DNA of 64,000 bases from Trichosphaerium sp. ATCC 40318 (lineage: Eukaryota > Protista > Tubulinea), in assembly GCA_038496445.1 (NCBI GenBank), contig JALMLS010000316.1, forward strand, positions 70,012 through 134,011, written 5' to 3'. Shown piece by piece: positions 1 to 64,000 of the stretch (positions within the stretch are counted from its first letter, which is position 1; the number at the start of each line of letters is the position of its first letter). The notes beneath the pieces were generated by a model, which saw only the letters and a program-made list of their open reading frames with translations, had not been told where the DNA came from and made no database searches. The position numbers were made by a program, and so were the translations under genes.

Positions 1-91
1 CACAATGCATATTCGATAGAACCCGACTTCAAACTGAGCAATGAAGCGCGAGAAAAAGCGTCACAGCTTTCAAAAGATAAATAATTAAAAT

Positions 92-137
92 GGGCGTGTG
101 GTGTAATTGGTATCACGGTCGCTTCGCATGCAACAGG
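92..137 (+). pseudogene. Truncated tRNA-Ala(CGC) 5' portion (acceptor 5' strand, D-arm, anticodon arm); no T-arm or 3' acceptor strand
   Basis: GGGCGTG-TG-GTGTAATTGGTATCAC-G-GTCGC-TTCGCAT-GCAAC-AGG. Ala-type GGG start and A-box; anticodon stem has one mismatch; no GGTTCRA downstream. Confidence 0.75.
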
Positions 138-799
138 TATAATTTGGAAAAAAACTGGCAAAATACTGGTTTCTCTTTATCTTGTTCGTAGATTCAGGGG
201 AGATCCACGTGCAAACAATCGGTATGTATAACTGGAAGTGCTTTATCCGTTACTTACGAAAAAGATCTGAGCTGGCCACTCTTCAAAACTATTATAGCAA
301 TTGTAAGACGTGCAATGAGGACAATAAATAATGTCAGGAAGAATAGGTTGCTTTGTATTGCTTTGTGTTGTTCCATGCTCTTATTGTTGCAGAAAATAGA
401 ATAGAAGTTAAAATTGATTCATGCACATCAATTCACTTATTTGACCACATGTAAAATTTTCAAGAAAGTTCCAGAAACATGCGTAGTAGACTATCGGTAC
501 AGTGGACTCTAAATGATTGTAATTGGGCGCCAGTTGCACAAGGAACTTAAGCACATCGTTAATATGGTTACAGATTGGGATGCCACTTAATAAGAATGAA
601 AAATGTTTGCTGAAAGAAACTCACGTATTTGGGAGAACGTGCTACTATAAAAATAACTTCGCTAACCCTTTTATACACAATGATACATACACTTCAGATT
701 TGTGTAGCACCATTCTTGAATAGCAAGTTCACAAGTGTCAACTATAAGTCAATTCTGTTATTTTTCATTTTTTTTATCATTTCACACGTGACAACACAA

Positions 800-2429
800 A
801 TGCTTCGCGTATCTATCATTGCTATTCTCTGCGTACTTCTTACACTTGTTTTGGCCCGTAACAAGCGTACGTTAGCGCCTTCTCTTTATCTCGTGTGTTG
901 TGTAACACAGAAGTCTAGTCGCTTTGCCAGAGTGTAAATTCGTACCTTGTGATAACAACAACCAATGTGGAAGCTTCGCTGGTAACTGTACAAAGTGTAA
1001 CTCAACAGGATTTTGCGACTACGGTACCTGATCTTTTACCTATTGTTTTTCAACTATTAACACTAAACTCAGGTGGCGGTTGTGGCAAAACATGTAGTGC
1101 GTCTTTTTTGTATTTTACAGAAAAATTCGTGGTTCCTATTTTTTGTCTGAGTCTGTTTTAACGCTAAATTCAGAGGTAACAAGCGATTGTAATCAAGCTG
1201 AAGACTGTAAATTCTGCAAAGACGGCGTATGTACATCTTCTGGTTCCTGCGGTGCTTACTGCTCTCAACAAAGCGACTGCGTACAAGCAGCTGGTACGAA
1301 AAGCATTTTATTAGTGTTTTAAGAAATTGGCATGCTCTCCCAATGTCGTTTTGTGATTTTTTCTGTTTGTAACCAATTGTCATCTTTAAATTTCTGTTTA
1401 TCCCGTTATGAACGATTTTAACAACTTATTTAGACTGTGGCTTTTGTATTAACAATATGTGCGTCTCTCAATGCGCCAGTCCATGTGCCGAAGGTTCGTA
1501 ACCTCTTTCTAAACTTTTTCGCACGTGATAGCTTCATTAACTCTTTTATTCTTTTCTTTAAGACTCTAACTGTAACTACGCTGGGTACGTTCGCTTAGAA
1601 TATTTTAAAACAAAAGCAGAAGTCACTTACGGCTCTTTAGGTCTACTTGTCCTTTCTGCGAAAACTTCATTTGTCAAAAAGGCGGTTGCGGATCAAAATG
1701 TGGTTCAGAGAGCGATTGCGCACGTTATGGTGGCGATTGTAAGTTATGTACAAACTACCCTGAATTGGGTTACGCCATGTGCACATCTGGATGTAACATG
1801 AAGTGCTCAGAAGACTCAGAATGCGCTGGATTCAGCACTAACTGCGGTAAGCCTAACTAAACTTAAACGAAAGACGCTTACTCTGATATCTAAGGTACCT
1901 GTAACACAACCACCCACTTGTGCGAAAGCGGTACTTGTGGTACCAAATGTAACAGTAACAACGGATGGTACAATCTTGTTTGTTTTTGTATTTCGTTTTT
2001 GTATGGTTTTCTTTTGATTTATTAACTCTTGTCCTCCAGTGAAAATTCGCCAAAGGATTCTTGCTCAAGATGTTACCAAGGTGAATGTACTAAAGGATTA
2101 GAGTGCTTCAGCAAGTGCACAGGTATTTTACAAAGTCACATTCATCAAGAACTTTATTAACGAAACAATAGTTAACTCTGACTGTGACCAAACTGGTGAC
2201 TGTGTTGTATGCAGTTCACGTGGATTCTGTCTCAGTGTTGAAAAAGCTCAACATGTTGACAATCTATCTGAACAAGAAGCTCTGTACGATACTTTCTTCT
2301 GGAGTTTTATTTTTTTTTTGTCACGTTTTTTTTCACGTGATTTGTTTTTTTGACCATCAGCAAAGGTATACTCATTTATTTTTTAGTTTGTGGATTGCTG
2401 AGCAAACACAAGAAAATGTTCAAGCATAA
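800..2429 (+). CDS. Secreted multi-repeat cysteine-rich protein (about 10 exons)
   Basis: Signal peptide MLRVSIIAILCVLLTLVLA. Spliced exons give repeated CxxxxDC...CxxC...C...CG units (e.g. CGSKCGSESDCARYGGDCKLC, CNMKCSEDSECAG); ends ...QENVQA-stop. Confidence 0.75.
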
Positions 2430-2496
2430 GTACAATGAGAATAAAACTAATAAAGACTTTTATTCAAAAAAAAATTGTTTAAAGTTTGTGGTGTAT

Positions 2497-3467
2497 CTAT
2501 AAATCGCTTTTCCTTTGAATAGCTGCAATCTCATCGAGAATCTCCTTTTCTTGAGGCGCGATTTTTCTCTGAAGAAAAAGGTTAGTTGGTGAAATAAGAT
2601 TAAGAAGAAGAATACTCACAGCATCTTCTAAGTGCTCTAGTGCAGTCTCGTCGTCTTCTTCATGACGAGCAATTATACCCAAACTCCAGTGAGGTACCCA
2701 CTCGTCTTTATCAAGAGTAGTCAGAGCGTTAAAGACATCTCTTGCGTTAGCATACTCCTCTAAAAAAACAGTTAAAAAAACTTTCAGTGCGAGAAAGAGG
2801 TTCGTTTTTGATTTGTGCTTTATTTTTGAACTAGCGTACTCAATTCAATATACGTGGCACCCAAATTATAATACGCCCTAAGGTTCGTACGGTCACCTTC
2901 ATAAGCTTTGGCAAAGGAAAGCACGGCAGATTTATAGTCACCGCTCTGCTGTTGCGCAAGTCCCAAATTATACCTACCCAAAAAAGAGTTTAATCACGTG
3001 GGTAAACATCGATTATGGCATCGAGTACTTTTTTACTTATCAGTAAAACTAAACGTACCACATTGGAGGTTCATTCGCCTTTGTTATCGCTGTTTTATAG
3101 TGTTTAATCGCTGTACTGAGCTTTCCTGCTTGGTGGTACCTAAAAGAACCTATTTAGCCAACATACTAACCCATTATGATATCTTACGCTACTGCGGCAT
3201 TATAGAGTATGGTGGCGTTCTCTCCCTGTATTTCTAACGCTTGTTCATATAACTTTATTGCCTCCTCTATTTGATCAGCGAAATGCTCTTCTTGCGCAGC
3301 TCTAGGTACTGTAAAGCGAATGCGTAACACGTGTCATCTTTTGTGACGTATTATTCTACGTACAAGAAGTACTCATGTGCTGACTCTTCAGTGTCTTCTG
3401 AGTCCTCAGGGTGTGCGAATACACAAAAAGCCAGAAGTAGCGCCAACAAGAAAAATACAAATTTCAT
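2497..3467 (-). CDS. Signal-peptide-bearing TPR-repeat protein (multi-exon)
   Basis: MKFVFFLLALLLAFCVFA signal peptide. TPR motifs EEAIKLYEQALEI..ILYNAAVA, YNLGLAQQQSGDYKSAV, AYYNLGATYIEL, HWSLGIIARH. Confidence 0.75.
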
Positions 3468-3729
3468 TTTGAACCAATCTGACTTTTATCGTTGCAATAC
3501 TTAACTTTTTTTCTCAAACGACCAATGGTAAAAACCTGCTAGTGGTAGTAGACAAAATTAGTGAACTTGTGATAGCAACAATATCATCATGCTCTATAAA
3601 CGCACGTACGTCTCAATAGCGGAATACAGTAAGCCTTTTTTTATCGTTTTTTCTTTTGGTTGTTTGGTGAGGTATCTATTTTGTTAGGTTAAAGTTGACA
3701 AGTTTCATTTCGATTGCACATACAAGAGT

Positions 3730-3885
3730 ATCTTCCTTGGACATCCTACTAAAGATTTGAACAGAAGGATTATTGAAGACTACCCATGCGCTCAAAAAGA
3801 CTTTTCGCTTATGTTGGTCAATAAGACAACAAAGAGTCTATAATCGCTGAGAATTATACTTATTATCCCCTGTTGTACGTTCTGT
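3730..3885 (+). pseudogene. Decayed F-box N-terminus, likely paralog of the adjacent F-box-LRR gene
   Basis: With two frameshifts it reads SLDIL/KDLNRRIIEDY..LMLVNKTTKSL/IIAENYTYYPLLYV, resembling IVALPVEIIVQIL..RFMRNIVHNHVGYPHMYV of 4241-5218. Confidence 0.4.
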
Positions 3886-4240
3886 TGTACTTGTTGGACC
3901 TCTATAAGATCCAAAAATAGACGATGGATCTCATTTGATTGTAACTTATTTTTGTTCTATTAGTATATGAAGCGTTGAGTATGATTCGAGAAGTTTGAAG
4001 TTGCAAGAAATTTCTTTGAACATTGTGTTTGCACAGGAGAAGCACTCAAACTCCAGCTGAAGATATTAATAAAACATGTGATACATTGTGAGAGTAAACA
4101 TACGTTTATTGCTTATGCGATATTGCGTCTCTGGTGTTTTGATGGTAACTAGTAGAAAATCTTTTATCTGATAAATCCCAAACCATACTAGCCTAAAACT
4201 GAGCAACTAAAGCAGAAAAACACTGTGCTAAAGAAGTCTT

Positions 4241-5218
4241 TTACTTTAAAATAGTGTTGTAGCCATACTCATCAACCATTACATTCCTACAATTTTCTGT
4301 AACGTTTTGACAACCCCATAAGTGGATGTTGTGAACACCAGCCATAGCCAAAGCTGTCAATCCTTCATCAGTAATATAAGTTAATGTTAAATGAATATTA
4401 TGAACACCTGTCAATGCCGTGATGCCCTTATCTGTTATATCTACACAACATGTTAAATTTATTGTATGAACGCCACTCAATGCTTTCAGCCCTTCATCTG
4501 TGACTTGGGTGTACGCTAAGCGAATGCTATGAACACCAGCCAACGCTTTTATACCTTCATCTGTTATAGCATAACAGTCACTCAAGTTGATAGTGTGAAC
4601 TCCAGCCATAGCCAACGCTTTCAATCCTTCATCTGTCACTTTTGTTCCAGATAAATCAATGTCGTGAACACCAGCCAAAGCCTCCATACCTTCAATTGTA
4701 AACGAGCAATACTTTAACTTTATCGAGTAAACTCCAGCCAATGCTTTCAGTCCTTCATCTGTTACTTTCGTGAAAGATAAGCCAATGGTATGTACTCCTG
4801 CTAAAGCCTTCACCCCTTCATTTGTAACATTTGTCTCTGATAGATCAATCACATGAATACCAGCCAATACCTTAACTCCATCATCTGTGATTTTCTTACA
4901 AGATCTCAAGCTTATATTGCGTGCACCTTTAAGCAAGCTCAAGTGAGCATCCATAGCGAAGCCTTCGAGTATAATAGTCGTATTTTGAAGCAAAGGGCTA
5001 CCATTAAGAACTTTTAATTCGTCAGTGTTTGAAACATACATGTGTGGATATCCAACGTGGTTGTGAACGATGTTTCGCATGAAACGACATGTTTGAGCTG
5101 AACGAAGGGTAAATGTACCGCTCTTCAGAATTTGAACGATTATTTCAACGGGAAGTGCAACAATGTCAAAAGTATGATTATTAGCGCACAGTACTGTTGT
5201 GTCGTTTCGTTCGTCCAT
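4241..5218 (-). CDS. Intronless F-box + leucine-rich-repeat protein
   Basis: F-box-like LPVEIIVQIL followed by about 9-10 LRRs of consensus LAGVHTIxLSxTxVTDEGLKA. Confidence 0.9.
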   Translation of the reverse strand: MDERNDTTVLCANNHTFDIVALPVEIIVQILKSGTFTLRSAQTCRFMRNIVHNHVGYPHMYVSNTDELKVLNGSPLLQNTTIILEGFAMDAHLSLLKGARNISLRSCKKITDDGVKVLAGIHVIDLSETNVTNEGVKALAGVHTIGLSFTKVTDEGLKALAGVYSIKLKYCSFTIEGMEALAGVHDIDLSGTKVTDEGLKALAMAGVHTINLSDCYAITDEGIKALAGVHSIRLAYTQVTDEGLKALSGVHTINLTCCVDITDKGITALTGVHNIHLTLTYITDEGLTALAMAGVHNIHLWGCQNVTENCRNVMVDEYGYNTILK

Positions 5219-5490
5219 TTTATCCCAAGAGATGTTGCCTTGGCTACGAAGAGGTAAGCTTTTTGAGTGATACGATTTATGAGTGAAGGTCGTACATAGT
5301 CAAGCAATTGTACACTCGGATAATTTATACGAAAATCAACCACGTGGTTTTTGTTGCATAGCTTACGGTTTGTGAAGAAAACCTTAGTACAAGTCATTCT
5401 AAGGTGTGTAGTGGGCTTGTTGTCAGTGGGGAGAGAATTTTAAATTCGTTTTAGAAGCGTCACAGCTTTCAAAAGATAAATAATTAAAAT

Positions 5491-5536
5491 GGGCGTGTGG
5501 TGTAATTGGTATCACGGTCGCTTTGCCTGCGACAGG
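5491..5536 (+). pseudogene. Truncated tRNA-Ala(TGC) 5' portion
   Basis: Same as 92-137, with a perfect GTCGC/GCGAC stem and loop TTTGCCT; followed by CACA and a T6 run. Confidence 0.75.
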
Positions 5537-5672
5537 CACATTTTTTCAGGTTTAGCTATTTTCTTGCCTACTCACCGTGTACCATAGTCAAGCGACTTCT
5601 GTCTGTAATAGAGCTATCTTTAAAGACAAAGACACCAGAAAATTAACCCTAAGGCTTTCTTCACAAAACTAG

Positions 5673-6713
5673 ATGAATATCATACAATCAATGGATTATT
5701 GTTTATTAAACCTACCTGTAGAGATACAACTCGATATTATTGATCTAGACTCTGAATTATATCCAAAATGGCCGTGTTTATCAAAAAACAGTGCAATGGT
5801 AACGAGGTATGATTGTAACTTGGAGAAACATGGTAAGTGGACGAAAAGGACTGCACTCCAATATTGGTCACATGGTAAACGCCATGGCACATTCAAGTGC
5901 TGGTATAGCAATGGTAGATTGAAGAGTGTATGTAATTACGTTAACGATAAACAAGAAGGGGAGTACAAGAAGTACAATCACAAAGGACGTTTGAGAGAGA
6001 AAGGAAATTATAAACAAGGTAAACTTGAGGGAGAATATAAGTGGTGGAATTCAAAGGGTATTTTACGCAAGAAGGGTTATCACGTGAACAATAAATTGCA
6101 TGGAGATTGTATACTGTTTTTTAGAGATAAAAGTAGAGCAGAGTACAAGTATTCTAATGGTAAATATGAAGGAGAGTATAAGAGGTGGTATAGAAATGGT
6201 CAGTTAGCTTTAAAATGCTATTACACAAATGGTAAACGGGAAGGAAAGTCAATAAAGTGGAGACGAAATGGTGTGTTGGAAGAACAATGCTCTTACATAA
6301 ACAATGAACTAGACAAAGAGTACAAACGCTGGCATCAAAATGGTAGATTGGCACTTCATTGTCATTATGTCAAAGGGAAACAAGAAGGAGAGTCTAAACG
6401 TTGGTATGACAATGGAATACTAAAGGAGCAATATAACTTTGTCAAGGATGAACTTGACGGAGAGTGCACTCGGTGGCACAATAATGGGCAAATGGATTTT
6501 CATTGTCATTTTGTTAAAGGCCTTATAGAAGGTGAACAAAAGTCTTGGTATCCCAATGGTCAAAAGTTCAGACATTGTAACTATAAAAATGGTAAACGAG
6601 ATGGAGAGGATAAATGGTATAGTGATGGTAAACTGATTTCAAAACACACGTATGTAAATGGCGTTAGAGTGGAGTATAAGACAAGTAACAAAAGGAGAAC
6701 TGTACTCCTATAG
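5673..6713 (+). CDS. Intronless F-box-like + MORN-variant (YwqK-like) repeat protein
   Basis: N-terminal LLNLPVEIQLDIIDL, then about 11 repeats of consensus GExKxWYxNGxLxxxCxYxNGKx. Confidence 0.9.
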   Translation: MNIIQSMDYCLLNLPVEIQLDIIDLDSELYPKWPCLSKNSAMVTRYDCNLEKHGKWTKRTALQYWSHGKRHGTFKCWYSNGRLKSVCNYVNDKQEGEYKKYNHKGRLREKGNYKQGKLEGEYKWWNSKGILRKKGYHVNNKLHGDCILFFRDKSRAEYKYSNGKYEGEYKRWYRNGQLALKCYYTNGKREGKSIKWRRNGVLEEQCSYINNELDKEYKRWHQNGRLALHCHYVKGKQEGESKRWYDNGILKEQYNFVKDELDGECTRWHNNGQMDFHCHFVKGLIEGEQKSWYPNGQKFRHCNYKNGKRDGEDKWYSDGKLISKHTYVNGVRVEYKTSNKRRTVLL

Positions 6714-7792
6714 AAGCACTACTATCCAGGCCTTAGTGAGTGTGACCTAATATACATATTACCATTAGTAAGATGTTTTTTTAGTGTTCAGGTCACTATT
6801 GGCTTGTAGATTGAGGTGGCACACGGAATAAAAATGAAGATATTTAACAAAAAGTTTACTAGTATCCTTCGTCACATGCATCAAGTACATTGACCCTGTT
6901 CAGTTCGGTATAGATAGTAAATAACAATAATGCTACTTTGAAATGCGTGAACTTGTCTAAGACCTGTTTGTAAGATTGCATGTCCATTCCTAGCGTACTA
7001 TTTCGTTCTACTTCTGTTGTTTTCTTTTTTTGGTGTCGTTCATGACGACAGCTTAACTCTTTGTTGGATTGCAGTTAAAGGCAGCGTTTTTGGCATCAAC
7101 GATTTATTTGCTGAAGGTTTGAAGTGCTCTAATCGATAGATACTCATCCCTCACCTTGTTTCTGCGTGCCAGCACTCATGTACCATTGTTTTTCGTGATT
7201 CGGGTTTGCCAATATTAAAAAAAGGCCGTTGCTCGTTTATTTGCACGTGATTGTTTAATTCGGTAAAGGTACAATGAATCGTACAATCACGTACAGATAA
7301 AACAGCAACAGGCTATTTTGATAACACAAATAACCATTCAGAGTTTCCAAGGCATTAATCAAACGTTATGACGATATACTTGTGATGTACACAGACAAAA
7401 ATAAAACAAGCCAAGGCGCTGTAGTTTGATTCAAATAACGAAACCTGACTTTCAGAAAAACCACGAACTTGTTTGTTTTTTTTTCTACCTGTTGAACAAG
7501 TTTGCTAAATTATGATGTTGTAAAATAATTTCTAGAATACCTCATATCCAGATACCGAAAGAGAAAAAGTAATGTGATGAACAACAAGAAATTTACGAAA
7601 TGATATTAACTGTCAGTAATCCACAAAAGCCATTGATTTGCTATGGTATTTCTATGTCGGATTATCCATCTCATGTACTTCTCTCACCTTAGACGCGTAT
7701 GATCAGTATTACACAAATCGCACACAAGGTGTAGAGAAGTACCTAAAGAAGGGTATTAAGTAAGGTTTTATTTAAATTATTTGGTTCATTCA

Positions 7793-8919
7793 ATGTTCGC
7801 ACTACCAGAAGAAACAGCTCCTTTTGAAACAAATTTCGCAACTAATTTCGTGTCTTCCGAAACAAACGACTTTATTCTACAGTGTCACGACATCTCGCAA
7901 TTACTACTACCAGACAATTTCAACGACTCAATACCAGAACCACTCAACAATAGCCACGCCCCTTTGTACTGTGTCCCATCGATAATAACGCTTGAAGAAA
8001 AACCAAATAATGTTTTCTTCCAAAGCAATCTTCCTCGCCTTCAAGAGCGTTCTACGGATGATTCACCACATAGAAAAGAATATTTAATGAACAGACTATC
8101 AGAATCATCAGATGATACAAAGCAGGTACGTTATCGCTAAAACTAAAGAGTACAAACTTCCGAAAAACATAAGTTTGGTCAGGGCAATGAAAAGTTTTTT
8201 TTTTGAAGAAAACCGACTTTTAAACTTCTCATAGGACAAACAAGATTGTAAGATAGGATCAAATAAATGTATAAAATTGATAGCACATCCATTACTACAA
8301 AGAGTCTTGGGGAAGAGTAAAAAACCGTACCTTTATGCTGTCTGTTTGGCAGTTATTTTGGAGTTGGGCGTAAAAGTAGAGAACAAAATTTTTGTAGTTT
8401 TGTACGATCTCCTTTCCGTCTGAATTAAATCTCATCTAAAGAGTACGCTAACATTAACCTCGTAGTAATGATGATGTGTTTATGACTGCTATATCTATGC
8501 TGAGTCAATACAAACAAAGGAGGCCTAGAGATAGCTACGGAGCATATAAATCAATAAAACGGTTCGTAACACGTGATAAGAGCGCTCCCTTTGAAAAAAA
8601 ACAAGTAAATTAAATCGCTAGTACTACCTTTCTTTTGTGTTGAGAGATGTTGTAGCACTGTATCATAATCTAATGAGCGGTATGTATTAGGTGGACTGAG
8701 GTGCTAAACAAGAGAAGAAAGGGAAATAGCTGGTGTTTTAAGGAAAAACCTTCTAAGATTGCTGTATGGACACAAACATTCGAAGAGATCAGATCAATAG
8801 TAAAAGTACAAGCTTTTGTAAAATGGAAATGTTGGCGTACAGGAAGAGATATATCAACTGACATTACATCAAAGGACTTTAGCTCGATGATATGGGCGTT
8901 GGCTGGAAGATATGATTGA
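7793..8919 (+). CDS. Hypothetical protein, 4 exons
   Basis: Three GT-AG introns join in frame (..DDTKQ|DKQDC..KKP|NDDVF..IKR|WTEVL..GRYD-stop); no recognised domain. Confidence 0.55.
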
Positions 8920-10447
8920 ACTTGTGATTGTGTTAAGGCGTAATTGAATTTTCTTTCTTTCTTTGTCTAGATTTTACAACAGGTGTCTCTGGCATGTCTA
9001 TTACATTGTACCATAGCAAAATATTGATCAAGTCACGTCGTTGACAATTACAACAATAAGGTATTGAATACGTTTGTTCGCTTGTGGAGAAAAAAAACCT
9101 TGGACGTGAAAGGAAACCAATAAATATTACAAGTGAAAACGCGTTTGCCGAAATTCAATCTTACAGTTTAAGTGTCTATCGGTCTAGTAGAAATGCGCTT
9201 GAACAAACCGATTGTATAGCCATCAAGTTAGCTTTTGTCACTTGAGCAAGTAGCTTGCTGACACGTAAACGAGCATGAGTAATTCAATTTTTGAACAATG
9301 AACCATGTTTTCGAATACTCAAACTGATTGAAAGGCAAGTGTAAACACAAGTAGTAGTCAGTAACTTTACGGAAAGAACAATTTTATCGACACCATGAGT
9401 TGCTTTTATTCATCTGAGTTTAGGTTATGTTTAATGTTTTACTGCCAAAGCTACAGCATCGATTACAGTATGGATGTGTGTTGTTTGTTCCTTCTATCAA
9501 TCTCTAAAAATATTCAAGGTGGTCATGAACATGCGGTTACATCTTCTAGTACCGTTAGAGTAACCATGCTACGACGATAAGATGGCTTGAGTTTGAGCGA
9601 AATTGTAACTTTCAGAGGTACTGCCAGTCTTCTATGAAAGTCATTTATTGGCTATTGAACCTACAGAACTGCTTATCACATTACTTTTCGCTTTCCTCTC
9701 TAGAGGACTTGGTAGATTTAGAAGACTTCGAAGATTGATCGTCTCCAGCTTTTGATTTCGCTCTACGAGAGCTTGTTCTAACTACTGGATCTTGACGCGA
9801 GCAGTTACGGATTTCCTCTTAGGATTCCTCGTCCTTGCTATTCGTGCGCTACAAACATAACGGATGATGCTTCAGATTTACTCACCTTTTAGTACGCTAC
9901 GAGACTCTGGCTTTGCACCGTCGCCATTGCATCCAGCACAGGGTAAAGCCTGTATATTGAAGCGCGGGAGCACAGTTACCAAGGCACAAACGACGTACAA
10001 GATTCGATGTTCAATACCGTAACATTCCTAGATGACGAAATACTTGGCGTATATGTCTACTGTACGCTATCTTATCGCTCAGCGTCAAGGTTTACCGTTT
10101 AAATAATTGCCTCGGTATTTTATCAAACTTGCTCTGTTAGTTCCCGCAAGCGCCAATAATAAGGTTTCATTGTTCTATAGCACAGTAGGTGGCCTCTTTA
10201 CTCAATAACACGAAGAGTGTCCTAACACTTCGGTAAAACAGCCAGTACACCTCTACAATGAAAAAAGGAAAAGTACTACAACCTAGTGGAAGCCACAAAC
10301 AATGTGCAGTCAAAAAAAGTATTCTATTTGTAATCTCGCGCCAACTCTTCTTTATTACTACTTCTAATAGCCACATACATTAACGTACGTATTGAATGCG
10401 AAAAGTTATCAGTTGGCGCCTAAAAGTTAGCCGTTAGTTGTAATTTA

Positions 10448-13400
10448 ATGGCTTCACGTACAAGGGGTTCCCCTACCCTTGCAAAGGGTGCACCGTCTAA
10501 AGTCAAAGTAATTGTACGACTGCGGCCGTTTCTAGACAGAGAAACAAAAGGAAGATGCGTATCAGTAGAACCAAGTGCTATTCGACTCGCAGATTCGCGT
10601 AGAATGTCTTCTGAAGAATTAAAATACGCGTACGTTCAGTTTTGATCGAATGTAGTAATACCATTGGGTTTGACACTTATTGAACTATCAGTTTCGACCA
10701 TTGCTACGATAAACAAACAGACACCAGGACAATTTGGAAAAAGGAGATTCTACCAAATCTTAATCAAGTATTACGCGGTGTGCACGCTACAATATTTGCA
10801 TACGGAATGACTGGAGCTGGTAAGCATAAACGATTTTATGTTTTTGAAAAAAATGTAACGTATAATTCTGACAGTTTGGTTTTAGGCAAAACCTTCACTA
10901 TGCAAGGGAATGATAAGAAACCGGGTACGTTTTTTAGAAAAAAATTCATTTGCGTCGTTTTAGCTTTTATTGACGTTGATCGCAGGTATAATCCCTTTAA
11001 CTGTTCAACACGTACTCAAGCAGTTAAATGGACCACAAACGACGCGAAATGGAGGAAGTAAAGTGTCGATAAGCATTGGTTTTATTCAAATTTACAACGA
11101 AAAAGTTTTTGACTTATTGAACGCTACTGGGAAGGACTTACCAGTTCGAAAAAGCAGTAGCGGTGAAACCGTAATTTCAGGTCTTCACGAGGTACGTCAA
11201 AGTGATGATTCAAGGAGCACAAACTCTTTTAAAAATAAAACAAATACAAAAAAACGGTCGAATTTGAAAATCATTTTTACCGGTCTGTACACGGATTATT
11301 TTTGTTACTAGTCGCCCCTTTTGAGTTTCGTGCAATGTATCTTAACGGTAGTAGGAACCTTTGGAATCTTACGATATGTTTACTGAGTTATATCACGATG
11401 CTTTATCGAGACGATTTACTGGCTCTACAAAGCTTAATAATGAGTCATCGAGAAGTCATTCGGTACTCATGTTGCGTATAAAAACAGTGACACAGACAAG
11501 GGTATGCAAGCGTTATTTTGAAACGTCCTTTTAAAAACCAAAAATGAGCAAAATGATTTTCTATTTTTCACGTGTTTTTCGCATCTCGTTTTTACTGACA
11601 TTTGCTTAGATCATTACTGGTAAAGTAAATCTGATTGATCTTGCTGGTAATGAGGACAATCGTAAGACTGCTAATAAAGGTACGGGCTTTTTTTTTGTTA
11701 GAGCGTCAGTGCATACTCGTTGCGAGTATTTTTTTTCTTTGTATTACGTTAAGGTGTTTTCGGCGTTGACTCGTTTGTTTTTAGGAATGCGCCTAACAGA
11801 ATCGCAAAATATTAACAACTCTTTGTTTGTCCTATCAAAAGTCGTAACTGCCTTAAACAAAGGCGCTATACGCGTACCATACCGAGACTGTAAATTAACA
11901 AGACTTCTACAAGTACGTTTTTTTTTTTTTTGGAAATCTTTTCGTTTCATTTGTGCTTTATTTGGATTTACGCACGTGTTGTATTCGATACTTTTTTGTA
12001 TCACATATCTGTATTTGCATACACTCAAAATAGACGTTGTGTACTTTGTACCGTAATTCAAGAATTCTTGATGATTACCACTTTTTTCTCATTTTTTCTC
12101 TTTTTTATAGGATTCTTTGGGAGGAAGGAGTAACGCTATCATGATTGCTAATATAGCACCATCTGTAGAACATTTTCAAAATACATACTATACTCTCAAT
12201 TTTGCTAGTAAATCCAGAGAGGTAGTCAATGCACCTGTTGCACATTCAGGTACGTCAAGAAAAAAGTTTGAAAAGAAAATTTTTCAAGAATTGCGCTCCC
12301 AGACATTTCGTTCCTTTGTGCCATTATCCACGTACTCACATGTTTTTTTAGAAGCTGTTACACCTCCAGCACGACCTGTAAATAAGAAACGTATGTGGCA
12401 ATCATTTTTGTTGGTCTTACTTGTTGCTAACGAACATTTTAGCTATAACCTACTTTGTTGAGGAGTATAGTGAAAACAGTAAGCGAGGAGGTAGAACACG
12501 TATGCGTTTACCTCTACCGCGACCTGCCATTGATAACAAACGTAAGCATATATTTTACATTCTCCAGAGCTTACAAGTTGATAGATTTGGTTAATCAGAC
12601 GCAATTTGAGAGTCTAATAAGACGAGTTCGAAAGTGAGTTTTAGAACAAAAGTATTTTTTTTTTTCAATCTTCCTTCTAATCTCTTTGCTTCAGTATTGA
12701 GAAGGAAACACGTACAAAGACCCCTCAGTTTAGAGCAAAAGCTCATAATGCCATTGATCCTAATTTGGCTGCAATTGTTGTAAAGACCCCAGCTAAATTG
12801 AGGAACTTGAGCAAAGAAGAAAGAGCCGAGTACGTTTTTTGGGTTTAGGTGTTTTACAAATACTGACTTTGTTATCTTTCAGAAAATCGTGCGAGCTTGT
12901 TAAAGTTGCACGAAAGCACGATAAATTAGGACTACACGCTCAGAGTCTTATGGAGTTTACACAAGGTACACACTAATCCCTTTAACTTTCGCAATTTTTT
13001 CTCATTTTATTCTTATCTAATTAAAAAAACAACACTCATATTGCTTGTTTATATATTCATGTATTATTATTACAGCCCAACGTTTCTTGGATAAGAGTGA
13101 TCCGAAATTCCAAGGATTGAACATAAAGATACAGAAGAGGATAGATAGGCTACGACGCCTTATAAACGAAAATGGAGCTGGCTTTGACAATGAAGAAAAC
13201 ATGGTTCCTAACCGTCGGTCGTCACAAAAGCCAGGATCACTCAAAGTAAGTTAGCGCATGTCTAGACTTGTAAGGTACCTCTTCTTCTCTAATATCTACA
13301 TAGCGTAAGACAAGTGTTTCAGAGACAAAACCAAGAACTAAAGCAAGAAAAAAAAGTACTGAGTTTTCTGCAGCTCAAATTAGAGTTGTTCAAGTTAACT

Positions 13401-13851
13401 TGAGGGAGTACACAGAAAAAGTTTTAAAAGGTGAAAAGGCTGTACGTTTCTTTTAGTTTTTGTTATACTATGTTATGTATTTTTTTGACGTTGTTGTTTA
13501 TAGCCTGAGAGGATGAGGGAGATTTTAGATATTTTCAATTCACGTGATGTTAAGGCAATCATGGGACTTAACCAAGTAGGCAAAAAACGCGCAGAAGCTA
13601 TTGTCGCTGGTAAGAGCGGTGATCCTACATTCATATATACAGGTGTACGTTATTTAAAACAAAAAAAGAGTAGATACAAGTCAAGTTCAAACAGACGCTT
13701 TTTTGATCTTTCTTTTTTTTTTTCATTTCATAAGAATGTTGTTGTCCTTATTCGTATTCTTTAGCTTGAGGATTTAGTTCATGCTGGTTTGAGTGAAAAA
13801 GTTATAAAGACTATCATGCGAAATAATATGTTTGATTGCATGGTTTTATAG
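10448..13851 (+). CDS. KIF22: Kinesin-10 (Kid/KIF22-like) with C-terminal helix-hairpin-helix
   Basis: [73 protein letters not shown]; C-terminal [15 protein letters not shown] (HhH). Confidence 0.9.
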
Positions 13852-15046
13852 GAACCTGTTACCATTGTAAAATAAAGTGTAAAGTCATATCAATTTTATA
13901 TTACTTTTTTAGTTTTTACTGTGATATGACCTACGTAAACTGTTTGTGATCCATAGGTATCTTAAACAGCTATGTTGTAGTACTATACGATAGTCCTTTC
14001 TTGGTAATTTCAGCCACCAAAAACAAAAGGGGAGGTGGCGGCACGTGCATTTTTCTCGCGCTGATTTTGTTCCCAATCAAGGGAGGTGTCAGGATACGCG
14101 AGCTTTGTTATGGTAGGCGGGTACAGAGCCCTATAAAGGGCCTGTATTCCTCGTCTGGAAGGATGTTCAATGATGTGTGTAAACGCAGTAGCGGTGTCGC
14201 AATTGTCGCCATAGTAATACAGCTACCGCCTACTCTTTACCTGCGCTTACAAGGACAATGAAACATTTGAGGTTATAGGACGTTAGTTCAGCGATAGTTA
14301 TTCATTCACATTTGGTGTGTTGAGAGTTTAGTCATAGTTTCGAAGTAAACACGTCTCCTTGGCTGACTTAAGCAATCCCTTACAACTTGTCTTAAATGTC
14401 GGGTTTAAACTGGAATGCCTCGCTAAATGGTTCTTGACTTGTTGTCTACTTCCTGTGAATCCAGTGTGACTACAGTTTCGCCGATTTAGCTGGCTATCAG
14501 AATGAATCCAACAGACGTTTGCTATTGGTATGCTATCGTACTACTGCCGCTCCCCACTGACAAAACTGAATTGAAGCGCATTTGTAGTATGACTTTGAAA
14601 TTGAAAAAAAAATAGTGGTATACAAAAACTACTACAACCCATAGAATATGTGGTACTGGTAGCTAAGGATATCTTTTTGGAAAGTTAGGGTCAGGGCAAC
14701 TTTCTTCAAAAATGAAAAATCATCTTGTTTTCGGAAAGTTGACGAAAATTCAGCAAGAAAAACGTGACGTCACTACGAAAGTATTCTTCTCTTACCATAA
14801 TTCAGCATCTTTCAATAGTAATAAGTGTATATTGTTGCCTCTGTTTGTTGTAAACCATGATTTTGTATTATTTTCACGAAGGATTATTACCAACAGATCT
14901 GACGACCGAAACTTAACGAGTTTTTAGCTGATTAATCGGTTGGACGCAAGTTGTCAAACAGTTCTTTACGATTGGTAATAATCATACGATAGTACAAACA
15001 ATTCATTTACTTTAGTGACTAGGAACTTTTGTATTTGTGTTTGCGA

Positions 15047-16996
15047 ATGACATCTAAGAGTTCAGTCACTTACACGCTAGTTGAAGCCGCAATCCAATGT
15101 TTGGACGATAATGTACGTTACACTTTTTGGTCCGGTTTAAAAAGGTTACAATAGCGTCTATATAAGTTTTAAGTGTTATTAGGGAGGTAGCCCTTCAATG
15201 CATGCGAAAGCGATTGCTGAATATTGCATCTCGAAAGGTTGGATGAACAACACCAAAACACCTCATAATTCAATATCATCCGCTCTAAACGTCCATATAA
15301 AAAAGAGCGGAAATCAATCGTATTTTGAAAAAGTTGCTCCAGCTTGCTACGCGCTCTCAAAGTACTATAATAGCCTAAAGAATGAAATGGAGGACGATTT
15401 GATGCTTGAAGAAAAGGATTTCAACGATGAGGAAAAACCAAAACTAAAAATCACGCTAAAGGTTGCCAGCGCTAATACCTCATCTCAAAATGGCGTCTCG
15501 CAAGTCCATGCGTTAGAAAAGCAGTTAGAAAATCTTAAAAAAGTTTACACATCGGACGTAAGTGGTTGGAAACAAAAGTATTTGGCGTCAGTAGTTGAGA
15601 ACAAGGCTTTAAAAAAAAAGCTTGGTAAATTGGAGCAAGAAGTACAGATATTGAAGTATGGTAACCCAAGTACGTTATTCAACGCACTAGATCAATAATT
15701 CTTCCATTCTAATTTATAATACTGCAGATCACCAGGTAGATAACGTTAGGGATTTATTGTGTAAGATTCTTACGCCTTACAACTGTGTCTAAACTGTTTT
15801 TTTGCTTTCTTTTTTCAATATTTCGGAAAAGCGTAGATCAAGATTTTTACATGCTGTTTTTATTCACTGAAATGATGAAACGTTGAATGTACTTATTTGT
15901 TCACTTTTAGATCGTGGTATGGGTAATCCTCTATGCCCTTGGTACCTCCCTAATGAAGCATTTCATTCTCTACCATGGCGAACTGTAAAGAACCATTACC
16001 AATCGGAAATAAGTGCATTTAATGCGCCAACAATTTACAACTTTGTTTCGACGCTATTCACTTCTACTGCGCCAGACTCGTGGTATATTTCGCGAATCTT
16101 GGCTATTGATAACAAAGACCCTCTACAGACAATGTTCCAACGAAGAATGCAAACAATGGGTGAGATAGGCGCTTTCGGCAAATATCACGTGCAGTTTTTT
16201 TGGTAACTTTGTTTTACTGTTTAGATATGCGAGCAAATGATCCTACGTTTGCACCTTCATGGAAAAGTGAGGCAAACGTTCCTTTGCGATCTCAATTATT
16301 AAGAAGACTTCAGTCTTTTGAGTGTACCGATCCAAGACAAGTATGTAAGTTTGTATGGGCATGGCATGGAACAGATCCTAAGTATGTTGATCAAATATGT
16401 AATGCTGGATTTGCTGCTATTGGAAAAACGGACTCAGGTTTGACGTTGAAATAATATACGTAGCTCTTTGGTACTAACATCAGTTTTTGTAGGATACTTT
16501 GGTAACGGAATATATGGTTCTATCCAAGCTAAGTATTCTGGTACTGTATACACAAAACACAAATGTTTATTGCTATGTGTAATGTCATTCCTCAACGTAT
16601 TTCCAGTTGTACGTTCCTTGCTTTTTTTGGTCAATTACAACATAAACTTGTTTTTTTCCCACTTCGTTCACGTGTTTGTTCCGCTTCGATTGTTAACCTT
16701 GTTCAGGTTCATGATGATATGAAGATGCTTATGGGAAAGAATGCATATAAAACATATGATGCTCATTATATACCAGTAGTACCACGTGATCCAAATGATC
16801 CTGATGAGACAATATTTTACGGACTTGATAAAAAAACACTGTTCCTGTTTACGACGAATTTGTTGTGTTTGAGGTACGGTTACTCAACCTAACGTTAGAA
16901 ACTCAACTCATATTTGATATTTAGGAATCACAAATTCTACCTAGATTCGTTGTGTATTATGAAGATGCTGAAGAGAATTCAATGGATTGTGATTAA
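15047..16996 (+). CDS. HARE-HTH + coiled coil + PARP-type ADP-ribosyltransferase domain protein (1-nt frameshift in an A7 run at 16830-16836)
   Basis: HARE-HTH pattern TLVEAAIQCL..PSMHAKAIAEYCISKGW..KTPHNSISSALNVHI..FEKVAPACYAL. ART motifs WHGT, GYFGNGIY, YDEFVVFEESQILPRFVV. Intron 15670-15910 joins the halves in frame. Confidence 0.75.
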
Positions 16997-17602
16997 GAAT
17001 AAATATCAAATATCAACAACTCACAGAGTGCTGACGTTCCTAACTATCTTGATAAAAGGTGTACAAATGCAAATAACCAATCTCAGCTCGTCTCTTTCTT
17101 AAAACTCCACTACTTGCGCTCTAATTTCTCGAGAGTTTTCTCTATGCGTAGCAGTAGCGTGTAACCCATGATTCATTCTCGTTAAAGCGAGGGTGCTTTG
17201 AAAATGCTTAGTGTGAATGCAAAAGCCATTAGTTATGATCAACATGGGTAGTGTTGACTACCAGGCAACTTTGTACACCTGAGTAAGCAGTCTCCATTTA
17301 TGGGTTTGTTACGAAATTGGAGTTTATTAAGTGAGCTAGAAGTACTTGTTCGCTAGAAAACCACTAGAAATACGTATATTCATGTATTGCGACAAAAATA
17401 GAGCGAAATTTGAACTACTCCGCCTTAGAGTGTATATCCGCCGCATGTATGTTGTAGCGATTAGTGAGCATGTTGGTGTACAAACCCGTACGTAACAACA
17501 CAATATACGATCGTATATTTGTCCACGAAAAACCTTAAAAAAGAAACTCCACCTGCTTACCTTAATTACAAATTCCTCAATACAGAAGCAACGTATCTCA
17601 CA

Positions 17603-17854
17603 ATGAAACTTCTATATACCCTCCTCATAATGACTGTACTCATTTCAGTGGCTTTATCTTCAAGAAGATCTGTATCTAACAGAGCAAACCGCCAAGTAAG
17701 CAAACGCTCAGCTGAATGGCTACCTGCTTGTTATCAACCAAGTTGTTGTGTATTCAGTCAGAGAGGTGCACGCCGTACACGTAGTGCACGCGGTAGAGGT
17801 GGTTGGTTTAAATGTGCTGCACGAGGTGAGCAGTTCTGCTGCTGGGGAAACTAG
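17603..17854 (+). CDS. 83-aa secreted prepropeptide with six cysteines (C-CC / C-CC)
   Basis: Signal MKLLYTLLIMTVLISVALS, basic pro-region ending KR, mature SAEWLPACYQPSCC...KCAARGEQFCCWGN; AATAAA shortly after the stop. Confidence 0.7.
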   Translation: MKLLYTLLIMTVLISVALSSRRSVSNRANRQVSKRSAEWLPACYQPSCCVFSQRGARRTRSARGRGGWFKCAARGEQFCCWGN

Positions 17855-18454
17855 TTGTACAACAAATAAAACGATTGTAAAAAAACAAGCTACAGTTTTT
17901 TTTATTGTTAGAGGCTACGTGAGGATAAGCCTAAGCAAATAGCGTCCTCCTAGGACGTAACGAAATGTGTAAATATTTCGTAATTGTGGGACAGTGCCAA
18001 AGCCAACAGTATTGTGTACGACTACTTTACTAAATCCCTCCTCAATCTGATGGATTTGCCTGAAAACGCTTTTTAAGGTGCCTACTTTTAAAATGTCTCT
18101 CCTAATTGTAGCAAACACGTGAGTCTTATGCTCATGTAAAGTCCTCCATAAGGTTGCACTAATGGATAGCTTGCAGAGTTGCACGAGGCTACCTATGTTC
18201 ACAAGCCATCCCGAAAAATCAGTTCAACCAATCCTGCTTTTCCTGGCTAGTACATACAAGAACAGAACACGAGCTTCAGCGCTCCAAAACTCTTCTAATC
18301 GCTCACGCCAATACTATTGAATACACCACTATTCCTTTCCTAACCTCCAATAACAGGTATACTGATAGGTTTCTGTCACTGGAACCTAGTCACACTATCA
18401 ACCGTTTCTTTTACAAAAACATAGGTAATGTTTTATTAGCCGAGATCTTTTTTG

Positions 18455-19983
18455 TCATTCAGAACGTAAACGACAAGTAATTATAGCGTTATTTAGCATA
18501 TAAAGTCTCTTCATTGCATCTCCTTCTGATAAGTAAGGAACACGAGCTACACTGACAACATCAAATCCTGCAGGATGTAGAATATTATGGTATAGATTAT
18601 TTAACTGTTGCTCAAACCTTTTTCGAAACGAATATTAGAGAAGAAACCAAAAAGACTGGTATGTGCTTAATGTGACATACCTGCGACCTGGTATGTTAAG
18701 ATGCTCTTTAGGCGATTTCCATTGTCCGTTTACTTCAACAGAGGGGTTAAAAGGAAGTACAACAGCTATAGCTAGTATCCCATCTATCAAAAAAAAAAGA
18801 GAGTTAGATTGCACCAAAAGAGCACTTTGTTGAACCATACTTGGTTTGAGCATGTTTTTTATATCTATATTATGTTGTTAAGATAACGATAATATTGTAT
18901 CCAACAGGGTACCTGATATTAATGTTAAAGGTCTATCACAACGATCAAGGAGGTTGAGGCATGATATGAAATCAAATTTTATTTGTTGTAAAACTTCATC
19001 AGTGCCAATATCGCCTGTAAGAATAGCCCTATGGTAATCTGATTAAACAATCAAACTAATAACAATGTAGCGTACTCAAATCCCATAGATTTCAAGCTTA
19101 CTACCATAGAGCTAGAGACCTCTGTAGCATATATTTTGCTAAAATATGGCTTCAACTTTATTGTGACCTAGATTTTCATTTAACACTGATCATCCCCTAA
19201 CTTTGTAACAGTTACGTTTCCAGAACCAGCACCAATATCAAGTGCAACTCCATTCTTTTCTTTAAGATTTAATACTTTTCCCCACTGTTCTGTAGACATA
19301 ACAAACATCCCTTAAACAAAATATTGAGCATGTGATTTTATGTTTTTGTATTTTTCAAAAAAAAAACCGGTGAAACTATTACGATCACAGCGCAATTGAA
19401 ACGTACTTCCTGTATTAAAGAACCCGTTTAGATCAGTTAGAGAATACCAGTTACGGAGTAATGTGTATAACATGCCTAACAAGTAACCTTGAAGGGAAAA
19501 ATTAATTAAACAAGACAAATTTTGTTGGAGGTGTAAGCACGACAACTTTTGATGAAAATTTTGACTCTTGGCTTCACGTGGTAATTAAATATTTCGCAAA
19601 AAGCTTTCAACGTACTCTTAGGTACTGCGTTATTTATAAAATCGTCTGTTTCAGCATCTCTTGATAGCTGTACCTTTGTTTGAAGTTAACACAGAATTAC
19701 TTCGTTTATATCAATCCTGTAATGCGTAAAATGGTGTGTTAATGCGTACCCACGCGGATTTAAGCTCTTTTGTAAGAAAACTTTGTTTTGCGAGGTATCT
19801 TTTGTCTATTGCTTTTAACAGCTCGCTTTCGCGGCTGGTTGAACTAGCACTACCTAATATAACGATTAGCAACAATTACAGTTTTGTCCTGTCCATACTT
19901 ATCGCAGCTCTTGTCCAGTGCTTCATTACGCCCTGAAATACTATTGCGAGTATAATACCACACACCACAGCTAGTATGCGCAT
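18455..19983 (-). CDS. METTL9: METTL9/DREV-like SAM-dependent protein-histidine methyltransferase
   Basis: MFVMSTEQW, LDIGAGSGNVT, YATEVS, ISCLNLLDRCDRP, VLPFNPSVE, RVPYLSEGD. Confidence 0.9.
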
Positions 19984-20068
19984 CCTAGGCACATACTGTA
20001 GCTGGTTTTTCAGAACTACTTTGACTTTTTTTTTATTCCGTTTTGATCATTTTTGGAAGTAGACACTA

Positions 20069-20599
20069 ATGCGCTTCGTTTTCACCTTTTGCTTATTTTT
20101 ATCGCTAGTCCTTGCAATAAAGGAGTGCGCCAAGGATACTACTCCTACTTGCGATGTTTACGACAGCTATTGTGAGGACTTCTACGAGACCAGGGGCACT
20201 AAGCAATACAACTGCTACTGGAATAGACACAAAGATGTGTGCGAGGGAGTAGAAAGGTGCATTGTAAATAACGCAACTTGTCCTGCCTATGAGTATGCTG
20301 AAACGTGTGCAAATTTTACTTCGCTTGATTGCCATAAACATTGGGTTCATGGTAGTCAACAAGGGCAAAGATGTGAATGGGATTATGATACTAAGAGCTG
20401 TGGCCAAATAGGACAGATATGCAAGGGCAGCCGCGATGATACTTGTAATACTTACCAAACTGACGATTGTAAAGACATGGAAGGTGATGTTTGTGGAAAG
20501 TTTTATGAGGACCCTGGTCACCCAAGTATTACATACAACTGTGCCTGGATCAATAACAAATGTTTGGGCGCAAGACGATGTGGTGACAAAGACTATTAA
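20069..20599 (+). CDS. Intronless secreted Cys-rich protein with about 3 internal repeats
   Basis: Signal peptide; repeated C..C..(F/H)(Y/W)....(Y/Q)xCxW...C units. Confidence 0.8.
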   Translation: MRFVFTFCLFLSLVLAIKECAKDTTPTCDVYDSYCEDFYETRGTKQYNCYWNRHKDVCEGVERCIVNNATCPAYEYAETCANFTSLDCHKHWVHGSQQGQRCEWDYDTKSCGQIGQICKGSRDDTCNTYQTDDCKDMEGDVCGKFYEDPGHPSITYNCAWINNKCLGARRCGDKDY

Positions 20600-21562
20600 T
20601 TGTTTAACTGTCGTACCAAGACACTTTAAATAAAACTCATTTTTATTCCCATTAATTACGTATCCATCTTAATTTTGCGTCTGGGTGATAGACTTCTACA
20701 CGCCTTATCCAAATACAGTTAGGTATTAGAGCATCCATAAAAGATAAGAAATGGCGGCTGAAATAAATCACAGATGAACGGTTTAAAGTTACTAGTTTTA
20801 TTTACATTTTCCACGAATTTGCGACAATTTTTACACTTATTCTGTAGCGTTGCCCCAAGTATTTATAAAGTATTGCGCTTCGTCAAACGTGTTCATACGA
20901 GAAAGAACAGGTTTACGTTTTGTTTGCGTTGTTTTGTGATTTGTAGTTCTTGTCGTTGATTGATAGTTGGTGTAAGGGCGTGCGTTGCTGTAATTAGCTC
21001 TCAGGGCGCTAGCAGCTTCGTTGCGTTCTGTGCGTGTAACTTTGCTTGGACCCATCTGATTAAACCAGGCTGCGTTTTCGCGGAGCATTCTCTTCTCTTT
21101 GGCCTCTTCTGTTCATTTTGTTTTGTTGCGTATAGTGTTCGTTGTAGTGTCTTATGCTGTTTACTTATTGTCTGAAGCTTAACTAACTATAATTAACTGA
21201 AGCAAAAGTAAAGTTTAAATTGTGTCGTTAACAAAAGTATGCTACAAAGAGCAAAAGAAATACTATACTCACACTTACAAAACCCAAAGTACAACTACTA
21301 GCATACGCTAAGTTGTAGCGACACGCTCGAGAAGAAAATGAGAAACACTTTACGAAAAAAACAAGATGATAAATATGGTTTTATTTCAACTTAGTACTTA
21401 TCAACGTAGTGTATGGAACTAAGAAGATGTTTAAAGGTAGTCGTAAAACCATCAGTTATCTGTTACGTCTCAAAAGTGTTTATTGACACAACACTCTACA
21501 AATTATTTATGGTACTTTGATTCTATTTTACATTTAATATCACATTGTTTTTGTTTATGTAT

Positions 21563-22322
21563 TTATATAGTTTCACGTTTTGCTGATTGAGTAAGAGCAG
21601 CAATAGAACTACGTCTCTTTCTCTTTTTCTTCCATCTTAATACAAACTTTGCTGTTCCAGCTCCGTCGCCGTATGAAATAAAATATCGTTGTTGAGCACC
21701 ACTTGCCAACCATGTTTTAGGTCCTTCTAGCTTAAAAGCAACAACATGCTTTCCCTGTAGATGTAAATGAGCACAAAAAAACAATCACGTGATTTACTAA
21801 TGTCAGAAAAACGCCAAAATAAACGATGTAGTTTTTCCGATGTTCCGGACTGCACGTAATCCTTGAAGCGTTGGCGCAAGAAAAACGAGTAGTTTTCGAA
21901 ACAGGCTAATTTCCAAAATTAACGAGGACGGAGTCCAATTTTCGAAAATTAGACGCCGGTTATGGGCTTTACCGTAAAAACACGTACAGCTTTTGTAACA
22001 GTCATTCTGGCTTCCGCACTTTTCTGCCAATTTACATCCCGAAATGATACTTGAAGCCGCTTTGATAGCTCAATAGCTCCATTATAAGTAGTATAATCTA
22101 AGTACGGAGTGTGAGTTATGTTGAATAAATTTAAGCACAAAGGCTGTTCAAGAGCAATTTTTCCTTACCACCGACTTGAATATTAAACTCGAAAGGTTTC
22201 TCTAGCCCAACGTGAACGCTCTCTCCCTCCGGGAGACCTTCACAAGTCTCAAGCTTTATATCCCATGCTTGGTATGTTACGCTCTTTACTCTAGGACGAG
22301 AAGAAGATAATACACGCCTCAT
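21563..22322 (-). CDS. Hypothetical protein (multi-exon) with a basic NLS-like C-terminus
   Basis: Consecutive minus-strand ORF pieces joined by GT-AG introns; ends WKKKRKRR... Confidence 0.5.
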
Positions 22323-22933
22323 ATTGTTGAGTTGCTGTGTTGTTGTGTTTATGGAAAAAAAAATGATTGGTCAATATTGGACGTTCTTGCTGGTGTGGTT
22401 CTCCGGTGTACTTTTTTCAAAAAAAAAGTCCTATATGGATTCCGCGCGTGCATAATAGTAACAAACCATTCTTAAAAAGATAAGCGGATAGTCAGGAGTG
22501 ACGCGACATTGGGCACGTGTGAGCTTTGTTTCACAAAATGCCTCAGAATGCTTTGTAGTTGAGTGTTCATACTGTCTGGATCTCTCCTACACTTGGTTTT
22601 CGCAACCGTCATGACTGTTATTAGACACAAGATGACACACGCAACACCTTAAACGTGAGTAGGTTCTATGAATCGTGGTTAAGCCAGCTTCGTAACTCGG
22701 AACTGTAGTTGCGCAAAACAACTGAAATTTATGTAAACGGCATTGTGACACGCGTGTCATAATGTCGTGAGCTGTGATTGCCACGCCAATGTCTTGTAAT
22801 CTAAAAAAGCTCAAAAAGGGTATACGCAAGGGCGTCGGTGCTAATAAAAGTAAACGTAGTGGTACAGGTACTTTTGACTATTTTTTGTACATCACGCACC
22901 TAACAAAAAATTAAAACTACATGTCTATACTAT

Positions 22934-23308
22934 TTATTGTGCGCCAAGCATGTCTTGAACGAATTTTTCGACAACAAAGACGACATATAGGTCTTCTCCT
23001 TTTGGTGGTCTCTTCATGTAAGTTTTAACAGCTCCATAACAAAACAAGCAAGCATCACCCATTGCCATAATCTTGTGGACTCCAATCGCCTCGAATCTTG
23101 CGTGTAACGCCAATATACGATCATTCAGTTGTTTACTACCTGAATCGTTGTATTCTTTAATTTTACGTTGTAAAACCGCGTCTGAGAATGATAGTTCAAC
23201 ATATTTTAAACCAGTAGATAGTTTAAACTGACGGTTGCCGTCTTTGACGTCAGTGTACTCTAGAAAGTATACGTCCGGATTTGATGGGTCTAAAGGAACT
23301 TTGTGCAT
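22934..23308 (-). CDS. Hypothetical protein or pseudogene fragment
   Basis: 124-aa open frame with protein-like composition; no recognised motif and unclear 5' end. Confidence 0.35.
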   Translation of the reverse strand: MHKVPLDPSNPDVYFLEYTDVKDGNRQFKLSTGLKYVELSFSDAVLQRKIKEYNDSGSKQLNDRILALHARFEAIGVHKIMAMGDACLFCYGAVKTYMKRPPKGEDLYVVFVVEKFVQDMLGAQ

Positions 23309-23659
23309 ACGGCAAAGCGATTATTGTTCAAATGTCCTAAAAGTCAAAGATAGTACCTACACCATGTTTGAAACTGCATATAAGGATGTGCAGCTTTACA
23401 GCGTGTGCTAAAAGCAGTTAAGGCCACTTCCTCAAATGTAGTGGCTGTAGTTATCTGCTGATCACAACGATATACATGCACAGTGTGATAACATGGAGCT
23501 TCGATTGTAAGGTATGTTGAAAATGAAACTGTACTTGTACAACTTGTAAAGCTCAATCGAACCGTCTCAATAGCAACGCACATATTGTGCAAGTCAACAG
23601 CAATATGGTAGAATATTTACATGTTTATTTATTTGTATTGTTGCTATTTCGCGCTTGTT

Positions 23660-25966
23660 TAACCTTGCAAACTAAACACAAAAGAGCTGGAATCGCAATA
23701 AGCAATGCAAGTAGTACAAGTCCACCAAGACCCATGACCACTTTCTGAAGAGGTTCATCCTCTTTTCCAAGTTCACTTTCTTCTTGAGCAGGCGATAGAA
23801 TTGCAGTACATTGTGATCCTTTTGAATCAATAAGAGGTCCAACTGTTGAGATATTTTTGATTGTGACTTTAGCTTTTTCTAAAAGAGAGGCACTTAGTAC
23901 AATAACAAGAAAACTTTAATAGAAGTGTTATAGCAATAAATACCTTGTCCAAACACACACTGTTTTACTTCTATTACTCCTTGTTTATCGAATATTATCT
24001 GACTATCTTGCTGCCACCACATTGAACCTTAAGTAAAGTATTAGAGTAAGTCAACGATAACTATAAATACCTTGGATTACTAACGGCACTTTTAAAGTAA
24101 ACAAGATTGGTACATAAAAGTCACCAAACAAAGTCCACTTGTTATTAAGACACAAACAACGTTCCAAAGGTCGAGGATATCCACCACACATGCACTGATC
24201 ATCGGTTAGTACACCAGTTTGCTGTGCACATGTGTTTGGAGAGGTAGGTGAACCGGGTTGTTCAGTAGTCGACGGCGCTCCTGTTGTAGGAGGTACAGTT
24301 GTTGGAGGGATTGTTGTTGGCGATGTAGTTGTAGGAGATGTGGTAGTTGGAGATACGGTTGTTGGCGGCGTGGTTGTAGGAGGTAGTGTCGTTGGTGGCA
24401 TGGTAGTAGGAGGTAGTGTCGTTGGTGGCATTGTTGTGGGTGGTAATGTTGTTGGCGGTGTTGTAGTTGGGGGTGCAGTTGTTGGGGGCATGGTAGTAGG
24501 AGGTAGTGTTGTTGGGGGCATGGTAGTAGGAGGTAGTGTCGTTGGAGGCATGGTAGTAGGAGGTAGTGTCGTTGGTGGCATTGTTGTGGGTGGTAATGTT
24601 GTTGGGGGTGCAGTTGTTGGGGCCGCGGTAGGAGGTGCAGTGGTTGGAGGCATTGTTGTTGGCGGTGAAGTTGTTGGAGGCCTTGTTGTTGGGGCCGTTG
24701 GAGAAGCACATTTAGTTTTGAAGAGATTGAATTGTGCTTTTGAATTAACAAAAGAAGTCAACAGTAGATTGCAAGTACTAATATGTACATCGAAAAAATA
24801 GTTTTCTGTAGGCACACCAATTAAGGTAATTTCTTCTACATCAGTTATAGCATAGCTACATTAGTTAGATGGCAATCGTAAATAAACAAAACGTTTAGGT
24901 GAGACTTACGTATCTACATGTATTGTATACACTCTGATCTTGCTGGCACTGGCGTCCCATGTAACAGCAACAAACCTATAAATAGCTTTATAGTAAACAA
25001 CTTTGATTGGTACACTTGGTTGATTCCCTAGTGTAAACATAGCGCCATTGTTATCTAAGAAACAAAGTAGTTTAGTTACGTGGCACCAAGACAAATAAAA
25101 TTAATTCTTACCGCTAAACACTACTCGCGAATGTTGATTACGGCTTAGAGAGACGAAATTGAAATTATGTGAACTATGTGCAAACGAAACAGCACGTGGG
25201 TGATCATATCTTGTAGTCAGAGCACCACCAAAAATATATCCTGCAATAGCACTAGTAGTTAGTCTCGAATTATGATCGGGAATAAAACCCTCCCAAGAAT
25301 AGACATATAATCCGCTGGTCCAAGAGAGGTCGTAAGCCATAATCTTGGGTGCAGTAATGGTAGAAGCGAGATCATAACAACACTTCTCCCCCTCTGCCAC
25401 GTTTCCATATCTCATAAAGAAACTTTTAGCGCCCGAAACCTGATAAAATGTTACATAAATATTATCCTGGACGGTTTCATGAGTTGCAGTAGGCCTCATA
25501 TCTCCTATTATTCCATAACCAAGAAGATCGCTTTTGTATCTCACGGGGGAGCCATTTTCATCCAAAAATAATGCAGCGAGGTGCGTTGTTCCACCCACTG
25601 CGCAAGCATATAAAATGTTGAATTCATTGCCAGGACCATATTCAATATCGTACTGAAGCCACTTATGATTATTAGAATCAGGAGCTATGCGACAAATTGA
25701 ATCGACATAAATACCAGTTATACGTCCTGTGAACTCATTATAGAAGATGCCTGAGAAGTGACTAGCAGGGGTTGAGTTAGTTGATTGAAAATAGATAGTT
25801 GTTTAACGTACTGATCAGAGTATGGGTCCTTCCACAGCATTAGGAACTGATTAGTACCAGTACTGTACGTTGTTACAATTCTCCAAGGGTTAATAGTGAG
25901 AGTGATAGCAGGTAACGATTGTACTACGCAACACAATAGTGATAGAACCAAAATACTTGTCCTCAT
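23660..25966 (-). CDS. Type I membrane/surface glycoprotein with a Pro-Thr mucin stalk
   Basis: Signal MRTSILVLSLLCCVVQS; PPTTx repeats; Cys module CMCGG..CLC; C-terminal TM segment VVMGLGGLVLLALLIAIPALLCLV. The 3' end is approximate. Confidence 0.8.
24290..24700 (-). repeat. Coding 15-bp tandem repeat (PPTT[L/M/A/T]) with 30-bp and ~180-bp higher-order duplications
   Basis: GGCATGGTAGTAGGAGGTAGTGTCGTTGGT units on the + strand. Confidence 0.95.
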
Positions 25967-27070
25967 TAGATGTGGTCGTACGTGTTTGTTTTAGTATTTT
26001 TTAACTTAAACTATGCTCCCGTTTTGGAATCAAGCTGCGTCAGAATTCTAGTTTATAAAATCGCCACAAACACAATTATGATAGTTCACTAAGCTATTTC
26101 GACTTTCATTTTGGTAGTTCGCTATTCGTGCACGAAAAAAAAAATTATAAGCGCAATCACTTTTTAACAACAATATTTGGCGTTGTAAGGCCAAAACGCA
26201 GTGAAAGATTGAAATACGAACTAGCTCCAACTTTGGTATGTTACGAATATCGATATCATCAAATATTTAGGCAATTACCCTAAAATTTACCAGACGTTTG
26301 TGTGAAGGTAGTTTAGGTTATTTTAACGCGTAAAGTTGTAAATAGAAAACTAACATTTTTCATCCGTTTCTGGCATGTTCCGAATTACTATCAAACAACT
26401 CGTGAACCTATTAAACGTAAAAGATTTGCTGTCAGTACACTCACAATGGATGTTTGATTATCTCAAGAAAACATGGGAAAAACTAAAAGAGTGAAAGTCG
26501 GGCAACATAACGGAATAAAGTGACCTTGCATCTCAGATAGTTATTTACGCGTAGAAAAGGAGATATAGAGTATTTGCAAGCTCGTTTATGGATTATAACA
26601 GACAGAGATAAAATAACTACCGGAAAGGTGGTGTGTCGCTCTCGTTTGAGCTCGGACGGCTATATGTTACTTTGTTGGGTTTTTTGAATTTTCTTTTTGA
26701 ATTATTTTAATTCATCACAGATTTGTACAAAATTATTTCAGTTGTTTTGATCAACACAGTGTTACAAAGAAAGACAAAGTCAAGTTCAAAGCCTACGACG
26801 AGTTGAAATGCCGAAGCTCTGAACACGTGCTCAAGTATTGCTTTTCATGTGATACTAAGTAAATTTCGCATACACCAACCACTAAACTGTTTTGAAAGAA
26901 TTTGCCCTACTTCCGATACCTCATTGACGGTGGCGGTTGTAGAGCAACACTTCAAATGCTTCGTTGAAATCCGTTAGCCAATCTCATTTCCTTGCCTTAA
27001 AATTATTTCTTGTATTTTTCGCTTAAGACTTCTATCAACGCGTTTTTTCAACATACTCAACTATAAAAGC

Positions 27071-29752
27071 ATGGCTGAAACAAAATCAAGAGAAGAACTC
27101 GAGCAAGAGCTTGAAAAGTGTAGAGCTAAAGTAAAAGAGGTACGAAAACGCTATATTGATAAATTGGTGGCAATTGTAGACGCTACAAACGATATTTTTT
27201 GCACGTTCTATTTTTCTTTGGCTTACCAGCGTATTAGCTAGAATCGCGCTTGTCTGTATCAGAGCCTGATTTACCACGCCGTGTGTCAATTGGTGCAGTA
27301 CGTATTTACTAATGGATCACAAAACGCAGCTGAATACGATATTCTTGTATGTGCGACACGATCTAATACTATCATAGCTTGCTAAAAACCCGGATGCGTA
27401 TATTGGCAAATATATTGGTGTAGGTGGCTGGATTAGATCAGCTCGGTACGTTTCGTAGCGTATACAGCAGTTTTGAAGCTCTTCAGCCGCAAGTCTCTAT
27501 TTCCGACTGACACTCCCTAGTACTGCCGGAGGTGGTTCATTTTGCTTCGTCACAATTACTGACGGTACTACACACGCCACTCTTCAAGTACGCACTCAAA
27601 TTATTTAAAAACTGTCAACTAGCCAACACAGTATTCCTTACGAACACACGCAGGTAGTAGTAGACGGCAAGATTGAGAACTTTGATAAAGTCAAGTCTGG
27701 AAGCACTGGCATGTCAATTTTCGTAAAGGGAAAGCTCATTGAGAGTAAAGGTAAGCTATACGTGACGTCAACACAATAATAATGGTTGTTTATAGGTAAA
27801 GGACAGTTATTTGAGCTCTCTTGCCAATATATTCGCGTTTTGGGTGAATGCCCACAAGATGGATACCCACTACAAGGTAAAGGACACGGACTAGAATATT
27901 TGCGTGGTTTGACGCACTTGAGACCGCGAACACGATTGGTATGCACATTTTTAGTTAATTTTTTGTTCAAAACACAAAAACAACTTTTTTCTTGGACGCC
28001 TTTGTTCTCGAATTATTTCGCTTCGTTAATATCAAATACCATGCTAATTTACGATTATAGTTTGGTGCTGTATTCAGGATCAGAAACGCTCTAGCATTCG
28101 CCACTCACTTGTTCTTCCAACAACAAGTAAGTTTTTTTTTTGATTTGTTTTTATGGTCCAATCTAACAATTTTTTAATAGGATTACTTATACGTTCACAC
28201 ACCTATCATCACAGCTTCTGATTGCGAAGGTGCTGGTGAGATGTTCCAACTCACAACATTGATGAAGGATGATGTTAAGGAAATTCCACAAACAAAAGAA
28301 GGAAAGGTTGATTACACCAAAGATTTCTTCAAACGCCCAACTTTCTTGACTGTATCTGGTCAATTAAACGTAGAAGCTTTTGCATGCGCATTATCCAACG
28401 TTTACACTTTTGGACCAACATTCAGGTACCCAACACGCATCAAACTTAGCTCGAAAAAAAAAGCTTCCCTCTTTAACATGTTTTCTTACACTTTTGTCTT
28501 TTTAGAGCTGAATACTCTTTTACTACTCGTCACGTCGCAGAATTTTGGATGATTGAACCTGAAATTGCCTTCGGTGATTTGTTAGAGAACATGGACTTGG
28601 CTGAGGTAATCGTTTTTTTAATATTTATTCCTCTTCCATTGAAAGGTAGTTACGCTTATGTGATTGTATAGGCATACGTCAAGTTTGTCATTAAATATTG
28701 CTTGGACAACGTTCACGGTGATTTATTGATCTGTGAAGAGCACCAAAAGAAGTGGTTGAAGGTACGTGTCGCTGAAGCTCAAGCAAAGGCAAAGAAAGCA
28801 GGTACACGTTAAAAAAATGGTAATTAAAATAAACAATCTTACTAATCGTTTACCAGCACAAGGAAAACCACAAAAGAAAAAGAAAAAGGGACCTAAAGAT
28901 TGGCATGCAGTACCTCTTATTGAGCGCCTCGAAAACCTTGCAAACTCCAGATTTGCTCGTATCACCTATACTGAGGCTATTGACCTATTGCTCAAAGCTG
29001 TTGAGGAAGGTATTGTGTTCGAAAACGTACGTTACGAGAAAACAATCTTGAAGAAGTTTCTTTGGTTGTTTGGTGTACTAATTGTTTGTTTCTTAGAAAG
29101 TTGAATGGGGTATTGATCTTGCTTCTGAGCATGAAAGATACATGGCTGAAACTGTATTCCGTAAACCAGTCATTGTTCGCGATTACCCAAAGGAAATCAA
29201 GGTAAAGCAGATGTTTCTGTTTGTATTTTTATTACATTTTAATTTTACATTCTCTTACCTTGTATTTTAAGGCTTTCTACATGCGCTTGAGCGATGATGA
29301 AAAGACTGTTGCTGCTATGGACATTCTTGTACCTGGTATCGGTGAATTAGTAGGAGGTATGTAACTGTTTTCTCAGCAGTGTTGGTTCGTTCAAATTGTG
29401 TTAAACACGCTTCGTAGGTTCTCAAAGAGAAGAACGTCTTGATGTACTAGAACGTCGTATCAAAGAATGTGGACTTGAAGAGAGCGCTTATAAATGGTAT
29501 CTCGATCTCAGACGCTACGGATCTGTGCCTCACTCTGGATTCGGTACGCTTTTATACAAAAAATATTGTTTACTAATTTATTTGTTGTAGGTGTTGGTTT
29601 TGGCCGTCTTGTAACATACGTTGCTGGTATCGAGAGTATCAAGGATGTACTTCCTTACCCAAGACACGCTGTCAAAGGTGTCAAATTGGATGTACGTCAT
29701 CATCAAATACTTTTTTTTTTATTTATTCTTTATTTAGCACGAAATGATCTAA
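27071..29752 (+). CDS. NARS: Asparaginyl-tRNA synthetase (bacterial/organellar-like type with a Lys-rich insertion)
   Basis: [82 protein letters not shown]. Confidence 0.95.
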
Positions 29753-30010
29753 TGACGTTGTTTGTACCGCGTATTATGGGCTAAATAATTGTAATAAACG
29801 TATAAGCTTTGTTGCACTTCTATTCCCATTAAAAAAAGTCACATCGTCTGTCGTTGTATTGTCTATTGCGTCATTTTTTAAGGGTGGTCTTTGAGCGGAC
29901 TTACTAAAATCTGAGATGTGGAATACAGTTGACTTTTTGTAGCTCCTTTTGTATTCATTTTTCCCGCTATAATTTAAAAATCTAAACGACGTGTTCGTAT
30001 AGCACTACAA

Positions 30011-33000
30011 ATGACTACGTCTTCAATGCGCGGTGTTTCACTGCTTTCTGGGTTGAATAGTATAAGTAAACCGGCAAAACGCGTAGATCGATCATCAAAT
30101 GTATGTGCCAGTGTATTTTGATCTATTCTAACGCGTTTATAGATCAATAACGTTTTGAAGCTAGACGTAAAAGCCATTGTTGTACGCTGAATGTGATTGT
30201 GTGCTAGCGTAACTAACTACGCTAGGTGTTTGATGCAGAAGAGCTTATTGAAGAATTAAAGAAAATTAGACGCACCTTGCACTCTACAAACGCAGAATGG
30301 AGTACCAGGGTATGATTATAACGCCACAAAAACCTTTAGTCAAGCATCAGAAACATTCAAAAAAATAACCGTTGGTTTTAAGTAAAAAACGTACAAACTA
30401 AAAAAAACCGTTAGGTGGATAGTATGAAACGCTTGCAAGGTTTAATCATCGGATGTGCTCTTGAATACGACGAGTTTTTCTCATTTTTGAAACATTTACA
30501 CGCACCGATTGCAACACAGGTACAGTAGCTATTTTATTGCGTCAAATATTGATTAAACGAAGCATAACAAAAAAAACCAGCAAAAAGTTATTGTTTTTTA
30601 TGACTGATTTCTTTCTTTGTAGTTGACCGATCTTCGCTCTGCTGTTGTAAAGGAAACATGTCTTACTATAAGATTATTTGCGTCAAAGCTTGGTGATGAT
30701 TCAAACGTCTTTGCTGATTTTATTATTCCTCATCTGTTGAGGTACGGGAGAGTCTGTCCGAAATCAAATAATTTTGACATTCTTTTTTTGTTTGCTTTGT
30801 TTTTCGATGATGATTTCACGCTGGCTCGTCAGAACAATAATGTTGATCAGCTGTGCCTGATTAGCACTGTCTTAGGAATACATAACTTGTTTTAAACAAC
30901 ATAAACCTCTTTCCTAAATTGGTAAACTGTCGATACTTACTTTTTTTTTTCTTCATAGATTGCTTGTTGTTACTATCCAAGTAATGTCAGAAGCTGCAAA
31001 TGACGCCATCACTACTATTATAAATAATGTCACTCTTCATTCTGCGTTTGTACATATTCTAAATAACGCAAAAGCAAACAAACACAGCACGCTCAGAGCA
31101 AGGTATACAAGCAAATCGAACGTTTTATTTTTATTTTTTTGTCACTGTTTCAAATAACGGCCAAAAAAGCTTTCTTATACTTCGTTTTATTTACGCATAA
31201 GGATAACCCCACACTCTTTTGTACTGCTCAACTAACTAAAATCCAACTCTATTTTGCCTTTTTTTGTATTGTCTTTTTCAATGAAAAAAAGCCGCTATGC
31301 CACGAGGAGAGTGATATCCACACTCCTCCTGGCATGCTACATAAGCTATGTAGTGACTAAGTACTGTCCATTCTTAAGTTAACTGTTTTCATTCTTAGAT
31401 CTGTTTCTTATGTTCATATGGTTCTACAAACGAGAAGTAAAGCTTATCTAGAGCGTTATTCTTCTCAGATTTCTTCTGTTATATATAATTGTGTTATGGA
31501 TGCTTGTGGTGATGTGAGGTCTGGTGCAAGATCTTGTTACTATAGTTTCCAACTCCACTTCCCGGAATTAGCTGAAAGGTACGCACACGAAGGACACTAG
31601 ATGATTTCGAGAACAATTACAGTTTTTGTTTTCTCATGTTTTTTGTTTGTTTGTTGACACTTTGTAGTTTATTGTGTTCCTTTGATATTTCTATGCGTCG
31701 CCTTATTGGTGACGAGAACGTCGCTCCTAAAGCGCAACCAACAAGAGCTCGTAGAACTAATGGTAATCAAGCCATGGCAGCAAAACCTAGAAGGAGGCAA
31801 ATACCATCAAAAAATACAAAAAATACAAAAAAGACAATGGATAGTAAAAAAGGCAAAAGAGTTGGGTTTGGTCGTGTTCCTCTTACTAATAAAACAAATC
31901 TACCTTCGAGCCGTGGAAACACACCTTCACGTGTCGCTTCAAAGAAACCTGGTACGTAGGCAACCTTTATTTGAAACACCTAGTTTTGCGTCTTTCATCA
32001 CGAGTTTATTAACTGATTTTTTCTAAAGGTTTAGGCGCTAGTTTTACTGTACCTCATAGTGTCAAACGTAAACCAGCAGTCCCCCATAGATTCGCTACTA
32101 CAACAGGCGTTTCACGTCGTGTTGATAAAGCATTGCCGACGTAAGTTTCCGGTGAAGAAAACTCGACTTTGTTATTTTTTATTAATCTTTTTTCTCAGAC
32201 TTGATGTAATGTCTCCTGGTTTCCGTATGTCTGCACCACGAAGAAAAGTTGTTACAAATCCAGTTACTCCAAATAATAACGCACTATCGAAAATATCTGT
32301 GCGATACCCGAAGATCTTCAGAGATGCCACAAGCGCGCCAAGGTAAACAACGGAACACCTGTTCCTTTTTCTTATTTTTTTCTTATTTCTCCTTCGTTAA
32401 TACCCTCGCAGGCGACAAGTCACTCCAAGTGCTACACCTAATGTTAAGCTACCACCTAAACCTAGGTTTACTAGCAAACCGAAAACAGTAGCAAAGAAAC
32501 CACCTATTCCACGACGTATTGCACCTGAACGTAAAAAGAAATCAGAACGACGACGAAGATCTTCTGGTACTTTACAACCAAACGCTCCTCTGGATATGCC
32601 TACAAGGCCATTGAGGAATGCTAAGCCTGGCACACGCGCTCAAAACAAACCTGTATCAAAAGAAGATGTTTCCGTAGAGAAAGGTAAGGAAGCATCCGAA
32701 CTATTTTGAATAGTAAGCTTTATACTGATTTTTTCCTCTTTCAAAGATTCCGTACGGGAGTACATCATACACATTAAACAATTATCGGATTCTGATTGGC
32801 ACACAAGATTAGATGCGTGGCGTTGGTTGAAAGAACAAGTTCATGCAACCCACTTCAAGACAAGGGTACCAACTTTTTTGTCTGATAATACTAAAAACCG
32901 ATTTGCAACTTTTCTTCTTTTCTAACTCTTTCTAAAAAGGTCCTTGCCAAGAAGTCCCTTGTTGATAAACTTGTCACAGCGTACAGAAATCATATTCTAG

Positions 33001-33753
33001 ATCCTCACTTTAAAGTAATGCACCAAGTAAGTTATCACTGTGAATTGTACGATTTGTTGCTTACTTGAAAAAAAAAAAAGGTTCTGGCGTCTTTTGCAAA
33101 TTTAATTATCCTCTACCCTCGCGAAATACAGCCTTGGCTTGACTCTGTATTACCACAACTTCTTTCTTTATGGGCTGGTAACTCACATAAACAAGACTCA
33201 CGCACACATGCTCTTGAGTTAATAACACATTTGAGAGAAAACTATAGAGTAAGTTAGAGTTCTTTTCGTATTTCAAACCTTCTCTAACTCCATTATTAAG
33301 GGCGGTATTCTTGCGCAACTTACCATAAAATTGGTGGAAAGACCAGATCTCACTATCAGGCTTGGAGCCCTACAACTTTTGAATATGGTCATCCCAGACG
33401 CAGGTCATTTTTTCAATAACTCGAAACGTACGCCTTCTCCTTTTTTTCTTCTTTTTTTTCTGTCCACTCTTTCTTCCTCCTTTTATCTCCTTTGCTCACT
33501 ATTTCTATTAGATGTCCGCGTGTGCTTTTCAAAGCTATCAAGGACATATGCATCGGTAAATACATCAACAGTAAAGAAACAAATTGTTGCTGTTCTACTG
33601 AGTGTATACAAGCATCATGTTAGCGCTTATAAAACAAATGCTCAATCAATACAATGTAAAGAACTAAGAGCACTTATTGAGTCACGTACTAGGCGTTGTA
33701 GCTCACCACTTACATCACCTGCACATAAAAAGAAGAGAGCACGCCTACGGTAG
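30011..33753 (+). CDS. CLASP: CLASP-like microtubule-associated TOG/HEAT protein
   Basis: EWSTRVDSMKRLQ, DLRSAVVKETC, VMSEAANDAI, DACGDVRSGAR; basic Ser/Pro-rich linker; second TOG with DWHTR..ILDPHFKVMH. Start codon uncertain. Confidence 0.8.
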
Positions 33754-33974
33754 AAGAAAATAAGAAAAAAGAAAGAAAGTTAACTTTGTTGTTTTTGAAA
33801 AGAGCTGTACAATAATAATAGAAAAATAATGTTATGAAAGGATTTGTTTGCTTATGTCGCAAGACAAAGAGATCTACATATTTACTGGCTTTTTTTTGGA
33901 ATTCGACTATTTTAATGGCGTGTAAAACTTTGTTTTCTGTACAAGTGGTTAAAACAAGCCTAGAAAAAAAAAAC

Positions 33975-34100
33975 AACCGACTTCACAGACAACCAACAAC
34001 GCCACGAACACAAAGGGCCCCAACAACACTACCTCCTACTACCATTCCCAACTACAAGGCCACCAACAGCTGTACCTCCTACTACCATGATACAACGGCG
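33975..34100 (+). pseudogene. Orphan Pro-Thr mucin fragment related to the 24 kb repeat family
   Basis: PTTLPPTTIP followed by a frameshift; no signal-peptide exon found. Confidence 0.35.
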
Positions 34101-34307
34101 GACAATAATATTTCTTCAGGAGCTACCAGCAGTATTTTTGGCACAATGTTGGATTCCATAGTTCAGATATTGGTTACAGCTTTCGCAAGAAGCCGAAATG
34201 ACTGTTTTTGAACAAAGGTGTGATACAGATACAGATAGAAGAACAAAATTGTTGTATCAAGCCATGTTTATGTGTTATTTCAAACATAACAATACAGAAA
34301 GCGCATA

Positions 34308-36409
34308 CTACCCAATGGGCGGTATTGACGCACAAGTATCTTTACAAGCGCACAAGCTATCAGAACATCTCTTGAAAGGTAACACATCAGGCACGACTGC
34401 TACTTCAGACGTCTGAATAAACTCTCTACACCAACTATGAAATGCAACTCCAAGAAAGCAGCTCTGAATCCTAAAATACTTGAATCAATATCAAGAGATC
34501 CTGAGCAGTGATAGCATACCTGTTTTAGGAGTATCAGGAACGCCCTTGTAAATTCGACCGCTTTGTGTAAGAGGGAGGATAGGCGTAGAAGTCCATGGAA
34601 TCGCTTCTGGAATAGCTCTGAGTACACGTGCTTTTTCGTTGTATGCTGTCCACATGAGTACTTTCTATAGTATAATTAGAATTAATTATACCTCGTGTAA
34701 AGAGCTTACTGTGGGTACTACAGAAGCAATTGAGTAAACTCTACCGGTACTTCTAAAAATCCAAGAACGGACTTTTGGTATTGTGATTTGATTTATCAAA
34801 GCATTGTACCAAGTGATAATACTCTCTCTAATAGTAAGTGTTAGCTTCATAATGACTTAACTGTAAGTACATTGCCAAAGGCCCTGCGCTACCGTGGATA
34901 GAATTTGGAACATATCTCAACGACTTTGGACCTCGTAGTCTTTTATAGTAAAACTGACTGCTAGTAGGTTCAAAAAACCTGCACAAAGAAAAACCATTAG
35001 CGAAAAAACTGACTATCCGTGGTAGTTTGGTTGGTCACGTACTCATCTCCAGCGGAGTTAATAATGTATTTAGGCAGGGTAAATCTGTCATTGTAACTGA
35101 ATGGATCAATGAGATCCATCATCCTTTTGTTCTAGTAAAACTTAATCCAGGCTCCGTCTGGTCCAACAACGATGTTCAAGTAAAGCTTTATAAAAGAAGA
35201 ACAATGATACGTACTTCTGGTGTGTTTAGGAATCCATTCCATCCAATGGCAGCATAGTCACCAATAGCATAACTAAAGAACCCGTACGCCTGTTTTTTTG
35301 TAAGTTACATAAGACGAAATCCGTTGAAATTTATTCACGTGCCCTAAATTGATGATTCAAGGATGGAATTAAGTTCAATACATCTAAAACTAAAGGTACG
35401 ATTCCAATGACTCTGTTGTCGATTGCAGATAACCAGGATGTCCTAAAAGATCTAAATTGAATGTAAAGTACATATGGAGAGCGATTTTTGTACCATCCGC
35501 GTTTAGACGCTCCCGTGAGAACAAAGTCGTCAATTTTTGCTGCAGTTCTACCTGCTATCGCTTCTTCAGCAACAAACTCTTGAATAGCATCCATTGCTTT
35601 AACTGCGGCTTTGACCATTGGAAACCTTGCAAGCTGGTATAAAATGTGAGTTGGTAGCAGTACAACAAGTGCTCACAATAGTAGAATCGAAGTTGTGAAG
35701 GTAATCCCACCACGTGAAAGCCATCAATTCGTCTAACAATACTTAAGATTTCTTCGTGATTGTTTTTTTTCAAAATGCATACCTTCTTCTCTTTGGAATC
35801 CTGGTACCGGATCATCTCTGAAAGAGATCTTTTGGTTTGGTATTTGATAGAGCCCAGCCCATACTGAGTTTAAAGCTAGAATAGGCTCAAAAAAAGCTTC
35901 AAGTTCGTGAATGCTGTGATCAGAATTGTTAGCAGAAAGGAGTCTTTTAGCTCGAAATAGTAAGTCATACCCAGATATATTGGTAGGTGGACTGCCTAGT
36001 GGATTGAAACCTGGACCAATGTACATCATGGCAGTGCTGTAGTCTACTTGGTCGGGTATAGCTCTGATAATATTATGAAAAGGGGGAACGGGAGAACAAT
36101 TTTCCCGACGGTTCTTTTTAGACTTACACTACCAACCAGTGCTCCCATACTGGCAAAGATACACGAGGTCGAGATAGCCACTTTTGAGAAGTTAATTTCA
36201 GCACGTTTACTGTGTATCTAGGTTCCCTAAAAGATGAAGCACGCTCCCACTTGTAGCTACAAAAGAAAACTTGGGTTAAAAAAACTGAACAGCATTGTAA
36301 TTTGTTATCATTACGTAGGGTCTGGAGCTGTTACATAAGCATCCAGTTCAGTGTATTTGACCGCAAATACACTTAGGATTAAACATAAGACCAAGAAATG
36401 CTGTTTCAT
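34308..36409 (-). CDS. Secreted PqaA/AprA-family alpha/beta-hydrolase-like protein
   Basis: Signal peptide, ELDAYVTAPDP, WEHWL, FPMVKAAVKAMD, GASKRGWTSW, IDP, SAGDEFF, YVPNSIHG, C-terminal VVPDVLPF. Apparent 1-nt frameshift near 34425. Confidence 0.85.
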
Positions 36410-36854
36410 TGGTGTGCTTGTTGGAAAACAATCACTTGCGGCATGGGCAATTTTTAGTTGTGAATCTTTTTTCGAGACAAAATTTCTCACTGCTTTCTGC
36501 TATTAGCGATAGTGTAATCAATTATTGCTTTACCCGGTAAATACACAAATTCACGTGACATTAAAAACCAGACACGGGCAAATCAAGTGAAATTTACCGG
36601 TAAAATACTGGTATCAAAATGATGGTATCAAGTTCAGGATTGGGCGTCAAAAGTTTTATGAACACGTACAAAACTGTTGGCACATAGTGGCCTCTTTTGA
36701 GTTACCTCACAAGTTATAGTTAAGTACACGGCAACTTAGTAGTGGTATGATGTAAACAAACAATACATGGCGTATCAGTTATTATGAAGATATCAGGGCT
36801 AAAAAAGAAAAATTGTATGTTTTATTTTTGACTACTTGACTATTTAAGTGTGCA

Positions 36855-38570
36855 GCTTTAACTTACACCTCCTACTATTCCTCTACAAATTGAAGGACCA
36901 ACTACCAAAGTTATAACTCTGGCACCAACAGATGTAGTACCAATGACAACAACTGGAGCACCGCCAAAGTGTAAGTGTTTCTACGTACATCTAGCTCTAG
37001 GAAAACTAATGGAAGGAATTTTGTTTGATTTGCCAGATGAAATGTGGATTAAAAAAACAAACCAAACTGGCAGTATTGCTGAACTGTGTGTACAAGAAGG
37101 CTGGTGTATAAACTCTATACAACCAAATACACAAGAATGTGAGTGTTATTACTCTACTATGAGTTTACTTCTGTATAGGGTTTAAGGAGCAGTATGTATG
37201 TAACTATTGTGCTAAACATAAGCACAATGGAACTACTGTAGAAATTTTTTTAACTTGTGGGTAGGAACTAATTGATGATGTACACCTAAAATGTAAGCAT
37301 GGCACATATGCTATTCAGCCTATCAAACCAAATACAGAATTAGGAGACACTACTGCTGGTACAATCAATGCTGCTCTACCAACCATTTAATTTTGAAGAC
37401 AGGATTAAAAAGTAAGACACCTTGGGACTTAAACCCTCGATTGGAGTATGCACATGGATGGGATAGATCAAACAACAAGTTGAGGTTTAATGTCGTTAAT
37501 TTGGTTTAATAGTTTATAGGGGTTTTAATAAAAAAGCAACCCATTACAGAACATTGGACCTTTTTGATGAGAATGACACTGTAGCGAAAAGAGAACTAAA
37601 GTTTCTTCATGAACACATTGCAAAAATGCACGGATATGAGCAAGTCACTGTTAAATCCACATATGCTTGCTCTTATGATGAATCTCAAGGCGACAAAACT
37701 TTGATTTTGAGTCTAGTTACACCTGGAAATGTGTATCCTGTATGTATATTCAGTTTTATTTTTATTTACTACAATGCTAGGTAATAGAAAAGCCTACAGA
37801 CGTTTTTAACTTTCAGGGTAAGCCTATTAAACCAGGATACCAAAGTCACTATACAGTGGTAAACAACAAAGGACAAGCTGTAAAAGACAATATTGACAAG
37901 TATAACTGGGATGAGTTGGTTGTGGCTCAAGGTAACTAGTCTCATGTGAGCTGTAACGGTGGCTTTCTTTTTACTGTTAATTTAGATGTGCAAGCTGTTG
38001 CACGATATATCATTACAGTCGCAAAGAGGCCAAAGAAACGGGTAGTGATCCCTAAAAAAAAAAATAAAGTAATGAAGAAAACAAAAAAGGCCAAGATCAA
38101 AACTATTGGAAGTGAAAACCTAGAAACCAATGAGGTTTCAAATTCTGAGAATGACAGCGAGTCAGATGAGTTGGTTGATGAAGAGTCATTCAAAACTAAA
38201 CGGTAAGACTGACAACACAGAATAGCTCACTAACTTACTTTCAAGAAAACTATGGGCAGCTGCAAATCCAAATCAACCTGATCAACCAAGTGTCCAAGAT
38301 CTGCATGTAAAATCACTAAAAAAAGAAGTCACAAAGCTCAAACAAGAAAACAAAACCATCATTGCCGAATTTGTGGAAACAAATACCAAATTGCAAGAGG
38401 TGCAACAAGCTAACACATTACTCCAGAAAATCAACGCCAGCCACGAGGAAAGCACAAACAACTACCTTGACAAAATCGCCAAACTGGAAGAAGAAAATGC
38501 AAACCAATGCTCTCAAATTGCCAAACTACTAGCCCGAATTGCAAATCTAGAAGGTAATGTGAGCTCTTAA
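36855..38570 (+). pseudogene. Inverted chimeric copy: mucin fragment (paralog of 52.0 kb) fused to the 3' part of the ANK-ART gene, with the catalytic HGT...GIYFT block deleted
   Basis: VITLAPTDVVPMT matches 52015-52060(-). LMEGILFDLPDE.., DLFDENDTVAKRE.., DELVVAQ and the coiled-coil tail match 46798-48840(-). VTVKS is joined directly to TYACSYD. Confidence 0.8.
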
Positions 38571-38719
38571 ACTATGTATGAATAAATGTAAATAAGGAAC
38601 TAACTGCCTGACACTCCTGCTACAGGTTTCTTTATGTTAGTTACAAAAAAAGTAAGAAGTAAACGTGAAGTTCATGTAACAAGAAAATCAGTTTTATTAG
38701 CATAATTCTATTTGTTTTT

Positions 38720-39325
38720 TTAGTTTCCTGGTGTTGCTAAGTACAGTTGAACCAATCCTTTAGTTATATGCTCTTTTAGAAACCCTGAAATCCTACATGT
38801 TTCCAGTCCTGTTGCAATCACAGTGTAAACGTTAAGAATACTAAGATCACAATCCGGTTCCATCTGACAATCAGTTTCGATTGTCAAATAAGCGTTTTTG
38901 CAATCTTCAGGTGTTTTGTAGGTGAACGTTGCCCACGAGTCTGATTTATCGCCTTCTCCTGGTACCTGAGCTGCTTGAAGGGTCAAGGAAGCGGGATCTT
39001 CCTTTGAGAAGGGTGCTAGTTTGCTGTAGCCGGCTTGGAGTGGAGAAAGTCCCCATAAGGAAGGTGAGTGTTCTTGAGCTGTTAGATTGTGCGCAGATGC
39101 TACTGTAATGTTACACCATAAGAAACTAAAGAAAGGAGCCGTAGGAGAGCCGCATTGATCAGTTAGTTTGCAAGGTCCGGCTAAGAAGTCTGCCTGTGTT
39201 CTACAAACCGATTGCGGGGTTCCTGGTGCGTAGCCTACGTAAAAGAACGAGAATTGGTCTACAGTGATGACTTGTTGTGATGCTACTACGCATAAGAATG
39301 CCAAAACGAGCAATTGTTGCCTCAT
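38720..39325 (-). CDS. Intronless secreted protein of unknown function (201 aa)
   Basis: Signal MRQQLLVLAFLCVVAS; long ORF with paired cysteines. Confidence 0.75.
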   Translation of the reverse strand: MRQQLLVLAFLCVVASQQVITVDQFSFFYVGYAPGTPQSVCRTQADFLAGPCKLTDQCGSPTAPFFSFLWCNITVASAHNLTAQEHSPSLWGLSPLQAGYSKLAPFSKEDPASLTLQAAQVPGEGDKSDSWATFTYKTPEDCKNAYLTIETDCQMEPDCDLSILNVYTVIATGLETCRISGFLKEHITKGLVQLYLATPGN

Positions 39326-39503
39326 TGCGATTAAATACACGGTTTTAAACGTCAAGGCAATTCTTGTCTTCTGTAGTATCTGTAACACCCAAATAGTGCA
39401 ACTGCTAGTATATTTACAAATTCGGCGAACGGCGATTGCACATCAGAGATGTGATTTCTTTAATTTGGGTGTTTTTGTCACAACTTCGTAAAATTCAAAG
39501 TTG

Positions 39504-39796
39504 GGGGCAGCATCGCTTTTGAGACAGTTTCGAAAATTACGACATTTTTGATTTTTGATATTTACGGCATTTCGAGAATCTTTGAGACGTTTTTACTCAC
39601 CTCAGAACCGTCTTTACCAAAAATTGTTATTATGAACATTTAACTAGTATTCTATACTTATAGGCTTAAAAACAATTTTGCGATTCGTTCTTGCTGTGCG
39701 GAGGAAAAGTACTGACAGTCAAAGCAATTTTTTTCAAAACAAACTTTTTCAAAAATTTTGGACTTTCTGAAACTGTCTCAAAAGCGATGCTGCCCC
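39504..39796. mobile_element. MITE-like non-autonomous DNA element, 293 bp, with 28-bp perfect TIRs
   Basis: GGGGCAGCATCGCTTTTGAGACAGTTTC (39504-39531) and its exact reverse complement (39769-39796); AT-rich non-coding interior; no clean TSD. Confidence 0.85.
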
Positions 39797-40518
39797 TAAA
39801 GTGACACGTGTTCAGAAGAGCCTCTGTCGCATTATCTTGTTACGCTCACCCTAAACATTAGTGCAATGCTTGATGCTATAATTTATTACCTACGCACTGG
39901 TATTTGTGAGCGCTAAATTCTGAAGTTTTGTCAAGTAAATAGCTATTTATTGAAGTCACAATTCAAACTATGGATTGCTCCCTCTACTTGTTTCCAATTT
40001 TGTACCATTTCTTATACTCTTATAGGCCTGGAAATGTACTTTAGTGTAGATATCGATGATATCCAGCTGTAGTTCCACTGGAAGATAATATAGCAGTATT
40101 TGCCTATTTGGTGTTCATTAGTAAGGCCACAAATCGTATTGATCGCTTGTGTACAACTACTTTATGTTTGGACGCGATTTCTTTGAGGATGTTTGTTAAC
40201 ACGTGATGAGTCGCGGTTGATTCAATAACCTTTAACAGTTGTGCAGTCAAACAAAGTGCCTTTACGCACTTTTGGTGAACTAGAACGTAGAAGATTGAAA
40301 TGGCAGACAGTGACCAACCAAATCAGTAGCTTATTAATTAATTGAATTAACTTGACCACACATCACGGACAACTCATTGGTTGGTATTAACCTATCAAGA
40401 AACCAACAAACACGAGACTTATTGTATTTTTTTTTGTTTATTGCACAATCCTTCTTTGTTTTTTATATTTTCTATTGTAATGTGGCCCCTTGTGATTTCG
40501 TGCTTGGGTAAATGTTGT

Positions 40519-43034
40519 TTATAGGAGCGTTATAATTAGCATCATGTAAGAACAACAACAAACAAATAGCCAAGTACTGTGTTGAAGCATAGGCAGCGTT
40601 GATGAGGAACTTGAGGTTGGAGCAATTGTAGTGTTTGAAGGTTGTGTTGGTATTACAGCCGACGGAACTGTAGGCCCTTGTGTTGTTGGCGATTGTGTCG
40701 GTGTAGGTAAAGTTGTTGGCGCTACTGGATTTGGTGTTGTTGTTGGAGGCAATGTCGTTGGTGGCGCAGTTGGTGCCTGAGTACTTGGAGGTGGAGGCGG
40801 GTTGTATTTAAAAGCAGAGATTCCCAAAGTGACACCAACATTCACATCTGTTTTAATGACAGATAGCGTTGTAGCGTTGATGTGTACTAAGTTGCCATTT
40901 CTACAAGAGCCAACAAGAACATCACTTGATATTGGTGTGATACCTTGTTTTTTTATTTGTAAGCTTGAGAACGTAAAAAAATGATTGATTGACGTACCTG
41001 CCATTTCACAATTGGGGATTGATGCTGAAGTATTTGGCAAACATGAACCAGCCATAAAATTAGTTGCTTGAGTTACTTGGTTAGTACCAGCAATATACAG
41101 AACGTCACCGATAAGTGTACCTAACACAAGTTTAGGATCAAGGTTTTTGTAAGTAATGTTTGTAGTGTACCACCAGACGCTGATGTTGTTTGGTCGTTGC
41201 AATGTTGAGAATATTCACAGGTCTCCATATCAATTTCTAGGATGGTATGGCCTAAACTCTCACCAAAAATCCTTCCACTTTCTGCATCTACCATCAAACC
41301 AAATGTATTAGCGACAACAGCGCAAGTCCTATCCTATTCAAGGAAGTTAATACATAAACAACTTATCACTGTTCAACAAAATGTTTGCCGGAAAAAAGCA
41401 ACGTACGATTTCACATGTGTAAGGATCAACCGTGAATATCTTACTATTGAAATTGATGTATATGATCTTATCAATAGAACTGCTATATGCTAGTGCAATT
41501 GGAACGGTGCCCAGACCTGGTGTAGAGCAAGCTGATACAATGATTAATACGAGGTAGAAATACAAAATAAATACTTACATCCAACAATATCACTTGTGTT
41601 TGAAATCATTCGATAATCAAACCCTAATGGATCAATTGATTCTGATCCTCCTCTTCCTGTGATAAATACATCTATTGTACCTCCATCCGGAGCTATTGTA
41701 GGTTGTAGAGTGGGTGCTCCAGTACTAGGTGATACAGTAGTAAAAGGAGCGATTGTTGTTGATATATCATAGAACATTGATGCGATTGCATTTCCATTGG
41801 ATATGCTTGTCGTGTACGATGATGTTGCTCCTGTGTTGATATTAAATTTCTGGAAGCCATATAACGTTGATGCAACCACCTCATCATCTGAAATAAAAGC
41901 GAGTGCTAAGAAGAATATATCAGGAAAAGACTTATCTTACCATGCCAATTTACATACCTGTAGGGCCAATTGGTATTGAGAAAGTGCCTGTTGTAGATGC
42001 AGTACAATTTTGCGCATTAAATGAGGGAATAACTGATAAAAATCCCGCGCCACTTGCTACCAATGTTGAATCACTAAACACGACTATACATAGAAAACAA
42101 TTAGGGGAACATATATATAGTCTTAGCGGAAATTGTATTACTTGCAACTTTCACACTACTCTTTTTTTGCTAGGTCTGTACCTCAAGCTGGAAAAATGCA
42201 AGAGGTACGAATTAAGACTTTTCGAAGTTGCCAATATTAAAGCTGTAGATAAAAGGGTTTTTTCCCGTAAATACGTATTTACAGCCAAAATCACGTGATT
42301 AAATTTGTTGGCTTACGAAACGTTTTAAAAGTAAAACTTAGCAAATGTAATCTAGACGCACGGGATGTTCCTGAAATAGTTAAATTAGCTTCGCAAGCAA
42401 GCTTAAAAGTGACATCACAGGTTGAATAGTCTATTTCTGAAAAAAACGTTATTCCGGGTCCACGTCCACCCGATGTGCTACTAATTGCGTAAAGTATCTC
42501 AGTGTTTGGATCTACACTAATTGAACCGAAACCTGTTGTCAACGAGCATTCTTTCTAAAAATAGTAAACAAACAACAAAATGCTACAATCGCCTGAAACC
42601 AACGCTCAGTAACACGTGAACAAGCATTTTGTATATAATTGCGGAGTAAGTCCGACTGTTACCAGTTTCAAGCGGCAAATCGCTTGAAGGATGTGCGTAC
42701 CTGTATCCGGCATGTATAAGGATCCATAATAAGAAATGTTGGGGTTGGTGGAGTTGTTTGAGCTGTTACAACAAAAAGCAAGTTTTTAGAAGGCAAGTAT
42801 GTCATTGATCTTATCGGTGAAGTGATATTTGTACATGCTAATGAGGGATTATTATAAAAACACAATTTCTGATCAAAACGTGATCACCGTACTATGTACA
42901 ACAGTGTCGTCGCTTGCGATCATGCGTATTTCAAATCCATTTTGTGTTCTCGCACTGATAAAGGCGTTGGGAGTCTGTGTTCTCACCAGCGCAATAACAA
43001 TGGCGAGAACAATAAATTTATATCGAGTATTCAT
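40519..43034 (-). CDS. Secreted/GPI-like surface protein with repeated beta-rich modules and a Pro-Thr stalk (multi-exon)
   Basis: Signal MNTRYKFIVLAIVIALVRT; recurring (M/V/I)D(P/Y)xTC motifs; PT-rich stalk; hydrophobic C-terminus. Confidence 0.75.
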
Positions 43035-43444
43035 TGCGTTGAGTTTTGCTTTCAAGAAAGAATGAAGAAGTAAGAACAAGTCTTATTTTTTTTTGTAGTT
43101 TTTCTAACGTGGAAAAACGGGCGTAAACCAGTACTAAAAAGTGGGTAATAGTTAACCGAAATAGAACCAAACACAAAAATAGACACAATCCTATTTTTCT
43201 ACGAAATAAAAGTCAAATACCAACAGGATTAGCTAATCCTGGTTTTTTTTCTCAGAAAAAAAGTGGGTTTGTGTTTCTCTGACACCTCCTATAATGTAGT
43301 ATATTCGCATTGGTATTCATCAGCAGCAGCTGGGACGTCATGCCTGGCAGCGTCATGTTTATAGACTTGCTTCAGAGAACAGTCCGAAATTAGCGAAATG
43401 TAAAAAAATTGATTGAATTTCTTAAGTTGGCTGTTTGGCACGGC

Positions 43445-44130
43445 CTATCCCAGTTATATTTGTCAATATTATCTTTTACAGCTTGTCCTTTGTTGTTTAC
43501 CACTGCATAGTGACTTTGGTATCCTGGTTTAATAGGCTTACCCTGGTAAGGATACCAAAGTCACTATGCAGTACAATTCTGGTAATAGACCCACCTGCAT
43601 AATGTAAAGGTGTCCATCCATCATTGTCCAACACTTGCGCCTGATTGAATTAACTGCTTACTTAATCTTTTGTGTCCATGTTTAGCTAGTATTTGTAAGC
43701 TGAAAAAGTTCGTTCAAGATCCAGTATGATTACAACAGTACCAGCACAGTATAAAGCTATCAAGAGCGCCCGCGATTCTTTCCGTAGCCGATCTTCTACG
43801 CGATCTGCTAGAAGCCAGCAACGCAGCGAGGCGCAAGAGCAACCACTCAACGTTGGAAAGTGTGAGAACATAAATTGATAGTTATTTACAACATTACCTG
43901 CAAAGTGTAACGCTGTTTCTCCATTGTTATTTGTAACATTTATATTTGCATCAGCGTTAATCATCTTTAGTCATATTATTGTATCCACTTCATGCTCTAA
44001 AGTGTGAAAATATATCGCTTATTTACAGCAAGTACCTGCTTTGTGTAAAGCCGTCTCTTCTTCTTTATCTGTTGCGTTTATCTCCTTTTTCATCTGGATA
44101 ATGTGGGCGTGTAGATAAATTACCTGTTGT
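43445..44130 (-). pseudogene. Scrambled remnant of an ANK-ART paralog
   Basis: ART fragment GKPIKPGYQSHYAVVNNKGQAVKDNIDKYNWD; ANK fragments DGWTPLHYA, INADANINVTNNNGETALHFA, DKEEETALHKA; foreign insert at about 43690-43855. Confidence 0.85.
43502..43572. repeat. Perfect 24-bp inverted repeat with a 23-nt spacer (fold-back junction)
   Basis: ACTGCATAGTGACTTTGGTATCCT ... AGGATACCAAAGTCACTATGCAGT. Confidence 0.95.
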
Positions 44131-45879
44131 AATATTCCTGAACTCTCTTTGAAACTTCTTTGGCAAATGTGGTACTCTAATAAAGTGTTGGTCTAAGGTA
44201 ATAATTTATCAAAATTAACCAAAATACAATAAGTTTGCGGTGTTCTACAACACTTAAGAGAGTGTTGAGTGATAAACACTGGCTAAAAGCAAAGGACTCT
44301 GAGGAATTTTGCCTTGTCAAATAGGGTGGCCACTGATACAGGCAAGGTTTTTCTCGGCTTTTTGTGAGTTGTCCGTTATGAACCGCGAGTGAGCTTACTG
44401 AAAAAAAAAGTAAATCAAAGACGCTAATTACATTATGCTCGCTTCGTTCGATTGTTTAACAAATTGAATTTGGCGCAAGGTTTCCCTGGGTTTGCACTAC
44501 TTTTCGCGAAATTGATTAGAGCCACGATTGACTAAAAAATGTGAGCTCTTTTCTGCAAAAATGTAGAACATTCGCCTCCAAAAGAACAGATTTAGAAGAA
44601 ATACAACATGCCGCCAAATTTCGTGAAATGTAGTGCGTTTATGTAATCGCATGCGATTTTAGTTCAAGGCATTTACCTGAAATGCTCAAGCTACTCTAAG
44701 CATGTCTTGCGTGACAACTAAATAAAGCCTGCTGTTTTACGTGCCTGTTGGCTGTTTTTTATCACGTGATAACTCTACACGTTTGCTCGAAGCGGCACGT
44801 ATTGTTGAGGTTGTATAGTACTGCGACTGTGGTAGTTATTGAGGTGTTATAGTCAGCTTTTTTCGTACAGCTTGTTCGAAAGTGTTTTCTAACCTTAATT
44901 CTAACGCACGTAATTGTTGTTTACCTCGACTGTGGCTGTTACATTTTACCTCTTCATTTGGTTTTTCGAACAGTTTTTTTTTTTTCGAACCAATTAATAT
45001 TGTGCACACTTTACAACTTTATGTTACACCTTGTACCTTATTTCAACAAGGAGATTCATAGTTGAATACTTATAAGACTCTAGAGTCACAACATGCAGTT
45101 CATGTTGAAATACCCAGTAACGAATATTACTAGTTTAGACCAAGGTTGACCTCCCTTGGGTTGCGGGTTCAATCCCGGTTGAATGCTTGTAAACTAATCC
45201 TTTGATCTCAATGCCATATTTAAATTGGTAGTCATTTCAAATGTGTTTAAACACGCCTCCGGTAGAACTTTGCGGTCTGGACCAGGTTGGGACCCTGGTT
45301 CGTCTCCTACAACAAACCCCTGGAACTCAGTTGAGCTTCTAAAAATAATACATATAAATTATACTATAAAAAGCACAGGGTGGAAGGTCTCCTTCACTGT
45401 TACGGTCCATCAAGTAGTTGGTATCCTAGTCGTATATACACGTGGAAGATTGGTTTGGTGCAACTCCAAATGTCAACCCTTAGTGAGCACCAATGTAGGC
45501 TTGCTTAAGAATGGGTCAGTCCCAGCGTAGACAAATAAAAGTAAAGATATATTATCAGTTTTTGTGGCTGACATAGCCTATTTTATGTTGGTTGCAGTTC
45601 AGTTTAGACTGTCTTATTAGTAAGCCAGCTAGATTTCGGAATAGGAAGCGTGTATGTTTGCATCATCTTTAAAGTTTCCGCTCTCGGTAATGAAGCCTAA
45701 AATTGTGCGAGCTTCCTGTCATTTGCAGCTTGTTTACAAAGAAAACTCAAAGAAAATTAGGCGCTTAAATACGTTTCGAAACAACTAATACACGCCCCCC
45801 ACCTCTCCCGTAACGAAGCTTTTGTACTGTCAAATAAACTCGTTATCTTTATATTTTTTTATGTCTTTTCTGATTTTGG

Positions 45880-46638
45880 GTTGGAACCAGTCGCCACAAC
45901 TTGAGTTTCATATCATTGAAGTAGAAACCATTATCATTAGTAATATCCCATCCAAGAATTCTACCAAACCCAGATACTGAGAGATCAACATTTACTTGCA
46001 CTATAACATATGGACTGTTTTTTATTGCATTATTTGGGTTGTTTAATAGCAAAAACGGGTTAGTAGTTTCTGGTAGCTCTAAGCATCCCTCTGTTGAGTT
46101 ATAGTCCTCTGTTATACCCATTGTTAAGCTCCTATTGGTTGTACACTGAGAAATCATGTAGGCGGTTAAAGACGTACCCATCACCTGCGTCATCATTTAA
46201 GTTGTGTCTGTATATTCCATAGAATTCCAGGCGTTTGAGGAACTTTGCTGACCAACCAAATTTAAGGATTACCATAGCATGACAAGCACAGAAACATTGA
46301 TGGCAAGCAATGATCACCCTCTTCCCCGCCCAATCAAAGGCGAAACTTTTTGATCCTAAAACTGAATTTATTTGAAAAACAAATTTGAGGATCCCTTTTT
46401 ACCTGCATAAATACTACTTGTAAATGTATGTTCAAGAGATAAACACTTACTCGTGTGTTGTATTAGCCACCGAGACGTTAGTCTTCTCCAAACCGGTCCT
46501 GTTCTCTCTGTTGTTCACACAAAAGCCTTTTCATCTAACCATTAAAGTTGAATTCGTGTACTAGAGTTGACCATGTGTTGTTGGTAGGTACACCATAACA
46601 AATAGAGCTAAGAATACGGAAGCTTTGAAGTGATGCAT
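45880..46638 (-). pseudogene. Disrupted paralog of the LamG-like secreted gene at 51.9-52.8 kb
   Basis: Near-identical EDYNSTExCLELPETTNPF..VSGFGRIL; a 1-nt deletion creates a stop after THGQ; 334-bp insertion at 46205-46538. Confidence 0.85.
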
Positions 46639-46797
46639 CTTGTGTAATGATTTAAAGTATATTTGGCAATAAGTTGGAGATTGATTTCTTGAGTACACAA
46701 GCATATCTTTACTATCGCTTCGCTTTTTCATTATGAACTAATAATGGAGCTTGTTGTCAGAATTAGGAATAATAAAAGAAGCGACTTTATTTGAATC

Positions 46798-49700
46798 TTA
46801 GTTATATGAGCTCACATTGCTCTCAAGACTAGCAATTCGGGCTAGTAGCTCAGCAATTTGATTACATTGATTAGCATTTTCTTCTTCAAGTTTAGTATTG
46901 TGTTCCTCCAGTTTAGTGATTCTGATAAGTTGTTTTGTGTTGTTTTTCTCTTGCTCAGCTTTAGTTTTCTGGAGCTCGGCAGTAACTTCTTGCAATTTGG
47001 TATTTGATTCCTCAATAACAGTTTTGTTTTCTTGTTTGAGCCTTGTAATTTCGTGTTTTAGTGATAGTACAAGCTGGTCTTGTGCGCTTGGTTGATCAGG
47101 TTGATTTGGATTTGTGGCTGCCCATAATTTTCTTCATAGTAAATGAGTAAACTATTATTATGTGTGTAGTCTTACCGTTTATTTTTAAATGAGTCTTCAT
47201 GAAACAACTCATCTGACTCATTAACATTGTCTGATTTTGAAAGCTCTTTGTTTGTCAGTTTTTTATTTCCAGTTGGTTTGATGATCTTGGTCTTTTTTGG
47301 CTTGCTTGATTTCTTTTTTGTTGTTTTACTTTTGTTCTGAACTATCCGTTTTCTTGACTTTACAACCTTAATAATATAACGTGCAACAGCTTGTACATCT
47401 AAATAAACAATAAGAGCAATACTTAAGGCCATATTAGACTATTTTACCTTGAGCCACAACCAACTCATCACGTGGATATACATCAATATTTTCTTTTACA
47501 GCTTCTCCCTTTTTGTTTACCACTGCATAATGACTTTGGTACCCAGGTTTAATAGGCTTACCCTTAAAGTTAATAGTATTTGTAGGTTTTTCAATTACCT
47601 ACCAATATTGTAAATAAACATAGAAACCAATGTTTGCATACAGGATACACATTGCCAGGTGTAACTAAACTCAGAATCAGAGTTTTGTCGCCTTGAGATA
47701 CATCATAAGAGCATGCATAAGAGAGACTACTCTATGGGATTATTAGAACAAGAACAAAGTGATGATTAAGTACTGTAAAATAGATTCCTTGTCCATAATA
47801 TCCAGCATCCAAGGCACTTACAGTTCCAAATCCAGCTTTTACAATGCTATAAGCTGCTTCAGCACGTGTTCCATGTGCCATTAACACAACAGGTAACTGA
47901 AAAATTAGTCACAAGTATGATGATTGCTACTACTACCTCTGTGTTGTTAGTTGGTACAGTTATCAAAGATGAAAACTTGTCGTAAACGTTTGTTCTTTGA
48001 ATGTGGTGAGTGTCACGTCTCCAATCATCCTTACAAAATAACTTGGGTAGTTCCCTAAAGTAACAATCAATAATCCTTACAACATGTTTACATACTGGTG
48101 CCTATGTTGAAGTATTGTGTTGTACATCCCAAAGTTTCGAAGCAAGACATCATTGCAAACAAGATGAGCTGATTTAACAGTGACTTGATCATAGCCATGC
48201 ATTTTAGACATCTGTTCATGAAGAAACTGTCGTTCTCTTTTGGCTACAGTGTCATTCTCATCAAAAAGGTCCAAAGTTCTATAATGTGTTGCCTTTTCAA
48301 TAAAACCCCTGTAAAATGTTAAACAATATAACAATGTGATAACTCAACTTGTTTTTTGATCTATCCCAGCCATGTGCATACTCCAATCGTGGGTTTAAGT
48401 CCCATAACGTCTTACTTTTTAATCCTTGTTGAAATCAAATGATTGTATTAACATTACTGTACCTGCTATAGTATCTCCTAATACAGTATTGGGTATGATA
48501 GGCTGAATAGCATATGTGCCAAGTTTACATTTGAGGTGCATGTCATCAATAGGCTTCTACCCACAAGTCAAAAAGAATATACCTATTTGACATACACTTT
48601 CTTTGTGCGTGTTTTGAGCACATTTGCTGCATATGTGAAGCTTATTTACCACTATACTAACAGTTAAAAGAATTGTATTTGATTAAAACTCACAATCTTG
48701 CGTATTTGATTTATGCAGTTGAATGGAGTTTATACACCAGCCTTCTTCTGCACACATTTGAGCAACATTACCAGTTGGTTTTGTTTTTTTACTCCACATG
48801 TCATCTGGTAAGTCATACAAAATACCTTCCATTAGTTCTCCTTGTTCAACCCAAAAGCTCTATAGTGAAATTAGCTGTAATACCTTTATAAAATTTGATA
48901 CCGAGGATTGTACAAATATGCGATTGTAAGTACAAATTAATGAACATATACCCTTTTGCATTGCAAGATTAAAATAAGAATGTGTTGGCTTAGTATGATT
49001 AATTTTCATATTTGACATAAGGCTGTACCAAGTACTGTAGCCATTTTGCAAGATGATATCTCCATTTTGGAGTGTTGACATTTGAACATGATAGCCATAG
49101 TGAGTGATTGTGTTGATTAGTTGGAAATTGTGACAAAACAGTTTCAAAAACTTTGGTGTATGCGGGATCATTGTCAACTACCTTCATCAATATAGTTCTA
49201 AAGCCAAACTTCTGTCCTCTCATTGTCCGTGAAAAAACATCATTTGCATTTGATAAGATGAGAAATACTGCTGTATTTTTACAGTGTGCTAATAGAGGTT
49301 GTTATTTAATGTTTTGCAAATAGAATCACCTGCATAAATTAAAGGTGTCCATCCTTTATTGTCTACTGCTTCAATACTAGCATGTGAGTTAATTAACTGC
49401 TCAACTATTCTACTGTGTCCACGTTCAGCTAGCCTGTATAAGTAAATTGTATTGTTAAGATTAATACCAGCAACATGTAAAGCTGTATGTCCATGGTTAT
49501 TTGTAGCGTTGACATTTGCATCTGCATTTATCAATAACTTAACAGTTTCATGGCGCCCACAATGTACTTAAGAGTTTTGAGAACATATTGTATTACAACA
49601 CCATACCTGCTTTGTGTAAAGCTGTCTTTCCATCTTTATCTGCAATATTGATATTTGCACCTGCATTGATCAATAAGCTAGCAATACCATGAAAAGCTGC

Positions 49701-50602
49701 AATTTGTGAGAACACAATGTATTTACAACACCGTACCTGCAACATGTAAGGCTGTCTTTTCATCTTTATCTGTACTATTGACATTTGCTCCTGCATTGAT
49801 CAATAACTTAGCAATATGATCATGTCCATAAAATGCTTAGAAATGTGAGAACAGACACTGTGTTTACAACAGGTACCTGCAAAATGTAAAGCTGTACGCC
49901 CATCTTTATCAATAACATTGGCATTTGCTCCTTCATTAATCAATAAGTTAGCTATAACATTGTGTCCATTAAACGCTGAGAAGTGTGAGAACAGACATTG
50001 TATTTACAACATAGTATTTACAACACCATACCTGCTTTGTGTAAAGCTGTTTGTCCATCTATGTCTATAGCGTTGATATTCACATCTGCATTGATCAGTA
50101 TTTTTACAACATTATCATCACGTCCATATTGCACTAGAAAATGTGAGAATATCTATTGTATTTACTGCAGTACCTGCTTTGTGTAAAGCTGTTCTTCCAT
50201 ATTTATCTACAGTATTGACATCTATCCACATTAAACACATTGATGCAATATTTGGCAAATCAGCACATGCTAAATTAAGTTGATATGCGCTTACGTCCAT
50301 TATACAAACCTGAATACAGTAGAATTTTTTTGGCTCTCTCTGGACTACATAGTTTGTCCTTTAGTTTGTTTACTACAAACACATGAACAAGTTACCTAGG
50401 ATAAACAGTACCTGTTGTGACATGCTTGAAAACTTTTTTTAATAATATTGAATCAAAGTCTACGCCCAAGATAGAAGTATCAAGATTGAAGCGGCGAAGT
50501 TTTTTCAGTTCGTCTAGGCATTATTAGTAGCTTATGTATTAAAACAAGTTTGATAATACCTTTTAAGTCTCGGTTAACTTCTTCTTGGCCCTGGATTGAC
50601 AT
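46798..50602 (-). CDS. Ankyrin-repeat + PARP-type ADP-ribosyltransferase + C-terminal coiled-coil protein (one apparent frameshift near 49030)
   Basis: At least 6 ANK exons (G+TALHxA). ART motifs MAHGT, GYYGQGIYFTSSLSYA, LSLVTPGNVYPV, GYQSHY, RDELVVAQDVQAVARYII. Lys-rich and coiled-coil tail. Start codon tentative. Confidence 0.8.
49330..50230 (-). repeat. Tandem ~140-bp exon+intron modules, one ankyrin repeat each
   Basis: Exons 49330-49428 (99 nt), 49468-49566 (99), 49607-49696 (90), 49737-49835 (99), 49877-49975 (99), 50032-50133 (102), all phase 1. Introns share GTAYGGTGTTGTAAATAC..GTTCTCACA..AG. Confidence 0.9.
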
Positions 50603-51404
50603 GATATGCGGCCACTGAACGTCAGTACTTGCTTTCTTGGCTCTTGCGCAGCCACGTATGTTGATAATTGAAGTGTTTTGTTGTCTCGGCTTTGTGCGAG
50701 TTCTGAGCTGTTTGCTACAAAAAAAGTGTCATAAAGACTGGTTATATGTCAAAATTGATGTCGGTGTCAGTTTTTTGCGTTTCTGTATCCGTGCACTTTC
50801 TGTTTGAAGATTTTCCAAATACTCGCACTACGATAGCGCGTTCCATGTCACAACTGTGATATAGACGCTTTTTTTTAACGTGCCTTTTGGCTCTTTTTTA
50901 TCACGTGATAACTCTACGCTCGAGCGATATGTACTTTTGAGTTTGTATACCGCGAATGGTTACTGTGTTTTAAAGTCCTATTTTTTCGCGCTGTTTCTCG
51001 AAAAGTTGTGCGAACAAGTTGTTCTTTTCCGCTCTCATTACTACTCACCCCAAGGAGCCATAAAAACGGCTACGAATTAATAACGATTTACGTGTTAACT
51101 TACTAGCACCAAGCGCGAATGCTGGCACATAATCAGGCGTAAAGAGGAGTATTTAACGTGAGATAACGTTAAAACCTCAAAGAAAATTACAAGCGCTTCC
51201 AAAGTATCTTGCGCTGAGTGTACGGTACTAGTATAGCATAATAGTACGTTTTAGAGTATACAAGACAACTGCTGGACCTTAAAGGACGTTAACAGAACTG
51301 CTAACAATGTACAAAATAAAATAATGGTTAAAAACACGTGGTGTCGCAATAATATGTATGCGTTGTGGATTTAATTAGTTTTTTTCCAGAACTGACAATA
51401 TACG

Positions 51405-51492
51405 TCAGATCTTGTAGTTTTTAAGAGATCTTGAAAGAACTACCAAGATCTTGTAGAACTAACAGAAGTTGCAAGATCTGTCAGATCTGACT
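51405..51492. repeat. Cluster of five AGATCT motifs ending in the palindrome GTCAGATCTGAC
   Basis: Seen directly in intergenic sequence. Confidence 0.6.
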
Positions 51493-51940
51493 AAACACGA
51501 AAACCAAAAGTCACAAACAGCAAAAAGTTGCAAACTTTGCAAACTTGAATGATAAGACAATATGTTACGATTATGTCTGAGATAGTTTTGAGTGTGCAAT
51601 TCTTTGAAATAAAAAGACATGGCGACCATTGGGCGGATTTCAAATCGAGGAACTAACGAGATGTTGTGATAGCTACACCGTTTTTTTTTTAACTAGATAG
51701 ATCCCTATCGTACATTGGCCAACAAACAACAACACATAATCAGGAGAACATGCCTCTTGCAGTTGGTCCCAAATATTGTGACCTACTCATTGGTTATTAA
51801 AAGTAACAGAAATAAAACTACATAAGCTCATTCATCTGTCGCTGTTGCTGGAGGATCAGTTTCGATCAGCAATAAGTGGCATCTTTTAACAACAAATTTG
51901 TATGGATTAGAAACATGTTATCAAAATAAACTATGCCATG

Positions 51941-52795
51941 CTAGAATAATGTGTGGAACACAATTAATGCACCTGTAGTAACAAGTACCAAAGCAAGCGA
52001 GGGGGGAGTTAATGTCATTGGTACTACATCTGTTGGTGCAAGTGTTATAACTTCAGTAGTTGGTACCTCAGTCTGTATAGGAGGTGTATTTGTTGGCGCT
52101 TCAGATAATGGAGGTATAGTTGTCGGTGGTTCTGTTGTTGACGATATAGTTGGCATTTCTGTTGTTGGAGGTACAGTAGTTGAGGCTTTTGTAGATGGCA
52201 CTTATGTCGTTGGTGGAACAGTAGTTGGTATAAAATCACAAGAGTTTGTTGAAGGTTCAAACCTACAATATAGTGTTACTATCTACTGGCTATGTACTGC
52301 GTTTGGGTTGGAGTTTTTGGCTCTAGAAGCTCGGACGCACGCGAAAAAGATTGTGTTGAGACCGCTTTGTAAATTAGAAGTTTGTGCATTGGAACCAATC
52401 CTGTACACTTGAAGTAAAACTGGGTAGTATCGTATCCCACAAGAATTCTACCAAACCCAGATACTGAGAGATCAACATTTACTTGCAATATAACATATGG
52501 ACTGTTTTTTATTGCAATATTTGGGTTGTTTAATATCAAAAACGGGTTAGTAGTTTCTGGTAGCTCTAAGCATCTCTCTGTTGAGTTATAGTCCTCTTTT
52601 ATACCTATTGTTAAGCTCCTATTGGTCGTACAGTGAGAATACATCTCGGCAGTTAAAGACGTACCCGTCACCTGCGTCATCATTTAAGTTGCCATTGAAG
52701 TTGAATTCGTGTACTAGAGTTTGACCATGTGTTGTTGGTAGGTACACGATTACAAAATAGACAGCTAACAATGCGGAACCTTTGAAGTGATGCAT
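51941..52795 (-). CDS. Secreted LamG/ConA-like domain + Pro-Thr stalk protein (3' structure uncertain, possibly degenerate)
   Basis: Signal MHHFKGSALLAVYFVIVYLPTTHG, then QTLVHEFNFNGNLNDDAGDG|SLT (GTACGT..AG intron), SGFGRIL, and a PT-rich stalk. Confidence 0.6.
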
Positions 52796-52891
52796 CTTGT
52801 GTAATGGTTAGAATTATCCTGCCAATGAGAGATTGAAGTATATCTTTACAATCGCTTTTGCAAGAAAAATATGAGATAACAAAACACTTTT

Positions 52892-54002
52892 TTATTGTAT
52901 TGTACATCGCTTATGATCAGTAGTACCACCATACTTATCAATCCTTGGTAGTGTATGGTAAGTACCACGAAATATAGTGCAAACCTCATCAACAACTATA
53001 AAGCCAAGTCAATAAGGTGAAAAATTGAGATAAAGTTTAATACGTTCTGCAACACCAATACCACAAAGGCTATCAACTTCAACATAACTAAAAGCCTATC
53101 CAAAAAAAAAAGATGTAAGCTAACATTTGATGTTATTCGTCAAGTACCTTAGTTTGTTTTGCTAAATCAATACCTTGTGACCAACTTATAACAGACTCAC
53201 GAGGCCTACCCTTAATATTTTTTAGCTTCGAAAAAAAAAATTGCTTCGAAATTGTTTTGGTTGTCGAGTTGCGTAGGGACCAAGGTGATTTAAATATGTA
53301 CCTCCAAAATAGCTGTAACTCTTGAATTTTGTTTTAAGCCAACAAGAATACGTGGCACAAGAAGTCCGTGATGGTTTAACTCTGGTATCCACTACCCTAT
53401 TAAATAAGCACATAAACAAAAACAAATATATAGAGAGTTATTGTACGCACTCGAGATGTAATACTCTCATATGATTCATAGTTATCAAGGGAGAAGCAAA
53501 CTAAGAGAACATCCTATTCTTACAACCGTCATCCAAACAGGGCGTTATAAGCTTGTACAATAAAAACAAAAAGTAAACATCAAAGAAAATTACCGTGCTA
53601 GGATAAGTAATAGGCCTCAACCTATCATACTCTGGTTTACCACTTGTATCGCATATTCCTACAATACATTAATCATTTTTAAGTGAAAAAAAAAATACAG
53701 TTAAAGGTTACGACCACGTGCAAACACAAAACCGGAAATCTAAAAATACATTCCGCCTAGGTACCTACAGTAAACGGGTCTTTGCGAATCGCAATTTCAG
53801 CACAAACTGCAGGCAGAACGAAGGACTCATGAGGTAAAATATCTCCAAACGGTTCTTCATGATTAAATCCGCTATTAATACACCATATTAGATGCGTTTT
53901 GCCTTTAGTTTGTTAGTATAGCATAGTTTTTATGTTTATTTTACCTACACCCCGGTCACCACAAACCACAACCCTAATATTACTGGGGATATCAGATGCC
54001 AT
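52892..54002 (-). CDS. Divergent Rho/Rac-family small GTPase (8 exons; not in the ORF track)
   Basis: [66 protein letters not shown]; C-terminal CAAX CTIQ-stop. All introns are GT-AG and in frame. Confidence 0.9.
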
Positions 54003-54666
54003 TTGTATTCGCCTTACCGTTTAAAGTTCACTTAACCAATTGTACTGAGCTTATGAAGGAATATGCAAACAGCCCTAATGCTGCTAATGACTCGGTCATA
54101 AGCTGAGTTGAGTAGAGAAAACCTGATGAAGCCTATTGGCGTGCATGGGCTGGCGAAGAAGTACGAATTGAAAAAGTTCTGTGTGTTCTTCAAGCAACAT
54201 CATTGCAGAAAGCCCATCCTGGTATGATGGTGGTATAACAAATATTGCCGCTAACACCATAACTTGACGTAATTGGAGCGTCTGCAGCCCCGTATGAAGG
54301 ATTTTGAAGGTTGTTCCATTGCCATCTCCTTGGTTTATTGGGCGGATTGTTCTTAACGATTTTGACAGGTAATGAAGAATGGCCTCTGCAATTACCATCT
54401 AAAAACAGAACAGGTACGCGTTTTCTCAGGTCAAAAACAGTTGATTTGGGAGTTCAAGCATGAGTGGTAGGTGTACTACGCTGTAAGTGAACAGCAAAAA
54501 CAATATGTTCGAATGAAAAAAAAAACTTGAAATTTCTTTCCCGGAGGCCTATAATTTGGCACAGTGAAGCTATGAGTGCCTATAGTCGTAATTTCTCTAG
54601 ACACGGGCTACAGTGAGAGTCCAGGACTATATAGTAGACAAGTATACATTATAGTGGAAATCTGAT

Positions 54667-57600
54667 TTATTTTATCTTTTGTTTCTTTGATTGATTTCTT
54701 GAGTTACGACGACGTTTACGTTTATCGCTAGGTGTACTTTTTTTAGGTTTTGCATTTGAGAAGTTTGGGTCCAAACACGTGAGCACTATTTTAGGAGAGT
54801 GTGGTACAGACTCATCAACTTCAAGGCGTATCTTAACCTTTGCAAAAATAGATAATTTAAAACTACCAAAATCAAGCTCTTGAGCCCTCTCATCGAATTT
54901 TGCAATACCTTTTGGTATGTAAACAACTTCTTCGATACCATATCTAATTGAAAAGTAAGTAGGTATGACATTAGATACAGATACAGATGAATATATGAAA
55001 AGTAATCAAGTTGAGGAAAAAAATAAATTCATGAATTTATCAAGACATTAACGCTATGTATAATTAACCAGAAGTACTACATTGATATGTATATATACTA
55101 CAATTAGTAATACACAACATATTGTATTCTGATCGACATAGTCTAACATGAAATGGTGGAAAATGTGAAAAATTGCTGCAAGCGTTTTTTTTCTGAATTT
55201 TTTTTCGACAGAAAAGTAAATAATCATACCTTGCTACCATGACATGGAATCCATTACTCCTTACGGACATTACATAAGCATCTTCTTCAATAACTTTTCC
55301 TTTGAAAAAATAAACAGTATGAAGCTTCACTGAGTCCCTAGAAGCATATTCTGCCATGCGATGACTTCTATTAATACGATCACATGTACGTTGAATTCCC
55401 GTTCTATTAATAGACGAATGGACAGGAGCAATGGCTATACTAGCAGCAAGTAACCTGTGTACAATAATATCTATACAATAGAATATCAGATAGATGTAAC
55501 AGAGCAAATAAAGTGAAGAAATCGACAAACAATAAACGTGTCAACTTTTTTTGCACATGTCTCATTTTTCATAACAAAAAACAAAGAGTTTTGAAGCAGT
55601 ACCTGCGTATCTACGAATAGGTGATGTGAAATGAGTGTAAATAGGTGCAGCGAGTCCGTAGTGATGAAATTCAGAAGGAGGTACTGATCCTGAAGCGAAA
55701 TATCTTGCTTGTTGCATACACCGTGTTGCCAATATTCTTATAAGTTTGTTCACAAATGGATCAGAAGATACCTTGAGACAATAATTAGTTTTTTACAAAA
55801 TGGCCGATCACGGGATGGAAAGTTTTTTTTGTGAAGCGGTGAAACGGTGGTGTAGGTGGTGTACGTACGTTTGCTTTATCTAGGGAGTCTGAGAGCTCTT
55901 TAGAGTTTCCGACATCAAGAGTTACTCCAAGTTTTTTTACAATTTGAATAAGTCCTTCTAACTTCTTTGGATCAGGGGAAGGATGACGCCTTTACATATA
56001 AATATTAGCTTTAAACGAAGTAATAATATTGGATGATTTAAATGAACAGAAGGAAATAACTTGACACAAAGAAGATAACAATCTTTTATACCGTTGAGAA
56101 AAAATGTTTCGTCAAAAAACGAACCTTAAGAGTGCCTTGGCAGGGAAGAATCCATGTATCTGTTTTGCTACAGATATATTTGCTAAAAGCATAAACTCTT
56201 CAACAAGTGAATTGGTCTCTTTGGTTTGGTAAAGTTCTATAAAAGACATAAGAAAAATGATAATCGACAACAGTTTTTTTTTATGTAAGAATACTTACCA
56301 ACATCTATTGGGTCATTTGTCTCTTCGTCTTTTATGAATTTGACTTGTGGAGATGCAAGTGTCAAAGCACCTTTCTCAAGGCGCATGGACCTAAGTTGCT
56401 TTGCAATACTATTTAGTGCACGTAAACTTTGTGTAATATCATCATTAAGTGACCTAAAATAATGTCAAACGCAAAACGAAAACCATAAAAAAAAAACAGA
56501 TCAACTGTCTATGAAATAGCTTCATTGTGGATGACCGAAATGGTTCATGCAATTAAAATATTTAAAACATTGCATTAATAAAAAGAGCAATAACATGCAA
56601 TGAGCTTGGACAAGCCAAAGAACATGAAAGTATCGGGAAAAAAATAATAAAAATTATAACTTACTTATCATCTATGCGTTGCTGTGCTTCACCATAAGTA
56701 AAGGCACGCCTTGAGCATATTACAGTACGACAAAACTCTGTTGATTTAATTTCTGCTTCAGGCGTTATTTCCTAAACACAAATCAATGACTACCAAACAA
56801 CACTTCGACATTCTTCTTGACATAAGCTCTTAAAAGTTAAAAAAGCAAGAAAAAAAAGAAATATTTTGGCTCCTGCAGAAGGAAGAACTACGTTGAAATA
56901 TCCGTAGAACGCCATCCAAGAAGCCGTATCACTCCTGTTCGGTTTATAGAAACACCAAGTAATCATTGACGAGAAAAACGTGATGGCAATAATAACGTAC
57001 CCACATTACAGAAAAAGCAACACGATCTACTTTCTCTCTCAAAGAACAAATATTTGTTGATAAAGCAGAAGGAAGCATATCAATACGTCTATCAGCAAGG
57101 TAAACAGAAACACCACGTTTTGCTGCTTCCTTATCAAGAGGTGTATCTTCCTTGACATAATATGTGACATCTGCAATATGTACGCCAACATTAAAGTTGC
57201 CATTCGGCAGTTTGTATGCGTGTAAGGCATCATCTATATCTGTACAACCAATTGGATCAATAGAAACAATATTAAGGTGTCTTAAGTCTGTTCTAAATTC
57301 CATATCGGCTTCTGTTACTTCAAGACGTTCAGGAACACACTAAGGAATGTGAGTTTTCACTTCAAAGAAAAAGAACAAATAAACAGGCAGTTATCTGTGT
57401 ATACCTCTCTGACTTGTGGTGACCATTCTTGGTACCGGACATGGTGGGATACAAGTAGAGCTTCTGCTTCTACATCTTTGTCACCTAAAATAAAAATAAG
57501 AACAAGAACTCGATATCAAAAGGCTTCTAATCAACAATCACAGTTACTGTAGTTTCTGCCGCTTACGGAGCACCCCTTAAAGGCAATTACCACATGTATA

Positions 57601-59276
57601 CGCACCTGCATTACCAAGAAGTCTGACAAAATGACCATCAGGATACTTTGAGGTTCTAGACCAACTATCAATACTGACAACAATCCGTTTATCTAGAACG
57701 TAACCAATTAGCTTATAACAAAGGCTCGTTTTCTTTTCAAAAAACGTACTTTCTAATTTAGCCCCTTGATTAGTAGTTATGCGCACTAATGGTACAGTCT
57801 GATCCGTGGACATGAATAAGAATTTTTTCTTATCTTTTGTAGTCGTGTCTCTGATCAAGGAGCCACAAAATCTGGTATGTCAAGGAAATAAAAAAGAAGA
57901 AACAAAAAATGTCACCTCCTGCATAGGTGCGCAAGTAATTATATTCTCTGTAATCAAAGGATACGCTCCCCACTTTCTTCTTATTATACCAACAACTCTA
58001 GCACTCGCAACTTTCTCTAATTCCCCTTGAATCTCATCATCTTCATAATCATATATTTCAGCTCTTTTAATAATTTTTTGAGATTTAGATTTCCACTCTT
58101 CATTAGGCAATAATTGTACGGCAACAATATCACCATTAGTAGCTCTAAACACAACATATATCAGTACACTAAGAATCCAGAAAAAAAGAAACAGATGACC
58201 CCAGAGAAAGAACAAAAACCAAAAGAGAAAAACGCACCTGTTGATATCCTTTAGACCACAAACTAGAACCTCCCTGTTATCTACATATACACTACCTTGC
58301 ATAGCATTATCATGAGATAAACGAAAACCACCCTGTCTGTATTTTCCACTCATTAATCCATCCTTGATCTCAACAGGGTTGGCATGCTGCGAGTGAAAGT
58401 CAAAACAACATTACCAACTAGCTCTGTTCTTACCTTTGGAAATACAATCTCAGCGTTGTCCATATCAACATCTAACTCATCGGTTACTCTAGGCCTTACA
58501 ACAATATCCATTATTTCAGGATCATTGAGGTCCTGAGCGTACTCCCAAACTAAATATACGTTAGTGTTGTCCAACAAATGTCACACGCATTAAATACGCG
58601 TCCAACGAATGTTCCATAAGCTCTCATAGCGTATAAACGTCGATATACAAATACGTACTTGTTTTTGCGTTTAATCCTGCCTCTACAGCTCGGGCTTTGT
58701 TGGCTTTGTCATTTGTTAACAGAATGACGTCGATAGAAGGCAAATGCGAAGTGTACCACTGAGTGGCAGTTCGTATGGCTCTATCATTTCTGTCATTTGG
58801 CGATTCGCCACGCAGTGGATCGACATACGTTCCCCTAGGGTAGTTTTAATGGCTACTGGGATTTTTTGAGAAAATGCAAATATTATTCTCTTTTTCCGTT
58901 GCGTTTGTATTTTTTTAGCGTAGAGAGGGTCGTACTTGTGGTGTTCGTTGGAAAATACATAGAATCTTTGTTTATTTGCAATTAATTCGCGTAACCGCTC
59001 TTTAGTATGTCGTGACTGATGTCCCACCTCCTCGATGACAGTTTGAAGTATTATTACGTTTTCAATCTTTGGGTGTTCAATAAAATCGATTTGGTGTAGC
59101 ACTACATTGGTGTCCAGTATCAAATAAGGACCAGAATCGCCTAATTTCCCACCACCGTAGCATTTTTTACAAATTGGAGAACCACACCATATATCTTCAC
59201 GTAAGTAGTGCTCTTTTATTGTTCGTATGATTTTCTTCCTTCTGGTCACACGAGTGACGGCCTTACGGCGCAACAT
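54667..59276 (-). CDS. DIS3: Exosome catalytic subunit DIS3/RRP44
   Basis: [23 protein letters not shown] (PIN), [51 protein letters not shown]. Confidence 0.97.
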
Positions 59277-59615
59277 ACGAAAAAAATAACAAAAAACAAA
59301 GAACACGACAAGACTATGACTAAAAAATGTCACTCTACAAAAATGCTTAAAATTACCGTAATCCATTGTCCACAAGTTTTTTTATTAATTTACAAACTTT
59401 TTTTGTTTTTCTCAGTGCGGTGACAGCGAGTTTACTTTTTTTTTTTTGCAAAAACGGAATGTCACTCCACGCGAAAACGTACATGAAAAAACTCCACGTG
59501 ATACCTAATAAGTCATAGAACACCCAAAATTACTTCATACATAATATCAATTATCACGTGACTTTGACAAGCCACAAATTTTTTTCCATATTTTCCTTTC
59601 GGTTTTTCAAGATAT

Positions 59616-60440
59616 TCATGATTTATTCGTAGGCCTCTCAAGTAATAAACCAAACTTTTTGATACTATCCCAATCAAGATCTCTTATTTTATATCCTTTA
59701 TGTATCATAGGCTTAATCTTTGTCCTGAACCACATCTCCTCAGGAGCGCATCTCTCCATTTCTAAAAATTCTTGAACTGTAAATTTTTGCTCTACAGGGT
59801 CTGCGTAAGGAACCAAAACACACTCTTTTGGTGGTTCTGAATCAGAAAGGGAATTTGTTAGTTTTGGAGGTTTGATCTTTCTTAGAGAAGCAGCTAAGAA
59901 CGTCTGCAAGTCAACCAGTTGATAATACTCCGCCTCAATGATTAAAGATTGAATTTCTCTTAAAGATAAATCAGGCAGTGTCTTATTTCTTAGCCAGTTA
60001 AGGATATGATGAAAATATGTAGGATCACGGTCTATAAAGACACTATTTGTTGAAGTATCCTTTTCAAGCTTAAATCGACCTACATGCAATGTTTAGAGAG
60101 TTATTGTAGCGCGTGACGGCTGAAAAGTGTCGTTTTGTGTTGAAATAAATAGTTCGGAGTAAAACTGTTGTTTACACACCAGAAAACATGGCGCTGAGCA
60201 TGCTATTTGATACAGCCTTTAACGTGGTTGATGTAGTAGTAAATAATTGACCTCCAACGTCTAAAAAGGTACTTTAGTATTACGAGCGTGCTGTCGGTAA
60301 AAATTACAAGCGTTATGGGAAGGGTAAAAAAGAATTGATGCATTTTTAGTTTTAGTTTTGTTTGTACTTAGTTTCACGATAGTTGACTGATTCTTCGATG
60401 TATATTTACTCTTGTGCTTGTGGTTGTCGTTTATTGACAT
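59616..60440 (-). CDS. KCTD-type BTB/POZ domain protein
   Basis: IVKL|DVGGQLFTTTSTTL..SMLSAMFSG|RF..FIDRDPTYFHHILNWLR..EAEYYQL. Confidence 0.9.
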
Positions 60441-60818
60441 TTTATTTAAACGACGCTACCAAAAAACGTAGGAGCTGCTTAAAACGGTTGAACCTGAGTT
60501 TGAGAACACTGAGATCTATTGTATTACTGTGTTTTGTATTTTAAGCAGAATTAAATACTGACTGACAAATTCGCCAAAAAAACTTAACAAACGGATTTAG
60601 TCAAAAGGTCACTCCCTTGTATTCTTATCAACATGTTTCGCACGTTTCATTGTTTGATAGAGTTGACAAAGCTAGTATAGGCACGTCTAGGCGTTTTTTT
60701 TTCTGAATAAAAAAAACAAAGCGTTTGTTGCAGCTACGCCAAAAAGGATTTATTTTAGCAAACAAAGTATATGTGTACAATCGGGACAACTCGTAATTCA
60801 TTTTCTGACTCGAATATT

Positions 60819-62181
60819 TTAAAATCCTCCATAGTTACGACCACCATGCTTTTGACGCGATTTACGACCACCCCTTTTAAAAAGAGAGTGTTAGAATAAA
60901 AAGAAAAAATAAACAAAGGAGTTGCTCACTTTCTTCCTTTTCTGCTCTTTAGATTGCCCATCATCATATCGTCATAACCAGGTGCATCACCCATGCCATC
61001 ATCCATAACAGCCTATTACAGTTAGAACCTCTAAGTTGTAGAATACTAAAACGTCGGACTAGCGAGTAGTTTTCAAATTTTTTTTAAAATGACATACTTT
61101 GATATTCTTTTTAATTTCTGAAATGCGCTCTTCGTAAGCAGCAGCGGCTTTTTTAGCACGCTCTTGTTCTGTTATGCCCCAGTGGACCTTTGCTTTAATG
61201 TCTTTCATCAAAGATTCGGAGTTGGTTACCCTAGAGAAGTTGGTATAAGCGCATATGTAACCGCTTTAAAAATGAGCTCTTACCAAGTTTCCAATTTTGA
61301 AAGAAGAGCGCCAATCTCTTCTGGACGTACATCACGTGCTAATTAAGGTATCAGTGATGTTCCAAGAGTAAAACAAAGGCAAAGAAAGAAATGAAAATGG
61401 GTTTTCTCGCGCGTACAAATGACAGTTTCTACTTGTAACTGAGAGTGCTCTTGATCTAATTTTGCTACCAAAACACCCTAAACAAACGTCAAAAGAAGAA
61501 AAAAAAAAGTTAATTGTTTGTAGCTACAAACCTGGTAAATGGACTCAATAATCAAATCTTCTAAGTCACGAAGATTGGGAATAGCGAGTTCTTTTAATAA
61601 CATCGTATAAGCGAGTGTCTGTACAAAGCGTTAAAATTGCGACCCGTTATTGCTACAAAAGTATTGCTGCGTAAATATGTCGCGGTACAACGTACTCTGT
61701 TTGTTGAGGCTAGACCAGCGATGGTAAGTTGTCTAAGCTTTAGTAATTGCGCTTCAGTAAGCTTTGGTAGGTCGTCGCGTTCTGTAGAGAGTGTTGGTGT
61801 TCGTTGAATACAACAAGAAGAAAATAAAAGTTAAATAGACAGTTAATCACTGTAAGCCAGCGATCATCAATTACGTACTTGTGTAATCGCTGTAGAGTCC
61901 GTAGGCAAAAATTTCTAACAGCTCATGGTAGAGCTTAGGCTCACCTGTGGCAGTTTTCATCTGTGTTTTAAAGATCAGAGAAGTGTCTTGGTTGTATTGT
62001 CGCGTACGGCCTTTATGTTATCCATTGCAAGCAACTCACCGAATACAAAAAGATTTGGTGCGCTCAGAGCCTGTTTAATGACTTGTTGAAGCGCTGAAGC
62101 GGATTTTGTGGACTTGGCCATAATAACGAACGGTTGGACATGTTGACCGCTTGAGAGCTCTTTAATACTTACAGCTGCCAT
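60819..62181 (-). CDS. COPS7: COP9 signalosome subunit 7 (PCI domain)
   Basis: IKQALSAPNLFVFGELL, LLEIFAYG, KLRQLTI, LRDLEDLIIESIY, KLDQ, RDVRPEE. Confidence 0.9.
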
Positions 62182-62402
62182 GTTGCGTATACTCAAATTT
62201 TACTGTACGACTGAATAACACAAATAACAAAAGTCTTTGAAATTAAACAAAACGGATTTGCTGAAAAACTAGTCTCAGTCAACTAATCTGTTGAGCCGAT
62301 CGCATGGCGAGTGACTGGTTTATTTGTAGTGGTACGATTAACCACATTGATCCGACAAAAAAAATAAAGACCTTATCTTTGTCTTTATGTATTATACATT
62401 CC

Positions 62403-63385
62403 CTAAGTGCGTGGAGGCTGTGGTGGGATTGGTGGTAGTGTACGTTTCTCATTTAGTGGTAAAACAGGCAAGCTTTGATCACCTTTAATAACTGTTAGTC
62501 ATTGTAATGGTAAAATTCAAGTAGTACGTCTTGGTTCTAAATGACCTGTAACTGACACTTCTTCATCAATCGATGAATCGTTGTGATCACCTTCAGTATC
62601 GCTCAGAAGATGTTCTATCGTCATAGGTGGATCATCTTGAAGTACTTGTTAGCGATAATGTGATGGAAAGAACATAACAGAAAAAAAGCACAAAATTGAC
62701 ATACATGACTCTCGTCGTTCTGTAGAGTGCTCTGGAGACTCAACGACATCTATGTCGTTATTATATTGCCTCATTTCGTTTGCTGACAGGCCAAGATCAG
62801 TAGGATCATTAGGCGGTGATGTGACGTATGATTTTTGAGTGGCGACAGGCATTTGTAGTTGTGATGTTGTTTCATCTTCAAATTTCATTTCTGTTTGTTC
62901 TTCGTGGTCATTAAAACCACTCTGCCCAGGCGATCTAGGTCCAGACGCATCTGTAGTTACGGGTAGTGTTGTTTGTGGTGGACCTGTGTCCCTTTTACCC
63001 ATGAGTTTGTCCATGGCGTTCTGTAGAGCATCTTGTATGCCTAATGGCGTATTAATAAACAATTGCCTTTTACATCTAATCAACACGTTTTGTTTTTATC
63101 TTCGAACACAGTGGAAATATTGGTTATTATAGTGAGAATGAGTAATGTACCTGCGCACATAGCCAACATCAGTACAATACCGAATGCAAGACATGTAAGT
63201 ACGATAATAAACGGCATTACGTTGTTGTACTGTTTATCTATGCGGTTTTAGTACGCTATTATTGTTAATATGTTTGTACCTTCAATAATTGTGGCACTAT
63301 ACGCTCTACTTTGTCGACGTATTGGCGTAGATAATACACCTACTATAAACAATATAATACATAATACAATAACTGTGTTACTCAT
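62403..63385 (-). CDS. Hypothetical single-pass membrane protein with a disordered Pro-rich tail
   Basis: Signal MSNTVIVLCIILFIVGVLS; TM segment FIIVLTCLAFGIVLMLAMCA; tail ends LPPIPPQPPRT-stop. Confidence 0.6.
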
Positions 63386-63783
63386 TTTCAGCGCCCTAAT
63401 AGGTGTTACACCGTAATTATTGACCTCATAGAGCGAATGGGGCCCTGATTGGGCTTATACAGCGCAACAGTGCAAATGTGGAAAGGAGGTTCGAAAAACA
63501 AGCCAGTCTGTTACTACGTAAAGGGAAATACGCACCTGCCTTACTGATTTGAGTACTTTTCTGTTATTATACTTGTTGTGACACAATGAAAATCATTGAC
63601 TCTGTTTCTCAGCGGGCAATAAAAATGTCAAAGTTGACTCAGCTCTAGAAAACTGACTCACGAAACTTTGCTTCTGTGCAAAAAACTGGATGCAACACGT
63701 GTTAGACACTCAAACACACGGAACACAAATGACAGAGAAGAACTTTGTTTGTCTTTGTAAGGTGCGTTTTATTCGAAGTTTTC

Positions 63784-64000
63784 TTAAAATTCTACGTCAT
63801 TTACAAATCTTCGTATCATATCATAAGCACGGCGAGGCTGTAGCAATCCAATTAGCACTTTATGTTGTATTTCAAAAAAAGATACAAGGTTATCACGTAC
63901 TTGATCTTGTGGTACCAAATGTCCAGCATCTCTTACAACAACTTGAGTGAACTTGTTTACATTGCGAGCAAAACCAGCAACCTGTTTGAAAAGGAAAAAA
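63784..64000 (-). CDS. Serine carboxypeptidase (S10), 3' end only; continues beyond the window
   Basis: VAGFARNVNKFTQVVVRDAGHLVPQDQ|PRRAYDMIRRFV, containing the catalytic His motif AGHxVPxDQP. Confidence 0.85.
   Translation of the reverse strand, partial: FFLFKQVAGFARNVNKFTQVVVRDAGHLVPQDQVRDNLVSFFEIQHKVLIGLLQPRRAYDMIRRFVNDVEF

What the first reader, a model, noticed from the sequence alone, without database searches (positions are those of the whole stretch)
15047..16996. HARE-HTH fused to a PARP-type ART domain
Seen: an N-terminal winged-HTH pattern matching HARE-HTH (HB1/ASXL/restriction-endonuclease HTH), an acidic linker, a coiled coil, then an ART domain with WHGT / GIY / YDEFVV. Either donor (15661 or 15670) splices in frame to the acceptor at 15910. 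Known: HARE-HTH is a predicted reader of DNA or modified DNA in ASXL chromatin proteins and bacterial restriction systems. I do not know this fusion among described PARP architectures. Inference: a DNA- or chromatin-targeted ADP-ribosyltransferase, possibly sensing modified or foreign DNA. It is a second, architecturally distinct ART in the same window.
Basis: partly seen in the sequence, partly recalled or inferred. Interest (0 to 1): 0.75.

Follow-up and report, generated by a model that had tools for sequence, protein, structure and literature searches.

The report
Possible DNA-reader fused to PARP-like enzyme
An amoeba-type genome has a true HARE-HTH DNA-binding domain and helical stalk lying just upstream of a PARP-like ADP-ribosylating domain; one transcript may join them, but I could not show this, and the enzyme part has a reading-frame break in this assembly.

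Summary
Exons 1 and 2 (15047-15669) encode a HARE-HTH: exon 2 alone passes Pfam's threshold, and both exons line up with an MMETSP protist transcript. An acidic linker and a helical stalk follow. Exons 3-7 (15911-16996) carry a PARP-like H / Y / E motif series. Its support is weak exon by exon but consistent, including collinearity with the ankyrin-ART gene in the same window.

Two caveats were missed:
- **Frame break.** The catalytic Glu motif is in frame only after a one-base break at an A7 run (16830-16836). This is either an assembly miscount or a real lesion.
- **Unproven fusion.** The strong donor at 15670 also has a nearer acceptor (15727) that leads to a stop, and ATG 15919 could start an ART-only protein.

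Among 1.84 billion representative proteins, the HARE-HTH exon found 16 relatives and none has a PARP domain. No held paper describes this combination.

Verdict: a plausible lineage-specific new accessory domain on a PARP-type enzyme, in a genome that other notes of this scan describe as rich in PARP fusions. I put the fusion at about 50-55%. The scan did not find this fusion before on other DNA.

The parts
15047..15112 (+). Exon 1: start codon and the first helix of the HARE-HTH (22 codons)
   Evidence: Translation. Aligns with P0002 residues 177-196 (pairwise E = 3e-6; tblastn). An in-frame TAG lies upstream at 15020-15022.
15113..15182 (+). Intron 1, 70 nt, GTACGTTA...TTATTAG
   Evidence: The join restores a collinear HARE-HTH when compared with P0002.
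15183..15669 (+). Exon 2: rest of the HARE-HTH (to about 15359), acidic linker (about 15369-15452) and helical or coiled-coil stalk (about 15492-15659). Ends in phase 1.
   Evidence: Pfam HARE-HTH 29.8 bits, above the 25.9 cut-off. 58% identity over 57 aa to P0002. AlphaFold2 model pLDDT 86-98 over residues 1-70, with helices at 104-123 and 129-159. Heptad a/d positions are hydrophobic at 11 of 18 in the best register.
15670..15910 (+). Candidate intron 2 (241 nt; GTACGTTA...CACTTTTAG). A weaker alternative donor lies at 15661.
   Evidence: Donor octamer identical to that of intron 1. GTACGT occurs 67 times in the window against 25.7 expected. The join to exon 3 is in frame. No RNA data.
15696..15698 (+). 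Stop codon reached if intron 2 is not removed. The product would be a HARE-HTH plus stalk protein of about 193 aa.
15728..15793 (+). Rival path. Acceptor AG at 15726-15727 gives a 58-nt intron (CTAAT lies 14 nt upstream). From there the frame either runs to a stop at 15791-15793, or a 33-nt cassette exon (15728-15760) with donor GTAAGA at 15761 rejoins exon 3 in frame.
   Evidence: My reading; untested.
15911..16159 (+). Exon 3: presumed N-terminal part of the ART domain. Contains ATG 15919, which could start an ART-only protein.
   Evidence: Translation. No family hit. No significant match to the ankyrin-ART exon. Assigned by position only.
16225..16437 (+). Exon 4: His motif WHGT (16362-16373; His at 16365-16367)
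   Evidence: Pfam PARP E = 0.13, profile positions 50-71 of 199. Atlas features point to PARP clusters at 0.90 and 0.87. Aligns with the ankyrin-ART exon, pairwise E = 7e-4.
16493..16608 (+). Exon 5: GNGIY motif (Tyr at 16513-16515) and the following strands
   Evidence: Aligns with the same ankyrin-ART exon directly after the exon-4 match. The second half matches the next ankyrin-ART exon (shuffle p = 0.005), and both exons end at ..[FY]PV.
16707..16873 (+). Exon 6, with a frame break at the A7 run 16830-16836. The first part (to 16835) and the YDEFVVFE part (16838-16873; Glu at 16856-16858) are in frames one base apart.
   Evidence: The frame holding YDEFVVFE has TGA TAA just upstream and no AG nearby, so no intron can explain the shift (my reading). 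Weak collinear matches to the ankyrin-ART exon.
16925..16996 (+). Exon 7: last strand (ESQILPRFVVYY), acidic tail and TAA stop. It continues the YDEFVVFE frame in phase 0.
   Evidence: my reading of the frame.
16998..17003 (+). AATAAA, the likely poly(A) signal. It is the only one on the + strand between 14500 and 17600.
   Evidence: AATAAA also lies 9-30 nt after the stops of two other genes in the window.

Best explanation
This is one spliced gene of 7 exons (8 if the 33-nt cassette exon is used), spanning 15047-16996 on the + strand. It encodes an N-terminal HARE-HTH winged helix, an acidic linker, a helical stalk that probably dimerises, and a C-terminal PARP-type ADP-ribosyltransferase domain with His, Tyr and Glu motifs and no PARP regulatory, WGR or zinc-finger modules.

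Proposed working (inferred, not shown): the HARE-HTH tethers a dimer to DNA or chromatin, and the ART domain then uses NAD+ to ADP-ribosylate nearby proteins, itself or possibly DNA.

Shown: the HARE-HTH, the exon 1-2 and exon 4-5 joins, the motif order, and the frame break.

Inferred: the exon 2-3 join, catalytic activity, and the target.

The frame break at the A7 run is either a homopolymer miscount in a long-read assembly or a recent lesion in this copy.
For: - HARE-HTH: Pfam above the gathering score on exon 2 alone. Exons 1 and 2 are collinear with MMETSP transcript protein P0002. The winged-helix model is confident.
- ART: exon 4 hits Pfam PARP at the His motif (E = 0.13). Atlas features give PARP clusters. 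Exons 4 and 5 align end to end with one exon of the ankyrin-ART gene, and that exon hits PARP at E = 2.6e-4. The shuffle test over six collinear exon pairs gives Fisher p = 3e-7.
- Fusion: the donor GTACGTTA at 15670 matches the intron-1 donor. GTACGT is 2.6-fold enriched in the window and also serves as a donor in the neighbouring kinesin gene. By composition such a hexamer falls within 40 nt of a stop about 1% of the time. The join is in frame. The only AATAAA follows the last stop. Both parts lie on the same strand, 212 nt apart from stop to acceptor.
Against:
- The intron would be 241 nt, against 51-98 nt for the gene's other introns and a published genome mean of 75 nt, if this is the Trichosphaerium draft (PMC10521059).
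- A nearer acceptor at 15727 leads to a stop. ATG 15919 could start an ART-only protein.
- No protein with HARE-HTH plus PARP appeared among the relatives of exon 2 or of P0002.
- The PARP call is below Pfam's threshold for every single exon, and the joined model was not searched.
- The frame break removes the catalytic Glu and the last strands from the product as assembled.
Confidence: 0.5

Rival explanations
1. These are two neighbouring genes. The first is a small HARE-HTH plus coiled-coil DNA-binding protein. It ends either at 15698 by read-through or at 15793 after a 58-nt intron. The second is a stand-alone PARP-like ART of about 290 aa starting at ATG 15919. The in-frame donor-acceptor pair would then be coincidence (a one-in-three chance for frame).
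For: - Acceptor AG at 15726-15727 gives a typical 58-nt intron with a CTAAT branch-like motif 14 nt upstream.
- ATG 15919 lies 8 nt inside exon 3, and the ART frame is closed 30 nt upstream of the acceptor.
- The ART domain appears to begin at exon 3.
- No relative shows the fusion.
Against: - Only about 125-220 nt would be left for a terminator and a promoter.
- No AATAAA lies between the two parts, while two other genes in the window carry one 9-30 nt after the stop.
- The acceptor at 15910 has the T-rich tract seen at the gene's other acceptors. The one at 15727 does not.
Confidence: 0.3
2. This is a decaying copy. The one-base frame break at the A7 run is real, so the locus no longer makes an active enzyme, whether or not it was once a fusion. 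At most it makes a HARE-HTH plus stalk protein with a truncated ART lacking the catalytic Glu. This rival overlaps with the other two readings; it is not exclusive of them.
For: - The break is in the assembly, and no intron can explain it.
- An earlier first-reader note of this scan (unchecked) describes ART-family genes in this window as undergoing birth and death.
- No transcript-derived protein for this gene is in the databases searched.
Against: - It is the only lesion. All seven exons are otherwise open, all splice sites are canonical, the His, Tyr and Glu motifs are kept, and the downstream frame runs cleanly to a stop followed by AATAAA.
- If the window comes from the published Trichosphaerium draft, that assembly was built with Canu from Nanopore and PacBio reads of amplified DNA. 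Homopolymer miscounts can survive polishing in such assemblies.
Confidence: 0.35
3. The C-terminal part is not an ART at all. The His, Tyr and Glu motifs are chance look-alikes in AT-rich open frames.
For: - No single exon reaches Pfam's PARP threshold.
- PDB sequence searches of exons 3 and 4 found nothing relevant.
- Exon 3 has no recognisable relatives.
Against: - The only Pfam hit of exon 4 is PARP, at exactly the His-motif positions of the profile.
- Independent language-model features give PARP clusters.
- The motifs are in PARP order and spacing and are collinear with a second PARP-like gene, with a shared exon end after ..[FY]PV.
Confidence: 0.07

Closest known systems
ASXL1-3 / plant HB1 and other eukaryotic HARE-HTH chromatin proteins (Pfam PF05066; Aravind and Iyer 2012, as cited in PMC4738411)
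   Same: An N-terminal HARE-HTH winged helix placed at the front of a larger protein with a chromatin-type partner activity. It is a predicted reader of DNA or modified DNA.
   Different: Here the partner is a PARP-like ART rather than ASXH/PHD or a deubiquitinase partner. There is no sequence closeness beyond the domain.
P0002, an MMETSP transcript protein (541 aa; JGI sample 3300016894)
   Same: The closest relative of the HARE-HTH: 58% identity over 57 aa, and the similarity covers both exons. GC3 is about the same (0.32).
   Different: It has no ART. It carries a sub-threshold Chromo match at the N-terminus and a weak zf-LSD1 match at the C-terminus. Its organism is not known to me.
Bacterial multi-HARE-HTH + Mrr_cat restriction endonucleases (P0001, P0003, P0004, P0006 and others)
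   Same: A HARE-HTH coupled in one chain to an effector that acts on what the HTH binds. These make up 10 of the 16 sequence relatives found.
   Different: They have two to six HARE-HTH copies and a nuclease effector, and they are prokaryotic. This gene has one copy, a helical stalk and an ART.
DNA-targeted PARPs: PARP1-3 (zinc fingers, WGR) and plant-type SAP-PARPs (Perina et al. 2014, PMC4245714)
   Same: A DNA-binding module N-terminal to a PARP catalytic domain with a His-Tyr-Glu triad.
   Different: No WGR, PARP zinc finger, BRCT, SAP or helical regulatory domain was detected here. Clade membership could not be tested.
Ankyrin-PARP-coiled-coil gene in the same window (about 46798-50602, minus strand)
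   Same: A PARP-like domain with collinear motifs and a shared exon end. A binding module is joined to the ART, and a coiled coil is present.
   Different: Only distantly related (33% over 24 aa at the His motif). That gene has ankyrin repeats and a C-terminal coil. This one has a HARE-HTH and a coil between the two domains.

Membership tests
HARE-HTH (Pfam PF05066) | Profile match above Pfam's gathering score | tested here: met
   Exon 2 alone scores 29.8 bits against a cut-off of 25.9, E = 8e-7, profile positions 17-69 of 71.
HARE-HTH (Pfam PF05066) | Complete domain, including the first helix (profile positions 1-16) | tested here: met
   Exon 1 aligns with P0002 residues 177-196, directly before the exon-2 match at 202-258. 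Pfam places P0002's HARE-HTH at residues 186-255.
HARE-HTH (Pfam PF05066) | Winged helix-turn-helix fold | tested here: inconclusive
   The AlphaFold2 model of exon 2 has helix, helix and beta-hairpin at pLDDT 86-98. Foldseek against PDB gave only weak, generic winged-helix matches (TubR, PadR, forkhead, ETS; E >= 0.18). The model lacks the exon-1 helix.
HARE-HTH (Pfam PF05066) | Binds DNA or modified DNA | not testable with these tools
   This is a prediction in the literature and needs a binding assay.
PARP catalytic domain (Pfam PF00644) | Profile match above Pfam's gathering score | tested here: inconclusive
   The best single exon scores 12.2 bits, E = 0.13, against a cut-off of 26.7.
PARP catalytic domain (Pfam PF00644) | His, Tyr and Glu motifs in order (H-G-[ST]; G-x-G-I-Y; Y-x-E-x-[IV]-V) | tested here: met
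   WHGT at 16362-16373, GNGIY with Tyr at 16513-16515, YDEFVV with Glu at 16856-16858. The motif definitions come from my own knowledge of the family.
PARP catalytic domain (Pfam PF00644) | Uninterrupted reading frame through the domain | tested here: not met
   One-base frame break at the A7 run 16830-16836, between the HY..VV strand and the Glu motif. Whether it is an assembly error or a real lesion could not be decided.
PARP catalytic domain (Pfam PF00644) | Homology along the domain to an independently recognisable PARP-like domain | tested here: met
   Exons 4 and 5 abut on ankyrin-ART exon 47893-47774, which hits PARP at E = 2.6e-4. Fisher p = 3e-7 over six exon pairs, with the pairs chosen by eye.
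PARP clade 1 (DNA-dependent PARP1-3) | WGR and helical regulatory domain before the catalytic domain | tested here: not met
   No such Pfam hit on any exon at E <= 10.
Single-chain HARE-HTH-ART fusion | One mRNA joining exon 2 to exon 3 | not testable with these tools
There is no matching protein or contig in the collections.

The most novel reading that the evidence does not exclude
The HARE-HTH acts as a sensor of modified or foreign DNA, such as giant-virus DNA, and brings a dimeric, active ADP-ribosyltransferase onto it. That would be a eukaryotic counterpart of bacterial HARE-HTH-Mrr modification-dependent restriction, with ADP-ribosylation replacing cleavage as the effector. It would be one more 'sensor-ART' design in an amoeba whose PARP family is said to be greatly expanded.
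Probability: 0.1. Interest if true: 0.8.

Novelty: new variant of a known kind. Interest (0 to 1): 0.4.

Why it matters
If the two parts are one protein, this is a PARP-type enzyme aimed at DNA by a HARE-HTH. That domain is otherwise known from ASXL-type chromatin regulators and bacterial restriction enzymes. I found the pairing neither in the PARP surveys I could read nor among the relatives in 1.84 billion representative proteins.

It would give a simple test system for two open questions: what HARE-HTH domains actually read, and how ADP-ribosylation is directed to chromatin or foreign DNA in protists. If the parts are two genes, or the copy is dead, this is an ordinary by-product of domain shuffling in a PARP-rich genome.

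Tried and rejected
- **Reads.** Neither the splice junctions nor the A-run length could be checked.
- **Joined model.** I did not build or search the spliced protein. All searches were exon by exon, by reference. This is why there is no fold and no significant profile score for the ART domain.
- **Word searches.** Exon 2 and exon 4 were blank, as the length filter makes likely. A search with P0002's HARE-HTH region found only P0002 itself.
- **Collection scans.** Exon 4 and exon 3 in the metagenome collection, and exons 4 and 2 in the viral collection, found nothing.
- **Exact look-ups.** Three ORFs of the window were not on record, so no independent assembly of this locus was found.
- **PDB sequence searches.** Exons 3 and 4 gave nothing relevant.
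- **Exon 3.** The Atlas search was uninformative, and there was no significant match to the ankyrin-ART N-terminal exon.
- **BLASTP of the C-terminal exons against the ankyrin-ART exons.** No alignment. Only the shuffle test gave weak signals.
- **Genome paper supplement.** Searching the table for this gene or its neighbours failed because the stored file is cut.
- **A tiny intron as the cause of the frame break.** Rejected: the Glu-motif frame has TGA TAA just upstream, and there is no AG before it.
- **Programmed frameshifting at the A7 run.** Considered and set aside as unlikely. No proper slippery heptamer lies in the zero frame.
- **Extra upstream exons, such as a chromo-like exon as in P0002.** None found by tblastn.

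Full report
**Gene model**

Reading 14700-17400 together with the ORF list gives a spliced model on the + strand.

| Part | Coordinates | Notes |
|---|---|---|
| Exon 1 | 15047-15112 | ATG, 22 codons |
| Intron 1 | 15113-15182 | 70 nt |
| Exon 2 | 15183-15669 | ends in phase 1 |
| Candidate intron 2 | 15670-15910 | 241 nt |
| Exon 3 | 15911-16159 | |
| Exon 4 | 16225-16437 | |
| Exon 5 | 16493-16608 | |
| Exon 6 | 16707-16873 | frame break inside |
| Exon 7 | 16925-16996 | TAA stop |

All introns are GT...AG. Apart from intron 2, they measure 51-98 nt. The window is 35-42% G+C.

Earlier notes of this scan name the organism as the marine amoeba Trichosphaerium. I did not verify that. The published draft's figures fit the window: G+C 37.7%, mean intron 75 nt, mean exon 154 nt (PMC10521059).

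**The HARE-HTH is real**

- Exon 2 alone scores 29.8 bits on Pfam HARE-HTH, against a gathering score of 25.9. It covers profile positions 17-69 of 71.
- The missing first helix is in exon 1. The best relative, P0002, aligns with exon 1 at its residues 177-196 and with exon 2 at 202-258 (58% identity). The two matches run in order with a few residues between. This also supports the exon 1-2 splice.
- An AlphaFold2 model of exon 2, made with a 16-row alignment (A1), shows helix, helix and beta-hairpin at pLDDT 86-98. A disordered acidic stretch follows, then two long helices at residues 104-123 and 129-159.
- Foldseek against PDB returned only weak, generic winged-helix proteins.
- The helical tail has a heptad-like pattern, with a/d positions hydrophobic at 11 of 18 in the best register. 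'Coiled coil' is therefore a reasonable inference, not a result.

**Relatives of the HARE-HTH**

phmmer of exon 2 against 1.84 billion representative proteins gave only 16 hits at E <= 0.001.
- Ten are bacterial-type proteins with two to six HARE-HTH copies and an Mrr_cat restriction nuclease domain.
- Five have HARE-HTH only. One of these is P0002.
- One is a repeat-rich giant protein that is probably a spurious hit.
- None has a PARP domain.

P0002 is an MMETSP transcript protein of 541 aa. It has sub-threshold Chromo and zf-LSD1 matches, and its GC3 of 0.32 equals this gene's. Searching with P0002's HARE-HTH region among proteins of 298-947 aa found only P0002 itself.

**The ART domain is likely, but only weakly shown**

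The evidence is therefore split across short pieces.
- Exon 4's only Pfam hit is PARP, at profile positions 50-71 (the His motif), with E = 0.13.
- Its language-model features point to PARP clusters at 0.90, 0.87, 0.79 and 0.77.
- Exon 4 residues 47-70 and exon 5 residues 1-8 align end to end with a single exon of the ankyrin-ART gene on the minus strand (47893-47774). Pairwise E values are 7e-4 and 2e-3. That exon itself hits PARP at E = 2.6e-4. This supports the exon 4-5 splice.
- The second half of exon 5 matches the next ankyrin-ART exon, and both end at ..[FY]PV (shuffle p = 0.005).
- Exon 6 and the Glu motif give weak collinear matches.
- Over six exon pairs Fisher's p is 3e-7. I chose the pairs by eye, which weakens this figure.
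- Exon 3 has no recognisable relative. I assign it to the domain by position only.
- The motif series is WHGT, then GNGIY, then YDEFVV, followed by a last strand. No WGR, zinc-finger or regulatory domain is present.

Within exon 6, the part ending ...DKK (to 16835) and the part reading TVPVYDEFVVFE (16838-16873) are in frames one base apart. The change falls in an A7 run at 16830-16836.

The Glu-motif frame has TGA TAA directly upstream and no AG before it, so an intron cannot account for the shift. Only that frame continues in phase into exon 7, reaches the stop at 16996, and is followed two bases later by AATAAA.

As assembled, the product would lose the catalytic Glu and the last strands. 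This is the only lesion in the gene. It is either a homopolymer miscount or a recent or allelic frameshift. A miscount is plausible for a Nanopore/PacBio Canu assembly of amplified DNA polished with Pilon, if this is that assembly. I could not decide between them.

**Is it one gene?**

For the fusion:
- The donor at 15670 is GTACGTTA, identical to the intron-1 donor.
- GTACGT is the enriched donor form here: 67 seen against 25.7 expected. It is also used in the neighbouring kinesin gene.
- By composition, a chance GTACGT within 40 nt of a stop is expected about 1% of the time.
- The join to the T-rich acceptor at 15910 is in frame.
- No AATAAA lies between the two parts.

Against the fusion:
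- The intron would be 241 nt.
- A nearer acceptor (AG at 15726-15727, a 58-nt intron, with CTAAT 14 nt upstream) leads to a stop at 15791-15793.
- However, from that same acceptor a 33-nt cassette exon (15728-15760) with donor GTAAGA would rejoin exon 3 in frame.
- ATG 15919, 8 nt into exon 3, could start an ART-only protein.
- No relative shows the architecture.

I put the fusion at about 50-55%.

**Literature**

- The full-text library has no paper linking HARE-HTH with a PARP or ART fusion.
- The broad PARP survey by Perina et al. (PMC4245714) reports more than one hundred PARP types but does not contain the terms 'HTH' or 'winged'.
- The same holds for a 2026 preprint on fungal PARPs.
- The original HARE-HTH paper (Aravind and Iyer 2012) is not held, so I could not check its architecture figures.
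- Later papers by the same group describe HARE-HTH as linked to restriction nucleases and N6A methylases in prokaryotes and to chromatin domains in eukaryotes.

**Verdict**

The pieces are real. The fusion is plausible but unproven. The enzyme part is interrupted in this assembly. If confirmed, this is a new accessory-domain variant of the PARP family in a genome that other notes of this scan describe as full of PARP fusions with ankyrin, Roco and NADAR modules (unchecked). Any sensing of modified or foreign DNA is speculation.

- The joined spliced model was not searched or folded.

Noticed in passing
window 10780-12461 (+): A kinesin-motor-like gene ([10 protein letters not shown] ... GKTFTM ... 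IIPLTV motifs, by eye) split by short introns with GTAAGC and GTACGT donors. It served here as an independent example of the GTACGT donor.
   Followed up: partly
window 46798-48334 (-): ART exons of the ankyrin-ART gene. One exon holds both the His and Tyr motifs (47893-47774; Pfam PARP E = 2.6e-4). The Glu motif reads RDELVV at about 47470-47450, followed by a Lys-rich stretch. It shares an exon end (after ..YPV) with the gene studied here.
   Followed up: partly
L001 (JGI 3300016894, MMETSP transcript; protein P0002): A protist transcript encoding a sub-threshold Chromo match, a HARE-HTH and a weak zf-LSD1-like C-terminus. It is a single-member cluster and the only eukaryote-type close relative of this HARE-HTH. 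Its organism is not known to me; its GC3 equals that of this gene.
   Followed up: partly
P0001, P0003, P0004, P0006, P0008-P0012: A bacterial-type family with two to six tandem HARE-HTH domains followed by an Mrr_cat restriction nuclease. These are the nearest prokaryotic relatives of the HARE-HTH studied here.
   Followed up: no
window 1-64000: Rfam at gathering thresholds found no RNA family anywhere in the window. That includes 14019-14564, which another reader flagged as telomerase-RNA-like.
   Followed up: no
window 20069-20599 (+): An intron-free ORF of 176 aa with a signal-peptide-like start and many Cys residues. AATAAA lies about 30 nt after its stop. The exact protein is not on record in the collections.
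   Followed up: no
window 24051-24815 (-): An ORF with long PTT/PPTT mucin-like repeats. G+C and GC skew rise locally (0.417 and 0.21).
   Followed up: no
window 28241-29104 (+): ORF pieces that look by eye like a class II aminoacyl-tRNA synthetase of the Asn/Asp type. Not tested.
   Followed up: no

Follow-up and report, generated by a model that had tools for sequence, protein, structure and literature searches.

An intact gene joining single-repeat ankyrin exons to a PARP-type ADP-ribosyltransferase domain and a coiled coil in an amoebozoan genome

The locus on the minus strand of the window, i.e. the whole stretch of 64,000 nucleotides analysed here, is an intact gene that combines ankyrin repeats, a PARP-type ADP-ribosyltransferase (ART) domain and a coiled coil, and exon-plus-intron units of 140 nt were recently duplicated in tandem, adding repeats to its ankyrin array. 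The gene probably encodes a 960-aa cytoplasmic or nuclear protein with a tankyrase-like logic, in which the ankyrin-PARP combination evolved independently. With similar confidence in the explanation as a whole, we also assign it to a small group of paralogs that turns over rapidly and is shared with Trichosphaerium, and this group to a broader protist ART subfamily. The predicted protein would consist, in this order, of a short N-terminal region, seven to eight ankyrin repeats, a middle region with a Cys/His-rich insert, the ART domain, a basic-acidic linker, and the coiled coil (Table 1).

The spliced model, running from the ATG at 50602 to the TAA at 46798, comprises 23 exons and 960 codons without an internal stop, which bears out the ankyrin-PARP gene that the earlier note had placed at these positions. 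All of the 22 introns are 38-56 nt long and carry GT and AG at their ends. Furthermore, the model is collinear over 10 exon junctions (E 1e-107) with the transcript-derived, intron-less protein P0001 of Trichosphaerium. The earlier note had supposed a frameshift near 49030, but the letters in question are actually an intron (49028-48989) with GT..AG ends, whose 40 nt fall into the size class of the remaining 21 introns. Since removal of this intron restores the frame, and the resulting junction of 'WLQYL' with 'PTHSYF' matches 'WLPYLPTRSYF' in P0001, the frameshift was ruled out and this reading was dropped. The N-terminal region encoded by exons 1-3 was covered by none of the relatives found.

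Table 1. Positions of the gene, its parts and the related remnants in the window
Feature	Positions	Strand	Remarks
Whole coding region	46798..50602	-	2883-nt CDS, 960 aa; TAA at 46800-46798
Exons 1-3, N-terminal region of about 70 aa	50310..50602	-	no family match; start is the first ATG, putative
Ankyrin array, exons 4-10	49330..50269	-	96, 102, 99, 99, 90, 99 and 99 nt; one repeat per phase-1 exon
Recent exon-plus-intron duplicates, exons 4-8 and introns 4-8	49567..50269	-	period of about 140 nt
Middle region, exons 11-16	48349..49288	-	partly conserved in Trichosphaerium relatives
Intron 11	48989..49028	-	40 nt, GTACAG...ACTAAG; site of the previously supposed frameshift
Cys/His-rich insert, about 74 aa (residues ~443-516)	48470..48772	-	H-x-C-x2-C-x4-H; absent from P0001 and P0002
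PARP-like ART catalytic domain, exons 17-21	47448..48308	-	from Pfam, family profile and fold of a relative
Exon 22, Lys/Arg-rich, then acidic Ser/Asp/Glu stretch	47176..47398	-	23 K+R in 80 aa
Exon 23, 'RKLWAA' motif, coiled coil of about 88 aa, conserved C-terminal 'LLARIA.LE'	46798..47131	-	
AATAAA, candidate poly(A) signal	46786..46791	-	7 nt past the stop codon; read from the sequence
Paralog remnant, exons 13-23 only	36999..38574	+	joined in frame to a Thr/Pro-rich (mucin-like) ORF from 36862
Second remnant, pseudogene	43393..44192	-	3-4 ankyrin repeats and an exon 21 fragment (GKPIKPGYQSHY...), then breaks off

Seven ankyrin repeats were recognized, one per exon, and each of these exons begins and ends in phase 1. 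The arrangement of one repeat per phase-1 exon had already been described for exons 10 to 5 (99, 99, 90, 99, 99 and 102 nt, as listed in plus-strand order), and exon 4 (96 nt) adds a degenerate repeat to the six counted before. Exon 6 alone matched the Pfam Ank profile PF00023 with 25.0 bits (cutoff 21.1) as well as Ank_2, and the seven repeats align with one another as tandem 33-residue repeats of the Ank profile. Since the ankyrin exons are symmetric (phase 1-1, lengths in multiples of three), the gain or loss of a unit leaves the reading frame intact, as had been proposed.

Introns 4-8 share a mean pairwise identity of 0.78, versus 0.61 for all other intron pairs, and this value was equalled by 0 of 20,000 random five-intron sets and 0 of 300 shuffles. 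The earlier claim that the ankyrin introns are homologous thus holds for introns 4-8, whereas introns 9 and 10 are unlike the rest. A TRF analysis detected an array with a 130/140-nt period at 49573-50011 (78-81% matches), and intron 5 (56 nt) contains a 14-nt duplication. The homology of introns 4-8, the TRF period and the alignment of the units support the earlier suggestion that whole exon-plus-intron units were duplicated in tandem as the array expanded. In the comparison of the window gene with its relatives, the repeats resemble each other more within a gene (0.51/0.64) than between genes (0.46). The dN/dS values of the ankyrin exons, uninformative at about 30 codons per pair, were 0.3-0.7 for most pairs and up to approximately 1.1, and were higher when the degenerate exon 4 was included.

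The ART domain is split over five exons and was searched piecewise. In this search, exon 19 alone gave 20.9 bits (E 2.7e-4) against the Pfam PARP profile PF00644 (cutoff 26.7), and the relatives P0001 and P0002, which are 44-47% identical to the window protein, scored above the cutoff with 30.9 and 36.5 bits, respectively. No Pfam match to a WWE domain was obtained. A single-sequence search of the PDB with P0001 was marginal (E 0.04), so that a family profile was needed. The profile detected PARP12 (E 8e-9), PARP10 (3e-6) and PARP4 (1e-5), with ZAP and PARP15 also among the leading matches, over a range extending to 5e-4. The H-Y-E triad reported in the earlier note is indeed encoded, within exons 19 and 21: the codon for His (in HGT) occupies 47873-47875, that for Tyr (in GIYFT) 47780-47782, and that for Glu (in DELVV) 47464-47466. 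In the alignment of the family profile to PARP12, HGT falls on HGT and YGQGIYF on YGKGSYF, and the family Glu next to LVV lies opposite the PARP12 residue just ahead of FVIFE, where the printed alignment begins. The PARP12 residue opposite this Glu is Ile, which we take to be the third triad position of PARP12. The H-Y-E triad does not distinguish producers of mono-ADP-ribose from those of poly-ADP-ribose. In some members of the ART family, Gln replaces the triad His, and thus activity would not be family-wide.

The fold was assessed on P0001 as a proxy. The AF2 model of its residues 160-420 (pLDDT 70.8, pTM 0.73) retrieved only PARP catalytic domains in Foldseek, with a probability of 1.0 and a target TM of 0.68-0.73 for PARP12. 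This indicates a PARP catalytic fold through a relative that is 44% identical overall to the window protein. The ESM Atlas returned only generic PARP/WWE clusters, below a score of 0.9. The domain is predicted to be a PARP-like ART with an H-Y-E triad, nearest by profile to PARP12, PARP10, PARP4, ZAP and PARP15.

The middle region that precedes the ART domain is specific to the family. It yielded no Pfam match in exons 11 and 13, which were scanned individually, and it contains the conserved motifs WL.YLPT.SYF.LAM.KGIC, LM.GI..D.PDD.W and GLKS..WD.N.RL. Its Cys/His-rich insert, which is kept in frame in the paralog within the window, is possibly a small Zn-binding module. The basic-acidic layout of exon 22 is conserved in P0001, P0002, P0009 and P0010, and may represent an NLS-like segment or an automodification/PAR-binding linker. 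The coiled-coil tail noted previously was also recovered: its 88 residues include neither Pro nor Gly, and its heptad periodicity was matched in 37 of 2000 shuffles.

The closest relatives are four transcripts from Trichosphaerium (Amoebozoa), P0001, P0002, P0009 and P0010, none of which is annotated or described. These transcripts of Trichosphaerium sp. ATCC 40318 (MMETSP0405) share with the window gene the ART clade, the Lys-rich/acidic linker, the RKLWA motif, the coiled coil and the LLA.IA.LE end, and are 44-54% identical overall to the window protein. In contrast to the window gene, they lack the Cys/His-rich insert, and their ankyrin repeats are homogenized toward another consensus. L001, the transcript of P0001, encodes at least seven ankyrin repeats upstream of the ART ORF, with only an N-gap between them. 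In the ART tree, the four transcripts and the window gene form a clade with 100/100 support, in which the nearest to the window gene is P0009 (71% identity in the ART core). Among 1.84 billion representatives, just two close relatives and no protein identical to that of the window were found, indicating a very narrow family; P0003, from the exhaustive search, was a coiled-coil false positive.

On a wider scale, an amoebozoan/protist 'PGYQSHY' ART subfamily could be defined by the signature LF.KDDW ... [HQ]GT ... LD.GYYGQGIYFT ... PGN.[YF]PV ... PGYQSH[YF] ... DELV[VI], and every one of these motifs is present in exons 18-21 of the window gene. The subfamily was found on 143 environmental contigs and is almost missing from annotated protein sets. 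The environmental ARTs lie C-terminal to LRR, Roc-COR, Kelch, lectin (SUEL-lectin), FG-GAP/EGF and ankyrin modules, and these partners are intermixed within one tight ART clade. In the literature searched, neither the subfamily nor ROCO/LRR/Kelch-PARP fusions were found described, which is not proof of their absence there, and the Trichosphaerium genome paper mentions neither PARP nor ankyrin (PMC10521059).

The window itself contains one intact and two decayed copies within 15 kb. The plus-strand remnant has lost the exons for the triad His and Tyr through a 451-nt deletion that leaves its frame intact (108 codons net). Its identity to the gene is 88/89/75% at codon positions 1/2/3 and 79% in the introns, a codon-position pattern that argues for purifying selection. 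The self-comparison did not bear out a cleanly repeated two-gene cassette at the level of the DNA: apart from the ART blocks, a single LamG-like exon (94% identical) was all that matched.

The combination of domains recalls tankyrases 1 and 2 (PARP5a/b, clade 4), in which N-terminal ankyrin repeats recruit partners, a further module provides self-association and an H-Y-E PARP domain carries out catalysis; the window gene would follow the same functional logic. However, the window gene has a coiled coil C-terminal of the ART domain in place of SAM, seven to eight ankyrin repeats instead of 15-18 or more, a catalytic domain closer by profile to PARP12/10/4, and a family-specific middle region. 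Clade-1A ankyrin PARPs (Dictyostelium ADPRT3, C. elegans PME-5 type) are likewise fusions of ankyrin repeats and PARP, but they carry WGR and PRD before the catalytic domain, neither of which was detected in the window gene or its relatives. The ankyrin repeats and the H-Y-E PARP domain, together with the tankyrase catalytic domains that Foldseek also lists among many PARP matches, would suit a true tankyrase ortholog or a clade-1A ANK-WGR-PRD PARP with housekeeping roles at telomeres, at the spindle or in DNA repair. We nevertheless consider this identity very improbable. No SAM domain reached E<=1 in the pieces for exons 11, 13, 17 and 18, and none was detected in P0001 or P0002; WGR and PARP_reg (PRD) had no matches in the scanned exon pieces or in these two relatives; and no tankyrase occurred among the best 60 profile-to-PDB matches, where PARP12/10/4/ZAP/15 rank on top. 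Membership in both groups was rejected on these grounds, in line with the earlier view that the gene is not a tankyrase. Tankyrases have also been reported from animals only (PMC2964712), whereas the window family is very narrow and its host is an amoebozoan. Fusions of ankyrin repeats with PARP have arisen several times independently (PMC2964712, PMC4245714). The catalytic domain shares the HG[TS] and YG.G.YF...Y motifs and the compact form without PRD with PARP12, PARP10, ZAP (PARP13) and PARP15 (clade 3) and with PARP4, although the identity is weak (about 13-17% in structural alignments with the model of a relative). Clade 3 has Ile, Leu, Tyr or Thr at the third triad position, where the window family retains Glu, and is combined with WWE, macro and CCCH zinc finger domains instead of ankyrin repeats and a coiled coil.

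A different function is that of a sensor-effector in defence or conflict, which the earlier note had proposed. In a fuller form of this reading, a fast-evolving ankyrin surface would bind a ligand from a pathogen or virus and trigger the NAD+-consuming ART, and the gene would be one of many sensor-ART fusions with which the amoeba is equipped in its intense interaction with giant viruses. The pairing of a sensor module with an ART effector found support at the level of the family, in the intermixed partner domains and the turnover of copies described above, which make a defence role possible. The nearest solved relatives, moreover, are the PARP12/10/ZAP/15 group, the vertebrate proteins of which are subject to rapid evolution where hosts and viruses are in conflict (PMC4038475), and the Trichosphaerium genome contains 1581 giant-virus-derived genes (PMC10521059), which we also counted for this reading. 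The repeat exons have diverged at least as fast as their introns, which would also speak for it, but the introns of about 40 nt are themselves constrained and thus provide a poor neutral reference. The dN/dS of 0.3-0.7 in most repeat pairs, from tiny samples, the location of the repeat differences at positions variable across all ankyrin proteins, and the codon-position patterns of the paralogs argue against it. Ordinary signalling families such as ROCO kinases show similar combinatorial architectures, and a general signalling role with tankyrase-like logic would also account for the data. NLR/STAND receptors have a central NACHT, NB-ARC or other STAND NTPase, whereas no NTPase domain was detected in the exons scanned individually (6, 11, 13 and 17-23) or in the relatives, and Roc-COR occurs in other members of the ART subfamily and not in the window gene. 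On balance, we regard the defence function as unlikely for this gene, albeit plausible at the level of the family. It is less probable again that the gene is a silent, decaying member without present function, the next to die in a birth-and-death cluster. Two neighboring copies are already broken, and the collections searched contained related Trichosphaerium transcripts but no identical transcript-derived protein, an absence that carries little weight; however, the 960-codon frame is held over 23 exons, with all introns GT-AG, the catalytic motifs are all intact, and an AATAAA follows the stop.

For the preferred tankyrase-like protein, we infer the enzymatic activity, oligomerization, target recruitment and biological role as follows: the ankyrin groove would recruit at least one protein partner, the coiled coil would make the enzyme oligomeric, and the ART domain would consume NAD+ in ADP-ribosylating that partner, itself, or both. 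The logic would be that of tankyrase (ankyrin repeats, polymerizing SAM and PARP) with a separate origin, the coiled coil replacing SAM next to a PARP12/10/4-type catalytic domain, and in the wider protist ART subfamily the domain would likewise provide the output at the C terminus of proteins with many different binding domains.

As a locus, the gene is a clean example of repeat-array growth by copying of exon-plus-intron units, in which the intron homology is still recognizable. As a protein, it appears to be an independent case of ankyrin-PARP fusion, in which SAM is replaced by a coiled coil and the PARP12/10/4-type catalytic domain retains the catalytic Glu. A bolder conjecture, which we rate marginally below the defence function itself, is that amoebae possess a large, undescribed set of innate-immunity-like genes including this one, in which various sensors (ankyrin, LRR, Roc-COR, Kelch, lectin and FG-GAP/EGF ectodomains) can be exchanged in front of one common, dedicated H-Y-E PARP-like ART that acts in death or signalling. 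If true, this would be the ADP-ribosylation counterpart of receptors with TIR or kinase output, shaped by conflict with giant viruses and intracellular bacteria, and the exon-per-repeat ankyrin array would be a device for quick re-specification. The compact and sharply signed ART subfamily is more useful than the single gene, since it makes testable the idea that some protists may use ADP-ribosylation as a general receptor output.

We modelled the minus-strand gene joining ankyrin repeats (ANK) to a PARP-type ADP-ribosyltransferase domain (ART) with GT-AG introns positioned to maintain the open frame. This yielded 23 exons separated by 22 introns (38-56 nt, mostly 39-42) and a CDS of 2883 nt and 960 codons with no internal stops, and an AATAAA lies 7 nt 3' of the stop codon. 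The model aligned collinearly with P0001, a transcript-derived Trichosphaerium relative, across ten exon junctions (E 1e-107), with 44% identity over 472 aa and 38% over the part containing junctions 11/12 and 12/13. The frameshift suspected near 49030 in the earlier note is instead a 40-nt intron (GTACAG...ACTAAG) of the same size and end type as its neighbours; splicing it out yields 'KWLQYL|PTHSYFNLAMQKGICSL', and the intron-less P0001 reads 'EWLPYLPTRSYFKLAMEKGICYL' at the matching place. The gene is intact.

Features in the window
Feature	Positions	Strand	Basis or content
ANK-ART gene, ATG	50602	minus	splice model
ANK-ART gene, TAA	46800-46798	minus	splice model
Tandem array	49573-50011		TRF
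Intron at supposed frameshift	49028-48989	minus	
Cys/His-rich insert	48470-48772	minus	H-x-C-x2-C-x4-H and H-x-K-C
Paralog copy	36999-38574	plus	matches exons 13-23 at 75-78% identity
Chimeric ORF	36862-38574	plus	mucin-like tail into ART exon 13
Pseudogene	44192-43393	minus	3-4 ankyrin repeats joined to exon 21 piece
LamG/pentraxin-like gene, copy	45852-46737	minus	signal peptide
LamG/pentraxin-like gene, upstream copy	51944-52807	minus	signal peptide
Duplicated LamG-like exon	45944-46204 vs 52433-52691		94% at DNA level
Several long ORFs	40522-42900	minus	
Distant ART gene	15023-16921	plus	intron-containing

Every exon from 2 to 11 starts in phase 1, and exons 4-10 (96, 102, 99, 99, 90, 99 and 99 nt) correspond to one ankyrin period apiece, a lone repeat exon scoring above the Pfam Ank threshold; the exon lengths listed in the earlier note are identical to these when read in plus-strand order. 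Introns 4-8 share a recognisable consensus: their pairwise identity averages 0.78, whereas the gene's remaining intron pairs average 0.61, and the value of 0.78 is reached by 0 of 20,000 random five-intron sets and 0 of 300 shuffles; an internal duplication of 14 nt extends intron 5 to 56 nt. The mutual homology claimed for the ANK introns thus holds for introns 4-8 but does not extend to introns 9 and 10, which are unlike the remaining introns. TRF detected a period of 130/140 nt with 78-81% matches, and in A1, the alignment of exon+intron units, ANK exon and intron align together, bearing out the proposed duplication of whole units. Furthermore, ankyrin repeats are more alike within a gene (0.51 and 0.64) than between this gene and a Trichosphaerium relative (0.46). 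Taken with the intron homology and the TRF array, this likeness marks exons 5-9, plus the more degenerate exon 4, as a recent local expansion or homogenised block. Exon 10 resembles the repeat type of the relative ('IEAVD...LIYA'). Between ANK units, exon identity (0.65-0.86) is no higher than intron identity (0.54-0.86), which could reflect relaxed or diversifying repeat evolution; however, introns of 40 nt consist mostly of splice signals, and the samples are very small. When repeats were compared pairwise by the Nei-Gojobori method, again on small samples (about 30 codons per pair), dN/dS was 0.3-0.7 for most pairs and ~1.1 for one, and higher still for pairs involving the degenerate exon 4.

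Domain evidence for the protein itself came from exon pieces and close relatives. Exon 19 alone matched Pfam PARP (20.9 bits, E 2.7e-4), and an exhaustive phmmer search of 1.84 billion representatives with exon 17 yielded P0001 and P0002 as the only true relatives, each exceeding the Pfam PARP cutoff; word-indexed searches added a handful more. The family signature is LF.KDDW, [HQ]GT, LD.GYYGQGIYFT, PGN.[YF]PV, PGYQSH[YF] and DELV[VI]. A profile built from seven cores matched PARP12 (8e-9), PARP10 (3e-6), PARP4 (1e-5), ZAP (2.5e-5) and PARP15 (5e-4), with PARP14 and PARP1 at ~0.02, and tankyrase was absent from the best 60 matches. In the profile alignment, the family His and Tyr coincide with PARP12 triad residues, and the DELVV Glu falls on the residue immediately preceding the aligned 'FVIFE' of PARP12, which we take to be the Ile occupying the third triad position; by this alignment the catalytic triad is thus H-Y-E, as the earlier note had read it. 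The AF2 model of the P0001 core (pLDDT 70.8, pTM 0.73) had structural matches exclusively among PARP catalytic domains. No SAM, WGR, PRD, WWE or macro domains were found in the exon pieces or P0001/P0002, in agreement with the absence of SAM noted previously. After the catalytic domain come a Lys/Arg-rich stretch, an acidic stretch, an 'RKLWAA' motif and an 88-aa segment without Pro or Gly that ends in 'LLARIA.LE'; its heptad periodicity, matched by 37 of 2000 shuffles, upholds the predicted coiled-coil tail, and the layout as a whole is kept in relatives. The Cys/His-rich insert in the middle region, missing from the Trichosphaerium transcripts and kept in the in-window paralog, is possibly a small zinc-binding module.

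P0001 and P0002 are encoded on short intron-less contigs from one shared JGI sample. The P0001 contig, L001, carries at least seven ankyrin repeats directly 5' of the ART ORF, interrupted solely by an N-gap, and the ANK-ART-coiled-coil architecture is thus conserved. In the ART-core tree, the gene groups with four Trichosphaerium transcripts (support 100/100), its nearest neighbour (71% identity) being P0009, labelled MMETSP0405, taxid 498012, Trichosphaerium sp. ATCC 40318 (Amoebozoa, Discosea). The draft genome of Trichosphaerium (37.69% GC) combines small exons with 8.7 introns per gene, and its paper makes no mention of PARP or ankyrin (PMC10521059); the window has 35-39% GC and tiny introns, and probably belongs to Trichosphaerium or a near relation. 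ANK-PARP fusion is accepted as having arisen several times (PMC2964712, PMC4245714), and our sequence comparisons showed here an intact ANK-ART-coiled-coil gene of apparently independent origin from tankyrases and clade-1A ANK-PARPs.

When JGI contigs from metagenomes and metatranscriptomes were scanned with the core alignment, 143 proved to encode ART relatives, with the ART at the C-terminus of long uninterrupted ORFs. The N-terminal modules assigned by Pfam were FG-GAP and EGF repeats (L013, L020, L025, L027), EGF-type domains only (L017), LRR (L030, L033, L047), Roc-COR (L032, L036, L028), Ras/Roc with LRR (L072), Kelch (L023), SUEL lectin (L019) and ANK (P0008 and the clade of the present gene). 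One tight clade (support 100/99) mixes Kelch, LRR and lectin partners, indicating domain shuffling. Gln replaces the triad His in L032 and L028, the two Roc-COR-linked contigs with a cleanly read His motif; to our knowledge a PARP output has not been described for any ROCO protein, and none was found in the literature searched. The FG-GAP/EGF ORFs, of up to ~1,600 aa, have ectodomain-like FG-GAP and calcium-binding EGF repeats followed by the ART, a receptor-like layout with the ART where a kinase is usually expected. A transmembrane-like segment opens P0005, a short relative that groups with L027. The distant ART gene in the window has an unrelated N-terminus and motifs of the same style (WHGT, GYFGNGIY, NVFPV, YDAHY, YDEFVVFE).

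Two decayed copies, the paralog copy and the pseudogene, lie near the intact gene. The paralog copy lacks anything upstream of exon 13, continues in frame from an ORF rich in Thr and Pro, and has lost 451 nt including the His and Tyr exons, a net loss of exactly 108 codons, with DELVV and the coiled coil retained. Its identity to the intact gene is 88/89/75% at codon positions 1/2/3 versus 79% in introns, suggesting coding constraint, past or continuing, through much of the time since duplication. The mucin-like tail of the chimeric ORF ('...EVITLAPTDVVPMT...') resembles how the LamG-like/mucin gene at ~52.2-51.9 kb ends at its C-terminus, and the ORF could be either a young pseudogene or a catalytically dead decoy that would pair via the coiled coil. 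The LamG-like copies, which encode secreted proteins, lie on either side of the ANK-ART gene and share its orientation; at the DNA level a single exon is clearly duplicated between them, and the upstream copy runs on into a mucin-like region, rich in Thr and Pro, that probably includes a transmembrane segment. The long ORFs between the two ART remnants encode Thr/Pro-rich mucin-like and repeat-rich, extracellular-looking segments.

The earlier note regarded the gene as a defence candidate, a reading indirectly supported by the combinatorial architectures of the ART subfamily, the gain and loss of gene copies at this locus, the closeness of the ART to PARP12 and ZAP (PMC4038475) and the heavy giant-virus traffic of the host (PMC10521059); however, the same features fit an ordinary lineage-specific signalling family. 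As for mechanism, the protein most likely follows a tankyrase-like logic of recruitment, oligomerisation, here via the predicted coiled coil, and NAD+-dependent modification: the ankyrin array would recruit a partner, the coiled coil would oligomerise the protein, and the ART would use NAD+ to modify the partner or itself.
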